A DNA stretch of 64,000 bases from Dehalococcoidia bacterium (GTDB lineage Bacteria; Chloroflexota; Dehalococcoidia; Lucifugimonadales; JAGWBF01), in contig OZ244780.1 of the NCBI GenBank assembly GCA_965219565.1, forward strand, positions 479,765-543,764, given 5' to 3'. Below, piece after piece: positions 1-64,000 of the stretch. Under the pieces are notes generated by a model that was not told where the DNA came from, searched no databases, and was given only the letters and a program-made list of their open reading frames with translations. How positions within the stretch are numbered: position 1 is the first letter of the stretch; the number at the start of each line of letters is the position of its first letter. The position numbers and the translations under genes are program-made.

Positions 1-302
1 GACTTCTGTGTTGCTCTGCCTGGGTCGAATGTCAAGAGGACGGGATCGAGGAGCGAAGGGTCTACACCCCCTTCCTCCCAGCAACCATCGTAGTCATTCG
101 GAGATTCCTTGCTCGTAACGAAACTCCCGTTGACATACACGGCCCGGCAACCCGCCCCCTTCAGGTTCTCAAGCGCCGCCTTGAGTCCAATCATGAGACG
201 CCGCCTCCAGAGATTGCTCCCGAATCTGCTGACCAGCTCGTCCCAGGACGCCCAATGGACTCCTTGCGGCAGGAGCCCGTCGGAGTCGAATTCAGGAATC
301 AT
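1..302 (-). CDS. DUF6932-like putative nucleotidyltransferase (runs off window start; not in ORF track)
   Basis: Manual translation from ATG at 302: MIPEFDSDGLLPQGVHWASWDELVSRFG...VYVNGSFVTSKESPNDYDGCW; GSF...DxD Pol-beta-type motif; no stop before position 1. Confidence 0.75.
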   Translation of the reverse strand, partial: MIPEFDSDGLLPQGVHWASWDELVSRFGSNLWRRRLMIGLKAALENLKGAGCRAVYVNGSFVTSKESPNDYDGCWEEGGVDPSLLDPVLLTFDPGRATQK

Positions 303-360
303 AACACAATTATATCATTGTGTCTATCGCTAGTCAAGGACCATCATCCCTCTCCTCCTG

Positions 361-388
361 TCCTTTCGATAAGCTCACTGAGAACGGA
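361..388 (+). repeat. Degenerate CCCTTCGACAAGCTCA-type dispersed repeat
   Basis: cctttcgataagctcactgagaacgg, similar to cccttcgacaagctcaagggg at 28495. Confidence 0.4.
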
Positions 389-520
389 AAACCCCTGAGG
401 GCCCAATCACCACAACCCTCCGCCAGTTGCCACTGTGTGGGCGTCTGGAACATAATGGGCCTCAGCAGTGAGCCGTTTACGCTCGGCCGGCCAGGGGCCG
501 GCCGGGGGAAGGAGACCGTT

Positions 521-2212
521 ATGGCCAGCATCGGCAAGGTGACCGGGAGCCAACTCATCGGAAGGGCGCTGAAGCTGGAGGGCGTGCAAAACGTGTTCGC
601 CCTGGCAGGAGACCATACCCTGCCCGTCATGGACACCATGTTCGACATGGACTTCCGGTTTGTCGACGTGCGCCACGAGCAGGCGGCCGTCCACATGGCC
701 GACGCGTGGGGCCGCATCACCGGACAGCCCGGAGTCACCCTCTTCACCACTCCCGGCATGGCCAACTCGATCCCAGGTCTTGCCAACGCCATGCACGGAG
801 GCAGCCCCGTTGTGAACATCAGCGGAAGCGCCGCAGCATCCCAGCTTGGACGAGGCGCAATGCAGGAAATCGAGCAGACGGCCATGGCTGCTCCCGTGAC
901 CAAGGGTTCATGGCTGGTGCCCGACGCGCGGCGCATCCCGGACTATCTCGCACGGGCCTTCAGAACGGCCATGACAGGCAGGCGCGGCCCCGTTCACCTG
1001 ACCATCCCCATCGACGTGCAGGAACAGACGGTGGACGCGAACGAGGTCGCCTTCTTCTCTGCGGAACAGTACCGGGCCGAGGAGCAGGCCTCGGCCAGTC
1101 CCGACGCCATCCGGGAGATAGTCCGAATCCTGCAACAGGCCCAGCGTCCCATGATTGTGGCCGGAGGGCCTGCGGCCGACTCCAATGCCGGAGAAGCTCT
1201 CGTGCAGCTCCTCGACATCACCGGCTTGCCACTCCTCACCGAGGAGCACGCCACCGGAATTGTGTCCGACGACCACCCCAGCTGTTTCGGGCTGTTCGTG
1301 CGCGGTCTTAACCGGGTCGCCAACCTGTTGTCCGAGGCCGACGCAGTGGTGTTTCTGGGCAGGAAGATGGACAACGCTGTGGGGTTTGGTCTGCCGCCCT
1401 CCATATCCGCCGACGCCAAGGTGATTCAGGTTGACCCTGACCCGGCGGAAGTGGGCCGAAACCGGGGCGCCGACGTGGGCATAACGGCGGACGTGGGAGC
1501 CGTGGTGAAGCAGTTGGTTGAGGAGGCTGCAAAGCACAACTGGACTCCCCTGCCCTGGATGGACAGATTGCGTGGGGTGCAGGCTGCCCACGCCGAATGG
1601 CTGGACACGCTGGCCAAGCCGGAAGCCCCCATGCACGCCATGTACCTGCACAAAACCCTGGCCCCTTACCTCCGCCCCGACGACTTTCTCATTTTCGACG
1701 GCGGGGACTTCTGCCACTTCGGCCGCTGCCACTACAAAGCGCACATTCCCGGACGCTACCTGTATCTGTCCACCCTGGGCATGTTGGGATCGTCCCTGCC
1801 CACGTCCATCGCCGCGAAAATCGCCTACCCCGATGCGCGTATCATCAACCTATGCGGGGACGGAGGTTTCGGCTTCCAGGCCATGGAGCTGGACACTGCG
1901 GTGAGGCACAAGATCCCTATGACCGTGATTATCGGCAACGATTCCGCCTGGGGCACGGACAAGCAGCGGCAGCTGGGCTTCTATGGCAGAGCTGTGGTGA
2001 CGGACCTGCTCCAGAGCAGGTACGACATCGTGGCCCAGGGCCTGGGCTGCTACGGTGAGTTTGTCGAAACCCCAGATCAGCTTGCGCCAGCCTTGGAGCG
2101 CGCCCTGAGCGTCAAAGACCGCCCCTACGTCGTCAACGTAGCCGTGCAGCAGGCCATCAGCCCACGGGCCCAGGACGCCATCGACCGGCACAAGGCCGCC
2201 GCGGCGGCGTGA
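521..2212 (+). CDS. Thiamine-diphosphate-dependent enzyme (acetolactate synthase / 2-hydroxyacyl-CoA lyase-like)
   Basis: VRHEQAA catalytic Glu motif, GDGGFG...N ThDP motif; RBS AAGGAG before ATG 521. Confidence 0.9.
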   Translation: MASIGKVTGSQLIGRALKLEGVQNVFALAGDHTLPVMDTMFDMDFRFVDVRHEQAAVHMADAWGRITGQPGVTLFTTPGMANSIPGLANAMHGGSPVVNISGSAAASQLGRGAMQEIEQTAMAAPVTKGSWLVPDARRIPDYLARAFRTAMTGRRGPVHLTIPIDVQEQTVDANEVAFFSAEQYRAEEQASASPDAIREIVRILQQAQRPMIVAGGPAADSNAGEALVQLLDITGLPLLTEEHATGIVSDDHPSCFGLFVRGLNRVANLLSEADAVVFLGRKMDNAVGFGLPPSISADAKVIQVDPDPAEVGRNRGADVGITADVGAVVKQLVEEAAKHNWTPLPWMDRLRGVQAAHAEWLDTLAKPEAPMHAMYLHKTLAPYLRPDDFLIFDGGDFCHFGRCHYKAHIPGRYLYLSTLGMLGSSLPTSIAAKIAYPDARIINLCGDGGFGFQAMELDTAVRHKIPMTVIIGNDSAWGTDKQRQLGFYGRAVVTDLLQSRYDIVAQGLGCYGEFVETPDQLAPALERALSVKDRPYVVNVAVQQAISPRAQDAIDRHKAAAAA

Positions 2213-2226
2213 GACAGAGTGTCCTG

Positions 2227-2302
2227 CCCTCACCCCAGCCCTCTCCCAGGGGGAGAGGGTGCACCTGTCCCTTCCCCTTCCGGGGGAAGGTTAGGATGGG
2301 GG
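2227..2302. repeat. BoxC-like composite palindrome (unit A 2227-2259 + inverted unit B 2267-2302)
   Basis: ccctcaccccagccctctccc-agg-gggagaggg, 7-nt spacer, gtcccttcccc...ggggaaggttaggatggggg; same architecture as 6635-6718. Confidence 0.85.
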
Positions 2303-2330
2303 TTCGACGAGAGAAATCAGGAGGTGATTG

Positions 2331-3002
2331 ATGGACGGACGATACCCCAACGGGATGCTGCTGGTTTTCAGCAACTGCGGCGAGGCGGGCCGCGAGGATG
2401 AGTTCAACCGCTGGTATAACCACATGCACCTGCCCGACGTGACAGCCACCGGAGTGTTCGGCAACCCTATGAGGCTGGAGAACGCGGACCGCAAAGACGG
2501 GCAGCCCGGCTACATCGCCCTTTACGAGACCGCTTGGGACGACGCAATGGACGCTTGGAAGGCCCAGAACGAGTCCCCCAAACGGGTAAGGTCCCCTGAA
2601 CGAATGTCTCCCCTGCTGGACGTAGTCCATGTGGGCATCTATCAGAGGTTGGGCGGAGAGCTGCGGGCGGCCAGCCGGAAGTCCACCGGCGGTTTCGTGG
2701 TCATGGTGAACGTTCCCGATCCTTCCCGCACCGACGAATTCAACCGGTACTATAGCGACATCCACGTCAGGGACATCCTGGAGTCGGGCCTGTACCACAT
2801 AGCCTACAGGTACGAGTGCAGGGAAGAGGTCACGGGCAAGGGCGCCAAGTTCCTGAACCTCTATGAAACGGACCAGCCCGACCCCGCAAAGGCTTTCCGG
2901 GAGCTGTTGCAGCTCAACGCTGGTTGGAAGGAGGAGGGCCGTTTCTCAGATGCACACGAAAGCGTCTACGCCTTCCCCTTCAAACGTCTTTACCCGAAGT
3001 GA
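2331..3002 (+). CDS. Tandem EthD/DUF4286-like dimeric alpha-beta barrel protein
   Basis: Two copies of DEFNRW/YY..(M/I)H..D motif with Y.(A/N)LYET. Confidence 0.7.
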   Translation: MDGRYPNGMLLVFSNCGEAGREDEFNRWYNHMHLPDVTATGVFGNPMRLENADRKDGQPGYIALYETAWDDAMDAWKAQNESPKRVRSPERMSPLLDVVHVGIYQRLGGELRAASRKSTGGFVVMVNVPDPSRTDEFNRYYSDIHVRDILESGLYHIAYRYECREEVTGKGAKFLNLYETDQPDPAKAFRELLQLNAGWKEEGRFSDAHESVYAFPFKRLYPK

Positions 3003-3072
3003 TAACGTAGGGGAGCCGCATAGGCCCCGGGATACCCTGGGTTTTGAGACAGTTCCCGAAGAGAGGCTTCAC

Positions 3073-3285
3073 ATGGCACAAACCGGCCAGTCCTTCAGGT
3101 GCGCCAAGTGCGCACACCCGGAGTTCACCGCCGAGGAAATCCGCACGACGGGCAAGTACTCCAGGTTCTTCGACATCCAGAACAAGAAGTTCACCGCCAT
3201 CTCTTGCACCAGGTGCGGTTACACCGAGATATTCCGGGGCGACACCTCCGGCCTGGGCAACTTCCTGGACTTCCTCAGCGGTTAG
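3073..3285 (+). CDS. Small zinc-ribbon protein (DUF2082-like)
   Basis: CAKC...SRFFDIQNKKFTAISCTRCGYTE...LDFL pattern; RBS GAGAGG. Confidence 0.8.
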   Translation: MAQTGQSFRCAKCAHPEFTAEEIRTTGKYSRFFDIQNKKFTAISCTRCGYTEIFRGDTSGLGNFLDFLSG

Positions 3286-3341
3286 ACCTCGGTTAAAGGC
3301 CCTCTCCAGGCGTCCGGCAGGTCGCGAAAAGCCGGCTCCCG

Positions 3342-5555
3342 CTACGCGAGTTCGAGGTGGGCATAACTGAGAATCAGCCGCTTCACGCCTGCCCCTTCGG
3401 TGAACGCCACAGTCACCTCGAAGTCGGAGCCCGAGGGAACGCAGCTGACCACCATCCCCTCCCCGAAAGTCGGATGGCGCACCTTGTCTCCCGACTTGAA
3501 CAACGTCTGAGGTTGAGAGGGCGCCGGGGCTGGCTCCCATACGTCCCTGGCTAGGGCGGTCCGGACCTTTCTAGGAGCCGTGGCGGGCGGACCTGTCAAA
3601 TGTCTGGGAATCTCCTCCAGGAATCTGGAAGGCAGCGTAGTCGAGAATCCGCCCATGCCCATAAGGTTCCGGCGGAAGGCCCTGAGCAGGTAGAGACGTT
3701 CCTTGGAACGCGTCATCCCCACGTAGCATAGCCTGCGCTCCTCTTCTATCTCCGCCTCGCTGTCCATGGACCGGAAGTGGGGCAGGACTCCCTCCTCCAT
3801 CCCCAGGATGAAGACCACGGGAAACTCCAGCCCTTTGGCCTGGTGCAGGGTAATCAGAGTCAACGACTCCGAGGCCTCCACGTAGTCATCCACGTTAGCC
3901 ACCAGCGCCAGCCGCTCCAACATGCTCACCAGCCCGTCGGGTGGGTCCATGGCCCGGAACTCCTGGGCCGTGTGACGAAGCTCCCTGATGTTCTCCAACC
4001 GTTCTTCAGAGTCCTCGGTCTTTTCCTCGAGGTGCCGCTTGTAGCCCGTCCGCTCTACAACCGAGTCGACCAGCTCCACCACGTCCACCTTGCGGCTCTC
4101 CTCGGCGAGTCCGTCCATCAGCTTGAGGAAATCCGCCAGGGGACGCGCCGCCCTGGCGGAGCGGAGGGAGGCGGGAACCGTCTCCTCGTCCGGGCGACCC
4201 TGACTAGAGCAGACTGTCCTCAAAGCTTCCATGAGGGAGATTTCACGGCTCCGGGCCATGCGGGTCAGTTCTTGCACCGTGCGTTGGCCTATGCCCCTGG
4301 TGGGAGTGTTTATGATTCTGCCGAGGCTTACGTCGTCCTCGGGGTTGGCCAGCAGCCGCAGGTAGGCCATCACGTCCTTGACCTCCCGCCGTTGGTAGAA
4401 CCTCACCCCTCCCACCAGCCGGTACTTCATCCCGTACCTTGCGCAAGCCTCTTCCAACGCCCTGGACTGGGAGTTGACTCGGTACATGACGGCGCAGTCG
4501 CCGTAGGAGTAGCCCTCATGCTTCGACAGCCGGTCTATTTCCTGGAGAGCGAACTGGGCTTCCTCTTCCTGGTCGTACACCTCATGGGTCACAAGGAGCG
4601 CGCCCGTGCCCTTGGAAGTTCGAAGGTCCTTGGCCAACCTCATCTTGTTGGCCGAAATTAGGTTGGAGGCCGCCTCGAGAATGGCCCCCGTCGAGCGGTA
4701 GTTCTCGTCCAGATTCACCGTGCGGGCCTCGGGGTAGTCGTTCTGGAAGCTGAGGATGTTGCGTATGTCCGCATGGCGCCAGGAGTAGATGGACTGGTCG
4801 GCGTCTCCCACCACGCAGATGTTGCGGCTCTCCTGGGACAGCAGCCGGGCAAGGGAATACTGGGCGACGTTGGTGTCCTGGAACTCGTCGATGAGGACGT
4901 GCTGGTAACGCCGCTGGTACTTCTTCAACACGTCGGGGTGGTCGCGGAACAATACCACCGTCTTCATCAGCAGGTCATCGAAGTCCACGGCGTTGTTGCG
5001 GCTGAGTATCTCATCGTACTGGCGGTACACCTTTGCCGCCTGCGCCTCGAAGTAGCTCAGCTGGTTTTGTTCCAAGGCGTGGGAGTCCACCATCTGGCTC
5101 TTGGACCTGGAGATGGAACTGAGGACCGCCCTTGGGTGAAACCTCTTGGGGTCCAGGTCCACCGCTTCCAAGGCTTGCTTGACCAAGTTTATTTGGTCCT
5201 CGTCGTCGTATATGGTGAAGTTGGATTCCACCCCCACATGCTTGCCATCACGCCTGAGGACCGACGCGCAGAAAGCGTGGAATGTGCCAACGGTAAGCTG
5301 CTCTGCCCGGGCGCCCACCAGCCGTTCGAGCCTCTCCTTCATCTCGCGGGCCGCCTTGTTGGTGAAAGTGACGGCCAGAATGCGGTAGGGAGTGACTCCG
5401 CACACCCGGACCAGATACGCGATCCTGTGGGTGATGACGCGGGTCTTGCCGCTGCCGGGCCCTGCGGCAATCAACAGAGGCCCCTCGATTGTCTCAACCG
5501 CTTCCCGCTGGGCAGGATTAAGCCCTTCCAGGATAGATTCCGACGCGGTGGTCAT
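3342..5555 (-). CDS. pcrA: ATP-dependent DNA helicase PcrA/UvrD
   Basis: AGPGSGKT, VTFTNKAAREM, DEFQDTN, NYRST, HQAKGLEF, EEERRLCYVGMTR; C-terminal Tudor-like GDKVRHPTFGEG. Confidence 0.97.
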   Translation of the reverse strand: MTTASESILEGLNPAQREAVETIEGPLLIAAGPGSGKTRVITHRIAYLVRVCGVTPYRILAVTFTNKAAREMKERLERLVGARAEQLTVGTFHAFCASVLRRDGKHVGVESNFTIYDDEDQINLVKQALEAVDLDPKRFHPRAVLSSISRSKSQMVDSHALEQNQLSYFEAQAAKVYRQYDEILSRNNAVDFDDLLMKTVVLFRDHPDVLKKYQRRYQHVLIDEFQDTNVAQYSLARLLSQESRNICVVGDADQSIYSWRHADIRNILSFQNDYPEARTVNLDENYRSTGAILEAASNLISANKMRLAKDLRTSKGTGALLVTHEVYDQEEEAQFALQEIDRLSKHEGYSYGDCAVMYRVNSQSRALEEACARYGMKYRLVGGVRFYQRREVKDVMAYLRLLANPEDDVSLGRIINTPTRGIGQRTVQELTRMARSREISLMEALRTVCSSQGRPDEETVPASLRSARAARPLADFLKLMDGLAEESRKVDVVELVDSVVERTGYKRHLEEKTEDSEERLENIRELRHTAQEFRAMDPPDGLVSMLERLALVANVDDYVEASESLTLITLHQAKGLEFPVVFILGMEEGVLPHFRSMDSEAEIEEERRLCYVGMTRSKERLYLLRAFRRNLMGMGGFSTTLPSRFLEEIPRHLTGPPATAPRKVRTALARDVWEPAPAPSQPQTLFKSGDKVRHPTFGEGMVVSCVPSGSDFEVTVAFTEGAGVKRLILSYAHLELA

Positions 5556-5569
5556 GCTTCTTTAGACTA

Positions 5570-5603
5570 CCCTCACCCCAACCCTCTCCCACGGGGAGAG
5601 GGA
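5570..5603. repeat. Solo BoxC-like palindrome (unit A)
   Basis: ccctcaccccaaccctctccc-acg-gggagaggga. Confidence 0.85.
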
Positions 5604-5644
5604 GTTCACAAAGCTCTTGCAAGGGACAACGGGCGGAACTTTCA

Positions 5645-6592
5645 TCATGCCGCCAGCTTGGGCCGGACCTCGTTGACGAACCGCTCCATGTTGTCCAGCT
5701 TGGCCTGGAGCGTGTCGCCGGGGAAGCCCATGCGGTAGTGGCCCACGCCAATATCCTGGTACCGCTTCAGGTCGTCGGCGATTTCCTGAGGGGTTCCTGT
5801 AAGAGGCCACCGTTCCCCGTTGCCTTTTCGCTCGTAGTCGACCTCGCAGGAGAAGGCCAGTTCCACGTCGTCCCTAGGTCGTCCTGCTTTCTCCGTCAGG
5901 TCCCTTAGCTCACCAATCTTCTTGGCCAACTCGTGGGGAGGGAACAGATCGGGAGGCCTGGCGCCGATGGGAATCCAGCCGTCACCCAGGCGAGCCGCCC
6001 GTCTGATGGCCGGAGGCGTGTTGCCTCCAACCCAGATGGGCACTCCGGGTTTCTGCGCGGGTTTCGGATAGAACTTCAGGTCCGAGAATTTGACGAAATC
6101 GCCGTCGTATTCAGGGTTGTCGTTGCTCCACAACTCTCGAAAGACCTTAATGAACTCGTCGGTGACCTTGCCTCGCTGCCGGAAGGTGTCCAGCCCAAGG
6201 GCGACAAACTCCTCTTCCATCCAGCCTACTCCGATGCCCAGAATCACCCTGCCGCCGGAAAAGTAGTCGATGGTGGAGATTATCTTTGCCGCCAGCACAG
6301 CCGGCCTGTAGGGAATCACCAGAACGCCAGTGCCGAACTTTATGCGTGAAGTGGCCCCGGCCATGAAAGCCATGACCGTCAGCGGGTCGCTGTACGGCTG
6401 CTCTACGACAAACCTGGGGACTCCGGTGGCAGAGTAAGGGTAGCGAGGAGCAACGGTGTTGGGAAGAATGACGTGGTCGCTGAACCATGCATGCTCGAAG
6501 CCCATCTCCTCGGCTTTAACGACCTGGGTCTTCATCTCCTCCGGGGTGAACAGAGGGTTGCCCCGGTTCGGTATAACACATCCGAAATTCAT
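5645..6592 (-). CDS. LLM-class (probably F420-dependent) oxidoreductase
   Basis: WFSDHV, DPLTVMAFMAGATSRIKFGTGVLV, GIGVGWMEEEF, PIWVGG, RAARLGDGW. Confidence 0.92.
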   Translation of the reverse strand: MNFGCVIPNRGNPLFTPEEMKTQVVKAEEMGFEHAWFSDHVILPNTVAPRYPYSATGVPRFVVEQPYSDPLTVMAFMAGATSRIKFGTGVLVIPYRPAVLAAKIISTIDYFSGGRVILGIGVGWMEEEFVALGLDTFRQRGKVTDEFIKVFRELWSNDNPEYDGDFVKFSDLKFYPKPAQKPGVPIWVGGNTPPAIRRAARLGDGWIPIGARPPDLFPPHELAKKIGELRDLTEKAGRPRDDVELAFSCEVDYERKGNGERWPLTGTPQEIADDLKRYQDIGVGHYRMGFPGDTLQAKLDNMERFVNEVRPKLAA

Positions 6593-6634
6593 CCTTCTCC
6601 TCCAATAGTCTTGCCCTGCGCTCAGGATCCTTTG

Positions 6635-6718
6635 ATCCCCCTCATCCTAACCTTCTCTCGCCAGGGGAGAAGGGACTTATGCTCCCTCTCCCTTGACGGG
6701 AGAGGGCTGGGGTGAGGG
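6635..6718. repeat. BoxC-like composite: unit B 6635-6676 + inverted unit A 6683-6718
   Basis: atccccctcatcctaaccttctctcgccaggggagaagggac followed by ccctctcccttgacgggagagggctggggtgaggg. Confidence 0.9.
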
Positions 6719-7057
6719 TGGGCGCACCATTTCCAACTCGCCCAGGAGGGCTTCCTGCACCGAAACAGGTTCGTTCAAGACTTGATTGTTCCAGAATCTG
6801 ATTACTCTAAATCCCTGACAAGTCAACCATTTCGTACGTTCGCTGTCGTACCCCTCACGAGTCAGATGGTGTCCGCCGTCCAACTCAACAATCAGCCAAT
6901 TCTCTAAACACACGAAGTCTACAACGTATGGGCCTATGGGGACTTGCCTGCGGAATTTTCGGTCTGCAAACTGACGGTTTCGCAAAAGCGACCACATACG
7001 CCTTTCCGCGTCGGTGGAATCCTTTCTAAGTTGGCGAGCCTTGGATGCGCTGCTCAT
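6677..7057 (-). CDS. DUF559 family (Vsr-like) endonuclease
   Basis: ARQLRK.ST.AE..MW..LR.RQ, KFRRQVPIGPYVVDFVC, IVELDGGHH, D.ERT.WL...GFRVIRFWN. Confidence 0.93.
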   Translation of the reverse strand: MSSASKARQLRKDSTDAERRMWSLLRNRQFADRKFRRQVPIGPYVVDFVCLENWLIVELDGGHHLTREGYDSERTKWLTCQGFRVIRFWNNQVLNEPVSVQEALLGELEMVRPPSPQPSPVKGEGA

Positions 7058-7099
7058 ATCCCCCTCATCCTAACCTTCTCCCGCCAGGGGAGAAGGGAC
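7058..7099. repeat. BoxC-like unit B, 41/42 identical direct repeat of 6635-6676
   Basis: atccccctcatcctaaccttctcccgccaggggagaagggac; abuts the DUF559 ATG and supplies its RBS (GAGGGGGAT-ATG). Confidence 0.9.
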
Positions 7100-7112
7100 G
7101 GCCGCCGCGTCC

Positions 7113-8300
7113 CTACGCCACAACCCCCTCCGCGTACATGGCGGAAATCTCTTTGTCGGTGTATCCGACCTCCGCCAGCAGCTCCCTGGTGTGCTGACCC
7201 AGAGTTGGTGCAGGCGCCGGAGCGAGCCGGGCGATGGGCTCTGAGAAGTCCCACGGGATGTCCAGCGTACGGTATCTTCCGACCACCGGGTGCTCCAGTT
7301 CGTGGACCATCTCCAACGCTTCCACCTGCGGGTGGTTCATCAGCGAGTCGAAGGTGTTCATCCTGACTATAGTGGCCCCCATGCCCCTGGCCAGCTTCTC
7401 CAGGTCATCGAAGGTCCAGTCCGCCAGCGCCGCCGCCATCTCTTCCCGGATGGTGGGCATCCAGTTAAGCCGCTTGGCAAAGCTGTTATAGAGGGGGTTG
7501 TAGGCGACTCCGTCGGCGCCCACGGCCAAGCAGAACTGCTTCCATTCTTCCTCCACCCGCCCCATGTCCAGCAGAAAGTTGGCATCCTTGCAGCGGAACC
7601 CGTGGTCGGGGGGTTCGGTGTACCCGGCGAGTTGCTTCCCCTTCCATTCGTCAGGGGCAGACTCGGCGGCTGTGGCCCACTGCATTAGGTTGACCGCCGC
7701 ATCCAGCAACGAAGTCTCCACATACTGTCCGAGACCCGTCGCTTCCCGCTCCATTATGCCTATGACCACAGCCTGAGCGGCGGCCCATCCGGCGTTCTCC
7801 GACACCACGTCGAACCCCACGCGCAGAGGCGGCTCATCTGCGCGGCCTAGATGCCGGTACTTTCCGATAATGGCCTGCACGTCAAGCTCCGTGGCGGGAT
7901 GTTCGGCCATTGGTCCCTGGCTTCCCATCCCTGATACTGAACAGTAGATGAGGCCCGGGTTCACTGCCGACAGGTCGTCATAGCCCAGCCCCAAGTCGTC
8001 CATGGCGCCTGGACGGTAGCCCTCGATGAAGGCGTCGGCGCCCTGGACCAGCCTGACCAGGGCGTCTCTGCCAGCCGGAGATTTCAGGTCCAGGCAGATC
8101 CCGCGTCGGTTCCTGTTCAGGCGGATGAACAGAGAGCTTTCTCCGTTCTCGAAGGGGCCAATCTGTCGGAGCCAGTCACCCTTGGTCGGCTCGACCTTGA
8201 TAATCTCGGCCCCCAGGTCTCCCAGCATCATGGACCCCAAAGGCCCAGAGACGCCCTGAGAGACATCTACAATTCTTATTCCTTCCAGAGCCAGGGGCAT
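7113..8300 (-). CDS. Family III (CaiB/BaiF) CoA-transferase subunit
   Basis: LEGIRIVD..., LGDLGAEIIKVEP..GD, NRNRRGICLDLK, APTLGQHT. Confidence 0.92.
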   Translation of the reverse strand: MPLALEGIRIVDVSQGVSGPLGSMMLGDLGAEIIKVEPTKGDWLRQIGPFENGESSLFIRLNRNRRGICLDLKSPAGRDALVRLVQGADAFIEGYRPGAMDDLGLGYDDLSAVNPGLIYCSVSGMGSQGPMAEHPATELDVQAIIGKYRHLGRADEPPLRVGFDVVSENAGWAAAQAVVIGIMEREATGLGQYVETSLLDAAVNLMQWATAAESAPDEWKGKQLAGYTEPPDHGFRCKDANFLLDMGRVEEEWKQFCLAVGADGVAYNPLYNSFAKRLNWMPTIREEMAAALADWTFDDLEKLARGMGATIVRMNTFDSLMNHPQVEALEMVHELEHPVVGRYRTLDIPWDFSEPIARLAPAPAPTLGQHTRELLAEVGYTDKEISAMYAEGVVA

Positions 8301-8342
8301 TGCGCTAAGACCTCACCATACACATAGGAGGAGGGTGGCAGT

Positions 8343-9560
8343 TCAACTTCCGTTTCCCCTTGGAGAGGGTGAGGCGCCGTTTGACGCGGCCTTCTCTTCA
8401 AGTTCGAGGACAATCTCTTCCCGGTGCTGATTGAACACCGGTGAGGGCCTGTCCACCTTGGTGCGGGCCCGGCTGAACCGCCAGTGGCCCGTGGAGTAGT
8501 TCACTGGCCCCCAAGCCGACTCTATGGTGCCCATCATGTGGTTGGCCACAACCTGGGGGTGCTCCATAGCCAGGTGGCTCCTGGGCTTGTCGTACTTGTA
8601 CTCGCCGCACGGCACCCTGTGGTGTCGCAGTGTCTCGACCCACTGCCAAGCGGCCCGTTTCATAAAGCGGTCTTCCAGGATGGGTATGATCTCGTCGCGG
8701 TTGTCCACCCGGGCCTGGTTGGTGGCGAAACGGGGGTCGTCCGTCAACTCAGGCATGTCCAGCGCTTGGCACAGGCGCCCCCATATGCCGTTGTGGACCA
8801 CGCTGACGCTGATGTAACCCAGCGCAGTGAGGAAGGCCTGGTCCGGCACGATGTTGGGTCTGGACGATCCCATGGGCTCGGGAGATTCCCCAGAAGCGAA
8901 GTACTCCGCAAGCCGTGTGAAGCCGCCAGTCACCGTAGACTGTAGCTGGCTGGTCTCCATGAAAACGCCTCGTCCAGTCTTGTTCCGGACGTGCAAGGCG
9001 GCGAGAATGCCCAGGCAGTTGAGCATTGCCCCGTTCCAATCCAAGTGGGCGGACCCTCTCAGGAACTCCGGCTGGCCTCCCAGCTTGCCGTTCAGGCTCG
9101 TGTAGGCCGCGGCCGCCTGGGTGGCCCACTCATTGCTCAGCATCCCCTTCAGTGGACCCACAGGGCCGTAGGCTGAGGCCTGTAGGTAGATGATGCGCGG
9201 GTTGAGCTTGGACATTACATCGTAGCCCAGGCCCAGCCGCACCATGATGTCCCGCTCACGGAAGTTGTCCAGGGCTACGTCGGCGGAGGCCACCAGCTTG
9301 AATGCGATGCCCAGGTCCGTCTCGTCTTTCAGATCGAGCATCATGCCGCGCTTGGTGTAGTTGTTGCCGATGAAGGTGCATCCCATGCCTTGCATGGTGG
9401 CGCCGCTGCCTCGGCGCACTACGTCACCAGTGGGCTGCTCTATCTTGATTACGTCGGCGCCGAGCACTCCCAGATATGTTGCAGAGAGGGGACCGACTGC
9501 GGCCATGCCGAAGTCCAAGACCCTGATGCCTTCCATGGGGAGCCGCTTTTCGACGTTCAT
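8343..9560 (-). CDS. Family III (CaiB/BaiF) CoA-transferase
   Basis: GIRVLDF, LGADVIKIEQPTGD, KRGMMLDLK, DPRFATN.ARVDNR; catalytic Asp in GSAHLD. Confidence 0.92.
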   Translation of the reverse strand: MNVEKRLPMEGIRVLDFGMAAVGPLSATYLGVLGADVIKIEQPTGDVVRRGSGATMQGMGCTFIGNNYTKRGMMLDLKDETDLGIAFKLVASADVALDNFRERDIMVRLGLGYDVMSKLNPRIIYLQASAYGPVGPLKGMLSNEWATQAAAAYTSLNGKLGGQPEFLRGSAHLDWNGAMLNCLGILAALHVRNKTGRGVFMETSQLQSTVTGGFTRLAEYFASGESPEPMGSSRPNIVPDQAFLTALGYISVSVVHNGIWGRLCQALDMPELTDDPRFATNQARVDNRDEIIPILEDRFMKRAAWQWVETLRHHRVPCGEYKYDKPRSHLAMEHPQVVANHMMGTIESAWGPVNYSTGHWRFSRARTKVDRPSPVFNQHREEIVLELEEKAASNGASPSPRGNGS

Positions 9561-9668
9561 CGAACACCGCCGGATTCGATTCCTGGGCGGCCTTCATTAT
9601 ACACCCACCCCAAGGCAGGTGGGACGGTGAAACATCTAGGGAATCGAGTGCCGGGCGGCCTCGGGCGC

Positions 9669-9946
9669 TTATCGCCAGAGACGGGGCTCTTCCGAAGAAT
9701 CTCCGATATTCGATGCCACCAATATAGGGGGTTCCCAATAGAAGATGATCCGGTAATGACTGTCTTGATATTCCAATAGATCAAACTCTTGGCTCCATAT
9801 CCGCCGTACATATGGGTTGTCCAAGGAATCAAGCGAGGGGCTTCTGATGAGCCATGCGACGAGGTCGATGATGTCGGCCCTGACGCTGGGAGACGCTGAG
9901 TTTAGATACTGGCGCGCCGCTGGCAGGGGTGAAAGATGGGAGGCAT
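9669..9946 (-). pseudogene. Frameshifted RelE/ParE-like toxin candidate (not in ORF track)
   Basis: ATG 9946 MPPIFHP; adding one C to the CCCC run joins LPAARQYLNSASPSVRADIIDLVAWLIRSP...YRIIFYWEPPILVASNIG...*; starts 3 nt after the stop of a small acidic ORF. Confidence 0.5.
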
Positions 9947-9949
9947 GTG

Positions 9950-10192
9950 CTAAAGGCCAGCACGGCTGGGGTCCAATCCCCAGCCCTTCATCATCTCCCG
10001 CATTTCTTCAACTGTGGGAATGCCGTCGTTTTCTATGGAGGCTATAACCTTTTCCCAATCGTCCCTGGTGCAGTAGAACCCCGTGTCGGGGCAACGGTAC
10101 TCATCAGGAGCTCCGGCAAGCGCTTCCTTGAACCTCTCTAGGACTCGCTGTTCGAATGCCGCGTGTTCGTCGGAAACTTCTCTGTGGTGCAT
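9950..10192 (-). CDS. Small acidic hypothetical protein, putative antitoxin
   Basis: 80 aa, RBS GAGGGG, directly upstream of RelE-like remnant. Confidence 0.55.
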   Translation of the reverse strand: MHHREVSDEHAAFEQRVLERFKEALAGAPDEYRCPDTGFYCTRDDWEKVIASIENDGIPTVEEMREMMKGWGLDPSRAGL

Positions 10193-10199
10193 GTCCCCT

Positions 10200-10272
10200 C
10201 TATGTTATAACAGGCTACAGCCCCAGTCTCTCTTAGAATCATAACCTACGCGGAGGCGTCAACCAGGATCAC
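10200..10272 (-). pseudogene. vapC (PIN toxin) 5' stub
   Basis: GTG overlapping vapB stop reads MILVDASA*VMILRETG, matching the VapC N-terminus MILVDTSAWV with TGG>TAG at 10246-10248. Confidence 0.65.
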
Positions 10273-10472
10273 GTTGCATCACCGGACCGGAACGTATCGA
10301 GGTCGCCCACCCAGCCTGAGCCGCGCAGTTCCCTGGCCTCATCGAGGGTCAGAGGCTCAACCTCAGACGAGTGGCACGCTAGATCCGCTGTTTGCCGATT
10401 GGCCACCAGCTTGCAGCGGCGTGTCTTCTTGGCGTACACATCGTTGTCAATATAATCGTTTGTGTGTTCCAT
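10269..10472 (-). CDS. VapB-family (DUF2191-like) antitoxin, degenerate
   Basis: TN..IDND....R......R...DLA......PLTLDEARELRGSGWVGDLD..R pattern. Confidence 0.65.
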   Translation of the reverse strand: MEHTNDYIDNDVYAKKTRRCKLVANRQTADLACHSSEVEPLTLDEARELRGSGWVGDLDTFRSGDAT

Positions 10473-10716
10473 TCACCTACTATACACCAGACATATTGCC
10501 CCTCCAAGGCAGCGTCAGAGGGGTACAAAAATCGGCATCGCATAGGCTTACGACCAATACCTTACTTCACGTCCACAGAACAAAAAACGCCCTAGACAGT
10601 CTGTACTCACCCTCGCGCTGCCAAGCCAAAGCGTACAAATGACGCTATACTCGTATAATGGCCTAAGACGCTGGCTGCAATGCTGTAACTATCCTAGGAA
10701 CAGAGGAACCCAGACC

Positions 10717-11136
10717 GTGACCGACACGCTGTCCAAACCGCTGCCGCTGCCCGACGACCTGACTCGTCCCTTCTGGGACGCGGCCAGAGAACGCCGACTA
10801 GAGATCCAACGCTGCAGCGCCTGTGGCTACTACAACCACCCGCCCAGGCCGCTGTGTGACTCCTGCGGCTTGGAGGACTTGGCTTTCGAGCCTGTCAGCG
10901 GCAGAGGCTCCATTTACAGCTACACCGTCATGCGCCAGAGGAACGTGAAGGGTTTCGAGAACGATGTGCCCTACGTGAACGTCATTGTTGAGCTGGATGA
11001 GCAGCCCATGCTGTTCATGATTACGTACATGCCTGGCTCAGAGTCAGACAGAGTGCGGATAGGTCAGCGGGTGCAGGTCGTTTACGAGGAGCGGGATGGT
11101 GTTGTCCTCCCCCAGTTCGAAGCGGTGGAGGACTAG
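10717..11136 (+). CDS. DUF35 Zn-ribbon/OB-fold protein
   Basis: PFWDAARERRLEIQRCSACG...HPPRPLCDSC, SGRGSIYSYTV, VELDE. Confidence 0.92.
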   Translation: MTDTLSKPLPLPDDLTRPFWDAARERRLEIQRCSACGYYNHPPRPLCDSCGLEDLAFEPVSGRGSIYSYTVMRQRNVKGFENDVPYVNVIVELDEQPMLFMITYMPGSESDRVRIGQRVQVVYEERDGVVLPQFEAVED

Positions 11137-12336
11137 ATGGTCTGGGAATCCAAGGGCAAGACGGCCATTGTGGGAGTGGGCTTCTCCAAGCTTAGCCGCA
11201 CCCTTGAGGGGACTCTCGGCGCCCGATGCCTGGAGGCTTGCGCCAACGCAGTCGAGGACGCTGGGCTGGAACTGTCGGACATCGACGGCATAGCCAGCTA
11301 CCCGGAACCTCCCTTCCGTGGGGCGGGGTCCACCGACGGACGCGACATGGTGAGCGTGAACTACATCATGCGTCACCTGAAGATTGGCCCGGACAAGGGA
11401 CCCGGGGTGCGCTGGTACGCCCAAATCGACCAGGGGATGGTCCTAAGCGCCGTCATAGAGTCCGTCAACGCACTGGCAGCGGGAGCGTGCAGCTATGCCC
11501 TGGTCTGGAGGGCGTTGCACCGCCCACGGGGAGCCTATGGAGCGGTGTCCGACTCTTACGCGAGGGGCGACGCACAGTTCCAGACGCCCTACGGGTTCGC
11601 CTCATCCTTCCAGCCCCACTCCCTGGCGTATCGCCGCTACATGCACCTCTACGGGGCTAAGCGGGAAGAGATGGCTGCTTTGGCCGTGGCCCAACGGGCA
11701 AACGCCAACCTGAACGAGAAGGCCTACTTTTTCGAGATTCCTATGACCCGCGACGACTACATGAACGCCCGGATGATAGCCGACCCTCTTTGCCTCTTCG
11801 ACTGCGACATCCCGGTGGAAGGCGCAGCCGCCCTAGTCCTGACCACCGCCGAGCGAGCTAGGGACCTGCCTAACGCTCCGGCCTACGTGGCCGGTTATGG
11901 CCAGAACACCTCTAACATGCCCAACCTGATGGTCTACCCCCTGCTGGACTACATGGAGACGGGCGGCTCCATAGCCGACCGGGTCTGGGAACGGTCAGGG
12001 ATGGGGCCGTCGGACGTGAACGTGGCCCTGCTCTACGACGGCTTCAGCCCCTCGGTCTACTACTGGCTGGAGTCGGCTGGATTTTGTGGCAAGGGCGAGG
12101 CCCATCAATTCATCCAGGACGGGCGGATTGAGCGAACAGGCCAGCTTCCGGTGAACACTCATGGAGGCGCCCTCAGCGAAGGACGCCTCCATTCCATAGG
12201 CCACTTGGCTGAGGGCGTATATCAGGTCACCGGCAGGGCCGGGGAGCGCCAAGTTCCCGGTTGCCGCACGGCATACGTGACCGCAGGCTCACCCATGCTC
12301 AGGGGCAGTGGTCTGCTCCTGACCGCCGAGCCTTAA
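11137..12336 (+). CDS. Thiolase-like protein (SCP2-thiolase / Ltp2-type aldolase)
   Basis: AIVGVG, DPLCLFDCD, LYDGFS, PVNTHGGALSEG; coupled directly to DUF35 gene. Confidence 0.9.
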   Translation: MVWESKGKTAIVGVGFSKLSRTLEGTLGARCLEACANAVEDAGLELSDIDGIASYPEPPFRGAGSTDGRDMVSVNYIMRHLKIGPDKGPGVRWYAQIDQGMVLSAVIESVNALAAGACSYALVWRALHRPRGAYGAVSDSYARGDAQFQTPYGFASSFQPHSLAYRRYMHLYGAKREEMAALAVAQRANANLNEKAYFFEIPMTRDDYMNARMIADPLCLFDCDIPVEGAAALVLTTAERARDLPNAPAYVAGYGQNTSNMPNLMVYPLLDYMETGGSIADRVWERSGMGPSDVNVALLYDGFSPSVYYWLESAGFCGKGEAHQFIQDGRIERTGQLPVNTHGGALSEGRLHSIGHLAEGVYQVTGRAGERQVPGCRTAYVTAGSPMLRGSGLLLTAEP

Positions 12337-13385
12337 AATTCCAGGATGGCCCGTCCGAAAATACGTCCGTGGTGCAGGTCGTCGCAGGCCTCGGCTATGT
12401 CGTCGAGGGGGTAGCGGCGGGTGACCAGTTTCTCCAGAGGCAGCTTCCCCTCTCTGTTCCATCGCAGGAAGGTGGCGAAGTCCTTTTCGGGGTAAGTGGC
12501 GCCCAGGCTGCCACGGAAACGCCTCTGCCCCATCATCAGCAGCTTGGGATTTATGGTGATTTCGTCGGGGGGATAGCCCACCATGACGGCCATGCCGCCG
12601 TGGTTCTCCGCCCCGTTGCCTCCGATGCGCACCGACGGAAGAATCTGCTCGGCGGTGGCCCGCACTCCTATGGTGTCGAAAGCGTACTCTGCACCGCCGC
12701 CCGTCAGGTCCAGCACGGCTTGCACCGCGTCCGTCTGCGAGGCGTTCACCGTGTGAGTGGCTCCGAACTCTTTGGCAAACTCCAGCTTGTCTTCCTGGAG
12801 GTCTACGGCGATGATGGGGTACGCCTCCAGCATGGCCGCAGCCGCCACCGCCGACAGCCCCACTCCACCGACTCCGAATATCGCCACCGAGTCTCCCGGG
12901 CGCACCTGGGCAGTATTCATCACCGCCCCGGCGCCCGTGAGCACCGCGCATCCCACGATGCAGCTCACGTCGGTGGGCTCGTCTTTGGATATGGGCACCA
13001 GCAACTGACTGTTCACCAGTGTGTGCTCCCCCCAGGTGAACACGTTGGGCGGCATCACCTGTTCCCTGTAAGTGACCCCCGTGGGAATCCTTGGAGGGCT
13101 GCCCAGGACCGGGTTGCGGGGCACCCAGGTCACGATGACGTGGTCCCCTTCTTTAACGTGGCTCACGTCCCGGCCCACGGCGGCGACTACACCGGTCCCC
13201 TCATGGCCCAGCGTGGTGGGGCGGGCAAACTCCGTGTTGAATATATTGTGAAGCTGGGAGTGGCATATTCCGCTGGAGAACATCTTGACCAGCGCCTGGT
13301 CAGGCTTGGGGTCGGGGACCTCAATCTCGTCGACAATGGGATATTCGCCCAGGTTTATGTGTATCGCGGCACGCGTCTTCATCAT
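12333..13385 (-). CDS. Zinc-binding alcohol dehydrogenase (MDR family)
   Basis: GICHS, LGHEGTG, GCAVLTGAGA, FGVGGVG. Confidence 0.92.
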   Translation of the reverse strand: MMKTRAAIHINLGEYPIVDEIEVPDPKPDQALVKMFSSGICHSQLHNIFNTEFARPTTLGHEGTGVVAAVGRDVSHVKEGDHVIVTWVPRNPVLGSPPRIPTGVTYREQVMPPNVFTWGEHTLVNSQLLVPISKDEPTDVSCIVGCAVLTGAGAVMNTAQVRPGDSVAIFGVGGVGLSAVAAAAMLEAYPIIAVDLQEDKLEFAKEFGATHTVNASQTDAVQAVLDLTGGGAEYAFDTIGVRATAEQILPSVRIGGNGAENHGGMAVMVGYPPDEITINPKLLMMGQRRFRGSLGATYPEKDFATFLRWNREGKLPLEKLVTRRYPLDDIAEACDDLHHGRIFGRAILEF

Positions 13386-13430
13386 TTCCTCCGGTTAGAT
13401 TGGTCTAGTGGTTCGTTTGCGGAATGGGAC

Positions 13431-14387
13431 CTATTTTATCGCGTATGCGTTGGCCGGTGAACCGCAGGCTCCAGGGATGTTAACCGGCTTGGCCGTTACC
13501 ATGCACTCGTAGACCCCGTCTTCGGCACAGTCGGCTGAAAGCTCCTCGAAGGTCAGCAGCTCGGCGATGCCCATGCCCATCAGTGGGATGATGCGCCGGT
13601 GCTGGAACTCGCTTCCCTCCACCGGCATAGCTTCCAGGGCAATGTTGTCCGAGAACAGCAGCGAGAACCGACGGTCCCACAGCCATGCGGCAGTCTCACG
13701 GCTGGCGTCCAGCCCTGGGCAATGGAGTCCGTCTTCCCCGGGATGCACCGTACCATGAGTGGCCTCCCGCTCCTCGGGACTCAAGCTCAGGTACCAGCGC
13801 ATCCAGCCGGTTCGCAGCAGCATGATGTCGCCGGGCTGGAACTCCACTCCTTCGGCGGCGGCCACAGCCTCCATTAACTCCGGCCCGATGGGTAAGCGGG
13901 CGTTTGGGTCCACCGACTCGCCCCGCTTCTCGAAGTAACGGGGGATATCCAGGAAGACTCCGCGCCCCACCAACCCATGGTCGGCCCAGAGGTTGATGCC
14001 CAGCATGACCTTCTCGTCCAGCTCCTCGTCTTGCAGGCCCTGGTAGTAGCCGAACTCCCGGTAACGCATGTGGCGAAGCCCGTCCATGTGACCCATGCCA
14101 CCGTGGAGCTCCCAGCCATCCACATAGTCGCTCCGGCCCGTGCGGCGGACATCGATGTGATGCTGGTACGGTTCATTCTTGGAACGTTGGGGGTGAGGGA
14201 TGGACCTGGATGGTTCCAGGTTGAACACCTTGCCCTTTCGCACCAGAGACGCTGCCTGTACCACCCGCTCGGGAGTGAGCAGGTTCACCATGCCCAGCTG
14301 GTCGTCCTTGCCCCAAAGTCCCCAGCTATGGCGTTCTCCGGTCCTCTCGAATGCGGGCAGCTCTGTAAACTTGGGTAGGTCTGTCAT
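13431..14387 (-). CDS. Cyclase family (kynurenine formamidase-like) metal hydrolase
   Basis: WG.DDQLG..NLLT, HMDGLRH, GRGVFLD, GDIMLLRTGW, SDN..LE, GSPANA.A. Confidence 0.9.
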   Translation of the reverse strand: MTDLPKFTELPAFERTGERHSWGLWGKDDQLGMVNLLTPERVVQAASLVRKGKVFNLEPSRSIPHPQRSKNEPYQHHIDVRRTGRSDYVDGWELHGGMGHMDGLRHMRYREFGYYQGLQDEELDEKVMLGINLWADHGLVGRGVFLDIPRYFEKRGESVDPNARLPIGPELMEAVAAAEGVEFQPGDIMLLRTGWMRWYLSLSPEEREATHGTVHPGEDGLHCPGLDASRETAAWLWDRRFSLLFSDNIALEAMPVEGSEFQHRRIIPLMGMGIAELLTFEELSADCAEDGVYECMVTAKPVNIPGACGSPANAYAIK

Positions 14388-14476
14388 ACAAGCTCCTCTG
14401 CACGACTCATGGTTTACATGTCACTACGGAACTTTCTCTCCTTGTTGAGTGTTCCGACCAGGGATGGAATATGACG

Positions 14477-15568
14477 TCACCGGCGCCGGGGGATGACGGC
14501 CACGTGTATGGCTGGGCGGTTAGTCTCGCCTGCAAGGGTCTTTATGGCCTCTTCCGTCTCCTCCACGGAGAAGGCGTAGGTGTGCAGCTTCTCCAGCGGA
14601 TAGCGGCGGGACTCGATGGTCTCCACAGCGCGCAGGAAGGAATCGAAGGGCACACCTCGTATGCCCTTCAAGGTCACCTCTTTGTGAATCAGGTCGTCGG
14701 AGGAGAGGTCCTTGATAGGCCGTCCACCCTTCAAACCTGCCACTCCCAACGTTCCTCCGGTCTTCAACATGCCTACGCCGTGGGTCACCGGGTCAACGGC
14801 ATAGGGCGTCAGGTCCAGCGCCGTGTCCACGCCTTCACCGTTGGTGGCCTCCATGATACGGCCCACCGCGTCCTCGGCCTCCACGTTGATGGTCATGTCG
14901 GCTCCGAACTCCCGGGCCAGGGCCAGCTTGTGCTCGTCCCTTCCGAGACCCGTCACGGCTACAAAGGAAGCCCCGGCCTCCTTGGCGGCTATCACCGAGC
15001 AGATTCCTCTTTGCCCGCAGCCCAGAACGGCGATGGACTGGCCCTCTTCCAGACCCGTCGCTTCCACGGCCCAGGCAAAACCGGCACCCAGGGGGTTGAA
15101 CATGACAGCCACTTCCGGCGGCAGGGAACTGTCGATGGGATGCACCACCGCCCCCGGAGCCAGGTACATGAACTCAGCGTGGCCTCCCCAAAGACCCGGC
15201 GACTTCTCCAACGAGGTGGAACCAAAGCCTCCACCGTCTGGGCAGGGGGCGCCCTTGTCGTCCCAACACGCCTGACACCGCCCGCACCTGTACCTGGAGC
15301 GCACGGCCACCCTGTCCCCGACGTCCACTCCCCAACGACGTTTTGCCTCGGGCCCAATGGCCTCTATCACGCCCAAAGGCTCGTGTCCCTGGATTACCGG
15401 AAAGGGAAGGTAGTAGTCTCCGTGGTACCCTTCGTAGTCGGTGCCGCAGACTCCCGACGCCTCGATGCGCACGAGGGCATCGTCTTCACCCACGTCGGGT
15501 ATGTCCACTTCCCTTACGTCGATGGTCCTGGGGCCGGTGATTACCGCGGCCAGAGCCTTGCCCGCCAT
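14477..15568 (-). CDS. Zinc-binding dehydrogenase (threonine/sorbitol dehydrogenase-like)
   Basis: GVCGTD, GHE, CGRCQAC...C, GCGQRG. Confidence 0.92.
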   Translation of the reverse strand: MAGKALAAVITGPRTIDVREVDIPDVGEDDALVRIEASGVCGTDYEGYHGDYYLPFPVIQGHEPLGVIEAIGPEAKRRWGVDVGDRVAVRSRYRCGRCQACWDDKGAPCPDGGGFGSTSLEKSPGLWGGHAEFMYLAPGAVVHPIDSSLPPEVAVMFNPLGAGFAWAVEATGLEEGQSIAVLGCGQRGICSVIAAKEAGASFVAVTGLGRDEHKLALAREFGADMTINVEAEDAVGRIMEATNGEGVDTALDLTPYAVDPVTHGVGMLKTGGTLGVAGLKGGRPIKDLSSDDLIHKEVTLKGIRGVPFDSFLRAVETIESRRYPLEKLHTYAFSVEETEEAIKTLAGETNRPAIHVAVIPRRR

Positions 15569-15607
15569 AGCGCCTCCTTGTGAATTAACCGGCGAACTGC
15601 TGACCTA

Positions 15608-16729
15608 TCACCCTGCTGGGGCGAGGACCGGGTCCTTGTGGAGCTCGGGCAGGACTTCCTTGGCGAACAGCTCAATGCTCTTCCTGGCCACTTCCGGACT
15701 CATGCCCCCGAACTTCACCATTCCGAACATCTCCGATGGCCGGGTCATGGTCTGTATGCGCCGGAGCTTGTCCAAACACTGCTCAGGAGTCCCGATAACC
15801 TGGGTGTCGTCCTGCTCGGACCTGAGGCCCCTGCCGGCCCTCAGCTTTTCGGCTGTATCGACATAGTGTTCATAGCCCTTGGTGTTCCTGAAGTGTTCGG
15901 GTTCGTCGTGCTCGTAGTGGCGGGTGGAGGTGTAGATCATGTTGGGGTAGTACTGCTCCTTGGCTATCCTGACTTCTTCCTCGTTGGCCCCGCAGTACAT
16001 GAAGCATCCCGTCACCGGGTTGCGGGGGCCCATCCCGACGGCGGCCCTCCTTGCATTGAACATCTTGATGTCATCCTCGTAGGCTTCCCAGGACTTCTGG
16101 GGGATGATCATCATGCCCAACCCTGCCTCCGCAGCCATCTCTACGCTGGCCGTGCTGTTGGCGGCGCAATACATGCGTGAGGGCAGGTCCTTGGACAAGG
16201 GCTGGGGCCGTATGGTGGTCTCCGGGATCTGGAAGAACTCCCCGTCGTATGAGAAGAGCTCCTGGGACAGGGCCAGCCTGATGATGTCGTGGGCCTCTAT
16301 GAAACGGCCTCGCGACTCTTCCATAGGTATGTTGAAGGTCTCGAACTCTACTCTGGCCGCCCCCCTGCCGAACCCGACGGTGATAGGCCTGCCCTTAAGC
16401 ATCACGTCGAGAAAGGAGAGGTTCTCCGCCACGCGCACCGGGTCGTGCCAGGGCAATACGATGACCATCGTGGCCATGCCCACCCGCTGGGTCCTCCCGG
16501 CAAAGTAGTTCAGGAACTGGATAGCGTCGGGCATCAGCTCGTAGGGCGTGAAGTGGTGCTCAGTGGCCCATATAGCGTCGTATCCCAGGTCTTCGACCAT
16601 GTCCGCCAGCCGCAGGTCCTCCATGACCATCTCGTGGTCCGGGTTCTTGGCCGGTTTGCTGAAGTCACCGGAAAGATACCTGGGCCAGTCCTCGTAGTTC
16701 TGGCAGAAGACGGAAACTCCGAACTTCAT
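15608..16729 (-). CDS. LLM-class flavin-dependent oxidoreductase
   Basis: WATEHHF, VLPWHDPVRVAE, GFGRG, LFAKEVLP. Confidence 0.92.
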   Translation of the reverse strand: MKFGVSVFCQNYEDWPRYLSGDFSKPAKNPDHEMVMEDLRLADMVEDLGYDAIWATEHHFTPYELMPDAIQFLNYFAGRTQRVGMATMVIVLPWHDPVRVAENLSFLDVMLKGRPITVGFGRGAARVEFETFNIPMEESRGRFIEAHDIIRLALSQELFSYDGEFFQIPETTIRPQPLSKDLPSRMYCAANSTASVEMAAEAGLGMMIIPQKSWEAYEDDIKMFNARRAAVGMGPRNPVTGCFMYCGANEEEVRIAKEQYYPNMIYTSTRHYEHDEPEHFRNTKGYEHYVDTAEKLRAGRGLRSEQDDTQVIGTPEQCLDKLRRIQTMTRPSEMFGMVKFGGMSPEVARKSIELFAKEVLPELHKDPVLAPAG

Positions 16730-16833
16730 GAAGCTCCTCCTGTGAAACGGGTGGGTGAAGTTGGCCGGGCGGACGCCCGCGCCTGTGTAGCCGAGAGTAT
16801 AGAAGGGAGTATATTAGCGCCCCGCGCCCGGCG

Positions 16834-16914
16834 TCAAACTGCGCGCACGACGACGAGTCTGTCTGCGGAAGCGCACCAACGCGAGTCCCGGTGTTCTTGC
16901 TCAGGGTCAGACAT
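16834..16914 (-). pseudogene. Possible truncated HEPN/DUF86 toxin stub
   Basis: ATG overlapping the MNT 3' end (MSDPEQEHR...) but only 26 aa and no RxxxxH motif. Confidence 0.35.
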
Positions 16915-17200
16915 TGGTGAGGTCCCGCTCGACATAAGGACGGACCTCCGAGCGCAACGCCTTCTCGGTGACAAGGTCAACATCCCGTCCCAGCAGGTCC
17001 TCCTCAATGTAGAACTGCACCCCAAAGTAAGTCCTAGATGTAACCGGCCCATCAAATGAGACAAGGATGTTGACATCGCTGCTGTCTGTGGCCTGGTCCC
17101 GCGCAAAAGAGCCGAACAGAGCCAGCCCGGTCACGCCGAATCGTTCCGAAAGAACTGGCTTGTGCGCTCTCAGCAAGGCCAGCACATCATCCCTGGTCAC
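16907..17200 (-). CDS. Minimal nucleotidyltransferase (MNT antitoxin)
   Basis: LFGSFARDQATDSSDVNILV (second Asp replaced by Asn), LLGRDVDLVT. Confidence 0.88.
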   Translation of the reverse strand: MTRDDVLALLRAHKPVLSERFGVTGLALFGSFARDQATDSSDVNILVSFDGPVTSRTYFGVQFYIEEDLLGRDVDLVTEKALRSEVRPYVERDLTNV

Positions 17201-17334
17201 GTGTCTGTTCTCAATTCCGTATATGCCATGGCAACTACGTCAATAGCAGGGATTATACCAATGTCCAAGTAAGCACAGTCCAGGTTCTCACTGATGTTGA
17301 ACTCTTGGAGCTTCCGTGGAGCATGAGAGGCCCC

Positions 17335-18060
17335 CTAGCCAAACGCATCCGATATACGCTTAACGAACGGCTTGTCCGCAGGATCGACTCTTGCATGCCA
17401 TTCAGCTAGGTAGTCTTGGAACATAGATGGAGAGTCAGGCAGGTTGCGGATGGCGTTCCATCCTACGGGATCACTCTCGAAAATTGCCAAGAGGGAATAT
17501 GCGACAACTGAGTTCTTTTCTCTCATGCAACAGTCTTTGCGTAAACCCTCTTCCTCAAATGATAGCCAAGTAGAAAGTGTCGTGCCTGTAGGTAATTGAT
17601 GCTCCTTGCGCGACAGACGCTCCTGAACGTAGCTAGCCAGGGATTCACTGTAACCAGACCAGTTGGGATATGGCGGCTGCGTAAGCCATCTCTCCGCCAT
17701 GCGACGAAGCGTGAATACAGAAGCCAATTCGCAGATAGTCTCGTGAAACCAGTTATTTGGACTGTCCCTCAATCTTTCGTAGTCCGACAGAACATGACAG
17801 AACTCATGTGAGAATTGGTATGCAAATTGGGACCACTTCCTGTCATGTGCTGTGAGTTCGATGAAGAAAGGTTGGTCGGTCGAAACCCGATAGTAAGTCA
17901 TTGGATTCTCACTGCTAGACAGTGATGGCACGACAACGACAGTGCCTGTGAGGGGATTCTTGAGCGATTGGGTCAAACTAGAAGCAGTGTCCATTAACAA
18001 CAAAAGAATATCGATGGGGCGCGCTTCACCCCAACCGTATGGCGCAACGACAATCTTCAT
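17335..18060 (-). CDS. Hypothetical protein with HExxH metallopeptidase-like motif
   Basis: YQFSHEFCHVL...WFHETICE; AT-richer than flanks. Confidence 0.6.
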   Translation of the reverse strand: MKIVVAPYGWGEARPIDILLLLMDTASSLTQSLKNPLTGTVVVVPSLSSSENPMTYYRVSTDQPFFIELTAHDRKWSQFAYQFSHEFCHVLSDYERLRDSPNNWFHETICELASVFTLRRMAERWLTQPPYPNWSGYSESLASYVQERLSRKEHQLPTGTTLSTWLSFEEEGLRKDCCMREKNSVVAYSLLAIFESDPVGWNAIRNLPDSPSMFQDYLAEWHARVDPADKPFVKRISDAFG

Positions 18061-18283
18061 CTGGACATCAACCTTCTCCCTCCGAGACCAGTACCTGCCC
18101 CGTGATCACCATGTCAGCCGTTGATGTTGCTAACAATTGTACTCCATCCCATCCCTTAAACACCCGCTGAAATGTCATATCCACTCTGCCCAACATGCTT
18201 TTGACAGTCTAATCGGCATATCGTGGTCTATAATTGGTCGCAGTGAACATCGCCCCTGATTCCCCAATGCAAGGAGAGTCGTT

Positions 18284-19426
18284 ATGACCGACGCCAGGCA
18301 GACCGAAAAGACCTACGGCCAGTGGTGGGAGTCCTCGGAGGAGCAGGTGACCGTACGGCTGTCAGCCGTCGAAAAGGTGGGCATGGCCGCGCTAGGAGAG
18401 GCCGGAGCGTCCGAGGAGGACGCCGCTTTTCTCCTCAACATGGCAGTAGCCAAGGCTCTCCAGGGCGACTATGTCCGCGGACTGGGCTCGATTCGCAGGC
18501 ACGTCACCGCTGCCAGGAACGGTTCCGTGAACATGAATCCCACCATCGAGCACCTGGCGGACAAGGGAGCTATGGCTCTGGTCGACGGCGGCCCCAAGGC
18601 CCAGGACGCCCTGGTGTGCCGGTACGCCATCGACCTGGCCTGCGACAAGGCTCAGGAGTTCGGCGTCGGCTGGGTCAGCGCCCGTAGCTCCGGCGGCTCG
18701 CTGGCTCCCTTCATGAAGAGAGCGGCGGCCAGGGACATGGCGGCCATGGTATTCATCCAGGCCAGGTTCCCGGTGGTTGCGCCTATGGGAGGCTCCAGCC
18801 CTATGCTGGGAAACGCTCCAGTGGGCTTCGCCATACCCGCCGGGCGGCACGACCCTGTGATAGTGGACATGTCCATCACCCAGACCTCGGCCAGTCCGGT
18901 GGCCGACGCTGCACGTCAGGGCAAGCCGGTGGCATCGGACATGATTCTGGACGCGTCAGGACAGCCCACCACCGACACATCGAACTTCCTGAAACCCGAC
19001 TACCAGGGCCCCCTGTTCGTTCCCCAGGGGAGCATCCTTCCTCTGGGAGGCGCGCGCAGCGGCCACAAGGGCTACGCACTGGTCTTCTTTGTGGGGCTGT
19101 TGAGCTATCTGATGACGGACACCACCCCACCCTGGGACCTGGCGTTGGACTCGGACAAGGATGGCCAGCCCGGGACCATGTTCCTGGCTATGGACCCGTC
19201 CAACATCATGCCCATCGACCGCTTCAAGGAGCAGGTGGACGATTTTATCGACCACATTACGTCGTCACCCAGGAATGAGGGTGTAGACCAAATCCTCTAC
19301 CCCGGTCAGAGGTCCCAGCTGCTGCAACGCCAGGGAAGGGAGCGGGACAGCGTGACCATGCCTGCCAGCCAGTACCACGACCTGGCCGCGTTGGCCAAGG
19401 AGCTGGGAATGGACGGGGTCCTGTAG
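18284..19426 (+). CDS. Ldh_2 family (malate/lactate/ureidoglycolate dehydrogenase-like) oxidoreductase
   Basis: VAP.GG...LGNAP..FAIP, DMS, D..GQPTTD, LPLGG...GHKGYAL, ILYPG. Confidence 0.85.
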   Translation: MTDARQTEKTYGQWWESSEEQVTVRLSAVEKVGMAALGEAGASEEDAAFLLNMAVAKALQGDYVRGLGSIRRHVTAARNGSVNMNPTIEHLADKGAMALVDGGPKAQDALVCRYAIDLACDKAQEFGVGWVSARSSGGSLAPFMKRAAARDMAAMVFIQARFPVVAPMGGSSPMLGNAPVGFAIPAGRHDPVIVDMSITQTSASPVADAARQGKPVASDMILDASGQPTTDTSNFLKPDYQGPLFVPQGSILPLGGARSGHKGYALVFFVGLLSYLMTDTTPPWDLALDSDKDGQPGTMFLAMDPSNIMPIDRFKEQVDDFIDHITSSPRNEGVDQILYPGQRSQLLQRQGRERDSVTMPASQYHDLAALAKELGMDGVL

Positions 19427-19573
19427 GCCCGAGCAAGGAGGTCCCGGCTTTCACAGTTTCAGCAACTCTATTCAACAAGGCACTAGCGGAGACTGTGAAT
19501 CGCCATCATGGACGCTTGACACTCGGAGCGGAGTAGAGAACAATGTCAAATCTAAAAGTGGGTAAACAGGTTC

Positions 19574-20026
19574 ATGCGCGACAGCAACAGTCAACTCGAA
19601 CCCATCATTGATGGTCTGATTGCAAGCGGTCAGCTTGAGATTGTTGAAAACGTGAATTGGAGACCCCGCGATGGGTATTTACATTGTACATTACGGGCTA
19701 ACCATCCAGACCATAGCGACTTACGCCTTGAGTTAAACAAGAACCCTAATATTTCAAAGTTCAGCTTTCAACTGATCGTCTACGGCAAACCAGCACGACG
19801 ATTCTGCTCCAGTCACACACACACAAACCCCCTGGACTGCAGCCAAGCTCCAAATGAGCGTTTGTATCAAGAACACAAACATCGTTGGTCCGATGAAACA
19901 GGGGATGAATGCGCCTATAAGCCGGAGAACTTCAATCTCTTTCCGCTCGAAGAGGCTTTTTTCTCATTCTGCGACGAGTGCGGCATAGAGTTTCGCGGGA
20001 CTTGGAATGACCCTCCGCCCATTTAG
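19574..20026 (+). CDS. DUF6978-like protein
   Basis: R.C....HTNP......H.H.W......AY.P......AF..FC.EC.I pattern; AT-rich insert. Confidence 0.65.
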   Translation: MRDSNSQLEPIIDGLIASGQLEIVENVNWRPRDGYLHCTLRANHPDHSDLRLELNKNPNISKFSFQLIVYGKPARRFCSSHTHTNPLDCSQAPNERLYQEHKHRWSDETGDECAYKPENFNLFPLEEAFFSFCDECGIEFRGTWNDPPPI

Positions 20027-20045
20027 CTCGGATGGAGACTGTAAT

Positions 20046-20834
20046 ATGACACTATGCGAGAACATTATTTTTCAATTGAACGATCATTTTGCCTCAGATA
20101 TGGAATGCCTACGATCGGACTCCGGCTATCAAGTTGTAAGAACTCCGTTCTTGTACCCTGACGGCGACCATATCGAACTCTATTTGCGTAGTATGGATGA
20201 CGGTCAGGTTCTCGCATCCGACGTCGGGCAGACCGTGATGAAGCTGGCCGAGTACGGATTCATCCTCCAGAATTCTTCACGGAGACGGGCTATGGCGATC
20301 CGAATCACCTCGTCACTGAGAGTGCAGTTCGACAACGGAAGCCTATCAGTTGCAGTTCCATCTGACAGAGGCGGAGCCAGGATCTGGGACTTAATGATGG
20401 CCCTACAGAGATTGTCCGATTTGGTTTACATCGAAGAGTCTACCAGCCGGGGATATGACAGCCGAGGGGTTACTTTTGAACACCAATTTGAGAATTACGT
20501 CACCGAGAAGCAAATCACATACCGGCGCGCGGTGCAAATCCAACTCTCTAATGACTATCGGTTCACATCCAACTTCACATTGGGTGAAGGGGCGATCGTT
20601 CAACTGCTCTCCGCCAATTCCGCAGGTTATGCAAGACGGAGAATGAACAATGTGTATGTCAATTTCTCCGAGATGAACATTGCCAAAGACCGCCGTGCTA
20701 GACTGGCAGTGGTAGACGATTCCAAAGACTTGTGGTCCGAGGCATTACTCGAACCTTTGACTCGTCAAGCGACGGAAGTGTTGTATTGGAAGAACAAGCC
20801 GAGCCTTGAACAGGCCCTTACAATTTATCCCTAA
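20046..20834 (+). CDS. DUF1828/DUF1829-like protein
   Basis: TPFLYPDGDHIELY, SDVGQT, C-terminal degenerate REase-like region; RBS GGAGA. Confidence 0.75.
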   Translation: MTLCENIIFQLNDHFASDMECLRSDSGYQVVRTPFLYPDGDHIELYLRSMDDGQVLASDVGQTVMKLAEYGFILQNSSRRRAMAIRITSSLRVQFDNGSLSVAVPSDRGGARIWDLMMALQRLSDLVYIEESTSRGYDSRGVTFEHQFENYVTEKQITYRRAVQIQLSNDYRFTSNFTLGEGAIVQLLSANSAGYARRRMNNVYVNFSEMNIAKDRRARLAVVDDSKDLWSEALLEPLTRQATEVLYWKNKPSLEQALTIYP

Positions 20835-20885
20835 GGAGCAGGAAACCCTGAACTTGAGAGGTCTGAGAATCCCCCACCCGTCAAA

Positions 20886-22214
20886 ATGAAGACTGACTTC
20901 ATGCGACGAAGTTTGGCAGCAGCGTTGTTGTTCTTGGCAAGCGCTTCTGTCACCGTAGGTTGTGGGGAACGCGCGCCCAGCCCGACCCCAAATCCCCCCT
21001 TGCCCTCCCCGACACAAGTCCCACCTACAACTGTTTCAGCAGTCCCTACGGCCACCCCCGGGCCGTCCTTGGAGACGCCCACCGACACGCCTTCGACGTC
21101 AACTCCTTCTCCGGAGCCCAGCCCTACTTCAGCACCCCTGCGGCCGCTGATGGTGGAGCGCGTCTTCAGGAACTTAGACTTTCGGGGCCTTACCAACCTG
21201 ACCCAGCCCGCCGCTGGAGACGACAGGTTGTTCGTCACCGAGCAGTCGGGCCGGATTCTCGCGTTTACCAACGACCAGGATGTCGGTGAGGCACAGGTGT
21301 TCCTGGATATCCGGGACAACGTTAACGACTCGGGGTCGGAAGAGGGGCTGCTGGGCCTGGCTTTCGACCCTCGGTACGACGAAAACGGCTACTTCTACGT
21401 CTACTACTCCGCCTCTGGTCCACGCCGGTCTGTCGTCTCCCGGTTCCAGCTGAGCGCCGACGGCCAGACCGTCGACACCGGCAGCGAGCTGGTTATTCTG
21501 GAAATCGAGCAACCCTACCGCAACCACAACGGAGGTCAACTTGCTTTTGGCCCAGACGGGTTCCTGTACATAGGCCTGGGGGACGGAGGGGCGGCGGGAG
21601 ACCCCATGGGCCACGGACGCAACACGAGAACGCTGTTGGGCTCCATCTTGCGAATCGACGTGTCGGAATCCACGCCGGAAACACCGTACACCATCCCCGC
21701 CGACAACCCCCTTCTGGACGACTCTGACGCCCGACCGGAGATATGGGCTTACGGGTTGCGGAACCCCTGGCGGTTCAGCTTCGACCGGGAAACGGGACAG
21801 CTTTGGACCGGAGACGTTGGTCAGAATACCTTGGAAGAGGTGGACCTAGTAGAACGGGGCGGTGACTACGGCTGGAACACGCTGGAGGGGACCAGGTGCT
21901 TTTCTCCACGCTCCTCGTGTGACCCAGCCGACACAGTCCCGCCGGTGTGGGAGTACCCCACGGGAGAAGAGGGCTGCTCGGTCATTGGCGGCTACGTCTA
22001 TCGCGGCGAGAGGATTCCTTCACTGCGTGGCGCCTATGTTTTCGGCGACTATTGCTCCGGCAAGATATGGGCCATCCGCTACGACGGCCAGGAAGTGACA
22101 GAACACTTGCTGCTGGCCGACACCGACCTGCGCATCGCTTCCTTAGGCCAGGACCGCAACGGCGCCCTCTACGTGCTCTCCCAGGACTCAGGCATCTATC
22201 GCCTGCGGCCCTAG
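20886..22214 (+). CDS. PQQ-dependent glucose/sorbosone dehydrogenase family lipoprotein
   Basis: Lipobox-like VTVGC, P/T linker, EEGLLGLAFDP, NHNGGQLAFGPDG.LYIGLGDGG, YGLRNPWRFSFD. Confidence 0.93.
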   Translation: MKTDFMRRSLAAALLFLASASVTVGCGERAPSPTPNPPLPSPTQVPPTTVSAVPTATPGPSLETPTDTPSTSTPSPEPSPTSAPLRPLMVERVFRNLDFRGLTNLTQPAAGDDRLFVTEQSGRILAFTNDQDVGEAQVFLDIRDNVNDSGSEEGLLGLAFDPRYDENGYFYVYYSASGPRRSVVSRFQLSADGQTVDTGSELVILEIEQPYRNHNGGQLAFGPDGFLYIGLGDGGAAGDPMGHGRNTRTLLGSILRIDVSESTPETPYTIPADNPLLDDSDARPEIWAYGLRNPWRFSFDRETGQLWTGDVGQNTLEEVDLVERGGDYGWNTLEGTRCFSPRSSCDPADTVPPVWEYPTGEEGCSVIGGYVYRGERIPSLRGAYVFGDYCSGKIWAIRYDGQEVTEHLLLADTDLRIASLGQDRNGALYVLSQDSGIYRLRP

Positions 22215-22309
22215 CGCTGCATCAAGCTTCCCGCCCACTTCCGGTGTTGAATCAAGCAGGCTGACCATTCCTTGAAGAATCAAGGCCATGCATATTACTA
22301 TTAGTGACT

Positions 22310-22627
22310 ATGACCGAAGAAAATATCGCCGTTCCAATTCCCATGCCAGTTGTCTTGCTTCAATGCGGCGAAGCCTTAACGGACGAATCTACGTTGCATA
22401 TGCGCGAGCCTCTGACTCTTCAAATGGAGCAAGAGGGGGAGTTCTACATCGCAAAATGCGACGAGTTGAACGAGTTCGGCTACGGCATGAACCCAATCGC
22501 CGCTGTACAGGATATACGCAACACCATAGCCGAGCTTTATTGGACATTGAAAGTGGACCAGGAGCGTCTTGGATCAGACCTCTCTAAGACTTGGCAGCGT
22601 TTGTCCGAACTAGTCTACGAAGCATGA
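22310..22627 (+). CDS. HicB-like antitoxin lacking a DNA-binding domain
   Basis: EQEGEFYIAKCDELNEFGYG.....AVQD partial RNase H fold pattern. Confidence 0.55.
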   Translation: MTEENIAVPIPMPVVLLQCGEALTDESTLHMREPLTLQMEQEGEFYIAKCDELNEFGYGMNPIAAVQDIRNTIAELYWTLKVDQERLGSDLSKTWQRLSELVYEA

Positions 22628-22893
22628 CCATCCGCGCCAGGGATTTCGATCTGCTGATCAGTAAATTCGGCTTCCAAACTCGCAACAGCGGAGATTTGCT
22701 GGCATGGTTCGAACATGACGGCAAGGTAGTCGTCCGGACCAAACGGTCGCATACCCGAGGCAGGGACTTGCCCTTTCAGCACAATATCCGCCAACAGATG
22801 AAGCTCAACGAGGAAGAGTTAACCCAGGCGCTGCGGTGTCACCTAGGCAGAGACGGCGATGTGGACTTGCTACGTCGCAAAGGCGTGATTTAA
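22624..22893 (+). CDS. HicA-like toxin
   Basis: ATGA overlap with upstream gene; KFGF......WF..DGK....TK.SH......IRQQMKL...EL...L.C. Confidence 0.55.
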   Translation: MTIRARDFDLLISKFGFQTRNSGDLLAWFEHDGKVVVRTKRSHTRGRDLPFQHNIRQQMKLNEEELTQALRCHLGRDGDVDLLRRKGVI

Positions 22894-22930
22894 GAGGGCC
22901 CAACCCAATTCCCAGTTCCCTTAGCGGAGC

Positions 22931-23944
22931 CTACACCTCGCGCAGGGCGGGGAGAAGCTCGCGGGAGATCATGTCCATGCTGTGGAGAGCGGTTTCGGCC
23001 GGCATGCCCGCCCAGTGGGTGCGGACAACGAGGTGATTGACGCCTATCTCTTCCCAGTAGGGCCTTAGCTGCTCGTAGCATTCCTCGGGCGAGCCTATGA
23101 TGAAGCGGTCCTCCAGAAGGTCGTCGAAAGCCTGATTGAAGGTCTCGTCCTCTGGCATGGCCTCGTCCTGGCCCCACGCTGCGTAGTCCTGGTACTTGCC
23201 CGCCAGGTATGGGCCTGCCATCTCCAGGGCCTTCCGGCGGTCGGAGCTGCAGAAGACCTCCTTGAGGCACGGCAACTCCGTGGGAAAGGGCTTGGCTAGG
23301 CGGTCCAGCTCTTCCCGGTACAGCCCGATCTGCCGCTTGATGGTTGCCGTCGTGGAGTGGGGGTTGATGAACCAGTTGTCTCCCACCCGTGCGGCTCGCT
23401 TGACGGCCCGGTCATTGTTGGCCGCGAACCACACCGGAGGGTGGGGCTTCTGGACCGGTCGGATGTTCATGTGCACCCCGTCCAGCTTGGTCACTTCGCT
23501 CTCGTGGGTGACTTGGTCCTCCGTCCATAGCCGCTTCACCAGCTCCAGGCACTCCTCGAATCGAGCTACCCGCTTGCCCCTGGGCACTCCGAACGCGTCG
23601 AACTCAGTGTCTCGGTAGCCAAGGCCGACTCCGAACACGAAATTTCCTCTGCATATCACGTCCAATGAGGCCACGGTTTCGGCCACGTAAACGGGATTGT
23701 GGAGGTTGAGGAGCAGGATGCCCAGCCCCAGGGTCATGTCCCCGGCCTCGGCCTGCAGCCGCGCCAGGAACGGCACAAGTTGCAGCTGCTGGTTGTTGCC
23801 CTCGTTCAAGTAGTGCTGCCCTGAGAACAGCGAGTCCCAGCCGTTGTCCCGGGCATGGCGCACCATGAGGACCTGCTCGTCCAGGGCCTCCACCATGTCT
23901 TTGTCCAGATGCTGCTGGTTGGTGAGAAAGAGTCCGACTTTCAT
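22931..23944 (-). CDS. LLM-class flavin-dependent oxidoreductase
   Basis: MKVGLFL, GQHYL, LHNPVYVAE, GVGLGYR..EF, PVQKPHPPVW. Confidence 0.92.
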   Translation of the reverse strand: MKVGLFLTNQQHLDKDMVEALDEQVLMVRHARDNGWDSLFSGQHYLNEGNNQQLQLVPFLARLQAEAGDMTLGLGILLLNLHNPVYVAETVASLDVICRGNFVFGVGLGYRDTEFDAFGVPRGKRVARFEECLELVKRLWTEDQVTHESEVTKLDGVHMNIRPVQKPHPPVWFAANNDRAVKRAARVGDNWFINPHSTTATIKRQIGLYREELDRLAKPFPTELPCLKEVFCSSDRRKALEMAGPYLAGKYQDYAAWGQDEAMPEDETFNQAFDDLLEDRFIIGSPEECYEQLRPYWEEIGVNHLVVRTHWAGMPAETALHSMDMISRELLPALREV

Positions 23945-23975
23945 GCTTCGTCTCCACGCGAGCTTCCAGAGCAGC

Positions 23976-24794
23976 CTAGTTCCCGCCTTCCAGGCCGAAC
24001 ACACGCCGGATGTTCCGGTGGAGTATGTTCGCCTTGTCCTCGTCACTAATGTCGGCGTCCAGTATCTCGTCCAGAATCGGAGGCCTCTTGGGATTGGGGT
24101 GGTCGGCGTATGACGGGCCCACGGCAAAGGTTATGTTCCTCGACCCGTGGTTCTTCACCCAACTGTCGATGGATATGCGGGTCGGGCCACCCACGTCCCA
24201 CACCACGTTGGGAGTAAGCTCGGCCAAGTACTCAAGGTATTGGGTGCCGCCGTGGGTGAAGAAGGCGTCCAACGCCAGAAAGTGCATGTCTGGGAACTCC
24301 TGGGCGAGCTTCTGAAGCCTCCAGGGGGCCTCCAAGCCCGACTCCGAGTTGGTGTGGAAGATGGCCGCCAGGCCTAGGTCGGACATGCGTCTGAGAATGG
24401 GCCGCATCCACACATTGTCAATGAAGCATCCCTGAAACCGGTGGTGCCAGCTAACGGCTTCCAGCTTCAGTTCCTGCTTGATTCGGTCGATTTCCTCCAG
24501 GCTCCGTTCGCCGTGAGTGGGTTCCACGGTGCCGGCGGCAATGCCGAAATGGGCGGGGTCCATGTTGCGGTACTCCGCCACTCCGTCGTTGACCCGCATG
24601 GTGTCCTTGATGCCGTCGGGCTTGAGGTAGCCGTGGGCGGGTTGTATCACCGCCCAGTCGATGCCCTGGCCCTTAAGGCCAGCCGCCCGTCGCTGTTGCT
24701 CTTCTTGGATTCCCAGCGAAGACCCGCCGGAGCCTCCGTCTCCCAGAATGTTGCTGAGGTCTCCGATGTGCTGGTGGGCGTCTATAACTTCCAT
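23976..24794 (-). CDS. Amidohydrolase_2 family protein
   Basis: IDAHQH, FHT, KANILHRNIRRVF; RBS GAGGAGG. Confidence 0.82.
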   Translation of the reverse strand: MEVIDAHQHIGDLSNILGDGGSGGSSLGIQEEQQRRAAGLKGQGIDWAVIQPAHGYLKPDGIKDTMRVNDGVAEYRNMDPAHFGIAAGTVEPTHGERSLEEIDRIKQELKLEAVSWHHRFQGCFIDNVWMRPILRRMSDLGLAAIFHTNSESGLEAPWRLQKLAQEFPDMHFLALDAFFTHGGTQYLEYLAELTPNVVWDVGGPTRISIDSWVKNHGSRNITFAVGPSYADHPNPKRPPILDEILDADISDEDKANILHRNIRRVFGLEGGN

Positions 24795-24923
24795 AGCTTC
24801 TACCTCCTCAAGCCGTTCCGGCACCGCCTTGTAACAGAGGTAGCACAAGCCTACCTCTGATTTGCCGCACCATAATATACCTTAAGCGCGGTCTCTGCAC
24901 GAGCATCGGCGGCCACAAAGAGA

Positions 24924-24953
24924 AAAGGGACGGGCCGCGCGGCCCGTCCCTTT
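24924..24953. terminator. Rho-independent terminator
   Basis: aaagggacgggcc-gcgc-ggcccgtcccttt hairpin with U-tracts, downstream of 24995-25426. Confidence 0.8.
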
Positions 24954-24994
24954 CAGTTGGTCCTTCCGACTACTTAAGCTGGTTACTCGGTCGA

Positions 24995-25426
24995 TCAGTC
25001 CTTGTCTACGCCGGAGTAGCTGGACTTGTCCTTGTCATAAAAACTGAAACCTTTCTTATGCTTCCAGCCGCCCCGACCGTGGCCTTTGAACAGGCCTAGT
25101 CCATCATCTGGCCGGTCCTGGAACCATTCAAGATACTCATCGGCCTGATCCTGAGTAATAAGCCCTTTCTCGACCTTGGCGTCGAGCATGGCCTCAACCT
25201 TTTCGTCCGCCATCTCACTACTGGCCTGCTCGAAGGCGTCGCTGACCGTGTCCTCGTCGAGTTCGAGAATAGAGGCCACCTTGGATATAAACGTGCTCTT
25301 GGGGGAATCCCCATCGCGGTCTCCGTCTCCGGCACTGAATCCGCCTCTGGCAAACCCGGCCCCGATGCTAAGACCTGCCGCCAAAATCCCCACGGCGACG
25401 ATGGCCAGCAGCCATTTCTTCTTCAT
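24995..25426 (-). CDS. Secreted/membrane-anchored hypothetical protein
   Basis: Signal peptide MKKKWLLAIVAVGIL..., V..G.ITQ.QADE...W...RP motif, Gly/His-rich tail. Confidence 0.8.
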   Translation of the reverse strand: MKKKWLLAIVAVGILAAGLSIGAGFARGGFSAGDGDRDGDSPKSTFISKVASILELDEDTVSDAFEQASSEMADEKVEAMLDAKVEKGLITQDQADEYLEWFQDRPDDGLGLFKGHGRGGWKHKKGFSFYDKDKSSYSGVDKD

Positions 25427-25563
25427 ATATGTCTCCTTCCCTTCTCGGTGGATGTCTCACGTCTCGGTGTGGATGTCCCGGGCACGTCCCGACAGCCACC
25501 GTACCAGCGCAGTGTCAAGGAAATGTTAATCTTGGGGCCATTTTAGGGGACTTCCCTCAAAAG

Positions 25564-25594
25564 AAGAGACCCCCGCCTATGACGGGGGCCTCTT
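25564..25594 (-). terminator. Rho-independent terminator
   Basis: aagagacccccg...cgggggcctctt hairpin after LLM stop at 25629. Confidence 0.7.
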
Positions 25595-25628
25595 GTCTTC
25601 AGTCTGACTGTAGAGCCGCTTCGCGGGT

Positions 25629-26813
25629 CTACACGATGGGCTCGGCGATGCCCAACTTCTTGACTTCGGGAAGCACTTCCTTGGCGAAGAGTTCCATGCT
25701 CCTCGTGGCCTTCTCCATGGGCATGCCGCCGTAGCGGGCGAACCCGAACATGTGCATGGGCGAAGTGGTCTCGATAGCCAGCTTTATCTTGGCTATGCAC
25801 TGCTCCGGGGTGCCGATGCAGGTCCCGGCCTCGGCTCGGAGGCGTTCCGTCTCTTCCAGCGAGTGGAAAGCCGCCCGGTCAGACGCGGCTTGCTCGTGGG
25901 AGGATGGAGGGTCGGCCTCGTTGGGCACCGGAGCGTCCGCCCCATACTGCTCGTATCCGGACGTGGCCTTAAAGTGCTCAGGGTCGTCGAACTCATAGTG
26001 TTTGGTGGCCGAGTAGTTGAATCCGGCCATCCACCTGCTGTAACCCTCTTCCGCCTCGTCCTCAGTCTCGGCGCAGTACATGAACACGCCCACCACCGGG
26101 TTCCTGGGCTTCATGCCGGCTTCGCCGCGGGTGCGGTTGTAGAACTTCAGGTCTGCGATGTGGTCGTCCCACGGCTTTTGGGGAATAATCATCAGACCGG
26201 CGCCCAGCTGGGCAGCCGTCTCGATGCTGGGAGGTGTCACCGATGAGATGTACACCTTGTCCATCAGGTTCTTGGACCGGGGGGCGGGGCGTATTACCGT
26301 CTCTGGAATCTGGAAGAACTTGCCGTCGTAGGAGAAGGAGTTCTCGGTGAGCCCCAGCCTGATTATCTCGAAGGCTTCCCGGAAGCGCTCTCGGGAAGTG
26401 TCCATGGGTATGCGGAACCGTTCGAATTCGTACCGGGCGAGGCCGCGTCCGAACCCTATGATGAATTCCCGGTCCTCGCCCAACATAATGTCCACCAGGG
26501 CTATCTGCTCGGCCACCCTCACCGGGTCGTGCCAGGGCAGCACCACGACCATGGTGGCAACGTCCAGCTTCGGGTTTCTTCCCGCGTAGTAGGAGATTAG
26601 CTGCAGGCAGTCCGGGGCCATGCAGTAGGGGTCGAAATGGTGTTCGGGAGACCAGACCGAGTCGAATCCCAGGTCCTCAGCCAGGTCGGTGAGCTGGAAG
26701 GTCTCGGTAGTCAGTTGATGGTCGGGAGTCTCGGGTTCTTTGGAGTAATCAGCAGCCAGGTGTCTATCCCAGTCATGCCAGTTGGCATTAAGATGGGCAA
26801 TGCCGAATTTCAC
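25629..26813 (-). CDS. LLM-class flavin-dependent oxidoreductase (paralogue of 15608-16729)
   Basis: WSPEHHF.PY.M.PD, VLPWHDPVRVAE, GFGRG, IIPQKPW, ELFAKEVLPE. Confidence 0.92.
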   Translation of the reverse strand: MKFGIAHLNANWHDWDRHLAADYSKEPETPDHQLTTETFQLTDLAEDLGFDSVWSPEHHFDPYCMAPDCLQLISYYAGRNPKLDVATMVVVLPWHDPVRVAEQIALVDIMLGEDREFIIGFGRGLARYEFERFRIPMDTSRERFREAFEIIRLGLTENSFSYDGKFFQIPETVIRPAPRSKNLMDKVYISSVTPPSIETAAQLGAGLMIIPQKPWDDHIADLKFYNRTRGEAGMKPRNPVVGVFMYCAETEDEAEEGYSRWMAGFNYSATKHYEFDDPEHFKATSGYEQYGADAPVPNEADPPSSHEQAASDRAAFHSLEETERLRAEAGTCIGTPEQCIAKIKLAIETTSPMHMFGFARYGGMPMEKATRSMELFAKEVLPEVKKLGIAEPIV

Positions 26814-26948
26814 GTTTAGCCTCCTTCATATCCATGAACCTTACCTTTTTTGCAGCATGGGCAGTATATCCTGTCGACTCTTATGCGTCAAAGACGCCGA
26901 CTCTCCGGCAGCCCCGACGCGCGCCCGAAACCGCCGCCGCAAGTTCTG

Positions 26949-28097
26949 ATGAAACATAGCTCCAGACCCGTAACCGTGTTGACCAGCGCCGCAGGACTGT
27001 CCGAGGCTGTGAGGCACGCATACGACCATCCCTGTGTCGCCGTTGACATAGAGTCCAACGGTTTCCACAGGTACCCTGAGCATATTTGCCTGGTCCAGCT
27101 TGCGGTCGACGAGTCCGTGTACATCGTCGACCCCCTGGCCATCGACGACATGAGTCCATTGGGACAGCTGCTGGCGGACGACAGGGTAGAGAAGGTCATG
27201 CATTCGGCGGACTACGACCTCCGGAGCCTGGACCGCGACTGGGGATTCCATACGGCAGCGTTGTTCGACACCAGCATAGCCGCTGCGTTTCTGGGCTCGG
27301 CCAGGCTGGGACTGGCGGCGGTGCTGGAAGAACATCTGGGCGTAGAAGTGACCAAGACCAAAAGTATGCAGAGGTCGGACTGGACCAGGCGTCCGTTGAG
27401 CGGCGAGTCGTTGGAGTATGCTGCGGACGACGTCCGGCATCTGGCGGCCCTGAGGGATGAGCTTGCTGCGAACCTGGCCAAGCTCTCCAGGCTGGGGTGG
27501 GTGCAAGAAGAATGTGAGCGCCTGAGCCGGGTCCGCAGCCAGGCGCCCGACCCGGAGTGGGCCTTTCTGTCAGTCAAAGGACGTTCGGCGCTGGACGCCC
27601 GGGGACTGGCAGTCCTCCGCTCATTGCACCGGTTCAGGGAGCGGGAAGCCCTGAGACGGAACACGCCGCCCTTCAAGATAATATCGAACGGGAAGCTGGT
27701 GGAATTGGCGGGCTCGCCTGAGCGGGACCTTGCCGCCGTAGGGGGGCTGGGACGGTTTGGACGCGGCGCGGACATGGGGCGTCTCCGTGCGGCCATTCAC
27801 GAAGGGTTGAAGGAGGGTCCGGTGAGGCTTCCCAAACGTGGGACGCCGGACACGCCCCGGCTGGCGCCTCGGGAACGGGACCAGGTTGCCGCACGCCTCC
27901 AGAAGCTGAAGGACTGGCGGGCGGACAAGGGCGCCGCTTTGGGCATAGACTCCCCTCTGGTCTGGCCTGCCGTCAGCCTGGAACGGATAGCCCGGCTGCC
28001 CCAATCGCTGGAGGAGGAAATAGCCGGCCCGGACGTGCGTTCCTGGCAGGCCGGGGAGTTTGGGGCCTCCCTGGGAAAGCTGGTCGCCAGCCTATGA
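26949..28097 (+). CDS. rnd: Ribonuclease D (DEDDy exonuclease + HRDC)
   Basis: AVDIESN, HSADYD, FDTSIAA, QRSDWTRRPL, YAADDV, HRDC REREA.RRNTPPFKI. Confidence 0.9.
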   Translation: MKHSSRPVTVLTSAAGLSEAVRHAYDHPCVAVDIESNGFHRYPEHICLVQLAVDESVYIVDPLAIDDMSPLGQLLADDRVEKVMHSADYDLRSLDRDWGFHTAALFDTSIAAAFLGSARLGLAAVLEEHLGVEVTKTKSMQRSDWTRRPLSGESLEYAADDVRHLAALRDELAANLAKLSRLGWVQEECERLSRVRSQAPDPEWAFLSVKGRSALDARGLAVLRSLHRFREREALRRNTPPFKIISNGKLVELAGSPERDLAAVGGLGRFGRGADMGRLRAAIHEGLKEGPVRLPKRGTPDTPRLAPRERDQVAARLQKLKDWRADKGAALGIDSPLVWPAVSLERIARLPQSLEEEIAGPDVRSWQAGEFGASLGKLVASL

Positions 28098-28138
28098 GTG
28101 CAACCCGCCATTCCGGCGGAGGCCTTTTGGAATCGACA

Positions 28139-28166
28139 GTAGGGGCGACCGGCCGGTCGCCCCTAC
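28139..28166. repeat. GTAG-type REP palindrome
   Basis: Perfect 28-bp palindrome gtaggggcgaccgg|ccggtcgcccctac. Confidence 0.8.
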
Positions 28167-28176
28167 GACTGTTGTC

Positions 28177-28252
28177 TGGCAGGAGCGGGAGGACTCGAAC
28201 CCCCGACATCCGGTTTTGGAGACCGGCGCTCTACCAACTGAGCTACGCTCCT
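28177..28252 (-). tRNA. tRNA-Trp(CCA)
   Basis: aggagcgtagctcagttggtagagcgccggtct-cca-aaaccgg...gttcgagtc...gcca cloverleaf with encoded CCA end. Confidence 0.97.
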
Positions 28253-28255
28253 ATA

Positions 28256-28333
28256 TGGTACCCCTGGAGGGACTCGAACCCCCGACGCGCGACTTAGGAC
28301 GCCGCCGCTCTATCCAGGCTGAGCTACAGGGGC
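28256..28333 (-). tRNA. tRNA-Arg(CCT)
   Basis: gcccctgtagctcagcctggatagagcggcggc-gt-cct-aa-gtcgc...gttcgagtccctccaggggtacca. Confidence 0.93.
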
Positions 28334-28447
28334 ATGGGCCGGGCCAACGGTGCCCATATCGGACTGTCCGTATCGTTAGTTTCATTCTAGCAGGGAGACC
28401 GTGGGGATTCCAGTGCACCCGTATCGGAAACCGGTCCCTCCCCTCCA

Positions 28448-28515
28448 TCATGCCGGCGGAGGCCGGTATCCAGGAATCTATTGTCCAACCGAGGCCCTTC
28501 GACAAGCTCAAGGGG
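28448..28515 (+). repeat. Two degenerate dispersed palindromic repeats
   Basis: tcatgccggcggaggccggtatccag (GTCATxCCGGC..AGGCCGGxATCCAG type) and cccttcgacaagctcaagggg. Confidence 0.5.
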
Positions 28516-28686
28516 AAGGGGCCTGTCTATCACTGCGCCCTCCCAGCATCGCCTCCAGTGACCGCCCTCCGCCGTCCGGTTTTCGTCGAATCCGTACGCC
28601 TGTCACGTTGACAGAGCTTTCTCTGAAAGGCAGGAATAGACAGATTGTTTTCCGCCGAATATCGGCGCCACGAAATCAGGTGTTAG

Positions 28687-31600
28687 ATGCATAACATATC
28701 GTCTTTCTCAGTAATCGCAAAAGCAGGTCTTCTAGTCGGTGTCATGCTGGCCCTTTTCCTGCTGTCGTCTAGTTTATATGACTATGCGCACGCCCGAACA
28801 ACGACGACGGAGACGATAAACTACGCGGAGGGGCTCACTAGTCCAGTGACGGCTTACACTGCGTTGGACCCTGAAGGGGATACGGTCGTGTGGTCGTTGT
28901 CAGGGACCGACGCCGGCGACTTCGAAATCACAGGCGGAGCGCTCACCTTCGAAAACACACCTGACTATGAAAACCCGGTTGACGACGACCCGGACAACAT
29001 CTATGAAGTGACGGTGCAAGCCGCCGACGGATCGCTAGACCCTACCACCGAGTCCTTGATCGTCAATGTGATTAACGTGGACGAGGATGGGGATGTAACC
29101 CTGTCTGCGTTGCAACCACAGGAAGAAACTCCATTGACAGCCACGCTGACAGATGCCGACAACATTGTTTCCAACACTACCAAATGGCGGTGGTCCAGGT
29201 CCTCATCCAAGACCGGGACCTTCACTAACATCGCTGGCGCCATAAACTTCACGCCCGACGTGTCACACACCTACATCCCTAAGGTAGATGACGTGGGCAT
29301 GTACCTGCGAGCTACGGCTACCTACGATGACGGGGAAGGCGAAGGCAAGACGGCGCACATGGTCTCGGACAATCCGGTGCGGGCTGAACCCTATGAGAAT
29401 GCAGCCCCCGTGTTCAAGAACGTTTATGACGAAGAGATAACCGGCGACATCGAAAGAAGTGTGGCGGAGGACGCCAGCCCGGGCGACCCCGTGGGAGACC
29501 CGGTTGTGGCCACCGACGACGCCCGAGACGTCTTGACATATACCCTGGGCGGGGCGAATGCGAGTTCGTTCGACATCGACAGCGGGACAGGCCAAATCAA
29601 GGTGGGCGCCGGTGTAACCTTGGACGCCGAAACGGACGACAGCTATACCGTTACGGTTACGGCCACTGACCCACCTGGAGACGATGACGAAATCACGGTG
29701 ACCATCGCGGTCACCGACGTGGATGAAGTGCCGATGATAACAGCGGGAGATACGGCAATAGGCTATCCGGAGAACGGGACGAACCAGGTGGGCGTCGACT
29801 ACATAGCTACAGACCCAGAGGACGATAACACCCCGGTGAGATGGTCGTTGTCGGGCGCCGACGGAGGCAAGTTCTCCATAGACGCCAGTGGGGTTCTCAC
29901 CTTCGAGACGGCTCCCGACTTCGAGGCCGAGGACGACGCCAATTCAAACAACATATACGAAGTAACGGTGACGGCCACTGACAGCACGGGCAACACCGCT
30001 TCCCGTGACGTGACCGTCAACGTCACCAACGTGGAAGAGCAAGGAACAGTAACCCTGTCGACGTTGCAACCTGAGGCTGGGACCGAGTTGATGGCGAAGC
30101 TCACCGACCCTGACGATTCCATATCAGGTCTCAAGTGGGAGTGGTCTAGGGGTGCCAATGTAATCCCTGCCGCCACCTCGGCTGTCTACACTCCGGTCAA
30201 CGAGGATGAGACGTTGACCCTGACGGTGAAGGCGACCTACACCGACGGACACGGCGGGAACAAGATGGCTTCAGCGAGTTCGGACAATCCGGTGAAGCAG
30301 AAGGATACCACCAACCTACCCCCTAAGTTTCCCGACCAGGACCCGGACAGGGATGGAGACCAGAGCAGTTCGACGTCCAGGTCCGTGGCGGAGAACACGG
30401 CCGCCGGTCAGCCTGTGGGCGTGGATGACCCGGTTGAGGCTGAGGACTGTGATACAGACCCTAAGGTCGACCCACCGCCCCCTTGCACTACCAACTCAGA
30501 CCTTCTGACCTACTCACTGGAAGGCCGGGATCGGACTTCGTTCAACATTGGCAGGTCGGATGGCCAACTGACGACGAAGGCCGCTCTGGACTATGAGACC
30601 AAGAGGAGCTACACCGTCACGGTCAAGGCCACTGACCCGACCAACGCAAGCGACACGATTTCCGTCACCATCACGGTGATCGACGTGCCTGAGGCGCCCG
30701 TGATCAGCGGAGACAGCCCAGGAACTTACGCTGAGAATGGCAAGGCCACCGTAGCTGCTTTCACAGCCAGGGACCCTGAAAGGGACTCAGTTACGTGGAC
30801 GTTGGCGGGAACTGACGTAGACGACTTCACTATCACAAATGGAACGCTCCGGTTCATTAGCCCACCCGACTTCGAGGACGCCAAGGACGCGAACACCGAC
30901 AACACATACGCGGTAACTGTGCAGGCCAGCGACGGCGGGCAGGCCACCACCTCTCGGAAAGAGATAACAGTTACCGTCCTCAACGTGAACGAGCCGGGCA
31001 CGGTAGACCTGACCACGTTGCAGCCAAAGGACGAGGTCCCTGTAACGGCTAGTCTGACCGACCCTGACGGATCACCTACGGGTGATCCTATGTGGCAATG
31101 GGCCCAGTCCTCGTCCAGGACAGGGACCTTCACCAACATTAGGAACGCCACGAACGCTACTTATACGCCGGTTGGAGGAGATAACCCGGGTACACCGGTT
31201 GTCGAAGTGAGCGACGTGGGCAAGTACCTGAGGGCGACGGTGACCTACAAAGACCCACAGAGCGACAGGGTCACCAAGACCGCGTTCAAGGTCTCGACCA
31301 ACGCCGTCCTAAAGAAGGACTACGTCAACACAGCCCCCGTGTTCCCGGACCAGGACTCTGACATGCCAGAAGACCAGAGCGAGACGACGACTAGAAGCAT
31401 ACCGGAGAACGCGGCTCCGAATTCCGCCGTGGGCGCCCCGGTTGTGGCTACGGACATGGGCGAAACCCGGCTGGAGGTGTTGACCTACACTCTATTGGAT
31501 AATGAAGAGGCGGACAGCGACAATGACGCCGCTACTCCCACCAATATGGATGGCGACTCAACCAAGTTCTCCATAGACACGCGGGGTCAAATCCGCGTGG

Positions 31601-34179
31601 GGCGGGGAACGACACTGGACTGCGAGGACGGCAACAATGCTGACCGCCAATATGTGGTCGATGTTACGGCCACCGACCCAGGGGGTATGAGCGACAAGAT
31701 CACCGTTACTATCAACGTCACCAACGTGGACGAGGCCCCTACGATCGCGGCGGCGACTGAGAACGATGGACATACGGCCAAAGACCATGCTGAGGACACG
31801 CCTGACACTACAGCGGTGTCCACCTACTCAGCGACCGACCCTGAGGATGACAGTGCTATCCCTCGAAAACAGTTGAAGTGGTCGTTGTCCGGAAACGACG
31901 CCGATCTCTTTTGCATCGGCAATGGCAGCGATCGCGACGGAGACTTCGACCGGGGCCACCTCAGATTCAAGGCTGTGCCCAACTTCGAAGCCCCGATGGA
32001 CGCCGGCCATAACAACAGGTACAACGTAACGGTTGTAGTTACCGACAGCCGGGGAAACACGGCAACGCGGGACGTAGTCGTCAGCGTCACCAACGTGGAC
32101 GAACCCGGTGTGATAACCCTGTCGACGGAACAGCCGGAGGATGGAGTCAGATTGTCCGCTGTTTTGGACGACCCTGACGGACGCGCGACCAGCGTCAGGT
32201 GGAAATGGTGGAGGGTCACGACTGCGGGGGATGATCCTGATGTTGAGCAGGACGGCGGTTGGGAAGAGATTGATAGGGCCACGTCAGCAACTTACCAGCC
32301 GGTCGCAGCTGATCAGGGAAGATACTTGCGTGTGACGGTCACATACAAGGACCCTCAGAGTACTACTGAAGACAAGCCAGCTCGTGAGAAGTCGGCAAAT
32401 GAGGTGCAGGGACCGGACACCAACAATAAACCCCCCGAGTTCCCTGACCAGGACCCTAACAAAGTTGGCGACCAAAAGGACCAAACAAGAGAAGTGAAGG
32501 AGGACGCGGTCTACGGCGCAGTGGCGCCCGCGACCCTGGGTGAAGTGGGCGAACCGGTTGAGGCTGAAGACTGTGACGCCGCCGCCAGTTGCACGGACCA
32601 AAACTCCGATAACCTGACCTACTCGTTGGGCGGCACGGACTCGTCGTCGTTCATCATCGTCAGGGGCACGGGACAGATACAGGTGGCTCCAGGGGTGAAG
32701 CTGGACTACGAGACGAAACAGACCTACACCGTCACCGTCACGGCCACGGACCCGTCCTTTACGGGCACAAACCCGTCCAACGCCAGGGACACCATTTCGG
32801 TGACCATCACGGTCACCGACGTGAACGAGGTGCCGACGCTTTCGAAGCGGGCCCTAGTGATATCGGGCAGGTCGAACATCGACCACCCTGAAAATGACAG
32901 GAACACGGTGGCGACCTACACGGCGGCCGGTCCGCAGGCAACCAGGGTTTCCTGGTCGTTGCTGGGAGACGACGCCGGCGACTTCTCCATATCCGGCGGA
33001 AGGTTGACCTTCAGGGGCACGCCGAACTACGAGAGCCCGGCGGACCGGAACACGGACAACTCGTACCACGTAACGGTAAGAGCTACAGGCGGCGGCTTCA
33101 CCGCCACGCGAGCAGTGACCGTGAGAGTCACCAACCTGGACGAGACCGGCGCCGTGAGCCTGTCGTCGACGCGGGCCGCGGTTGGAATTGAGCTGACGGC
33201 CACATTGACCGACCCGGACGGCAGGTCCGGCGACACCCCTCCCATCACCGGAACGGCGACGGACTTGACTGACGACGCCGCGTGGATATGGGAGAAGTCC
33301 CCGGACGGCTCCACCGGCTGGGCCAGCATCGCCGGGGCTAATTCGAACACCTACACGCCTGACACGGACGACGTGGGGTCTTACCTCAGGGCGACTGCTA
33401 ATTACACAGACGGACAAGGTTTCGGCAAGAGCGAGCAGGATGAGACCGGCAGAGTCACCGCCGTGAGGCCTGACGGGCGCGTAACCCTGTCGTCGTCACG
33501 GCCGGAGGTCGGCCTCGACCTGACGGCTTCGGTCAGCGACCCTGACGGCGGCGTAACCGGGCTGACTTGGCAGTGGGCGAGGTCCGCGGACGGGTCGACG
33601 GGCTGGGGTGACATATTCGGCGCCACGTCGGCCACCTACACGCCCGATGCGTCGGACCTGGGCGACTATCTGCGGGCGACGGCGACCTACACCGACAATG
33701 AAGCCTCGGGCCAGACCGCCGAGAGGGTGAGCGGCGTGGTTATCGCCGTGCAACCAGATGGGACAGTGACCCTGTCGTCGACGCAGCCGTCGGTGGGAAC
33801 GTCGGTGACGGCCACACTGAACGACCCCGACGGCGGCGTGACCGGACTCACGTGGCAGTGGGCCAGGTCCCCGAACGGGACCACTGGCTGGACCAACATA
33901 TCGGGAGCCACGTCAGACGCCTATTTGCCTGTTGCCGCCGACGATGGCATGTACCTGCGGGCGACGGCGCGCTACACCGACGCGCAGGCCTCCGGCCAGA
34001 CCGCCAGCGTCGTCAGCGGCAGCGTAGGGGGCGAGGCAGACATAGTCGACGAATATGACGCCGATGGCAATGGCGAGATTGAACGGCATGAGGCCGTCGC
34101 GGCAGTTAACGACTACTTCGACGACCGTATCACAAGAGAGCAGGTCATAAGGGTCATCCAGGCCTATCTCTCCAGCTAG
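28687..34179 (+). CDS. Giant secreted cadherin/Ig-like repeat adhesin with C-terminal EF-hand/dockerin-like motif
   Basis: N-terminal hydrophobic segment; repeated PD(Y/F)E, LDYE, V.NVDE, ATD cadherin motifs and LTDPDG..W.W...TYTP..D.G.YLRATATY Ig-like units; C-terminal YDADGNGEIE. Confidence 0.92.
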   Translation: MHNISSFSVIAKAGLLVGVMLALFLLSSSLYDYAHARTTTTETINYAEGLTSPVTAYTALDPEGDTVVWSLSGTDAGDFEITGGALTFENTPDYENPVDDDPDNIYEVTVQAADGSLDPTTESLIVNVINVDEDGDVTLSALQPQEETPLTATLTDADNIVSNTTKWRWSRSSSKTGTFTNIAGAINFTPDVSHTYIPKVDDVGMYLRATATYDDGEGEGKTAHMVSDNPVRAEPYENAAPVFKNVYDEEITGDIERSVAEDASPGDPVGDPVVATDDARDVLTYTLGGANASSFDIDSGTGQIKVGAGVTLDAETDDSYTVTVTATDPPGDDDEITVTIAVTDVDEVPMITAGDTAIGYPENGTNQVGVDYIATDPEDDNTPVRWSLSGADGGKFSIDASGVLTFETAPDFEAEDDANSNNIYEVTVTATDSTGNTASRDVTVNVTNVEEQGTVTLSTLQPEAGTELMAKLTDPDDSISGLKWEWSRGANVIPAATSAVYTPVNEDETLTLTVKATYTDGHGGNKMASASSDNPVKQKDTTNLPPKFPDQDPDRDGDQSSSTSRSVAENTAAGQPVGVDDPVEAEDCDTDPKVDPPPPCTTNSDLLTYSLEGRDRTSFNIGRSDGQLTTKAALDYETKRSYTVTVKATDPTNASDTISVTITVIDVPEAPVISGDSPGTYAENGKATVAAFTARDPERDSVTWTLAGTDVDDFTITNGTLRFISPPDFEDAKDANTDNTYAVTVQASDGGQATTSRKEITVTVLNVNEPGTVDLTTLQPKDEVPVTASLTDPDGSPTGDPMWQWAQSSSRTGTFTNIRNATNATYTPVGGDNPGTPVVEVSDVGKYLRATVTYKDPQSDRVTKTAFKVSTNAVLKKDYVNTAPVFPDQDSDMPEDQSETTTRSIPENAAPNSAVGAPVVATDMGETRLEVLTYTLLDNEEADSDNDAATPTNMDGDSTKFSIDTRGQIRVGRGTTLDCEDGNNADRQYVVDVTATDPGGMSDKITVTINVTNVDEAPTIAAATENDGHTAKDHAEDTPDTTAVSTYSATDPEDDSAIPRKQLKWSLSGNDADLFCIGNGSDRDGDFDRGHLRFKAVPNFEAPMDAGHNNRYNVTVVVTDSRGNTATRDVVVSVTNVDEPGVITLSTEQPEDGVRLSAVLDDPDGRATSVRWKWWRVTTAGDDPDVEQDGGWEEIDRATSATYQPVAADQGRYLRVTVTYKDPQSTTEDKPAREKSANEVQGPDTNNKPPEFPDQDPNKVGDQKDQTREVKEDAVYGAVAPATLGEVGEPVEAEDCDAAASCTDQNSDNLTYSLGGTDSSSFIIVRGTGQIQVAPGVKLDYETKQTYTVTVTATDPSFTGTNPSNARDTISVTITVTDVNEVPTLSKRALVISGRSNIDHPENDRNTVATYTAAGPQATRVSWSLLGDDAGDFSISGGRLTFRGTPNYESPADRNTDNSYHVTVRATGGGFTATRAVTVRVTNLDETGAVSLSSTRAAVGIELTATLTDPDGRSGDTPPITGTATDLTDDAAWIWEKSPDGSTGWASIAGANSNTYTPDTDDVGSYLRATANYTDGQGFGKSEQDETGRVTAVRPDGRVTLSSSRPEVGLDLTASVSDPDGGVTGLTWQWARSADGSTGWGDIFGATSATYTPDASDLGDYLRATATYTDNEASGQTAERVSGVVIAVQPDGTVTLSSTQPSVGTSVTATLNDPDGGVTGLTWQWARSPNGTTGWTNISGATSDAYLPVAADDGMYLRATARYTDAQASGQTASVVSGSVGGEADIVDEYDADGNGEIERHEAVAAVNDYFDDRITREQVIRVIQAYLSS

Positions 34180-34222
34180 AGGTCCCGCGAGAAGGGAATC
34201 CCGCAGCGCATAACGGACAACG

Positions 34223-34251
34223 TATGGGGGCGACCAGAGGTCGTCCCCATA
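34223..34251 (+). terminator. Terminator / REP-like hairpin
   Basis: tatgggggcgacc-aga-ggtcgtccccata followed by tgtttc; core resembles REP at 28139. Confidence 0.6.
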
Positions 34252-34536
34252 TGTTTCTACGCCCGGTTAGTTGAAAACAAATAACGTGGCAAGCTCCCCT
34301 ATCGGGGGCCTTCGACGTTTATCGTGACGATATCCACGTCGTGATACTTCTGGTGGCGCACCGACGAAGCGTAATGACGCAAGAGTCGGAACGATATCTC
34401 CCGTCCGTCCCGTATATCCGGCGTTTCCCCCAGATATCCCTGACGGAGTTCTAGATGGTTCGCGGCTCCTCATGGAGAAAATATTTTCTGTCATGATTAC
34501 GCATCGGTATACTCCGGTACGAACGGAGAGGATACT

Positions 34537-34689
34537 ATGGCCAGTGAGGCAAACAACACTCGGTTGCGGAGGGCCTATAAAGCCAGGCGACTAGAAGCCT
34601 TCCGACCAGCAATCGACTTTGGAAGAAAGGGCGGCTGCGGTGGGCGGAATCGGGACGACAGCCGAGCAAGCGCCATAGAAGAGGCGTGA
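34537..34689 (+). CDS. Possible 50-aa basic small protein
   Basis: RBS GGAGAGGA; MASEANNTRLRRAYKARRLEAFRPAIDFGRKGG...; no recognised family. Confidence 0.3.
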   Translation: MASEANNTRLRRAYKARRLEAFRPAIDFGRKGGCGGRNRDDSRASAIEEA

Positions 34690-34934
34690 CTATTCGGGCG
34701 ACGGCTGTTGTAACGACCCAAACAGATAAACAGTCGGGACCTGCGACCACTCACATCACCTGAGTTCGGCGGCATTAGGAAGTTAACGGGAGTCAGGCTG
34801 TAGGACGCCCTCAGAGACTGTATGAATGTCGCAAAGTCCGTTATAGTACTCCATGGGGTTCCAAGGACCCTGCTAATCCATCATCCCACTCGACAAGGAA
34901 GCGCCGGACCAACCTCATCGTCAGGAGGAAGTGC

Positions 34935-36194
34935 ATGTTGCGATACATCTACCGTAAATCGCTCTTCGGACTTTGGCTGACTCTGGTCTCAGCGTCGTTG
35001 TTGTTTCTGGCGGCTTGCGGCTCAGACCCGACGTCGACCCCAGTTGCCCCGACCGCAACCCCCACTGTTGAGCCCACTCCTGAGCCGACGGCTACACCCC
35101 CTGGCGAGCCTTTCGTGATTGGCGTCATGGACGCTTTGACCGGGGTCGCTGAGGCCTACGGGGACCCCTTGCTTAAGTCCAAGCTCCTTGCCATGGAGGA
35201 AATCAACGCTGCGGGTGGGATCAATGGCAGGAAGCTGGAACTCATCGTAGAGGACTCCAAATGCGCCGCTCAGGACGCGATCACCGCTTACAACAAGCTG
35301 ACTGATGTGGACGGCGTGAAAATTATTTTGGGAACCACTTGCAGCGGCGCGATGCTCGGGATCGCTCCCCTGGCCGAGAAGGAGGGAGTAGTCCTTCTTT
35401 CGCCATCCGCCACCAGCCCTGACATTGCCGGCGCTGGAGACTACATCTTCCGTACGGCCATCAACGACCTTCAGTTGGGCATTGACACCGGCAACACCCT
35501 TTGGGTGGACGGGATGCGCAGGATCGTTACGATCACCGAGGCCACGGACTACGCCGAGGGCGCTCGCCGCACTTCCGTCGCTCAATTCGAGAAGCTGGGT
35601 GGCTCCGTGGCGGCGGGAGAAAGCTACTCATCCGACGTGATCGACTTCCGGAGCCAGCTTACCAAGCTGATCAATGAAGACCCGGACGCTCTGCTCCTGT
35701 CAGCACAGGGTACGGCTTCAGGGGGTTCCATAATGAAGCAAGCTCGTGAGCTTGGCTACGACGGTCCAATCTACTCCGAATCAGTGCCCACTTCCCCCGA
35801 TGCTCTCAGCATCGCCGGCGACGCGGCCACCGGCCTGAAAGCCATAGTCCCCAACCCCGACCTGTCCAGCGCAACTGGTAAGGAGTTCCTGGCGAATTTT
35901 CAAGCTCGCTTCGGGGCCGTAGCGCCGTTCCCATGGTTCCAGGGTTCGGCCTACGACGATGTCTACATTGCCGCCGAGTGCCTGAAACAGACCAACGACG
36001 ACCAGGACGCCGACGGCTTCCGGGACTGTCTGTACAACCTTACCTGGAGTGGAGCGGTCGGTGACAACTACAGCTTTGACGAAAACGGCGACGCTGTCGG
36101 ACTGTACAACGTATTGATCGAAGTGCTCCCCACCGCCGAACGAACTGAGGAGAATTTGGGCTACCGTGTGCTAGGACCCGCTCCTACACCGTAG
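34935..36194 (+). CDS. Branched-chain amino-acid-type ABC transporter substrate-binding lipoprotein
   Basis: Lipobox LAAC, P/T linker, EEINAAGGINGRKLELIVED, GDYIFRT. Confidence 0.92.
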   Translation: MLRYIYRKSLFGLWLTLVSASLLFLAACGSDPTSTPVAPTATPTVEPTPEPTATPPGEPFVIGVMDALTGVAEAYGDPLLKSKLLAMEEINAAGGINGRKLELIVEDSKCAAQDAITAYNKLTDVDGVKIILGTTCSGAMLGIAPLAEKEGVVLLSPSATSPDIAGAGDYIFRTAINDLQLGIDTGNTLWVDGMRRIVTITEATDYAEGARRTSVAQFEKLGGSVAAGESYSSDVIDFRSQLTKLINEDPDALLLSAQGTASGGSIMKQARELGYDGPIYSESVPTSPDALSIAGDAATGLKAIVPNPDLSSATGKEFLANFQARFGAVAPFPWFQGSAYDDVYIAAECLKQTNDDQDADGFRDCLYNLTWSGAVGDNYSFDENGDAVGLYNVLIEVLPTAERTEENLGYRVLGPAPTP

Positions 36195-36278
36195 CCCTTC
36201 CAGTTCCCTGCAATGACAGCGTGACCCAGGCGCTTCTGCTCTGGACTGTGGGTTACTACTTGACGCTCGTTGCATTGT

Positions 36279-36776
36279 TTAGGTGGGGGTGACCTCGTTG
36301 AGCCGCCCGGTGGCACAGTCGTACACGAAGCCGCGGACCTGGTCCTTCACGGGAATGAAGGGGTTGGCTTGGATGCGGGCGATGGATTGTCGGATATCCT
36401 GTTCCAGGTTTCCGAACGCTTCCAGCGCGAAGGAAGGCCGGAGACCGGTGTCGGCCTCTATCGAATCCTTTACGTCATCATCCCGGAAGGTTAGCATGCC
36501 GCAGTCCGTGTGGTGAATCAACACTATTTCGCGGGTGCCCAGAAGACGCTGCGAAATCACCAGCGAACGGATTGCGTCGTCGCTAACCACACCTCCCGCA
36601 TTGCGTATTACGTGGGCGTCCCCTTCTGCCAAGCCTAACAGCTTGTGAGTGTCGAGCCGGGCGTCCATGCATGCCACCACCGCCAGACCCCGTCCGGGCG
36701 GCAAAGGTAAATCGCCTTTGTCGAAGCTCTCAGCGTAGCGAGCGTTGTTCTCCAACAGTTCATCCGTTTCCGACAC
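36279..36776 (-). CDS. Beta-class carbonic anhydrase
   Basis: CMDARL, RNAGG, HHTDCG zinc ligands. Confidence 0.95.
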   Translation of the reverse strand: MSETDELLENNARYAESFDKGDLPLPPGRGLAVVACMDARLDTHKLLGLAEGDAHVIRNAGGVVSDDAIRSLVISQRLLGTREIVLIHHTDCGMLTFRDDDVKDSIEADTGLRPSFALEAFGNLEQDIRQSIARIQANPFIPVKDQVRGFVYDCATGRLNEVTPT

Positions 36777-36896
36777 AGTAACCTCCTTGTAAGACTATGA
36801 TAACCAACCCGGATTGCGACATTCTAACAATCTCGTAAAAGGCAGTGTCAACAAACTGAGGGTGTTGTGCCGTTGCTGGCACGACTTGGGATATAT

Positions 36897-39800
36897 TCAA
36901 TCATAATGCTCAGTATGCTCGGTGGTCTCGTCATCAGGATAAGCTTCCATGTCCTCGAATTCCTCTAGCTCGTCTGCATATTGGTTGTAACCGAGGCCCC
37001 GAACGTGGGGTTCGTTGTTCAGCAGTTCGCGCAGTCGGGCCAGTTCCTCTCGGTCCCAGCCCATGGCCTCGGCGACGGCTTCGTCCCACAGGCGGCGCAC
37101 CTCGCACTCACCGTCTCGGAACTGCGGCACTTCCATATCCCTGGTGCGCTCCCAGCAGTCGGCTAGAGTCTGACGGATACGGTCATCCTGGATGTCGGGT
37201 ACCCTGAGGTTGTTTGTTGCCCGTGGTGAGTAGCTTGGAAACGCCAGCTTTTTGCTTGGATCTCGCATAATTTGAAGCCGTCCTGGCGTCGAGTTGGTAA
37301 AGACGGCGATGGCCTTCGCTTCGTCGGGCGATAAGCCGACCACGGGAAACCAAGTCTGTCCAAGGTACTTGGTTTCGCTCGCGGTCGCAGTCAAACGTGC
37401 TGTACTGTTGTCTTGCCCGGCGGTTATCAGAAGATGCGATGACCACTCGAGATAATGTCTTGCCTGCCGTTCTCGCCCCTTCTTAAAGACCCAATGTCCG
37501 TCAGGTGTAGATTTGATCGTCTTTTGACCTTCAGCGCCTTTCGATTCCAGTATAGGTATGCTTTCTTCGTTATACTGATCTGATCTGTCAAAGTTCTCAC
37601 GTACTCTTCGGCTCCCATCGTGAGCGATGCAACCTGGTATTGACCCAAGAGGTTGTAGGGTGGGATCGTGCGCAAAGTCCGCGCCTGCTTTCGCTAATCT
37701 CGGTGAACGCCAGATTGCTGGCGTCCAGTCTCCCTCCGCCATTCGGTCAGCAGACCATAGTGATACCTCTCCCCAGCCGTTCGGGATTTGGCCGGGGGGA
37801 GACTCCAACAGGCAGCGATGCAGGTCCTCAACCTCGCTCTCGTCTGCTGGCATCTTATCCAGATGAACGAAGCGCGTGGGCGGTTTGGGGCCGTCGGGGT
37901 GGCGGCGCATGACAACGATGCTCTCGTTGATGCTCGTGTTCTGGCTCATGTTGATATTGCGGGGCTGGTGACAGGTGACCACGGTGTGGATGTGGAAGCG
38001 TTCCGCAAGTACCTGGCGTTCCTTCAGCCCCGACGTGGATGACAGGGCGATGGTCGGGTTGATCATCGACACCACCCCATCGGGCCGCTTTTGCACGTGG
38101 TCCGCTAGGGCCACGAAAAGCGGCCCGATGGAATTCTTATCTGAGAATTCCACCAGGCTGGGGTCCGCTCCCACCAATATTCCCTCCATCGCGTCTGCCC
38201 GGGAGCGCATCTTCTGCTGTATCTCCTTCGGGAACTTCTCGCCCATCTTGGCCCTGTTGGTGAAGGGCGGGTTCATGATGATGATTCGGGCTTCCTTGAC
38301 GGCGGACACAGCGTCCTCTAATTCAGTGTCGTCGGACGGACTCCAAGTAAGCTGCGATGCTATCTTGTCGTCGGCGAGGCGCAACTCGCTCTCTCTCGGT
38401 ATGACTGCCTTCTGTCCCAGCAGTTCAAGAGTGCCAACGGAGATGCGCTTTAAGTCATTCGGATGTGGGCCGTAGGGCATCAGATGCAGGCCCATCGAGC
38501 GGTATCGGATCTCCTGGTTTCCTGCGGTTAGCTGCGAGGCCGCCAGCTGAAGCGAGACAGGGTTGATGTCCAGGCCCTTGATGGTCTCCTCTACTCCCAG
38601 CTTCTGGAGTTCTGCGAGGCGGTCTTTATGCGCACCGCTATCTTCAGCCCTTCGCTTCATGTCGGTGAGGATAGCGGCCAGCAGGGTGCCGCTGCCGCAA
38701 GCCAAGTCCACCGTCTTGAGTTCCCTCCATACGGCGGGATCTGTCCAGTCCTGTTCGCCGCAGGCGTCCAAGGTTAGACGGGCGGCGATGGAGGCCGCCA
38801 CCGGCCTCGTGAAATAGGCCCCATCGCTGGCCTGATTGCCCATAACCCGGTTGAACAGCGGGCCAGCGTGGTCCGCTCCCATATCAGCATAGGATTCGGC
38901 GATACGCTCCGCCTCGGCGGCTATGTGTCGCAGAGCGCGCTCCAGACCTGCCAGCTTCCCGGTGTCCTCGATGGCTTGGATGGCGTTGAGCGCCGGTTCC
39001 AGGACGGGACGAAAGTCGTGGCTTCTGATCTGGTTCCATTCGCGGATGACTCGTCGCGCACCACGTTCACGTCGTTCTTGACGGTCTCCAGGTCGCTTAC
39101 GCCACTTAGCCAGCGGCCGTTGGCGATGCGCTGGTGGAGCATGGCGGCGTTCATCATCAACAGCGCCGCGATGGTGCATCCGTCGGCCTGCTTTGTTAAG
39201 TCGCTCTCCCTCAGGTTGTCCAGCCCGAAGTGGCGGTCGAGAGCGGGGCGTAACTCGTCGGCGTTCAGATGGTGGGCAGCCTCCCTGATGCTGTCCTCTA
39301 AGATGTTCAGGTCCCGGAGGACGCGGTCGTCCGAGAGGCCGGACTTTTCCAGCAGGTTCATGCGGATGGCCTCACCGAACTCCTGCATCTCCTTCAGCAG
39401 GCGCAGCTGGCGCTCAATGGCTTTCGAGTCGTCCTTTGCGCGCTTCTTTTTCTTGTCTTCCAGGGACGGTAGGGGGTTGCCTTTGCCGTTGTTGATCATG
39501 GCCTTGGCCTTGGCCTTGGTCTTCCTGATGTTGATGTCTCCCGGCTTTCCATCGGCATCGGGCTTCTCTCTGGCGACGGTGTCCGTACGCAGGTCGAAGC
39601 TGCCGTCGTCGTTCAGTTTGCCCGTGAGGACCGTTGTGGGTGGGCTGGCTTGGTAGGGTGCTCCCTGCTCCCGGACAACGCTGGGCGCTTTGGGTTCTGG
39701 CAGGCCGTACTCCATTGACTCTGGCAGGGGGACAAACTTGTTCGTTCGTGGGCTGTCTCCCTTCAGCACCTGCTCGACTGCCTCCTGCGCATCCCCGGGG

Positions 39801-41992
39801 GCACCCTCGTGTATCCAATACTGGATGCGCTTGCTCTCCCCCTTGGCGATGCCGATGAAGGTGTCCACCTTTTCGGGAATCTTGGGGAGGTACAGTTGCA
39901 GCAACTCTGCCAGGTTTTCCTCGATGCGTTGGTCGTGGGCGCGCAGGGCCAGGAGGATCTGCCCCAACTCCTGCCACCCTTCCTCCGGCGAACTGTTGCT
40001 GAGCCACGCTTCGGCGTCTGCGTTGGGAGGGATGACGAACGGGCAGATGATGTAGCCCAGGCACTTGTCGGGAGCAGTTCGCATGGCACGGCCAACGGCC
40101 TGTATGACATCTATGGGGCTCTTGCGGGATTCCAGGAATGCGACGGCGCTCAGCGAAGGCGAATCGGTGCCTTCCCCAAAGATGCCGACGTTGATAATGC
40201 CATGGGGCTGGGCTGTGGTGGCCGCCGCCAGGCGCCGCTTGCCGTTCTCCCGTTTGGAGACGTTGCTTGTGGCGTCGAGGTGTTCCAGGGAGTATGCCGC
40301 TGCCGGTTGACCTCCGGAGTGCTCGTTGAGCCAGCCTTGGAGCCAGTCCCGCACCATAGGTTGTTGGAGGTCCCTCGCAAGATTCTCTGACTTGTCCACC
40401 GTATTCATGAAGGCGATGCACGACTTGATGGGGACGCTGCCGTTCTCCATGTCCACAGTGGCGCCGCCCATAGCCAGGGTAAAAGCCAAGCCGCGGAGGA
40501 AGTGGGTGGTGGTGAGCCTGTGGCGGCCCTTGCTCTCGGTGATTGTAGCAAGCTCGTTGGCGACGTCGTAGGCGTCTGGGTCGTTGAGGGCCACGGCGAT
40601 GATTCGATAGTCGGCGAGCCAGCCGTTCTTGACGGCTTCCACGTAGCTCTTGCGGTACAACTCGACACCGAAGACCTCTTCGTCGTCCATGGACCGGACA
40701 ATCCAGTCGCTGTTGCGGTCGAGCCTGACCCTGGTGGTGTCATAGACCCGAGGCGTAGCAGTCTGATAGATGCGGTAGGTGGCGGGCATGGCGTCGTTAT
40801 CGTGGCAGAGGGTGAAGTCGCGGACGCGCTGCTCGTCCAGGGAGAGCATGGTGCTCTTGGCGCTCTTCTTGCGCCGCAGGCCGGCGGTGCGGTGCGCCTC
40901 GTCGGCGACGAGGACGCGGACGGTGACGCCGGTCTCTTGGAGGGCGTCGGCGATGGGTCGGCCACTCTGGTAGGTGCCGAAGATGACACTGATGCGCCTA
41001 CCCTTCTTGCCGTCGCGTATCCACTGGGCGATTTCGGCCGGGTTCGTGGTGACCTTTCCCTTCACCACGGAGACACTGACGTTGCTGTTGTCCAGGGTCG
41101 GATCGGAGGCCGTGTCGCGGGCACCTTCCTTGGAGGGATCGTAGCCGGCGGTCACGTCGGAACACACGGCCAACGCTCGTAGCCGGGTATCCGCGTACTG
41201 GAGGTACTCCCGACGAATCTGGGCCACCAACGCGATGGACGGACAGAGCACTATGGACAGTTCGCCCGGTGGTGTCAGTTGCTCGATGATGCGCAGGGAG
41301 ATTCGGGTCTTGCCTGTGCCGCAGGGCAGGATGATTTTCCCGCGGGCCTCGCCGACGGGAAGCCCACCGCTGTCCGATTGGGCGTGCTCCTCCAGAATAC
41401 GGGCACTCTCTGAGATTGCCTCTGACTGCATGCACGATTTGGTTCGCGACCGCCATTCGCCGTACGGGTTGGGGGCGCAGTGAGGGCATTCCTCAACGGT
41501 GGGAGCAAGTTGCTGTTGCAGCAGGTCATTGGTGATGTTCACCAGCTTGATCGGTTTGCTGGTCATCGAGAGCACCTGCTGGGCATTGTTGCTCAACGGA
41601 TTGTTGCCGTTGGTTACAATCCAGCGTTCCGCCCAGAATCCATCTGCCGAGGCGCTAGCGAACTTGTCGGTCTCACCCTTCTCTATGGGAGCCCCGTCAC
41701 CGCGCTCATCCAACTGCCGGGCTTTGCACTGGATGGCGATGTATTGGTTGTCACCCCTGCGGATCGCAACCGCGTCGATACCCACGTCCTGTTTGGTGGT
41801 CTTGGGGAAGTGGTCTTCCCGCTCTGGCCATTCTGACCAGTGGTAACACTCGTCGAAGTCCCATTCCTTGAGATGGGGACTTACTTGCACCGTGAGGTCT
41901 TCAAGCCACGTACCGTCCGTGTCTTGAGGATTCATCTCGGTGGCAATGCCGATAGCCTTTGTGATAATCATCTGTGTTTCAGTGTTCAGCAT
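36897..41992 (-). pseudogene. Type ISP/IIG-like single-polypeptide restriction-modification enzyme (nuclease-helicase-MTase-TRD), split by one frameshift near 39057
   Basis: Mrr-like GIDAVA...IAIQCK, PCGTGKT, DEAH, QAVGRAMR in upper ORF; YFT, DLACGSGT, NPPF in lower ORF; frames join at ...NDVNVV/RRVIREW. Confidence 0.85.
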
Positions 41993-42303
41993 GTATGGGC
42001 TCCACCGGGGCATTGCTGGTGATGTGGTTTCCCGATTGTACCCGAACACCGCAAGATCGGATAGTGCGGCGCCGAGCGCCGGGTCGCTACTGCCTCCCTG
42101 AAAGGTACAGGGGCGTGCGGGCACCGAGTGGGGGGAGGCCGTCCCTTTATGCAGGGCGTTTCTGCCGTGTCTGAGGTGCAAGTTCGGGCCCAAGGACTAG
42201 GGCAAGTACAGCGTTGGAATCAGGACGGGAAGAGTTGCAATCCTGCACCGTCTCTAAGGGTGACGCCCTGCACCGACGGTAAGCGGGGTCGTGCTGGCGA
42301 CTA

Positions 42304-42984
42304 TTAGTTCACTGGTAGGATGCCCAAGCGAATGCCAGCGACCACCGCGTCCAGTTTGGTGGACGCATCAAGCTTGTGGCGTAGATTACGGATATGGTTG
42401 CGCACTGTGTGCCTGCTGATGCCCAGTTCGTCGGCTATCCGATGGGTGTCCCGGCCCAAAGCCACCAAACGCAACACCTCCAGCTCCCGCCGTGTCAGAG
42501 CGGGCGCCTGCCCGGGGCTGGCAGGGGCCGGAGGATGGTCCGATAGAATATCGGCGCCGCCCGCCAACAGCGCATCCCGCAACGAGCCTTCGGCTTGGCT
42601 GTAGTCTTCCGTTTCCTGGCTGTCGTCGAAGAGATGCACAAGCAGTGGGGCTCCTCCGAGGATGCCGGCAACTACCATGGGAGTGACGGTGACCCACTTT
42701 CGTTCTCCGGAGGAGCAGAGCATTCGCAGCCGTGCTGTCGCCGGGATCAAGCCAGTCCGCAGGTAACGCATCGAGGGGCATCCTCCCAAGCATTCCGGCG
42801 TCAAGCTGCCAGGGCCCAACCCCTTCATTACCTCGTAGCAACGACGGCCCAGGACCTCGTCGGACGGATAGCCTAGGATGCGCTCTGCGGCACGGTTCCA
42901 GAAAATAATCGTCTGGTCCACCGATACGGCGTAGATGCCGCATGAAGCGGATGCCAATGCCGTGAGGAGGGGACTTGAGGTCAA
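42304..42984 (-). CDS. PAS-domain LuxR-family transcriptional regulator
   Basis: FWNRAAERILGY...EVLGRRC PAS; LTRRELEVL...IADELGIS.HTVRNH HTH. Confidence 0.92.
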   Translation of the reverse strand: MTSSPLLTALASASCGIYAVSVDQTIIFWNRAAERILGYPSDEVLGRRCYEVMKGLGPGSLTPECLGGCPSMRYLRTGLIPATARLRMLCSSGERKWVTVTPMVVAGILGGAPLLVHLFDDSQETEDYSQAEGSLRDALLAGGADILSDHPPAPASPGQAPALTRRELEVLRLVALGRDTHRIADELGISRHTVRNHIRNLRHKLDASTKLDAVVAGIRLGILPVN

Positions 42985-43506
42985 TGCGTGCGCCTTTATA
43001 GGGTCACAGACCTATAGAATTTAGGAGGCGAAGTCCGGGAATCCGACAAACCCTAGACCCGAACTTCAGCTACTTGGTCACATCGGAAGCGAACTGGATA
43101 TTCAGCTGGCGGTAATAGTAGCGCCTACGATGCAGTCGGTCTACGATATATAGGCGTTATGAACCGAGTCTCGTCCCACCGCAGGAATGAGTTCCCCGAC
43201 GCCTACCAACAGCGTTAACCCAACCTGGAAGCTGCTTCAACGAAGCTTTACACAGAGAAAGGTTATCTTGACTCTAAACAATATAGTTGTGTCATTCAAG
43301 CGGAAGGGTCAAAACGGAGAGCACGGTAGTGTTGATGTCCTATTGTCAGCGCGTGACCGGAAAATGTTGCCGTGAGTGTGGACCGCACCCAGGCACACGA
43401 GAGTCGATTGAAGAAGCCTCCGGCAGACCTTGGGGATTGTGGGGGAGGCATAAGGGTGTAGCCTTACCTTCCGCGGATGATGGGTGTGATGCTGTTGACC
43501 ACGCTG

Positions 43507-43610
43507 AGGAGATGGCGCTGAACGGCTCGGTTCTGTCTACCGTCAAAAATGGTGGGCCTATTTTGACGATAGACAGAACCATCTTTGAATTGTGGCTGGG
43601 AAGATTGTAG
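43507..43610 (+). pseudogene. Orphan 3' tail of a large serine recombinase (probable att junction)
   Basis: EEMALNGSVLSTVKNGGP..T..RT.F matches the C-terminus QEIPLNGSVVSSVNGSPP....RTF of 56654-58294; shared DNA ctgaacggctcggt. Confidence 0.65.
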
Positions 43611-43639
43611 GTCTGTGTCTGACGGTAGGCAGTACCGTC

Positions 43640-44088
43640 TTCGAGGTGTCGAAGCCGGCAATGGACACACCTGTGGGATGAAGATGGACGGCACCGTCGC
43701 CTGTTGGGGCAGCAATGACCTGGTGGGCCAGGCCGAACCGCCGGGTGGGGAGTTCGCCTCCGTCGGCGCCGGCTCCCTGCACATCTGCGGGGCGAAGACG
43801 GATCGGACCGTCGTATGCTGGGGCAGCGATGTCAGCGGTGAGTCTTCACCTCCGGACGGGGAGTTCGCCTCCGTCAGCGCGGGATCCTAGCACACGTACG
43901 GAGTGAAGACGGACGGCACAGTCGCCTGCTGGGGTTGGAACGATCAGGGCCAGGCAGAGCCGCCGGGCGGAGAGTTCATCTCGGTCAGCGGCGGGTATGC
44001 CCATACGTGTGGAGTAAGGACAGACGGATCGGTCGCATGTTGGAGTGCTGACGACGACGGCCAGGCAACACCGCCTGCCAGCAGCTAG
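43640..44088 (+). pseudogene. RCC1-repeat protein fragment with internal TAG at 43888
   Basis: Four H(T/I)(C/Y)G.(K/R).D..V.CW repeats continuing in frame across the stop. Confidence 0.75.
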
Positions 44089-44132
44089 GTGCTCGCGGAG
44101 CTTGACGGCCCCCAGTCTGGTTTACGACTGTG

Positions 44133-45944
44133 TCAGAGCACCTTCTTTGGCCAGCCAAATCTCTCAAAAGCTTCGACCTGGCTGCCGATGGGGAAGAAGG
44201 TTGTGCCCCACTCCAACCCTCCGTAGCCTAGTTGTTCTTCATTGGGCGAGTAGAGGCTGTAGGCATAGGCTCCACTGGGAGCGATCACGATTCTTGCTCG
44301 GACGTTCGATGCTTCGTTTTCTCTTAGGCGAATGACAACGAACCTCTCCCTCTCAATGGATACCGTATCCACAATGTCCCCGATCCTCCCATAGATGTTT
44401 CGGATGCACAGCATGGCATACCAACCTGCGCTGGCGATGTCCTGCCTGAACTGCTCCTCAATGTCATTCATCTTCATGTCCAAGACATCAATCGCTCTGT
44501 AGGTCTTTGCAATCTCGTCGGGGGTATTGACGTCTTCCTGCCAGACTTTCCTCACTGGGCTCATGGGGTAGGTGGGGTCATCGAGCATTTCCTCAAACGA
44601 CTTGTAGACACGACCCGTTACGGTCCTTATCGGGATGGCAGGCTCGTCGTCCTCTGATTGCCGTTCGCCGAGCTCGAATTCATCCAGAGCGAGTTCCTTA
44701 GCAACCTCCTCGTCACTCTGTTCGTTGCCGGGATCTCCCATCGAGTCCAAAGGATCAGGAGGTGAGAGTGGCTCTTCCGTCCCATGGTCGCTTTGGCCGC
44801 TGTGCGTCTGCTCGCGGGGTTCGTCTCTCTCGGACTCTTGGCTCCAGGTGACCGTTTGCTCCTTAACTGATTCGCGGAGACCCCCGTCTGAAGATAGCAC
44901 CTCGCCATCTGGCCCCCTTGCTTCGAATTTCCACTCTTCCCGTTTCGCCGACCTCCGCCTTGCGGTCGCTTGCTTGGCGACAGGCTTTGGTCCTTCAACC
45001 CTGGCAGGCGGTGGCTCTGTTTTCAGATCCGCTCCAGAAGACAGAGGAACGCGGGCGTGGCGAACTAGCCCGTGGGTGGTTTGCCTCAGGGCGTCTCTCA
45101 TCATCCCAGAGATTTGCAGAATGACCGATTCCTGTTCTGCACCTTCGTTAAGGATGATGAAACGATACTCCTGTTGCGCCGCATACTCTCTATCCTTCAC
45201 AAACAACTGAGCAGCGACCCGCTGTTCATTGTTTGTGATGCCCTCAAGCAGTTCGTATACGCTATCGGTGTAGACCACCGGCCCGTGCAAGACCCACTGC
45301 GTCTTGTGTTTAGTCTTCTCAGTTTCAACACCGCCCGTCGAGTTGGTCATCGAGCCTTCACTCAGTTGAGGGCCGAGTTGATCCGCGACCATGTGCGCCA
45401 GTGCTTCGGCGAACCTTGCCGGTTGACCGATCACAGACACGTGATCGTAATCTTTGGGCAGCGTTTCACTCCAAGCTTCCCAATCGTCTGTCGCCGGTTG
45501 GATTGATGTGCAGAAGACCCACCATTCCTTGGCATAGGTGAAGCTTTTGCTCGCTGTGTCCGTGTTGCTCTTGGTGTTGGACTCGCTGTATTTGAGTCGC
45601 ATACGTCTGTCCAACAGCTCAAAGGCCTCGTTCAGTTCGGAAACGGCACGTTGCCTCGTCGACTCGGCTGCGGTCTCCCGAGTGGTTACGACTGATTCCT
45701 CTCGTGCCAATCCCTCTTGTACGTCCAGTATCAACCCCTCTCCATATTCCCGGAATCTGGAGGGATTGGATACCATGATTGTTTCAGAGTCCTCGAGTGC
45801 GTACTTTCGCTCGCAGCCCCTGACGAGGCCGGTGATTGGAATTCTGGTCCCTGGTGGGCGGAGATCGACGTAGCTCGTCATGATGAGGTGTTCCGCATCA
45901 TTCAGGACGAATCCTTCGTTGACCCAGACCATGTCGTATGCCAT
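44133..45944 (-). CDS. Large hypothetical protein with DUF2971-like N-terminal motifs
   Basis: WVFCTS, GPVVY, FVKDREYAAQQEYRF; acidic disordered middle. Confidence 0.6.
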   Translation of the reverse strand: MAYDMVWVNEGFVLNDAEHLIMTSYVDLRPPGTRIPITGLVRGCERKYALEDSETIMVSNPSRFREYGEGLILDVQEGLAREESVVTTRETAAESTRQRAVSELNEAFELLDRRMRLKYSESNTKSNTDTASKSFTYAKEWWVFCTSIQPATDDWEAWSETLPKDYDHVSVIGQPARFAEALAHMVADQLGPQLSEGSMTNSTGGVETEKTKHKTQWVLHGPVVYTDSVYELLEGITNNEQRVAAQLFVKDREYAAQQEYRFIILNEGAEQESVILQISGMMRDALRQTTHGLVRHARVPLSSGADLKTEPPPARVEGPKPVAKQATARRRSAKREEWKFEARGPDGEVLSSDGGLRESVKEQTVTWSQESERDEPREQTHSGQSDHGTEEPLSPPDPLDSMGDPGNEQSDEEVAKELALDEFELGERQSEDDEPAIPIRTVTGRVYKSFEEMLDDPTYPMSPVRKVWQEDVNTPDEIAKTYRAIDVLDMKMNDIEEQFRQDIASAGWYAMLCIRNIYGRIGDIVDTVSIERERFVVIRLRENEASNVRARIVIAPSGAYAYSLYSPNEEQLGYGGLEWGTTFFPIGSQVEAFERFGWPKKVL

Positions 45945-45969
45945 TCTTGCCACCCTTCCTGGTGTCTGA

Positions 45970-46460
45970 TCAGTTTCCGGTTGCGGCTCTGCTTCCGTAC
46001 TCGTTGGTCGGGTCCCTGTAGATGGAGTGGTAGTGGCTACCGCCACCCCCTACCGCTCCCTGGCTCGACAGCTCGATGATGAGCGACGGGCCCTGTATGG
46101 CGGTAGTAGATCGAGCCCTGGCCGCCCGCGTCCCCGTTCCATGCGAAGTAGGTATTGTCCAGGTCCGCGCTAATCTTGGGCCACCTGGCCTCGCTGCTGC
46201 CGTCGTCGAGCATGCCCAGCCACAGACCGATCGCATCGAGAAGCGACTGTCGGTGCGTCTCGCTCCAGTCGGAGACCCACGCCCCCTCCAGGGGCGGAAT
46301 GACACCGTCCTTGCCCGTGCCCGTCCATACCTCGTCGGGCCTGGTCTCCACGGTGGCAAGTTCCTGAGCATCCCCATCCAGCGAGTCGAACAGCGCCAGC
46401 CCCGCTTCGATAAACGGGTCGAGAGGGGCAAAGGTCGAGCCGTCCTCGTACGACGCCGGT
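45970..46460 (-). pseudogene. DUF3500 family C-terminal fragment, frameshifted
   Basis: LDNTYFAWNG...YYR then shifted IQGPSLIIE.....HYHSIYRDPTNEYG. Confidence 0.75.
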
Positions 46461-46486
46461 TTCAGTCGATGGGCACATATCTCCCG

Positions 46487-47617
46487 CTAGGTCATGTCCC
46501 ATTCTTGCTGATTGGTCACTATATTGGGAGGAGTAGGATTCGCCGAATCATCGCCCGTGCGCAGTTCCATGATTCCTGCGGTTGTCTTCATTTCCGGGGC
46601 CTGGATCCTCCAGAAACAGACTGTGTGCAGTCTGGGTGGACCGTACGCTAAGGTCACCCCGTTCACATCTAAGACAGTCACGGGAAGCGGTGTGTCAGTT
46701 TTGAACAGTGGCGAGTAATGTCCCGCCAGGTATGGATTTGCGCTATTCCAGGATAGCTGGCCCCATACCACCTGCCACCCATTAGAAGAGCGTGAGCCTC
46801 CTGCCTTGCTCAATCTAATGTTTCGAATTCCTACGGCTCTAAATTGGGTGGGCAAGATACCTTGGGGAATTTCCCCTTGCCATATCTTCTCGAAGGCCTC
46901 CATATTGCTGGCTGGATGCAAACCGAGCTCTATCAAGGCCACTTCCGTCATTAGGCTCCCTGTGTTCTGAACTCCTATGTGAACTTGAACCCCGTCTCCT
47001 TGGCGAGCGAGGTACTCGGTGTGAGACAAGCTTGTCTCCCACCGGTCGTTAAGCCCGAATGTCAGTTTCAGATTCGGCTCTGTAGAGCGGTTCCTGACCA
47101 TATCAATTTCGTGGTGGTCCATAGGTTCGGCTTTGTAATTGAACCTCTTGTAGTACTTCTTGTCCTTCGCCTGCCAAACATTGCCCAATCCGACGGCGAC
47201 GTCAACGACAAACACGATCCGGCCACAGTAGGGTACTTCCGTGACTCGAAAGAGGTCCGGACCAGGTCTAGGCTGGATGTTGCTGGTGATTAGGTCTTCA
47301 ATCGTTTCTTTAGCGACTTCCCCTATCCGGAATCCAATTTCAGGGCCATCGGGAATCGGTGACCCTCCGGTAAGACTTGCATCCTCGGATTCCGGCACAC
47401 CATATACCAGCACACCGCCATCTGAGCTGAGAAACGAAGAAACGTCCTTGCTGATATCTTCAGCCCTCTTCTGACTGTTAAGCCCACGGCCGCCTCTACC
47501 CGGGGGCAATAGGCTCTCTTGGGCCTTATAGTCAAGATGCGCGTCCTCTGGCTTCTGGTCATCAAGCATTCGCTTGAGCTTCGCTTCCCAGCAGCGTTCA
47601 CTCTGAGACAACACCAT
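46487..47617 (-). CDS. Schlafen/AlbA_2 domain protein
   Basis: EDAHLDYK, KDVSSF....GGVLVYGVPE, NIQPR, YYKR.N....PM...EI. Confidence 0.85.
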   Translation of the reverse strand: MVLSQSERCWEAKLKRMLDDQKPEDAHLDYKAQESLLPPGRGGRGLNSQKRAEDISKDVSSFLSSDGGVLVYGVPESEDASLTGGSPIPDGPEIGFRIGEVAKETIEDLITSNIQPRPGPDLFRVTEVPYCGRIVFVVDVAVGLGNVWQAKDKKYYKRFNYKAEPMDHHEIDMVRNRSTEPNLKLTFGLNDRWETSLSHTEYLARQGDGVQVHIGVQNTGSLMTEVALIELGLHPASNMEAFEKIWQGEIPQGILPTQFRAVGIRNIRLSKAGGSRSSNGWQVVWGQLSWNSANPYLAGHYSPLFKTDTPLPVTVLDVNGVTLAYGPPRLHTVCFWRIQAPEMKTTAGIMELRTGDDSANPTPPNIVTNQQEWDMT

Positions 47618-48348
47618 CGACTCACCTCTCTGGATCACACGTTGGCGTGCTGCACCCAGTATCCATGGCCTTGGGTCCATACCCCTCCGCGGTAAAGCAA
47701 TCCGGAGAGATGGCAACGAACCGCTTTTCACCCTCTTGGGCAAGTTAGCGGATGTGGGTAGGGAACCCTAAACTCCGACCGCACACGCTCGGCCCGCCAA
47801 CGCCGAGGCTCTCCCAATGCCCTCGTGGGCCGTCCAGCGGTCGCCATTGAAAGGCAATGACCGGCCTACGCCTCATTGTCGCGGCTGGCCTGCTTCTAGG
47901 ACAAGGATCGTGGACAGTGCGGTTCGCCGGTGTGTCCCGCCAGACGAAGCGTAGAACGGATCCGGCGGTCAACCCCCGACATCATCATCCCTGAGGTTAC
48001 AAGGGTGCTGGGGGCGCTTCAAGTAGGCCGTCGTAGACCGGAGGGCAGGTCACGCGTCATCTATTCCGGAGGTCGAGCGACCTTGGGGCCCTCACCGATC
48101 AATGCCCTGATTCGCTTTTCTAAGCCGTCACGCAATTGCCCGGGATTTTCCCAAGCGATGTGGTAATGCTGCCGGACGTCAAAATGCAATTCGTTACGAT
48201 CTATGATGTCCTTGCGGCAAGAGCGAATCACAGGCAAGCCTAGTTAGGAACCTCAGGTCTCCTCCCGCAAATCCCAAGGTTTTCAGGTAGCTCTTTCCTA
48301 CAGTACTACGAAGAACTTCAATGTACTCCGTTAAATCCAGGGTATTGC

Positions 48349-48513
48349 TTACCGGCTCTTGTGAGACGTCCTGCCGGTCGTGTGGAACCACTTGACGCAC
48401 GCCTTGCACTCGTATCGCTGATAGCCGCGATTACGGCCCGCCTTGACTATCTTGTCCGAATTGTAGGCTGTACAGGTTATCGTGACTGTCTTGGTCGTCG
48501 TGTACTTAGCCAT
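48349..48513 (-). mobile_element. IS1-like transposase N-terminal zinc-ribbon remnant
   Basis: Manual translation MAKYTTTKTVTITCTAYNSDKIVKAGRNRGYQRYECKACVKWF...*. Confidence 0.6.
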
Positions 48514-48517
48514 TAGC

Positions 48518-49198
48518 CTACGACCTAGAGAGGCCCAGTATCTTGTTGTACAGTCGATATAAAGGTGCAGCGGACTTTTTGCCTAGGGCCGGTATGTCGC
48601 CGTCGGTGAACACCCGGCGACCTCCCTCGTCCACCGTGGCAAAAGCCACCGCCGTAGCCGCCGCGCCGCCGGGTTCATACATGCGCGGCCCAAAGCCACG
48701 CCGCAACTTCCAGAGGATGCACTTCTCTGGCCCGGTCAGGGCGCGCACCCTCAGCTTGCCGCCCCATTCGGCGAGGTAGGCATCCCCGAATACCGATGCG
48801 CTGGTATTTGGGGATGTACGGTCGTGCTCCTTCTCCTTCCACCAGTCACTATCCATGAGACCGTCCTCGAGGCGGCGCTGGTGCAACTCGTCGAGCGTCA
48901 ACTCGTGGGACTTGAGCCGGTTGCACGGTCCGCAGAGAAGTGTGCGATTCTGGATCGCGTCTGGGCCGCCAGCGGACTTTGGCTTGATGTGGTCAACCTC
49001 AAGATCCTTCTCGGATTTCGGTTGCCCGCAGCCCTGACAACGCTGTCCGTACCTGTCTATCAGGAGACTCTTTCTACGTCGCCCTCTTTTTCTGGAAAGG
49101 TCTGCGCCTAACTTAGTAGACTGTTCCTGCGCCCCCACACTCAGTATGTGGAGTTCGGCGTCGAGGCGGCCAATTACACACTCCAGATAACTCCTCAT
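48518..49198 (-). CDS. HNH endonuclease fused to a phage tail-assembly-chaperone-like domain
   Basis: CQGC...LEVDHIKPKSAGG...N..LLCGPCN..K; C-terminal EWGGKLRVRALTG.E...VDEGGRRVFTD.D..ALGKKSAA; RBS AAAGGA. Confidence 0.75.
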   Translation of the reverse strand: MRSYLECVIGRLDAELHILSVGAQEQSTKLGADLSRKRGRRRKSLLIDRYGQRCQGCGQPKSEKDLEVDHIKPKSAGGPDAIQNRTLLCGPCNRLKSHELTLDELHQRRLEDGLMDSDWWKEKEHDRTSPNTSASVFGDAYLAEWGGKLRVRALTGPEKCILWKLRRGFGPRMYEPGGAAATAVAFATVDEGGRRVFTDGDIPALGKKSAAPLYRLYNKILGLSRS

Positions 49199-49465
49199 TG
49201 CCAACGTCCTTTCTCCATCCACCAATCCGATTGCAGACGTTCCTCGTCCACCCGTACCGTGCGCAACTCGGAGGCACCTGGGAATCATTGCCACTTGCCC
49301 GTCTTGTTCCACCAATCGGCTTCCATCCGATCCTAAGAGAGTCGCTGTTGGCGCAGCCCGGTCTCGCGCCACTCCTTCAGCACCGCCATAGGCTCCTTCC
49401 CCCGAAGGTGCATAGAAACTCCACGTTCTATCCCAGTGGTAGGTACTTGGCGGCTAGTTGTCACC

Positions 49466-49783
49466 TCATCCTCCGCCCACCGGGGTCGCTTCTCGTCGCT
49501 GCACACGCTCTGCGATCTGCGGACCAGACTCGATTTCCGCCACGCGCAGCTCGAATGCCTTCTGAAGGTTCTGCCATAGCTGGGGCGTCGTACCGAAGTA
49601 CCGGGCAAGACGAAGAGCCGTATCAGCGGTTACCCCCCTCTGTCCCTTCAGAATTGCCGTGATTCGATTCGTGGGCACATCAAGAGCCTTAGCGAGCGCG
49701 TTAGCCGACAACCCAAGCTCCTCGAGCTCCTCAGCCAATATCTCTCCGGGGTGCACCGGCCTCATTCCGTTGCTTATACTCAT
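49466..49783 (-). CDS. higA: HigA antitoxin (HTH)
   Basis: PVHPGEIL.EEL, LSANALAKALDVPTNRIT, TADTALRLARYFGTTPQLW.NLQ. Confidence 0.95.
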   Translation of the reverse strand: MSISNGMRPVHPGEILAEELEELGLSANALAKALDVPTNRITAILKGQRGVTADTALRLARYFGTTPQLWQNLQKAFELRVAEIESGPQIAERVQRREATPVGGG

Positions 49784-49793
49784 GCCCAACTCC

Positions 49794-50075
49794 TCATCGA
49801 TGGTAGTCCACGACCTCCACGTCGTACGGTCCGTCATCTTCCCAACGGAAGCATATTCGCCGCTGGCGGTTGATCCGGATGCTGTACTGGCCCGTTCGGT
49901 CGCCGGAGAGAGCCTCCAGCCTGTTGCTGGGCAATCCGGCCAGATCTTGTAAGGAGGCAGCGTTGTCCAATACCGTGAGTCGACGTGTCGCCTGATCCGA
50001 GAACCCATGGAAGGCCCGCACCAACTGGCCTTCAAAGAACCTCTCGGTCCTCCGATCTTTGAATCCTCGAATCAT
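49794..50075 (-). CDS. higB: HigB toxin (RelE superfamily)
   Basis: MIRGFKD, PSNRLEALSGDRTGQYSIRIN, VEVVDYH. Confidence 0.95.
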   Translation of the reverse strand: MIRGFKDRRTERFFEGQLVRAFHGFSDQATRRLTVLDNAASLQDLAGLPSNRLEALSGDRTGQYSIRINRQRRICFRWEDDGPYDVEVVDYHR

Positions 50076-50153
50076 TGTAACGCCTTACGTAAAGGATACA
50101 CAAGATGTTAACATACGAAAGCATGAATCGCGGAATAGGGAGGGCCCTCGACC

Positions 50154-50180
50154 TGAACTGCCCCGGTGCAAACCCGTACC
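50154..50180. mobile_element. Possible isolated IS3-family terminal repeat
   Basis: tgaactgccccgg resembles TGAACCGCCCCGG IS3-family ends; no partner seen. Confidence 0.3.
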
Positions 50181-50264
50181 GAGGCTGATAGCCGATCCTC
50201 AACCCATCGGTCGGCTTCTCACCTGCGACATCTAAGGGTAGCAACCAATTAGGATGATACAAAG

Positions 50265-50528
50265 ATGAGTGGACGATCCGAGCCCACGCCGGTGGCTCTC
50301 TACGCCAGGGTGTCCAGCGACCGTCAGGACGTGGACCTCTCGGTGGCCGCTCAGCTTCGGGCGCTGAGAGACTACGCTGACAAGAACGGCTACGCGGTCG
50401 TCCGCGAGTACGTCGACGAGGCCGTGAGTGGTCGCGTGGACGACAGGCCCGAATTCAACAAGATGATCGACGAGGCCAGATTGCCCGAGGCCACGTTCAG
50501 CGAGGTCCTCATCCGGCAGACACAATAG
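50265..50528 (+). pseudogene. Truncated N-terminal serine recombinase
   Basis: ALYARVSSDRQDVDLSV.AQLRALRDYADKN nearly identical to 56654-58294; stops after 87 aa. Confidence 0.88.
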
Positions 50529-50607
50529 CAACGTAAAACTCAGGTATTCGTGGGAGGTCGATCTGGGTCCATTCAAGCTAGGTAGGATTACTAGACAATA
50601 GCGTGCC

Positions 50608-50995
50608 CTACAAGACCCTGCCGGAGAAGGGGAGGCCGCTGGGAACGGGAGTGGCCCCGCACCCGAGAGTTCCGAGCTCCGCTAGGGCGGATCGTGGCCG
50701 AGGGTTCTCCTGCAACCTGGCAACCAGTTTCTTCACCTCCTCTTCGTAGGACGCGCTCCAGCTCTGACCTGTTGGACGTACGGCGATATCCACCCGGTCT
50801 TTAGCGACGTCGATGCCTACGTATGCGGGTTCTCGTTTCATGTTCACCTCCCCTGCTGTGCTGGCTCAGCCTTGCAAGATGCGGGCTTAATCAGCCCCGG
50901 CAACCGTTCGAGCTCTATCAGGGATGAGTGCGGCGACCCTCGCTTTTCGGCGGTCTACCATGACCAAAGTTCGGTCGGTCTGCCGCACTCGGAAC
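50608..50995 (-). mobile_element. IS110-family remnant: truncated transposase (50608-50847) plus structured 5' non-coding end
   Basis: YVGIDVAKDRVDIAV RuvC-like start; upstream inverted repeat gagtgcggc...gccgcactc. Confidence 0.75.
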
Positions 50996-51231
50996 AGCCC
51001 GGTAAGCGAATTCTCTCATATAGCCAAAGATACAAGTTCGCAGTTCACAAAAGACACGAAATACTCAGGTACTCGTGGGCGGTGGACTTGAAGCCAGCAC
51101 GTAGTCGGACGACACCATTCGTGCGGGGCACTATCGTCCTTGGGGATGACCCGTCGTCTCCACCTTCGGCACCACGATCCTGATGCGCGGTTCGAGTCAG
51201 GTGGGATGGAGATGGTCCAACTCGAATCATC

Positions 51232-51303
51232 TAGACCCTTAAATACCATGTCGGCATAGCACGGCTTCAACGAAATGATTAACGGTCGCAACGCTATGGT
51301 CAT
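51232..51303 (-). pseudogene. ASCH-domain 5' stub
   Basis: IISLKPCYADMVFKG resembles the ASCH start LSIKP.YA..I..G.K; sequence diverges afterwards. Confidence 0.55.
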
Positions 51304-51809
51304 GAGCAATCTGGAAAGCCTAGCCTAAACAGCTTCTGAAATCTACTTGCTGGCATGCTTGTCGGGAGTTGAACAGTCAAGCCACTCCCATCCTCTTCGT
51401 AGACCGCGCGGACCTCATTCAAAGGAAGCCTTTTTCTAAAGACAAACGTATGAGAAAACCGCAGCGCCATCAATTCCATCGACGTATCGCCGGCGCACAT
51501 TCGGTAGAGTTCCTCCCATCCCAATATTCCGAATTTCTTGAATCTCCTAAGAAGCTCTTTGGCGGTGTCGACCACCACTTCGTCAAGATGGGATACTGCT
51601 ACGATCTGTTTCTGACTGCGACTAACATACCAGAGTATGCGCCCAGGGGCCTTGAGAATCTTCTGTGACGTAGCGGCCTTGCGGTAATAGACGTTTTCCC
51701 ACCGCAACAGCACCGAAGGGTCTCCACCGAACATGTCGCTAGATGACAATTGTCTGTCGATCAAGCTCATGGCATAACCAGGTCGAATCGGGACCAGAAG
51801 ATAGTCTGG
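51300..51809 (-). pseudogene. C-terminal (EVE/ASCH-like) part of a larger protein, 5'-truncated at the flotillin stop
   Basis: PDYLLVPIRPGYA..L...ENVYYR......PGRILWYVS; reading frame begins immediately after the flotillin TAA. Confidence 0.55.
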
Positions 51810-53138
51810 TTACTCTTTTTCGCGCTCCTCCGCGTCCAGCTCGTCGGTGGTCTTGACGCCCTTCAGGTTCTTTAACGTTCCTAGAATATCAATGCCCGTC
51901 AGGGCCTCAATCACGGACGGTAGTTGAGAGACAACGTTGGTGACGTCCCGCGTTAAGCGGCTGGCGCCCACTCCCGCCGAGTCGCCATTGCCGCCGCTGA
52001 TCATAACGATCCGCTCGGTTTTGGCCAGGGGCTGGGCCACCGCCTCGGCTACCTGGGGGAGGGTTTGGAAGAGCTGCTCGATCAACGCGGCCTGGCCGTA
52101 CTCCTTCCAGGCGTCCGCCTTCCGCTGCATTGCTTCCGCTTCGGCCAGGCCCTTGGCCCTGATGGCGTCGGCTTCGGCCTGTCCCCTGACTCTGATGGCT
52201 TCGGCTTCAGCTTCAGCTTCCGCCACCACGCGGGCCTTGTTGCCCTCCGCGACGGTTTCCAGTTGAAAGCGCTCGGCTTCCGCCGGCCTTCTTATCGTGG
52301 CAACCAGCTCCTGCTCCCGGCGCAGGACCTCCTGCTGTTGGACCTCGATCTGCTTCTGGCGTTCAATTACGTCGATCTGCATCTCTTCCTGTCGGATGTC
52401 CTGTTTAGTCTTGGCCTCCTGAAGCGCATAGGCTAACTCGGCGGCAGCCCGGCGTGCGTTGGTCTGTTCATCGTAGGCCGCTTTCTGGATGGCGAAGTCC
52501 CGCTCGGACTCGGCAATCGAAGTGTCCGCAGAGAACCGGGCGGCTTGGGACTCCTGGTCCGCCCGGGCGCTTCGGATGGCGGCGTCCCTGTCGGCTTCCG
52601 CCTGGGCGATGGCGGCATCCCTTTTCACCTCTGCCGTCCGGGGTATCCCCAGCGCCTCCAGATAGCCCTGCTCATCCTGGATATCCCTAATGGTGTAGCT
52701 GACTATCTCCAGGCCCATGCTGTCCATGTCGGCGGAACCTACTTCCAACACCCTGGTGGCGAAGCCCTCCCGGTCCTGGTAGATATCCTCCACAGTCATG
52801 GTGCCCAGGATCGCCCGTTGGTTCCCCTCCAGGGTCTGGAGGGCGACCTCTTCGATCTCCGCAAGCCGTTTGCCCAGGAACTGCTGGGCGGCTCGCAATA
52901 TAGAGTCCCCGCCCTTCACCTTGACCTGGGCCACGCCGTCCACGGACACGGCAACCCCTTCCTTGGTATAGACCCTGTTGGTCGAGGGAGTCAGGGTCAT
53001 CACCTCCAGGGAGAGGGTCTGCACCCGTTGGATTAGCGGTACGACAAAGACCCTCCCACCTACCACCACCTTTGGCTCCCGGCCACCGCCGGATACGATC
53101 AGCGCCTGGTTCGGTCCCGTGGTGTGAAAGCCTGCCAT
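51810..53138 (-). CDS. Flotillin (SPFH domain) protein
   Basis: PNQALIVSG, VYTKEGV.V.VDGVAQVK, RAILGTMTVEDIY.DR, AEA repeats. Confidence 0.95.
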   Translation of the reverse strand: MAGFHTTGPNQALIVSGGGREPKVVVGGRVFVVPLIQRVQTLSLEVMTLTPSTNRVYTKEGVAVSVDGVAQVKVKGGDSILRAAQQFLGKRLAEIEEVALQTLEGNQRAILGTMTVEDIYQDREGFATRVLEVGSADMDSMGLEIVSYTIRDIQDEQGYLEALGIPRTAEVKRDAAIAQAEADRDAAIRSARADQESQAARFSADTSIAESERDFAIQKAAYDEQTNARRAAAELAYALQEAKTKQDIRQEEMQIDVIERQKQIEVQQQEVLRREQELVATIRRPAEAERFQLETVAEGNKARVVAEAEAEAEAIRVRGQAEADAIRAKGLAEAEAMQRKADAWKEYGQAALIEQLFQTLPQVAEAVAQPLAKTERIVMISGGNGDSAGVGASRLTRDVTNVVSQLPSVIEALTGIDILGTLKNLKGVKTTDELDAEEREKE

Positions 53139-53238
53139 GCTGCACCTCCATAGTTAGTTGGTTTGCCGAAACATTTTGGCCGCTGCTGGTTACGCCTCTG
53201 CGTGGCAGCCGTTGAGATAGGCATAGGGATACCCTTTA

Positions 53239-54630
53239 CTAATTGCGTTTTTTGAAGATTTTCCCCCTTCCGGCCCACCTCTTTGTTCTGACAGGTTCCT
53301 CTTTCCTGGCCACTTTAAGGACGCCCCCGTATGCCTCCAACACTCTCACTTCTTCCCCTTCCGGTATCGCGCCTTGCAGGTCGGTAGTGGCGTCCCATTC
53401 CTCCTCGCCAATTCGTACTTTCCCCATGGGGTCAAGATCAGAAACCACCACCGCCACCTGGCTCGCAGGCCCTTGACCTGACCTGGAGTAATCTCCGGTC
53501 GAGGACCCTGTGGGCCTCAGCAGGTAGAGGAAGGTAGCCAGTACTACACCCATGCCGCCCCCGAAACCTCCTATGAGCCAAAGACTGACCCCCGAGCCGG
53601 GTTCAGAGATGTCCGGTGTGCTGAAGTAGCCGCCGAAAAGCAGAAAGGCGCCCACAAGGAAGGATATCACACCCCCGATGCCGAAGATCCCAATGCCGGC
53701 CTCCTGGGCCTCCAAAAAGAACAGGACCATGGCGAAGAGGATCAGGCCGGCGCCAATCCAGTTGACGGACAACTGCCCCATCCCTAGAAACGCCAGGGCT
53801 AGGGCGATGGCGCCCACCACCCCGGGGCCGATGAATCCCGGCGTCAAGAACTCGGCCAGGATTCCCAGGCCGCCGATGGTAAGGAGTACAAAGGCAAGAT
53901 TAGGGTCGGCGAGCACGCCTAGAAACATCTCTAACAATGTCCTTTTGATTTCCCGGACATCCGCGTTTTTGGTCCGCAAAACAACAGGACCGCTGGCGGT
54001 CTGGGCCGTCCTTCCATCAAGCTGGACCAACAGATCGGCCAGGTCAGCGGCGATGATGTCCACCACATTCAGCTCAATTGCCTCGGCGGCGGAATAAGAG
54101 CGGGCAATGGTCACCGTTTCCTCCAGAGCCTGGGAGTTTCTACCCCTGGCGACGGCGATGCTCCTGATGAAGGCCCTGGTATCTTCGTTGATTTTTTTGG
54201 CCAGGGTTTCCGGCAGGTCTGCTCCTCCCGCGGCGATGGGCGAGGCAGCTCCGATGTTGGTGCCGGGGGCCATAACGGCGAAGTTGGCCGCGGCGGTAAT
54301 AAAGGTTCCCGCCGAAGCGGCACGGGCCCCAGGAGGCGACACATAGACGGCCACGGGTATCTCGGCACTTAGCATTGATACCACCATGTCGCGGGTAGAA
54401 CTGAGGAACCCCCCTGGGGTATCCAGCGTAACCACCACCAGCTGGGCGCCGCTGCTCGAGGCCTGGCGGATGCCGCGGGAAAGAAAACGGGCGCTTAAGC
54501 GGTCGATGGCGCCATCTATGCTAACCAGCGCCACGTGCGGGTCTTCATCCTGCGCCATGGCCCTGACCGGCGCAAAAACGAGCAGGCCGAACCCAAGGAA
54601 GACCAGAGTAACAGCGATTCTCAGCCTCAT
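53239..54630 (-). CDS. nfeD: NfeD family membrane-bound serine protease
   Basis: LDTPGG, ARAASAG, MAPGTNIGAA.P, transmembrane region, C-terminal OB-fold G.VRI..E.WDA. Confidence 0.92.
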   Translation of the reverse strand: MRLRIAVTLVFLGFGLLVFAPVRAMAQDEDPHVALVSIDGAIDRLSARFLSRGIRQASSSGAQLVVVTLDTPGGFLSSTRDMVVSMLSAEIPVAVYVSPPGARAASAGTFITAAANFAVMAPGTNIGAASPIAAGGADLPETLAKKINEDTRAFIRSIAVARGRNSQALEETVTIARSYSAAEAIELNVVDIIAADLADLLVQLDGRTAQTASGPVVLRTKNADVREIKRTLLEMFLGVLADPNLAFVLLTIGGLGILAEFLTPGFIGPGVVGAIALALAFLGMGQLSVNWIGAGLILFAMVLFFLEAQEAGIGIFGIGGVISFLVGAFLLFGGYFSTPDISEPGSGVSLWLIGGFGGGMGVVLATFLYLLRPTGSSTGDYSRSGQGPASQVAVVVSDLDPMGKVRIGEEEWDATTDLQGAIPEGEEVRVLEAYGGVLKVARKEEPVRTKRWAGRGKIFKKRN

Positions 54631-54768
54631 GGGACTACCCTATCCAGCACTAGGAAATGCGCGCGCAATCGGCGTAACAGCGATTTTTGTTAACGGGAAA
54701 CGGTGTTGGCCGGGATTCCCCAGATCAAACCAACTTTCCTGGATATAGCTCCTTCTGGGATACCGTCA

Positions 54769-54797
54769 AATATAATCCCGCATTCCAAGGGCATCAA
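54769..54797 (-). promoter_or_regulatory. Outward-facing sigma70-like promoter inside IS1380, pointing at nfeD
   Basis: Minus strand TTGATG-17 bp-TATATT, about 60 bp from the IS end. Confidence 0.5.
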
Positions 54798-54955
54798 ATG
54801 CGGCCTGATTCGCTCAAATTCCCCGTTTTCATATAGCAACCACCGTCCTGCCAAGCCTAAAATCCCCAAACCGCTGGTCTACGCCCAAGTCTCCCCCTTG
54901 GGAACCTCTTTTGCGACCCCGTAACCGTAACCAATCCCGATGCTCCTGAGGTGGA

Positions 54956-56287
54956 CTAGCCAGGAGCCAGCCGAAGCCGGCCAATTCGTTCCAGTATCCC
55001 ACATAGCATTTCCCGGCTCACTAGCACCTCAGCAAGCTGAAACACCAGCCTTCTGGCATGGCGCACCAACCGTCCTCCGGTCTTGATCATCCTGGTCTGA
55101 AGACTGGTCAGCGACCAGTGCTTCATCGACTCCGGCAACACCAGCCTTCTCAAGAAGTTACCCAAGTTATAGGCCATGATGAACAGCCCCAGCCTGACCT
55201 GATTGGCCACGAACTTGTGGCAGGACAACCTCGTCCAGTTCAGGGCGTACTTTCCCTCTTTTATCCATTGCTCCGCCGTGCCTCGGCCGTTGTAGAAGCG
55301 GACTATCCCTATAGTTGGATAACTGAGGTTGGTAACTATGAAGCCCACTCTGGGAAACAGTTCTCCCTGGTGCCACTCCACCTTGGCCACCACCCTTCGG
55401 GATACATTCCAGCTCTGGGCCTGGTAAGTGAAATCGTGATACGAGACGATGGGCTTTGGGGAAGGCCCCTCAGTAGGCCGTGTCAGCAGGTGCGCTATCT
55501 TCCTCTGTAGCGCTTCGTTTGCTGGCAGCCTGATGGCGTAGTCGATCTGTCTGGTCTCCAGATACTCGTATATCTCCGGCTTGGCGAAGGCGGCATCAGC
55601 GCGAAACAGCAGCCTGACTGCTGCTGTAAAATAACGCTCCACCACCGGATCGAGGACTTCTTGCCAATCATCGGCACTGTGGACGTTGCCTGACCGTAGC
55701 TTCGCTCCTTCACAATCCCCGAACTGGTTGAACAGAAAGAGAGGATGATAGCAGACGCATTCGAAGTGGCCGTTATAGGCTGCGCCCTCCTGCTGACCGT
55801 GTACTGGACTCTCCGAACTATCCATATCCAGGATAACTCGCTGGTGTAGGGTGTGGGCCATCGCCCGTTCCACCCAACGGGTATTCATTCGTGCCAGCGC
55901 CTGCCGGTTGTCCTCTTGGGTCAGGAACTCCGTCTCGAACCGGCCCATCTCGCTGGTGCTGGCTCCCTTCCGCTCCGAGCCTTGCCATCCCACGATCACT
56001 CGCATGGCTGGGTCTTGGGAAAGGCGCACTGCGTCATTGGTATCGTCGTAGCCAGCTAGGCGGCTGTAGATCGACTGTCTTAGCAGCGGAACCAGGTGGT
56101 GGAGGATATTGCGTCCGGTACGGCTTTCCTGGAGGTAGTCCTCAGCGATTTCGGTAAGGCCCAAGGCATCATCAAACTCTCGAAAAGCAAGAAGACCAGC
56201 GTCGGTGGTGATGGTGGCACCGTGAAATGCCAGGCGGACTTTGGGGTTGAACTGGAGCCGGAGAGAGGCCTTTTCGCCGTCACCCAT
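54956..56287 (-). CDS. IS1380 family DDE transposase
   Basis: TDAGLL, LDMDSS...HG.QEG..YNGH...CYHPL, FRADAAF, YN.RGTAEQWIKEGK. Confidence 0.95.
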   Translation of the reverse strand: MGDGEKASLRLQFNPKVRLAFHGATITTDAGLLAFREFDDALGLTEIAEDYLQESRTGRNILHHLVPLLRQSIYSRLAGYDDTNDAVRLSQDPAMRVIVGWQGSERKGASTSEMGRFETEFLTQEDNRQALARMNTRWVERAMAHTLHQRVILDMDSSESPVHGQQEGAAYNGHFECVCYHPLFLFNQFGDCEGAKLRSGNVHSADDWQEVLDPVVERYFTAAVRLLFRADAAFAKPEIYEYLETRQIDYAIRLPANEALQRKIAHLLTRPTEGPSPKPIVSYHDFTYQAQSWNVSRRVVAKVEWHQGELFPRVGFIVTNLSYPTIGIVRFYNGRGTAEQWIKEGKYALNWTRLSCHKFVANQVRLGLFIMAYNLGNFLRRLVLPESMKHWSLTSLQTRMIKTGGRLVRHARRLVFQLAEVLVSREMLCGILERIGRLRLAPG

Positions 56288-56544
56288 GGGGTGCCTCCAG
56301 GATGCTTACGCTACCTATATAAAACTCGCCAAGCTATGGGGTAATTATAGCCATACCGACGGCCAACGTCTCACAAATGGACAATGGTTTAAAGAATGCC
56401 GACGATTTACTCAGAGGGATATTCAGCCATATGGGAAATGTGGGTCAACGGGACTCCCATCGGCTGACGGTCGGGGGATGGCGGGGGAGCGCGCGGGGCG
56501 CAGCCGTGAGAGTCGGAATGGCTGCGGCGGTCTGAGACAAACCA

Positions 56545-56573
56545 GAGGCCCCCGCCTTTACAGCAGGGGCCTC
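56545..56573 (-). terminator. Hairpin, probable terminator after recombinase
   Basis: gaggcccc...ggggcctc stem. Confidence 0.5.
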
Positions 56574-56653
56574 GTCGCTGCCGGGTACGTTACCTGCTGG
56601 CCTGCTTCGTCGATTCCCGGCGGACCGCCAGCGGGGACAAGGCCGGCGTCAGA

Positions 56654-58294
56654 TTAGAGCGCCAACCTGACCCGCAAGGTGAAGGTTCTTGATTTTATCA
56701 AGTCTGGTGGACTACCGTTTACGGAAGATACCACCGAGCCGTTCAGTGGTATCTCCTGTACTTTTTTTCCTGGAATCAAGCTGTCGTCGGGCATGGGGAC
56801 GGAGTAGCGGACGACGGCGTTGTCGGGCAGAAGCTCGATCTCCTTCACGAAGGTCTCGATGAAGGCCCTGCGCTCCGTCAGCTCGCTCTTTTGCAGGAAC
56901 CTGCTCATGTCCTTGGCGTAGGCCGTGATGGTCTTCACGTCGTCGAGGACCGCCCTGCGCTGGGCCAGGATAGCCCTCGCCCCCTCCGCGGCGGACTCAA
57001 GGCGCTCCTGACGCTCCTTGTGGTCCCGGATGCGGTGGGCGAAGTCGGCCATGTTGAACTCGGTCGTCGTCTCCACGAGGTCGTAGAGCCGGTCGAGCCT
57101 GCCCCTCACGTCGGCAAGCTCCTTCTCGATGGTCTCCAGCCGCTTGCGCTCGTCGCCGGCCACGTCGTCCATCTGCTCGTCCACGACATTGACCAGACTC
57201 CGAATGTTGCCCTCGGTCAGGATGTTGGAGCGAATCAGGCCGACGACCAGCTCCTCGAACTGCCGGGCGTCCACCCTGGGCGAGTCGCAGGACCCGGGCG
57301 CGCGCTTTACGAAGGAGTGGCAGACGTAGTAGGGGAACGTGCCCCTGCTGGAGTAGCGGCCCGACAGCGCCCTCTTGCACCTGTAGCACTTGACCAGGCC
57401 GCTCAGCAGGAAGGTGCTCCCCACCCTGCGGGGGTGGGAGACCTTGGGGGCGCGGGAGCGCAGTATCCTGTTCACCCGGTCGAACTGGGCCTTGGCGACG
57501 GTGGCGGGGAACGCCTTGTCCACCCGCACCGGGTCGGCCCCGTCCTTGGCGTTGTTGCCCCAGACCAGGGTCCCCAAGTACGCCTCGTTTCTGAGGATGT
57601 TGTGGACGGTGGGCTTGTTCCACAGCTTACCCCTGGGGCTGGCGATGCCCTCGTCGTTGAGGATGCGAACGATCTTCATCATCCCCTTGCGAGTCTCGGC
57701 CAGGTCGAAGATGCGCTTGACGATGCCCGTCGTTTCGGGGTCCGGCTCCAGGGCGGGCCTCTCCTTGGGTCCGTCCTGCACCTTGACCTTCCTGTAGCCG
57801 TAGGGGGCCATGGGAGCGACCCAGAAGCCCCTCGATGCGGCCTCGCGCATTCCGCGCAAGACCTCCATCGCCAAATTCTCGCTGTAGAACTCGTCCACGG
57901 TCTCGATGATGCCTTCGAGGAGTCTGCCCGTGGGGTTGTCCTCGGCCTGCTCGGTGATGGAGACGACGCGGAGGCCCTTGCGCCTGAGCATGGACTTCAG
58001 GACGACGGCGTGCTCCCGCTTGCGAGTGAAGCGGGAGAACTTCCAGACCAATATCTCCTCGAAGGGCGCCTCGGTCCTCTTGGCCTCGTCCAGCATCTTC
58101 TGGAACTCGGGGCGGTTCATCACGCGTCCGCTCTCCGCCTCGTCCACGTACTCCCGGACGACCTCGTAGTCGTTCTTGTCGGCGTAGTCTCTGAGCGCTC
58201 TCAGCTGGGCGGACACGGACAGGTCCACGTCCTGGCGGTCGCTGGAGACCCTGGCGTAGAGGGCCGCCGGCGTGCGGTCGTTTCGTTCACTCAT
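56654..58294 (-). CDS. Large serine recombinase (integrase) with recombinase and Zn-ribbon domains
   Basis: YARVSS, FSRFTR, APYGY, LLSGLVKC..C, YYVC, coiled coil. Confidence 0.95.
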   Translation of the reverse strand: MSERNDRTPAALYARVSSDRQDVDLSVSAQLRALRDYADKNDYEVVREYVDEAESGRVMNRPEFQKMLDEAKRTEAPFEEILVWKFSRFTRKREHAVVLKSMLRRKGLRVVSITEQAEDNPTGRLLEGIIETVDEFYSENLAMEVLRGMREAASRGFWVAPMAPYGYRKVKVQDGPKERPALEPDPETTGIVKRIFDLAETRKGMMKIVRILNDEGIASPRGKLWNKPTVHNILRNEAYLGTLVWGNNAKDGADPVRVDKAFPATVAKAQFDRVNRILRSRAPKVSHPRRVGSTFLLSGLVKCYRCKRALSGRYSSRGTFPYYVCHSFVKRAPGSCDSPRVDARQFEELVVGLIRSNILTEGNIRSLVNVVDEQMDDVAGDERKRLETIEKELADVRGRLDRLYDLVETTTEFNMADFAHRIRDHKERQERLESAAEGARAILAQRRAVLDDVKTITAYAKDMSRFLQKSELTERRAFIETFVKEIELLPDNAVVRYSVPMPDDSLIPGKKVQEIPLNGSVVSSVNGSPPDLIKSRTFTLRVRLAL

Positions 58295-58508
58295 CTGTTG
58301 CTCCTCCTTGTCTCTTCCTATTGGGTTGGCGTGAGCGCCGCATCTGCGTCCTTTCCTGTCTGCGCCACTCCCTCTCCTCCAGGTAGAGGCGAAACCCTTC
58401 GCGCAGAAGCTCGCTCACGGTGCGGCCCTCCTCCTCGGCCACCTGCCTCAGTTGCTCTTCCATAGCGGGCGGCATGGAGAAGGTGACGATCTTCGTGGTC
58501 CTTGCCAT
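58287..58508 (-). CDS. CopG/ribbon-helix-helix regulator
   Basis: IVTFSMPP......L..VA.EEGRTVSELLRE..R.Y; overlaps recombinase start. Confidence 0.88.
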   Translation of the reverse strand: MARTTKIVTFSMPPAMEEQLRQVAEEEGRTVSELLREGFRLYLEEREWRRQERTQMRRSRQPNRKRQGGATDE

Positions 58509-58709
58509 GTTTTTTGCTCTCGATAGTAATACTAAGTCCTACTCTTATCATGAACGAAACGGCTGCCGGTGTCAAGGGACGCAGCGCGGGAGAGGATATA
58601 TACTGCGGATTGCCCAATTCGGTACCGCGTCTTTCACGCGATGAGATACACTCTGGTAAGTCTGGCACGAATGAGGTCGGTACATGCTAGGCATGGCCGT
58701 CTACGATGT

Positions 58710-59309
58710 CTAGCGCACACAGCCCAGGCCATTGCACATGCAGCCCGTGGCACAGAGGGACCGTCCGCTAGACAACAGTTCCTTGAAAATGCAAAGGCAG
58801 TCCTCAATCTCGTATGGTTTGAGGGCTGCGAAAGGCTCTGGTAGTTCCGATACGGAGACGGTTGAGCGACTGCGTTTGATTCCAATAATCCCGGCTCCAA
58901 TCTGTGTGCCACTGTGCAGGTAGACCTTCGTCGGAAGGAGACTGAGCTTGTAGCCGATGCGGTGCGCGGTGTCGTAGATCGTGAGCTCGCCGATCATGTA
59001 GATCGGTTCGCCGACCTCCCGAACGATCTCATGGAGTTCATCGAAGGATGTTGCTTTCTGCATAGCCCGCTTACTGCCGGAGAGGCGCGTCCCGAACTTC
59101 TGGAGGGCATCGCGGGGGATTCGCCGTTGGTGCGGGTGCTTCCCGCCACCGGCAGTGCACGCATGAGCTGCCCGCGTGATTACTTGGCCGAGGGTCGTCC
59201 TATCCCGATAGAATTGTAGCTCTTTGATCGCGTCGTTCCGGTGATACGTGATGTAGTCTGATACCGCCCGTTTCATTCGCCGCTCCATGACCGCATCATC
59301 TACAGGCAT
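58710..59309 (-). CDS. Hypothetical protein, possible HhH-glycosylase-like fold
   Basis: KHPHQRRI, SFDELH, IGELTIYDTAHRIG, VYLHSGT..GA, IEDCLCIFK; RBS GGAGGA. Confidence 0.6.
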   Translation of the reverse strand: MPVDDAVMERRMKRAVSDYITYHRNDAIKELQFYRDRTTLGQVITRAAHACTAGGGKHPHQRRIPRDALQKFGTRLSGSKRAMQKATSFDELHEIVREVGEPIYMIGELTIYDTAHRIGYKLSLLPTKVYLHSGTQIGAGIIGIKRSRSTVSVSELPEPFAALKPYEIEDCLCIFKELLSSGRSLCATGCMCNGLGCVR

Positions 59310-59395
59310 GTCGTCCTCCTCCGGATAGGTACGGGACCTGGCAAGGCCGCATGGCCGCGACACGTCCGCATCCAACATCGCGACGCAACACACTA

Positions 59396-60298
59396 CTAGT
59401 CTTGCTCAACTTCATTGCCTTCGTCGCAAACACGAGCCGATGGGAGATTCCCGTAACTCCGCAAGAAACGTGTCAGCGGCTCTGAGATCACGCTGCCGAA
59501 TACAACGCCGACCATCGCGGCAAGCACCACGGACCAGTCCTCGCCACCCGGGATCGTCCTGGGAACCCATATCGCAAGGACCATGATTGGAAGGAACAGG
59601 GACAACATTGCGAGGCTCTCCATAAGTGGACCGAGCGTCTCGTCCCGCGGCCACCTGTCAACGCCCTTGAATAGAAGCCATACCAAGAAGGTCCAGGCGG
59701 CCAGCAGGATTGAGACGGCAGGAAGTGGAATCAGGAAGTATTGCAACTCAGAGCCTTCCGAAATCACAGGGGCGACCCAATAGCCCATCAATAGGACTGC
59801 TGCCGGTGCCATGCCAATAACCAATATTCTCTTTCCGCGCACCAGCATCCAGAATATGACCAACCAGGGAGCGGATATCATTACGACGACCACGTTGATT
59901 CCCAACTCGTCGAAGTCATACCTATCGCTGATAACCAAGAGCAGCGCAAGTCCCAGGAAACAAATGAACCCGGCGTACCACCAATTGAATCGCCGAGCCT
60001 CGGGGTTTCGGCGCATCGCTTGGTAGAACTCCACAGGCGGAAAATACACAGGCATGAGGTTCACCACGATGCTGTCATACAGCCGGTCTATATGGTCAAA
60101 CCCCCAAATGAAGTAGGTGACCATCGCCAGAACCAACAGGGTCATCACAAAGTTGACGGTGAATCCCCTACGCAGGTCCTCACTAGATAGCCCACGGAGC
60201 TCCGAAATCATGCTTTGAGCGTGACGTACCAGAAGCCGTCCCAACCCGAGGAGAACGGCCACGTATCTGGCGTCATGTGCAAGGATTTTCTTGTGCAT
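59396..60298 (-). CDS. Multi-pass membrane hypothetical protein (start uncertain)
   Basis: About 8 hydrophobic segments. Confidence 0.65.
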   Translation of the reverse strand: MHKKILAHDARYVAVLLGLGRLLVRHAQSMISELRGLSSEDLRRGFTVNFVMTLLVLAMVTYFIWGFDHIDRLYDSIVVNLMPVYFPPVEFYQAMRRNPEARRFNWWYAGFICFLGLALLLVISDRYDFDELGINVVVVMISAPWLVIFWMLVRGKRILVIGMAPAAVLLMGYWVAPVISEGSELQYFLIPLPAVSILLAAWTFLVWLLFKGVDRWPRDETLGPLMESLAMLSLFLPIMVLAIWVPRTIPGGEDWSVVLAAMVGVVFGSVISEPLTRFLRSYGNLPSARVCDEGNEVEQD

Positions 60299-60463
60299 GG
60301 ACTCAATCCGAGGATGCCTCGTCACCATCAGCCAATCTCGGTCGGCGACGTGGACAAGAGGCAGGTTCTTCAACCCACAAAGCTCCGCAGCAGGTAGGCG
60401 CTCCGGTAACGGGGAGCCTAGCCTCTACGGGGTCAGGCTGCCCGGTGAGGGTAGGAAGCCCGT

Positions 60464-61147
60464 TTAGGGAGCGGTCGGACCGTTGGAGCCGTCGCGGAGG
60501 GTCAGAGTTGTCATGATGCGCCTTATGGTTGCAATGAGCTCCGCCACCAACTCATCGTCGAAGTCGTCCGTGCCGAAGCCATGGACAATGGCGTTTCTGT
60601 ACTTTCGCATGCGGGTCAAAGCGTCGTAGTCGTCCCTTGAGATCACCCCGTGGTAAACCCCTTGGTCGAGAACGTAACCGGGCGAGGTGATGCTCGTGCT
60701 GGAAACCCCCTGTGCTGTAAGCAGTACCCTTATGACGGCTTCAGAGGCCGACCATGCAAGCAGGAAGGCGGCCTCCGGCAGTTCCGCCTGGAGGGACCTC
60801 TCGGCTTCCTCGATCCTCTGAACGATCTTCTCGCTCTCAAACGAACGTGCGCCTTCGGGTGAATCCACCTTTTCCGGTTCACCCACCAGGACCAACTCGA
60901 AGGTCCACCCCGGCATCGATTCAATGAGTCGCGCCAGTTGGCTTATCTTGGGGTCGGCGGCCAGCGACGGCCTGGACTTCACCTCTATGACCCTTGCCTC
61001 ATCGCCCTTCCGAACAAGCAGATCGGCTCTGAAGCCCGGCATGAAGTCCAGGGGCGCTTCAAACAGTACCTCGTAGCCCTTGCTTCGGTACTCTTCTGCG
61101 GTCTTGCGCGTGAGGAGGTATTCGGAGTCGGTTGCATTTCTTACCAA
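60464..61147 (-). CDS. PD-(D/E)xK (REase_AHJR-like) domain fused to HEPN-like domain
   Basis: EYRSKGYEV, ADLL..K....VIEVK; AAFLLAW...E, RNAIVHG (RxxxxH). Confidence 0.75.
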   Translation of the reverse strand: MVRNATDSEYLLTRKTAEEYRSKGYEVLFEAPLDFMPGFRADLLVRKGDEARVIEVKSRPSLAADPKISQLARLIESMPGWTFELVLVGEPEKVDSPEGARSFESEKIVQRIEEAERSLQAELPEAAFLLAWSASEAVIRVLLTAQGVSSTSITSPGYVLDQGVYHGVISRDDYDALTRMRKYRNAIVHGFGTDDFDDELVAELIATIRRIMTTLTLRDGSNGPTAP

Positions 61148-61545
61148 GACGGCACCTCCAGGCTCGATGCTTCGGTCACGGTGATGTGAAGAAACTGCTC
61201 GGATCGACCGAGCGTTTCCAACAGAACGGATGACGGGTTCTCGAATTGCAGGTCTCTATCCCGGTCTCTCTTGCGGCAGATGAGATCGGTTATCTGGTCG
61301 TCGTCGGCATAGACCAGCCCCTTCAGTGCATCCAAGATTGGCTTCGGCATGTTGTCGACGTCCAGAGACTCTCCTTTGAAGTAGTAGGTGATTCCCACCA
61401 TGACTTCTCGGGCGAAGGGCGGTTCAGCGTCCCACTCCTCCCCTACAACATTCTGCACCACCCGCTTCCAAGCTCTGAGGCGGCGGCGGTCAGCCTGCTG
61501 TGATAGCGGAGTGCGCTCTATAACAACCTCTAACGGTATCGGCAT
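61141..61545 (-). CDS. RusA-like nuclease
   Basis: DVDNMPKPILDALKGLVYADDDQI. Confidence 0.85.
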   Translation of the reverse strand: MPIPLEVVIERTPLSQQADRRRLRAWKRVVQNVVGEEWDAEPPFAREVMVGITYYFKGESLDVDNMPKPILDALKGLVYADDDQITDLICRKRDRDRDLQFENPSSVLLETLGRSEQFLHITVTEASSLEVPSW

Positions 61546-61642
61546 ATCTCTATGTGCTAGTCGCTCTTTCTATGTGGATTCCGTATTGGGTTATTGGTCA
61601 TCCTGAACCATACTGACCTTACCCCAAAGTTAGTATCACTGG

Positions 61643-62458
61643 CTAGTAGAGCCCGGCAGTAGATTCAGCAAACTCCCTGGGAGTTCTGCCTTTCAGTGAG
61701 CTGTGAGGCCTGACCTCGTTGTAGTCTTGCCGCCAGCTCTCTATGACCTCCCTGGCATGCCTCACGCTAATGAACCAGTTGGTGTTCAAGCATTCGTCCC
61801 GTAGCCGGCCATTGAAGCTCTCAGCGAAGGCGTTCTCTACCGGCTTGCCGGGACGGATGAAGTTCAACTTGACGCCCATTCTGTATGCCCACTCATCCAT
61901 GACCTTGCCTGCGAACTCCGGACCGTTGTCTACGGTGATCACCTCAGGCAATCCCCTTGAATCCGCCAGTCTCTCCAGGACCCCGACCACTCTGGCGCCT
62001 CCCAGTGATGTGTCCACCTCAATAGCCGGGCACTCCCGTGAGTAGTCATCCACTATGGCCAGGGCCCGGAAGCGCCGACCTGTCACCGTACTGTCAGAGA
62101 CAAAGTCCATGGACCACCGCTGGTTAGACCGCACGGGATATGGAATGGTCTCCCTAGCTCTTGCCGCCCCTTTGCACCTTCTCTTCCGCCTCAGGGCAAG
62201 CCCCTGTTCACTGTAGATGCGCTCTGTACGATTGTGATTGACCACCAGGCCCTCTCTCTTCAGCATGATGTGCAACCTGGGACTGCCGAAGCGCTTACGC
62301 TCACCCGCCAACTCACGCATCCTCAGGCGCAGGTCACCATCATCACACCGCTGCGACCTGTACCGGTACACCGAGGGTGATATGCCGGTCAGCTGGCAGG
62401 CCTTCCTCTCGCTCAGCCCAAGACTCTCCGTGGCATACGCCACCGCCACCTTCCTCAT
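61643..62458 (-). CDS. IS3 transposase OrfB (DDE)
   Basis: [38 protein letters not shown]. Confidence 0.93.
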
Positions 62459-62466
62459 CTTGGGCT

Positions 62467-62732
62467 TCAGAAGTTTTTTGACAGCAACTCCCTGAGGGCC
62501 CAGTTGTCCAGGGCCTGCTGGGCCACGATCTGTTTCAGACGCCGGTTCTCTTCCTCAAGCGACCTCAGCCTCTTCAGCTCGTTCACCGTCAATCCGGCGT
62601 ACTTCGCCTTCCACTTGTAGAAGGAGCCTCGCTCATGCCGTGCTTCCGGCACAGTTCCGATGTCTTGGCCCCCGCCTCCGACTCCTTCAGGACCCCGATG
62701 ATCTGCTCCTCTGTGTACCTCTTCCGTGTCAT
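62467..62732 (-). pseudogene. IS3 transposase OrfA with 1-nt deletion near 62628
   Basis: MTRKRYTEEQIIGVLKE...LCRKHGMSE then shifted SFYKWKAKY...LEEENRRLK. Confidence 0.85.
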
Positions 62733-62934
62733 CAGTCCTCCTTGTGAATCCCATTCTATCGGAGGACTCTACTTCCAACCGATACTGTTTTCGGGGGGAA
62801 GGTCAATACGCGCATTTGGTAATGCTTCCCTATATAGACAGGTAATTGCAGTATACGACATGCTTGGTCGTGGGTGTCTACCTCTTTTCTCGCTTGGGGC
62901 CTCGGGAACGAGCGCGTCGGCCCTCCAATCCGTG

Positions 62935-63771
62935 TCACACCCCACAGTGTCCCTCGCACTCGTTCCCGAACCCGTCCGCCTGTCCTCCAGCTCCCATCTC
63001 CGCCTCGTCGAGGGCGACGGCTTGGACTAGGGGAATACGCAGGGAATGGAGGTACGGTTCCTTGGCGAATGCCAGGCCGTTCCGCATCCTGTCGTCGATC
63101 TCTACCGCCTCGGCGAATAGCTCCGGCCAGCGGCGCTTGGTCTCCACCCAACGCTGGCGGGACTGGAAGGGGCAGGCGACGCAGGCCGAACGTTCCAGGG
63201 GTCTGTCGTAGCGGGCTTCCCACCATTCCATGCAGTCCCTCCTTGACATCCCAGCCTCGATGAGGGGGTAGCGGTTCTCTATCCACCTGTCACGGGAGGT
63301 CTTCATTCGGATGGCCTCGTCGGCGGAGATGCCGAGCCATAGCTCGACGGTCGTTCCGGCGGGGACGCGCTGCCGGGGTCGCAGCCCCAGCAGCTCCCGC
63401 ATCCTGCGTCTGATGGGCCGTATCTTGTAGTTGTCGGTGCACTGGCGTCTGCCGATGCCGTCGCCCTCTCCGTCGCGTCCCTTGAGGTAGACGGGTATGT
63501 CCACATAGCTGCGTGAGCCCGAGTGGTTGGTGAGGGACCTCACGTCCTCGCGGAGGCTGCGCCCGTTGTCCACGACGTGCAGGGGGAAGCTCAGCCGGTC
63601 TTTCAGCCACTCGATGTGCTCGTAGACGCTGGGCGGCTCCCAGCGGGTGTCGGCGAAGACGGCGCAGTCCGGCACGCGGTCGAACGCGCCCTGTCCGGCC
63701 ATGAGCGCCATGACGGAGGACTGGACGCCTCCGCCCAGGCTGAGGACCGTCAGCGTTGGTGGGTTGCTCAT
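62935..63771 (-). CDS. PP-loop / PAPS-reductase-like protein of mobile-element type
   Basis: LSLGGGVQSS, FADT.WE, RQCT..YKI.P, R.DC, SAC..CP, C-terminal ECEG.C. Confidence 0.8.
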   Translation of the reverse strand: MSNPPTLTVLSLGGGVQSSVMALMAGQGAFDRVPDCAVFADTRWEPPSVYEHIEWLKDRLSFPLHVVDNGRSLREDVRSLTNHSGSRSYVDIPVYLKGRDGEGDGIGRRQCTDNYKIRPIRRRMRELLGLRPRQRVPAGTTVELWLGISADEAIRMKTSRDRWIENRYPLIEAGMSRRDCMEWWEARYDRPLERSACVACPFQSRQRWVETKRRWPELFAEAVEIDDRMRNGLAFAKEPYLHSLRIPLVQAVALDEAEMGAGGQADGFGNECEGHCGV

Positions 63772-63772
63772 C

Positions 63773-63997
63773 TCAGCCCTCTTCCTCGCCGCCGTCCTGT
63801 GGAACATCGGCTCGGGGCGATGCGGCCGCCTGCTCCTCCATGTAGGAGCGGATGGCGACGCGGGCCAGGATGCGCAGCCCCTTCAGGACGGCCCTGCGGT
63901 GTTCCGGCGTATAGGACGGCATGGAGCGCTCCAGGGCGTCTTCAAGCTCCCGGGCTTTGGGCCTCTTTCGTCCGTTGTTTCTTCTGGGATCTTTCAT
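63773..63997 (-). CDS. Small hypothetical protein
   Basis: 74 aa, GLRILARVAIR helix, ends 1 nt before next ATG. Confidence 0.55.
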   Translation of the reverse strand: MKDPRRNNGRKRPKARELEDALERSMPSYTPEHRRAVLKGLRILARVAIRSYMEEQAAASPRADVPQDGGEEEG

Positions 63998-64000
63998 GGT

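Follow-up and report, generated by a model that had tools for sequence, protein, structure and literature searches.

The DUF559 Locus and Its Repeats

The window analyzed here, a 64,000-nt stretch of a 3.18-Mb Dehalococcoidia genome (G000), contains a small nuclease gene of the DUF559 family which is embedded in short repeats of the BoxC type, also called PIT or "intrastrand triplex motif" (TM) repeats (table 1). One of these repeats, B, is 42 nt long and occurs in two copies that are identical at 41 of 42 positions, with the space between them filled to the base by the open reading frame: The complement of its ATG adjoins the upstream copy at the step from 7057 to 7058, and its TAA stop, starting at 6677, adjoins the other copy at 6676. 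Two matches to the hairpin core of B (23 nt) occur in the window when up to three mismatches are allowed, and none in 100 dinucleotide shuffles. A further repeat, A, reads forward with respect to the gene and overlaps the reading frame at its 3' end, encoding the PSPQPSPVKGEG at the C-terminus of the protein; the last 13 codons and the stop lie in or at this repeat, and the spacer from A to the downstream copy of B is only 7 nt long (AGCATAA in gene orientation, with the stop codon within). The original prediction had described this architecture, and we reproduced its coordinates, the identity of the two B copies, their base-level contacts with the gene, the repeat-coded last residues and the 7-nt spacer. 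Its assignment of the repeats to the BoxC type was equally sound, since the three BoxC blocks are present as in the BoxC copy downstream of ycjD in Escherichia coli K-12, which has the same blocks, CCCTCACCC, CCCTCTCCCC and a purine arm, in a comparison made by eye and carrying no alignment score.

Table 1. Repeats and the DUF559 gene in the window (positions counted from its first nucleotide).
Feature	Position	Strand	Remarks
Convergent TM pair	2227..2302		D-type 2227-2259 (+) and C-type 2269-2302 (-)
Solitary D-type TM	5570..5602	+	Between UvrD-like helicase gene and LLM gene
Second copy of repeat B	6635..6676, core 6639-6673	+	Polymorphic among congeners
DUF559 (Vsr-fold, PD-(D/E)XK-like) nuclease gene, 126 aa	6677..7057	-	PF04480
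Repeat A, BoxC/TM-type	6684..6718	-	Stem CCCTCTCCC, loop GTCAA
Repeat B, BoxC/TM-type	7058..7099, core 7062-7096	+	Directly upstream of DUF559 start, inverted relative to gene

The upstream copy of B, which folds into a hairpin of -10 kcal/mol as single-stranded DNA, is kept in all five congeneric genomes and constitutes the 5' terminal repeat of a conserved unit, of which A is the 3' terminal repeat; the core conserved among congeners is thus B (reverse), gene, A (forward). The downstream copy is present in G000, G303 and G304, and missing from G301 and G302, along with approximately 27 nt more. This copy is an optional addition rather than a boundary of the unit, and forms with A a convergent REPIN-like pair: The plus strand of 6630-6725 folds as a single long hairpin of approximately 40 bp (-23.6 kcal/mol, z = -3.1). 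Judging from the bases that precede the ATG (GAGGGGGAT), the end of the upstream repeat plausibly provides the ribosome-binding site of the gene; elsewhere a distance of 15-113 nt separates the 5' repeat from the start of the match, so that such a role is not general. A search of 6400-7300 found no sigma-70 promoter and two weak terminator-like sites, neither at the repeats, and the only matches to known RNA families in Rfam were sub-threshold microRNA-hairpin look-alikes (34.6 bits vs a gathering score of 74).

The DUF559 Protein

The identity of the protein, also foreseen in the original prediction, is well supported by its match to PF04480 (E = 2.5e-40, 137.2 bits vs a cut-off of 20.6), which covers profile positions 3-108 of 109 and was recovered by the whole-genome search too, and by its match to PDB 3hrl (E = 2.8e-22). 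Four residues, D47, E58, D60 and H64, are invariant among 32 aligned sequences, and we take them to be equivalent to the catalytic residues of Vsr. The best NCBIfam match is PRK09767, the DUF559 equivalog model of E. coli YcjD, with 110 bits for the window protein and 116 for the paralogue encoded elsewhere in G000, both under the equivalog cut-off of 218. The Vsr model TIGR00632 does not match the window protein and gives 16.2 bits for the paralogue (cut-off 97.85), the only other Pfam domain in the window protein is a sub-threshold MTES_1575, with no HUH Y1 (IS200/IS605-like) or other transposase domain, and PADLOC finds no defence system in the window protein, its homing-endonuclease model matching the paralogue at 1.2e-6. 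Steczkiewicz et al. (2012, PMC3424549) assign DUF559 to one clade with Vsr and with I-Bth0305I, a homing endonuclease, and PMC12907096 describes a Caulobacter DUF559 protein, VsrA, which is functionally tied to an unlinked methyltransferase, as well as DNA damage in vivo by a Caulobacter DUF559 protein. The window protein shares with Vsr and VsrA (PMC12907096) the fold clade (PMC3424549) and conserved acidic and histidine residues, but differs in that no cytosine methyltransferase gene is adjacent, the Vsr model is unmatched, and embedding in repeats is not described for Vsr.

The TM Repeat Family of the Genome

According to Holder et al. (2015, PMC4666352), TM repeats are formed by a pyrimidine block, a second one in mirror image, a short loop and then a complementary block of purines, with intrastrand triplex formation in vitro documented for TMECO. 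They are described there as intergenic elements with tens to hundreds of copies, often in inverted pairs and associated with local rearrangement, which have no flanking consensus and in which remnants of transposases or integrases were never found; DUF559 does not occur in that text. No paper linking DUF559 or ycjD to BoxC, PIT or triplex repeats was found either, within a scope that did not extend to the supplementary lists of TM loci in PMC4666352, which might name ycjD. The repeats of the window correspond to these published TMs (PMC4666352) in their three-block structure, intergenic dispersal and inverted pairs, and differ from them in forming the ends of a DUF559 gene and in having at least three stem subtypes.

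A genome-wide count, proposed as a check in the original prediction, retrieves 126 TM copies in G000 by a regular expression. Their mirror symmetry is evident: In 105 of the 126 copies, block 1 read in reverse agrees at 8 of 9 positions with the stem of the same copy, with a mean agreement of 7.75 as compared with 7.18 (maximum 7.33) for shuffled partners, and this symmetry is kept in each of the stem subtypes of the genome. The hairpin part of the repeats folds at -6.6 to -10.7 kcal/mol. Only two DUF559 genes are present in G000 and both lie between inverted TMs, in the layout reverse TM, gene, forward TM. Divergent pairs of neighbouring TMs less than 700 nt apart number 12, and three of them have a gap of more than 300 nt, two of which hold the DUF559 genes. 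A Rieske-type open reading frame, another small gene, likewise lies between inverted TMs, and consequently DUF559 is not the only gene with flanks of this kind. There are also eight composites in which a reverse B is followed, after approximately 48 nt, by a forward A. We considered them as internal-deletion derivatives of the cassette and rejected this origin, since Smith-Waterman comparison of their spacers with the gene gave scores no better than those of shuffled sequences in eight of eight cases (p 0.12-0.91).

Association of DUF559 Genes with TM Repeats across Genomes

The wider comparison drew on 50 loci whose encoded relatives show 40-95% identity; they come from Chloroflexota, Pseudomonadota, Thermodesulfobacteriota and other phyla. 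Of the 46 loci that have enough flanking sequence, 30 have a reverse TM no more than 150 nt upstream of the gene and 28 have TMs on both sides, and a forward TM lies at or past the 3' end in 34 of the 50. The background expectation is approximately 0.009 per flank, as derived from 23 oriented TMs in 215,251 nt located more than 400 nt from the gene, well below the frequencies found; the original prediction had named a lack of such enrichment among its refuting outcomes. This evidence is bounded by the 18 of 46 loci in which a strict detector did not find the TM pair, some alphaproteobacterial and other clades having no TM at all. The repeat-coded tail of the protein is also recurrent: Among the 120 closest homologue clusters, 99 have P[SPHT]P in the tail, 76 have G[ERG][GRE] as well, and the reading frame of the tail is constant in 99, the same frame being found in alignment A1. 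The ycjD gene of E. coli K-12 has its stop codon within a degenerate TM hairpin; it is followed approximately 170 nt downstream by a canonical BoxC and has no TM upstream. YcjD resembles the window protein in being its best NCBIfam match and in ending in a BoxC-like hairpin with a BoxC downstream; the differences are the sub-equivalog scores and the missing upstream TM.

The association extends to whole genomes of Chloroflexota, for which we compared 301 genomes, related and thus non-independent, including the unpublished G038 and G227. Of the 90 genomes with DUF559, 78 have a canonical TM and 54 have at least 10 copies; among the 211 genomes that lack DUF559, the corresponding numbers are 68 and 29. 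Counted by family, the split is 29 of 38 vs 7 of 31. Against a partnership of repeat and gene count the 12 of 90 DUF559-positive genomes in which the canonical TM is absent, as well as the 20 of 211 DUF559-negative genomes that have at least 20 canonical TMs. Five of the TM-rich genomes apparently devoid of DUF559 were searched again with the Pfam model: Three of them, having 70, 59 and 52 TMs and 93-97% completeness, gave no match, one gave a weak match inside a frame of 2143 residues, and one held partial copies. Overall, the DUF559 gene is tied to BoxC-type repeats far beyond chance, both in this genome and across phyla, and the recurrence of the pairing across phyla makes DUF559 a candidate partner enzyme for the BoxC/TM repeat.

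Persistence and Turnover among Congeners

The DUF559 gene occupies the very same site in five of five same-genus genomes, and hence the empty allele that was to be sought among relatives was not encountered: None exists at this locus in the four congeners, and more distant genomes are not syntenic. With dN/dS values of 0.15-0.21 and dS reaching approximately 1 among congeners, the gene is vertically inherited and under purifying selection. RAYTs, the transposases associated with REP repeats, are likewise reported to be low-copy, vertically inherited and selected. The repeats around the gene show turnover. One intergenic site shows four different repeat states among the five congeners, the site of the solitary TM at 5570 holds different repeat types in the congeners, and the convergent pair at 2227 is present in G000 and G304, and absent from G301, G302 and G303. 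No target-site duplication was seen at three polymorphic sites, and no clean insertion boundary was observed. Where the gene is intact, in three congeners, broad counts of TMs amount to 78, 90 and 65; in the two in which it is damaged, by change of the start ATG to ATA and by an in-frame TAA, they are 53 and 35, respectively; with only five genomes, this is suggestive of more TMs where the gene is intact.

The second DUF559 cassette of G000 has a different history. It is absent from four of four congeners, which have in its place a segment of approximately 60 nt with a GC hairpin, and represents an insertion-polymorphic, lineage-specific gain. The insert is approximately 110 nt larger than TM-gene-TM, replaces approximately 60 nt of host DNA and shows no target duplication, features equally compatible with a transferred patch that entered by recombination.

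The two TMs flanking a locus, 5' and 3', often share a subtype and are then true terminal inverted repeats; this subtype varies by lineage. In most evaluable genomes the flanking subtype is also the commoner dispersed subtype, with G343 and G348 as exceptions; the counts of CCCTCTCCC vs CCCTCCCC stems are 104 vs 17 in G331, 13 vs 40 in G334, 2 vs 19 in G341, 29 vs 2 in G345 and 52 vs 2 in G000. When the subtypes are mapped onto the protein tree they change 14 times, as compared with a mean of 20.4 in shuffled labels (none of 200 shuffles being as low), a clustering that is expected from relatedness alone. This tree has 37 rows, including the two G000 proteins; 13 of the 50 loci were left out because their translated match had an internal stop or fewer than 85 residues, the excluded ones being drawn from L006, L007, L008, L011, L012, L014, L015, L028, L041, L042, L048, L049, L051 and L052, minus those that passed. 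The near-identical proteins of L023, L024 and L026 differ in the subtype of their 3' repeat. The original prediction had put forward as a test whether repeat subtype co-varies with the DUF559 phylogeny; a strict relation of this kind is consequently not supported.

Contigs of four public runs (X3, X5 and X9, of unstated kind, and X22, from an RNA library) were compared with positions 5600-8300 of the window, and no credible excision or circle junction was found in them. Joints of 6720 to 7059 appear in all four runs; they have short sides of 21-37 nt and filler letters, and thus derive from the A-spacer-B composites of other loci. The contigs of these runs break at the repeats. One contig of the RNA-library run, 3999 nt long, carries the LLM, DUF559 and CoA-transferase genes of a relative with approximately 90% identity, without the extra B; it is not proof of transcription.

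A Partnership between Repeats and Enzyme?

This locus represents one copy of a unit that recurs elsewhere and has three parts, an inverted TM, a small DUF559 gene and a forward TM which forms the gene's 3' end. How has a nuclease gene come to be framed in this way by the dispersed repeats of its genome? A close parallel is offered by REP/REPIN-RAYT systems, in which a low-copy, vertically transmitted gene is flanked by inverted copies of a dispersed palindromic repeat, the repeat doublets form long hairpins, and the repeats persist after loss of the gene. The best reading of our data, which we hold tentatively, is a REP/RAYT-like partnership of a Vsr-fold nuclease with TM repeats. Part of the analogy to which the original prediction had pointed is retained: A low-copy gene, inherited vertically, lies between inverted repeats, approximately 126 repeats are dispersed in the genome, repeat doublets fold into long hairpins, and repeats persist in genomes devoid of the gene. 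Other parts do not hold: The enzyme is a DUF559/Vsr-fold nuclease instead of an HUH Y1 transposase and so lacks an inherent strand-transfer chemistry, the TM has a triplex-type mirror block besides its hairpin, its consensus is near-constant across phyla rather than species-specific, and there is no strict tie between repeat subtype and enzyme. The locus also departs from IS elements and MITEs, considering that it has no transposase domain and that target-site duplications are absent at the three polymorphic sites.

Under such a partnership, the nuclease would recognize the folded-out TM, either as a hairpin or as an intrastrand triplex on transiently single-stranded DNA, and nick it there. 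Repair copying from another TM might then replace, add or remove intergenic repeats, and the same breaks could at times bring the gene, together with the repeats on either side, to another site or host. Given that a nuclease alone is unable to transpose DNA, we infer that the copying step would rest on host repair.

Alternatively, the protein might act in host repair, nicking T:G mismatches in the manner of Vsr in the service of the cytosine methyltransferases of the genome, with the repeats as bystanders, TMs merely accumulating in the short flanks of a small dispensable gene or acting there as insulator or terminator. The vertical inheritance of the gene under purifying selection would fit this role, as would the two C5-methyltransferase (PF00145) genes of G000 (C1:7585-8460 and C1:1166894-1167880), the functional link of the Caulobacter DUF559 protein VsrA to an unlinked methyltransferase (PMC12907096), and the unrelated Rieske-type frame between TMs. 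However, both methyltransferase genes are far from both DUF559 genes, the NCBIfam model for Vsr remains well short of a match even with the paralogue, and such a role leaves unexplained the oriented repeat pair of 28 in 46 loci, the frame-locked tail encoded by the repeat in 99 of 120 clusters and the co-occurrence of TMs and DUF559 at the genome level. We therefore regard it as unlikely.

It is also improbable, in our judgement, that the whole unit TM-DUF559-TM is a selfish, homing-like cassette copied in by repair, of which solitary TMs and the composites of B and A would be remnants or miniatures, rather than repeats multiplied in trans. The absence of the second cassette from all four congeners may be counted in its favour, and the relatives with 40-60% identity across phyla, the terminal inverted repeats of one subtype at many loci and the eight composites that mimic the cassette ends point in the same direction. 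So do the homing-endonuclease match of the paralogue, the position of I-Bth0305I in the DUF559 clade (PMC3424549), and the finding in PMC12817139 that ycjD of E. coli lies between sapF and fabI precisely at the place from which the eef operon is absent. Homing endonucleases of the I-Bth0305I family, as cited in PMC3424549, have a Vsr-like catalytic fold in a selfish gene, a parallel with which the presence or absence of one of the two cassettes among close relatives might agree; in contrast to them, the gene studied here is free-standing, outside any intron or intein, bounded by repeats and, in its window copy, stably inherited. Against this reading, only two genes are confronted with 126 repeats, the window copy has remained fixed at one site through a dS of approximately 1 under purifying selection, the spacers of the composites have no significant similarity to the gene, and the second insert is oversized, replaces host DNA and lacks a target duplication. 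Finally, the excisable cassette proposed in the original prediction, bounded by the two direct 42-nt copies of B and leaving as a circle with an A-spacer-B junction, is very improbable, for even if these near-identical copies touch the ends of the gene to the base and a reverse TM also lies just past the 3' forward TM in L003, L004, L021, L024, L028, L031, L032 and L037, the downstream copy is missing in two of the five congeners with the gene still in place, the site is occupied in all of them, no recombinase gene adjoins the DUF559 locus, and the candidate junctions come from composites of other loci.

Implications for the Repeats and for DUF559

Beyond the partnership itself lies a bolder and rather doubtful possibility, that DUF559 is the missing enzyme of BoxC/PIT/TM repeats from E. 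coli to Dehalococcoidia, acting as a structure-specific nickase on the folded repeat, with its hairpin and triplex, and creating, replacing and spreading the repeats by break-induced copying. These repeats have been recognized since the 1990s in hundreds of bacterial genomes and are unusually constant in sequence, but to our knowledge they have no known origin, function or mobilizing enzyme, and we know of almost no assigned function for the very large DUF559 family. The oriented link between DUF559 and TM repeats across phyla merges these two questions, that of the enzyme of the repeat and that of the function of the family. It would have practical relevance for annotation, because of the repeat-coded "PSPQPSPVKGEG" tails on thousands of proteins, and for metagenome assembly, because contigs break at TM repeats. 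If the bolder possibility were true, DUF559 and its repeats would constitute a second class of enzyme-plus-repeat replicators, independent of RAYTs and nested in bacterial chromosomes, and the genomic instability reported at BoxC sites would be accounted for.

The DUF559 Locus and Its Repeats

The ORF lying between the two copies of repeat B encodes a clear DUF559 protein (PF04480, E=2.5e-40), as the original prediction had it, and its closest solved relative is PDB 3hrl (E=2.8e-22). That prediction was exact also in placing both B copies and the ORF, which fills the gap between them to the base, and it was right in proposing that a related inverted repeat codes for the last residues of the protein: repeat A supplies the C-terminal tail PSPQPSPVKGEG. 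Chance would not be expected to produce the 23-nt hairpin core of B, which has two matches at no more than three mismatches in the window versus none in 100 shuffles. On folding, the convergent B/A pair (6639-6718, + strand) forms a single extended hairpin, ~40 bp in length (-23.6 kcal/mol, z=-3.1), as REPINs likewise do. The neighboring genes code for a luciferase-like monooxygenase (LLM), a family III CoA-transferase, and a UvrD-like helicase; no functional link of the ORF to these three genes is evident.

In the genome containing the window (G000), a regular expression combining a pyrimidine block, spacer, pyrimidine stem, loop, and purine stem retrieves 126 repeats, which fall into three or more stem subtypes: A and D, which have the stem CCCTCTCCC in common (22 and 69 copies, respectively), B with stem CCTTCTCCC (22 copies), and C with stem CCTTCCCCC (13 copies). 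Whatever the subtype, the first block mirrors the stem of the same copy, with 8 of 9 positions matching in 105 of the 126, and the mean mirror match is 7.75 versus 7.18 (maximum 7.33) for swapped partners in 1000 shuffles. This signature identifies the repeats as the BoxC, PIT, or intrastrand triplex motif (TM), and the BoxC likeness proposed earlier is supported. Some D-type repeats form direct arrays of single orientation with 9-55 nt spacing, the other TMs being solitary or in inverted pairs. TM repeats occur in over 260 genomes, form triplexes in vitro, and have been tied to local instability (Holder et al. 2015, PMC4666352); according to the same paper, transposase or integrase remnants were never found near them, and its main text holds no occurrence of DUF559.

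Positions of DUF559 genes, TM repeats, and related features (window coordinates unless prefixed; C1, the single contig of G000; G301-G304, congeners)
Feature	Position	Strand	Description
TM pair	2227-2302		Found in G000 and G304; missing from G301, G302, and G303
TM site	5570-5602		D repeat in G000 and G302; B+A pair in G303; degenerate copy in G301; C-type repeat and another palindrome in G304
Repeat B, copy 1	6635-6676		42 nt, 41/42 identical to copy 2
DUF559 ORF	6677-7057	minus	126 aa
Repeat A	6684-6718	minus	Related to B; overlaps final ORF codons
Repeat B, copy 2	7058-7099		42 nt, 41/42 identical to copy 1
Second DUF559 gene	G000 C1:401365-401724		45% identity to window protein
Rieske-type ORF	G000 C1:961144-961739		Ferredoxin-like, ~108 aa, within inverted D-type TMs; outside window
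Direct D-type array	G000 C1:2740873-2741057		3 copies
Direct D-type array	G000 C1:2748133-2748304		4 copies

Association of DUF559 Genes with Inverted TM Repeats

Only two DUF559 genes were found in G000, by tblastn and by the Pfam model over six frames. The second lies between two inverted C-type repeats, its stop codon falling within the 3' repeat, and both genes have the same layout in gene orientation: reverse TM, gene, forward TM. The genome has 12 divergent pairs of neighboring TMs less than 700 nt apart, three of which leave a gap wider than 300 nt; two of these contain DUF559 genes and the third contains a Rieske-type ORF, so DUF559 is not alone in having TM flanks. Inside those of the Rieske-type ORF sits a palindromic repeat of another kind (..ATACCGGC..GCCGGTAT..).

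We applied a strict, orientation-aware TM detector to 50 loci with DUF559 relatives of 40-95% identity from several phyla; the search peptides comprised the domain core and GELEMVRP, just before the repeat-coded tail, with the tail itself excluded, and tblastn scores may include the tail. Of the 46 loci having sufficient flank, 30 carry a reverse TM no more than 150 nt upstream; 34 of all 50 carry a forward TM at the 3' end or beyond it, and 28 of the 46 carry both, versus a background of about 0.009 per flank window (23 oriented TMs per 215,251 nt more than 400 nt away). The DUF559 homologs at these loci are enriched for flanking repeats. Among the best 120 of 3106 homolog clusters, the tail contains P[SPHT]P in 99, also the G[ERG][GRE] motif in 76, and a stricter pattern in 48. 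The repeat-coded tail is read in a single frame in the alignment of homologs, which indicates that the junction of gene and repeat is old.

The TMs at the 5' and 3' sides share one subtype in many loci, constituting true terminal inverted repeats, and this subtype differs between lineages. The commoner subtype among the dispersed TMs of the genomes behind the loci is usually that of the flanks (example counts are 104 versus 17, 13 versus 40, 2 versus 19, and 29 versus 2, with 52 versus 2 in G000), the opposite holding in G343 and G348. Strict co-variation of repeat subtype with DUF559 phylogeny, for which the original prediction suggested a test, is not supported, since near-identical proteins have switched TM subtypes, which argues against tight specificity of enzyme for subtype.

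In Escherichia coli K-12, the end of the DUF559 gene ycjD (...TCACCCTCTCCCTGA) falls within a degenerate TM hairpin at the stop codon, and a canonical BoxC follows ~170 nt downstream. Between the two, just downstream of the gene, lies a partial copy (~45 nt) of its own 3' end, repeating the last part of the coding sequence, GGAGACGGTGCTGGAGAATATTC...CTGAACCG (locus L065, NC_000913.3, ~7330-7390, minus), and apparently left over from a second 3' end. A 2026 paper describes the sapF-fabI site as holding ycjD exactly in strains without the eef operon (PMC12817139).

Across 301 Chloroflexota genomes, which include the unpublished G038 and G227, 90 are DUF559-positive at E<=1e-8. The canonical TM pattern occurs in 78 of these versus 68 of the 211 others, and at least 10 TM copies in 54 versus 29, counts in which related genomes are not independent; families with and without DUF559 split 29/38 versus 7/31 for TM. 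Exceptions are 12 positive genomes without canonical TM and 20 negative ones with at least 20 TMs. A repeat search of five TM-rich negative genomes with the Pfam model gave no match in three (70, 59, and 52 TMs), only a weak match in a 2143-aa frame in another, and several partial DUF559 copies in the fifth. Several other Chloroflexota matches fall within open frames of 850-1700 aa (e.g., G139:C8:294365-294733 and G287:C2:829527-829838), which may represent long fusion proteins or, alternatively, in-frame cassettes.

History of the Repeats and Cassettes in Congeners

The DUF559 gene of the window lies between the same two neighbors in all four congeners, among which the empty allele anticipated by the original prediction does not occur. 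The conserved core of the locus is B(reverse)-gene-A(forward), with an extra B-spacer-A composite upstream in G302 and G304. Purifying selection acts on the coding sequence, with dN/dS 0.15-0.21 at dS 0.45-0.99 and, for the closest pair, in which changes are few, 0.45. The orthologs of G301 (L056) and G302 (L055) are the only small DUF559 genes of their genomes; the former is interrupted in frame by TAA near codon 38, and in the latter ATA replaces the start ATG; because both genes are otherwise at equally low dN/dS, the damage looks recent. Broad TM counts are 78, 90, and 65 in genomes with an intact gene versus 53 and 35 in those with a damaged one, a difference that, with five genomes, is suggestive only. 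A 3999-nt contig of the X22 metatranscriptome, from a relative of ~90% identity, carries the LLM, DUF559, and CoA-transferase genes in one piece (window 5600-8300) and is possibly DNA carry-over.

At the intergenic TM site 5570-5602, which has the start of the helicase gene on one side and the stop of the LLM gene on the other, the repeat state differs among nearly all congeners (L066-L069), which suggests that repeats were replaced again and again at one location instead of inserting at random; neither there nor at the TM pair 2227-2302 is target duplication visible between G000 and its congeners. The second DUF559 cassette is insertion-polymorphic. It is missing in all four congeners, in which the same pair of convergent genes encloses a ~60-nt segment containing a GC-rich hairpin; G000 has in its place ~510 nt in the order ~65 nt, C(reverse), gene, C(forward), ~45 nt, with no duplication relative to the four. 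DUF559 has been grouped with Vsr and the homing endonuclease I-Bth0305I (PMC3424549). A homing-like cassette that has left the solo repeats as its footprints seems unlikely to us.

A Possible Repeat-Enzyme Partnership

It is similarly doubtful that DUF559 is a Vsr-like repair enzyme and the repeats bystanders: G000 does have two C5-methyltransferase genes, but both are unlinked to DUF559, and the Vsr model is unmatched. Excision of the cassette through direct repeats, as first proposed, is very improbable, the B copy at 6635-6676 that would form its boundary being missing, with ~27 further nt, in G301 and G302.

The TM repeat and the DUF559 family are each already known, and we found no report linking them in the literature searched. 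The analogy with REP/RAYT drawn by the original prediction holds for layout and population structure; the enzyme class differs, being here that of the Vsr-fold nucleases, as does the repeat, with its triplex-type mirror block. Our tentative reading, to which we give somewhat less than an even chance, is a repeat-enzyme partnership resembling REP/RAYT. In the enzymatic steps that we infer, the nuclease would nick folded TM repeats and repair would copy from other TMs, which may account for the turnover observed.
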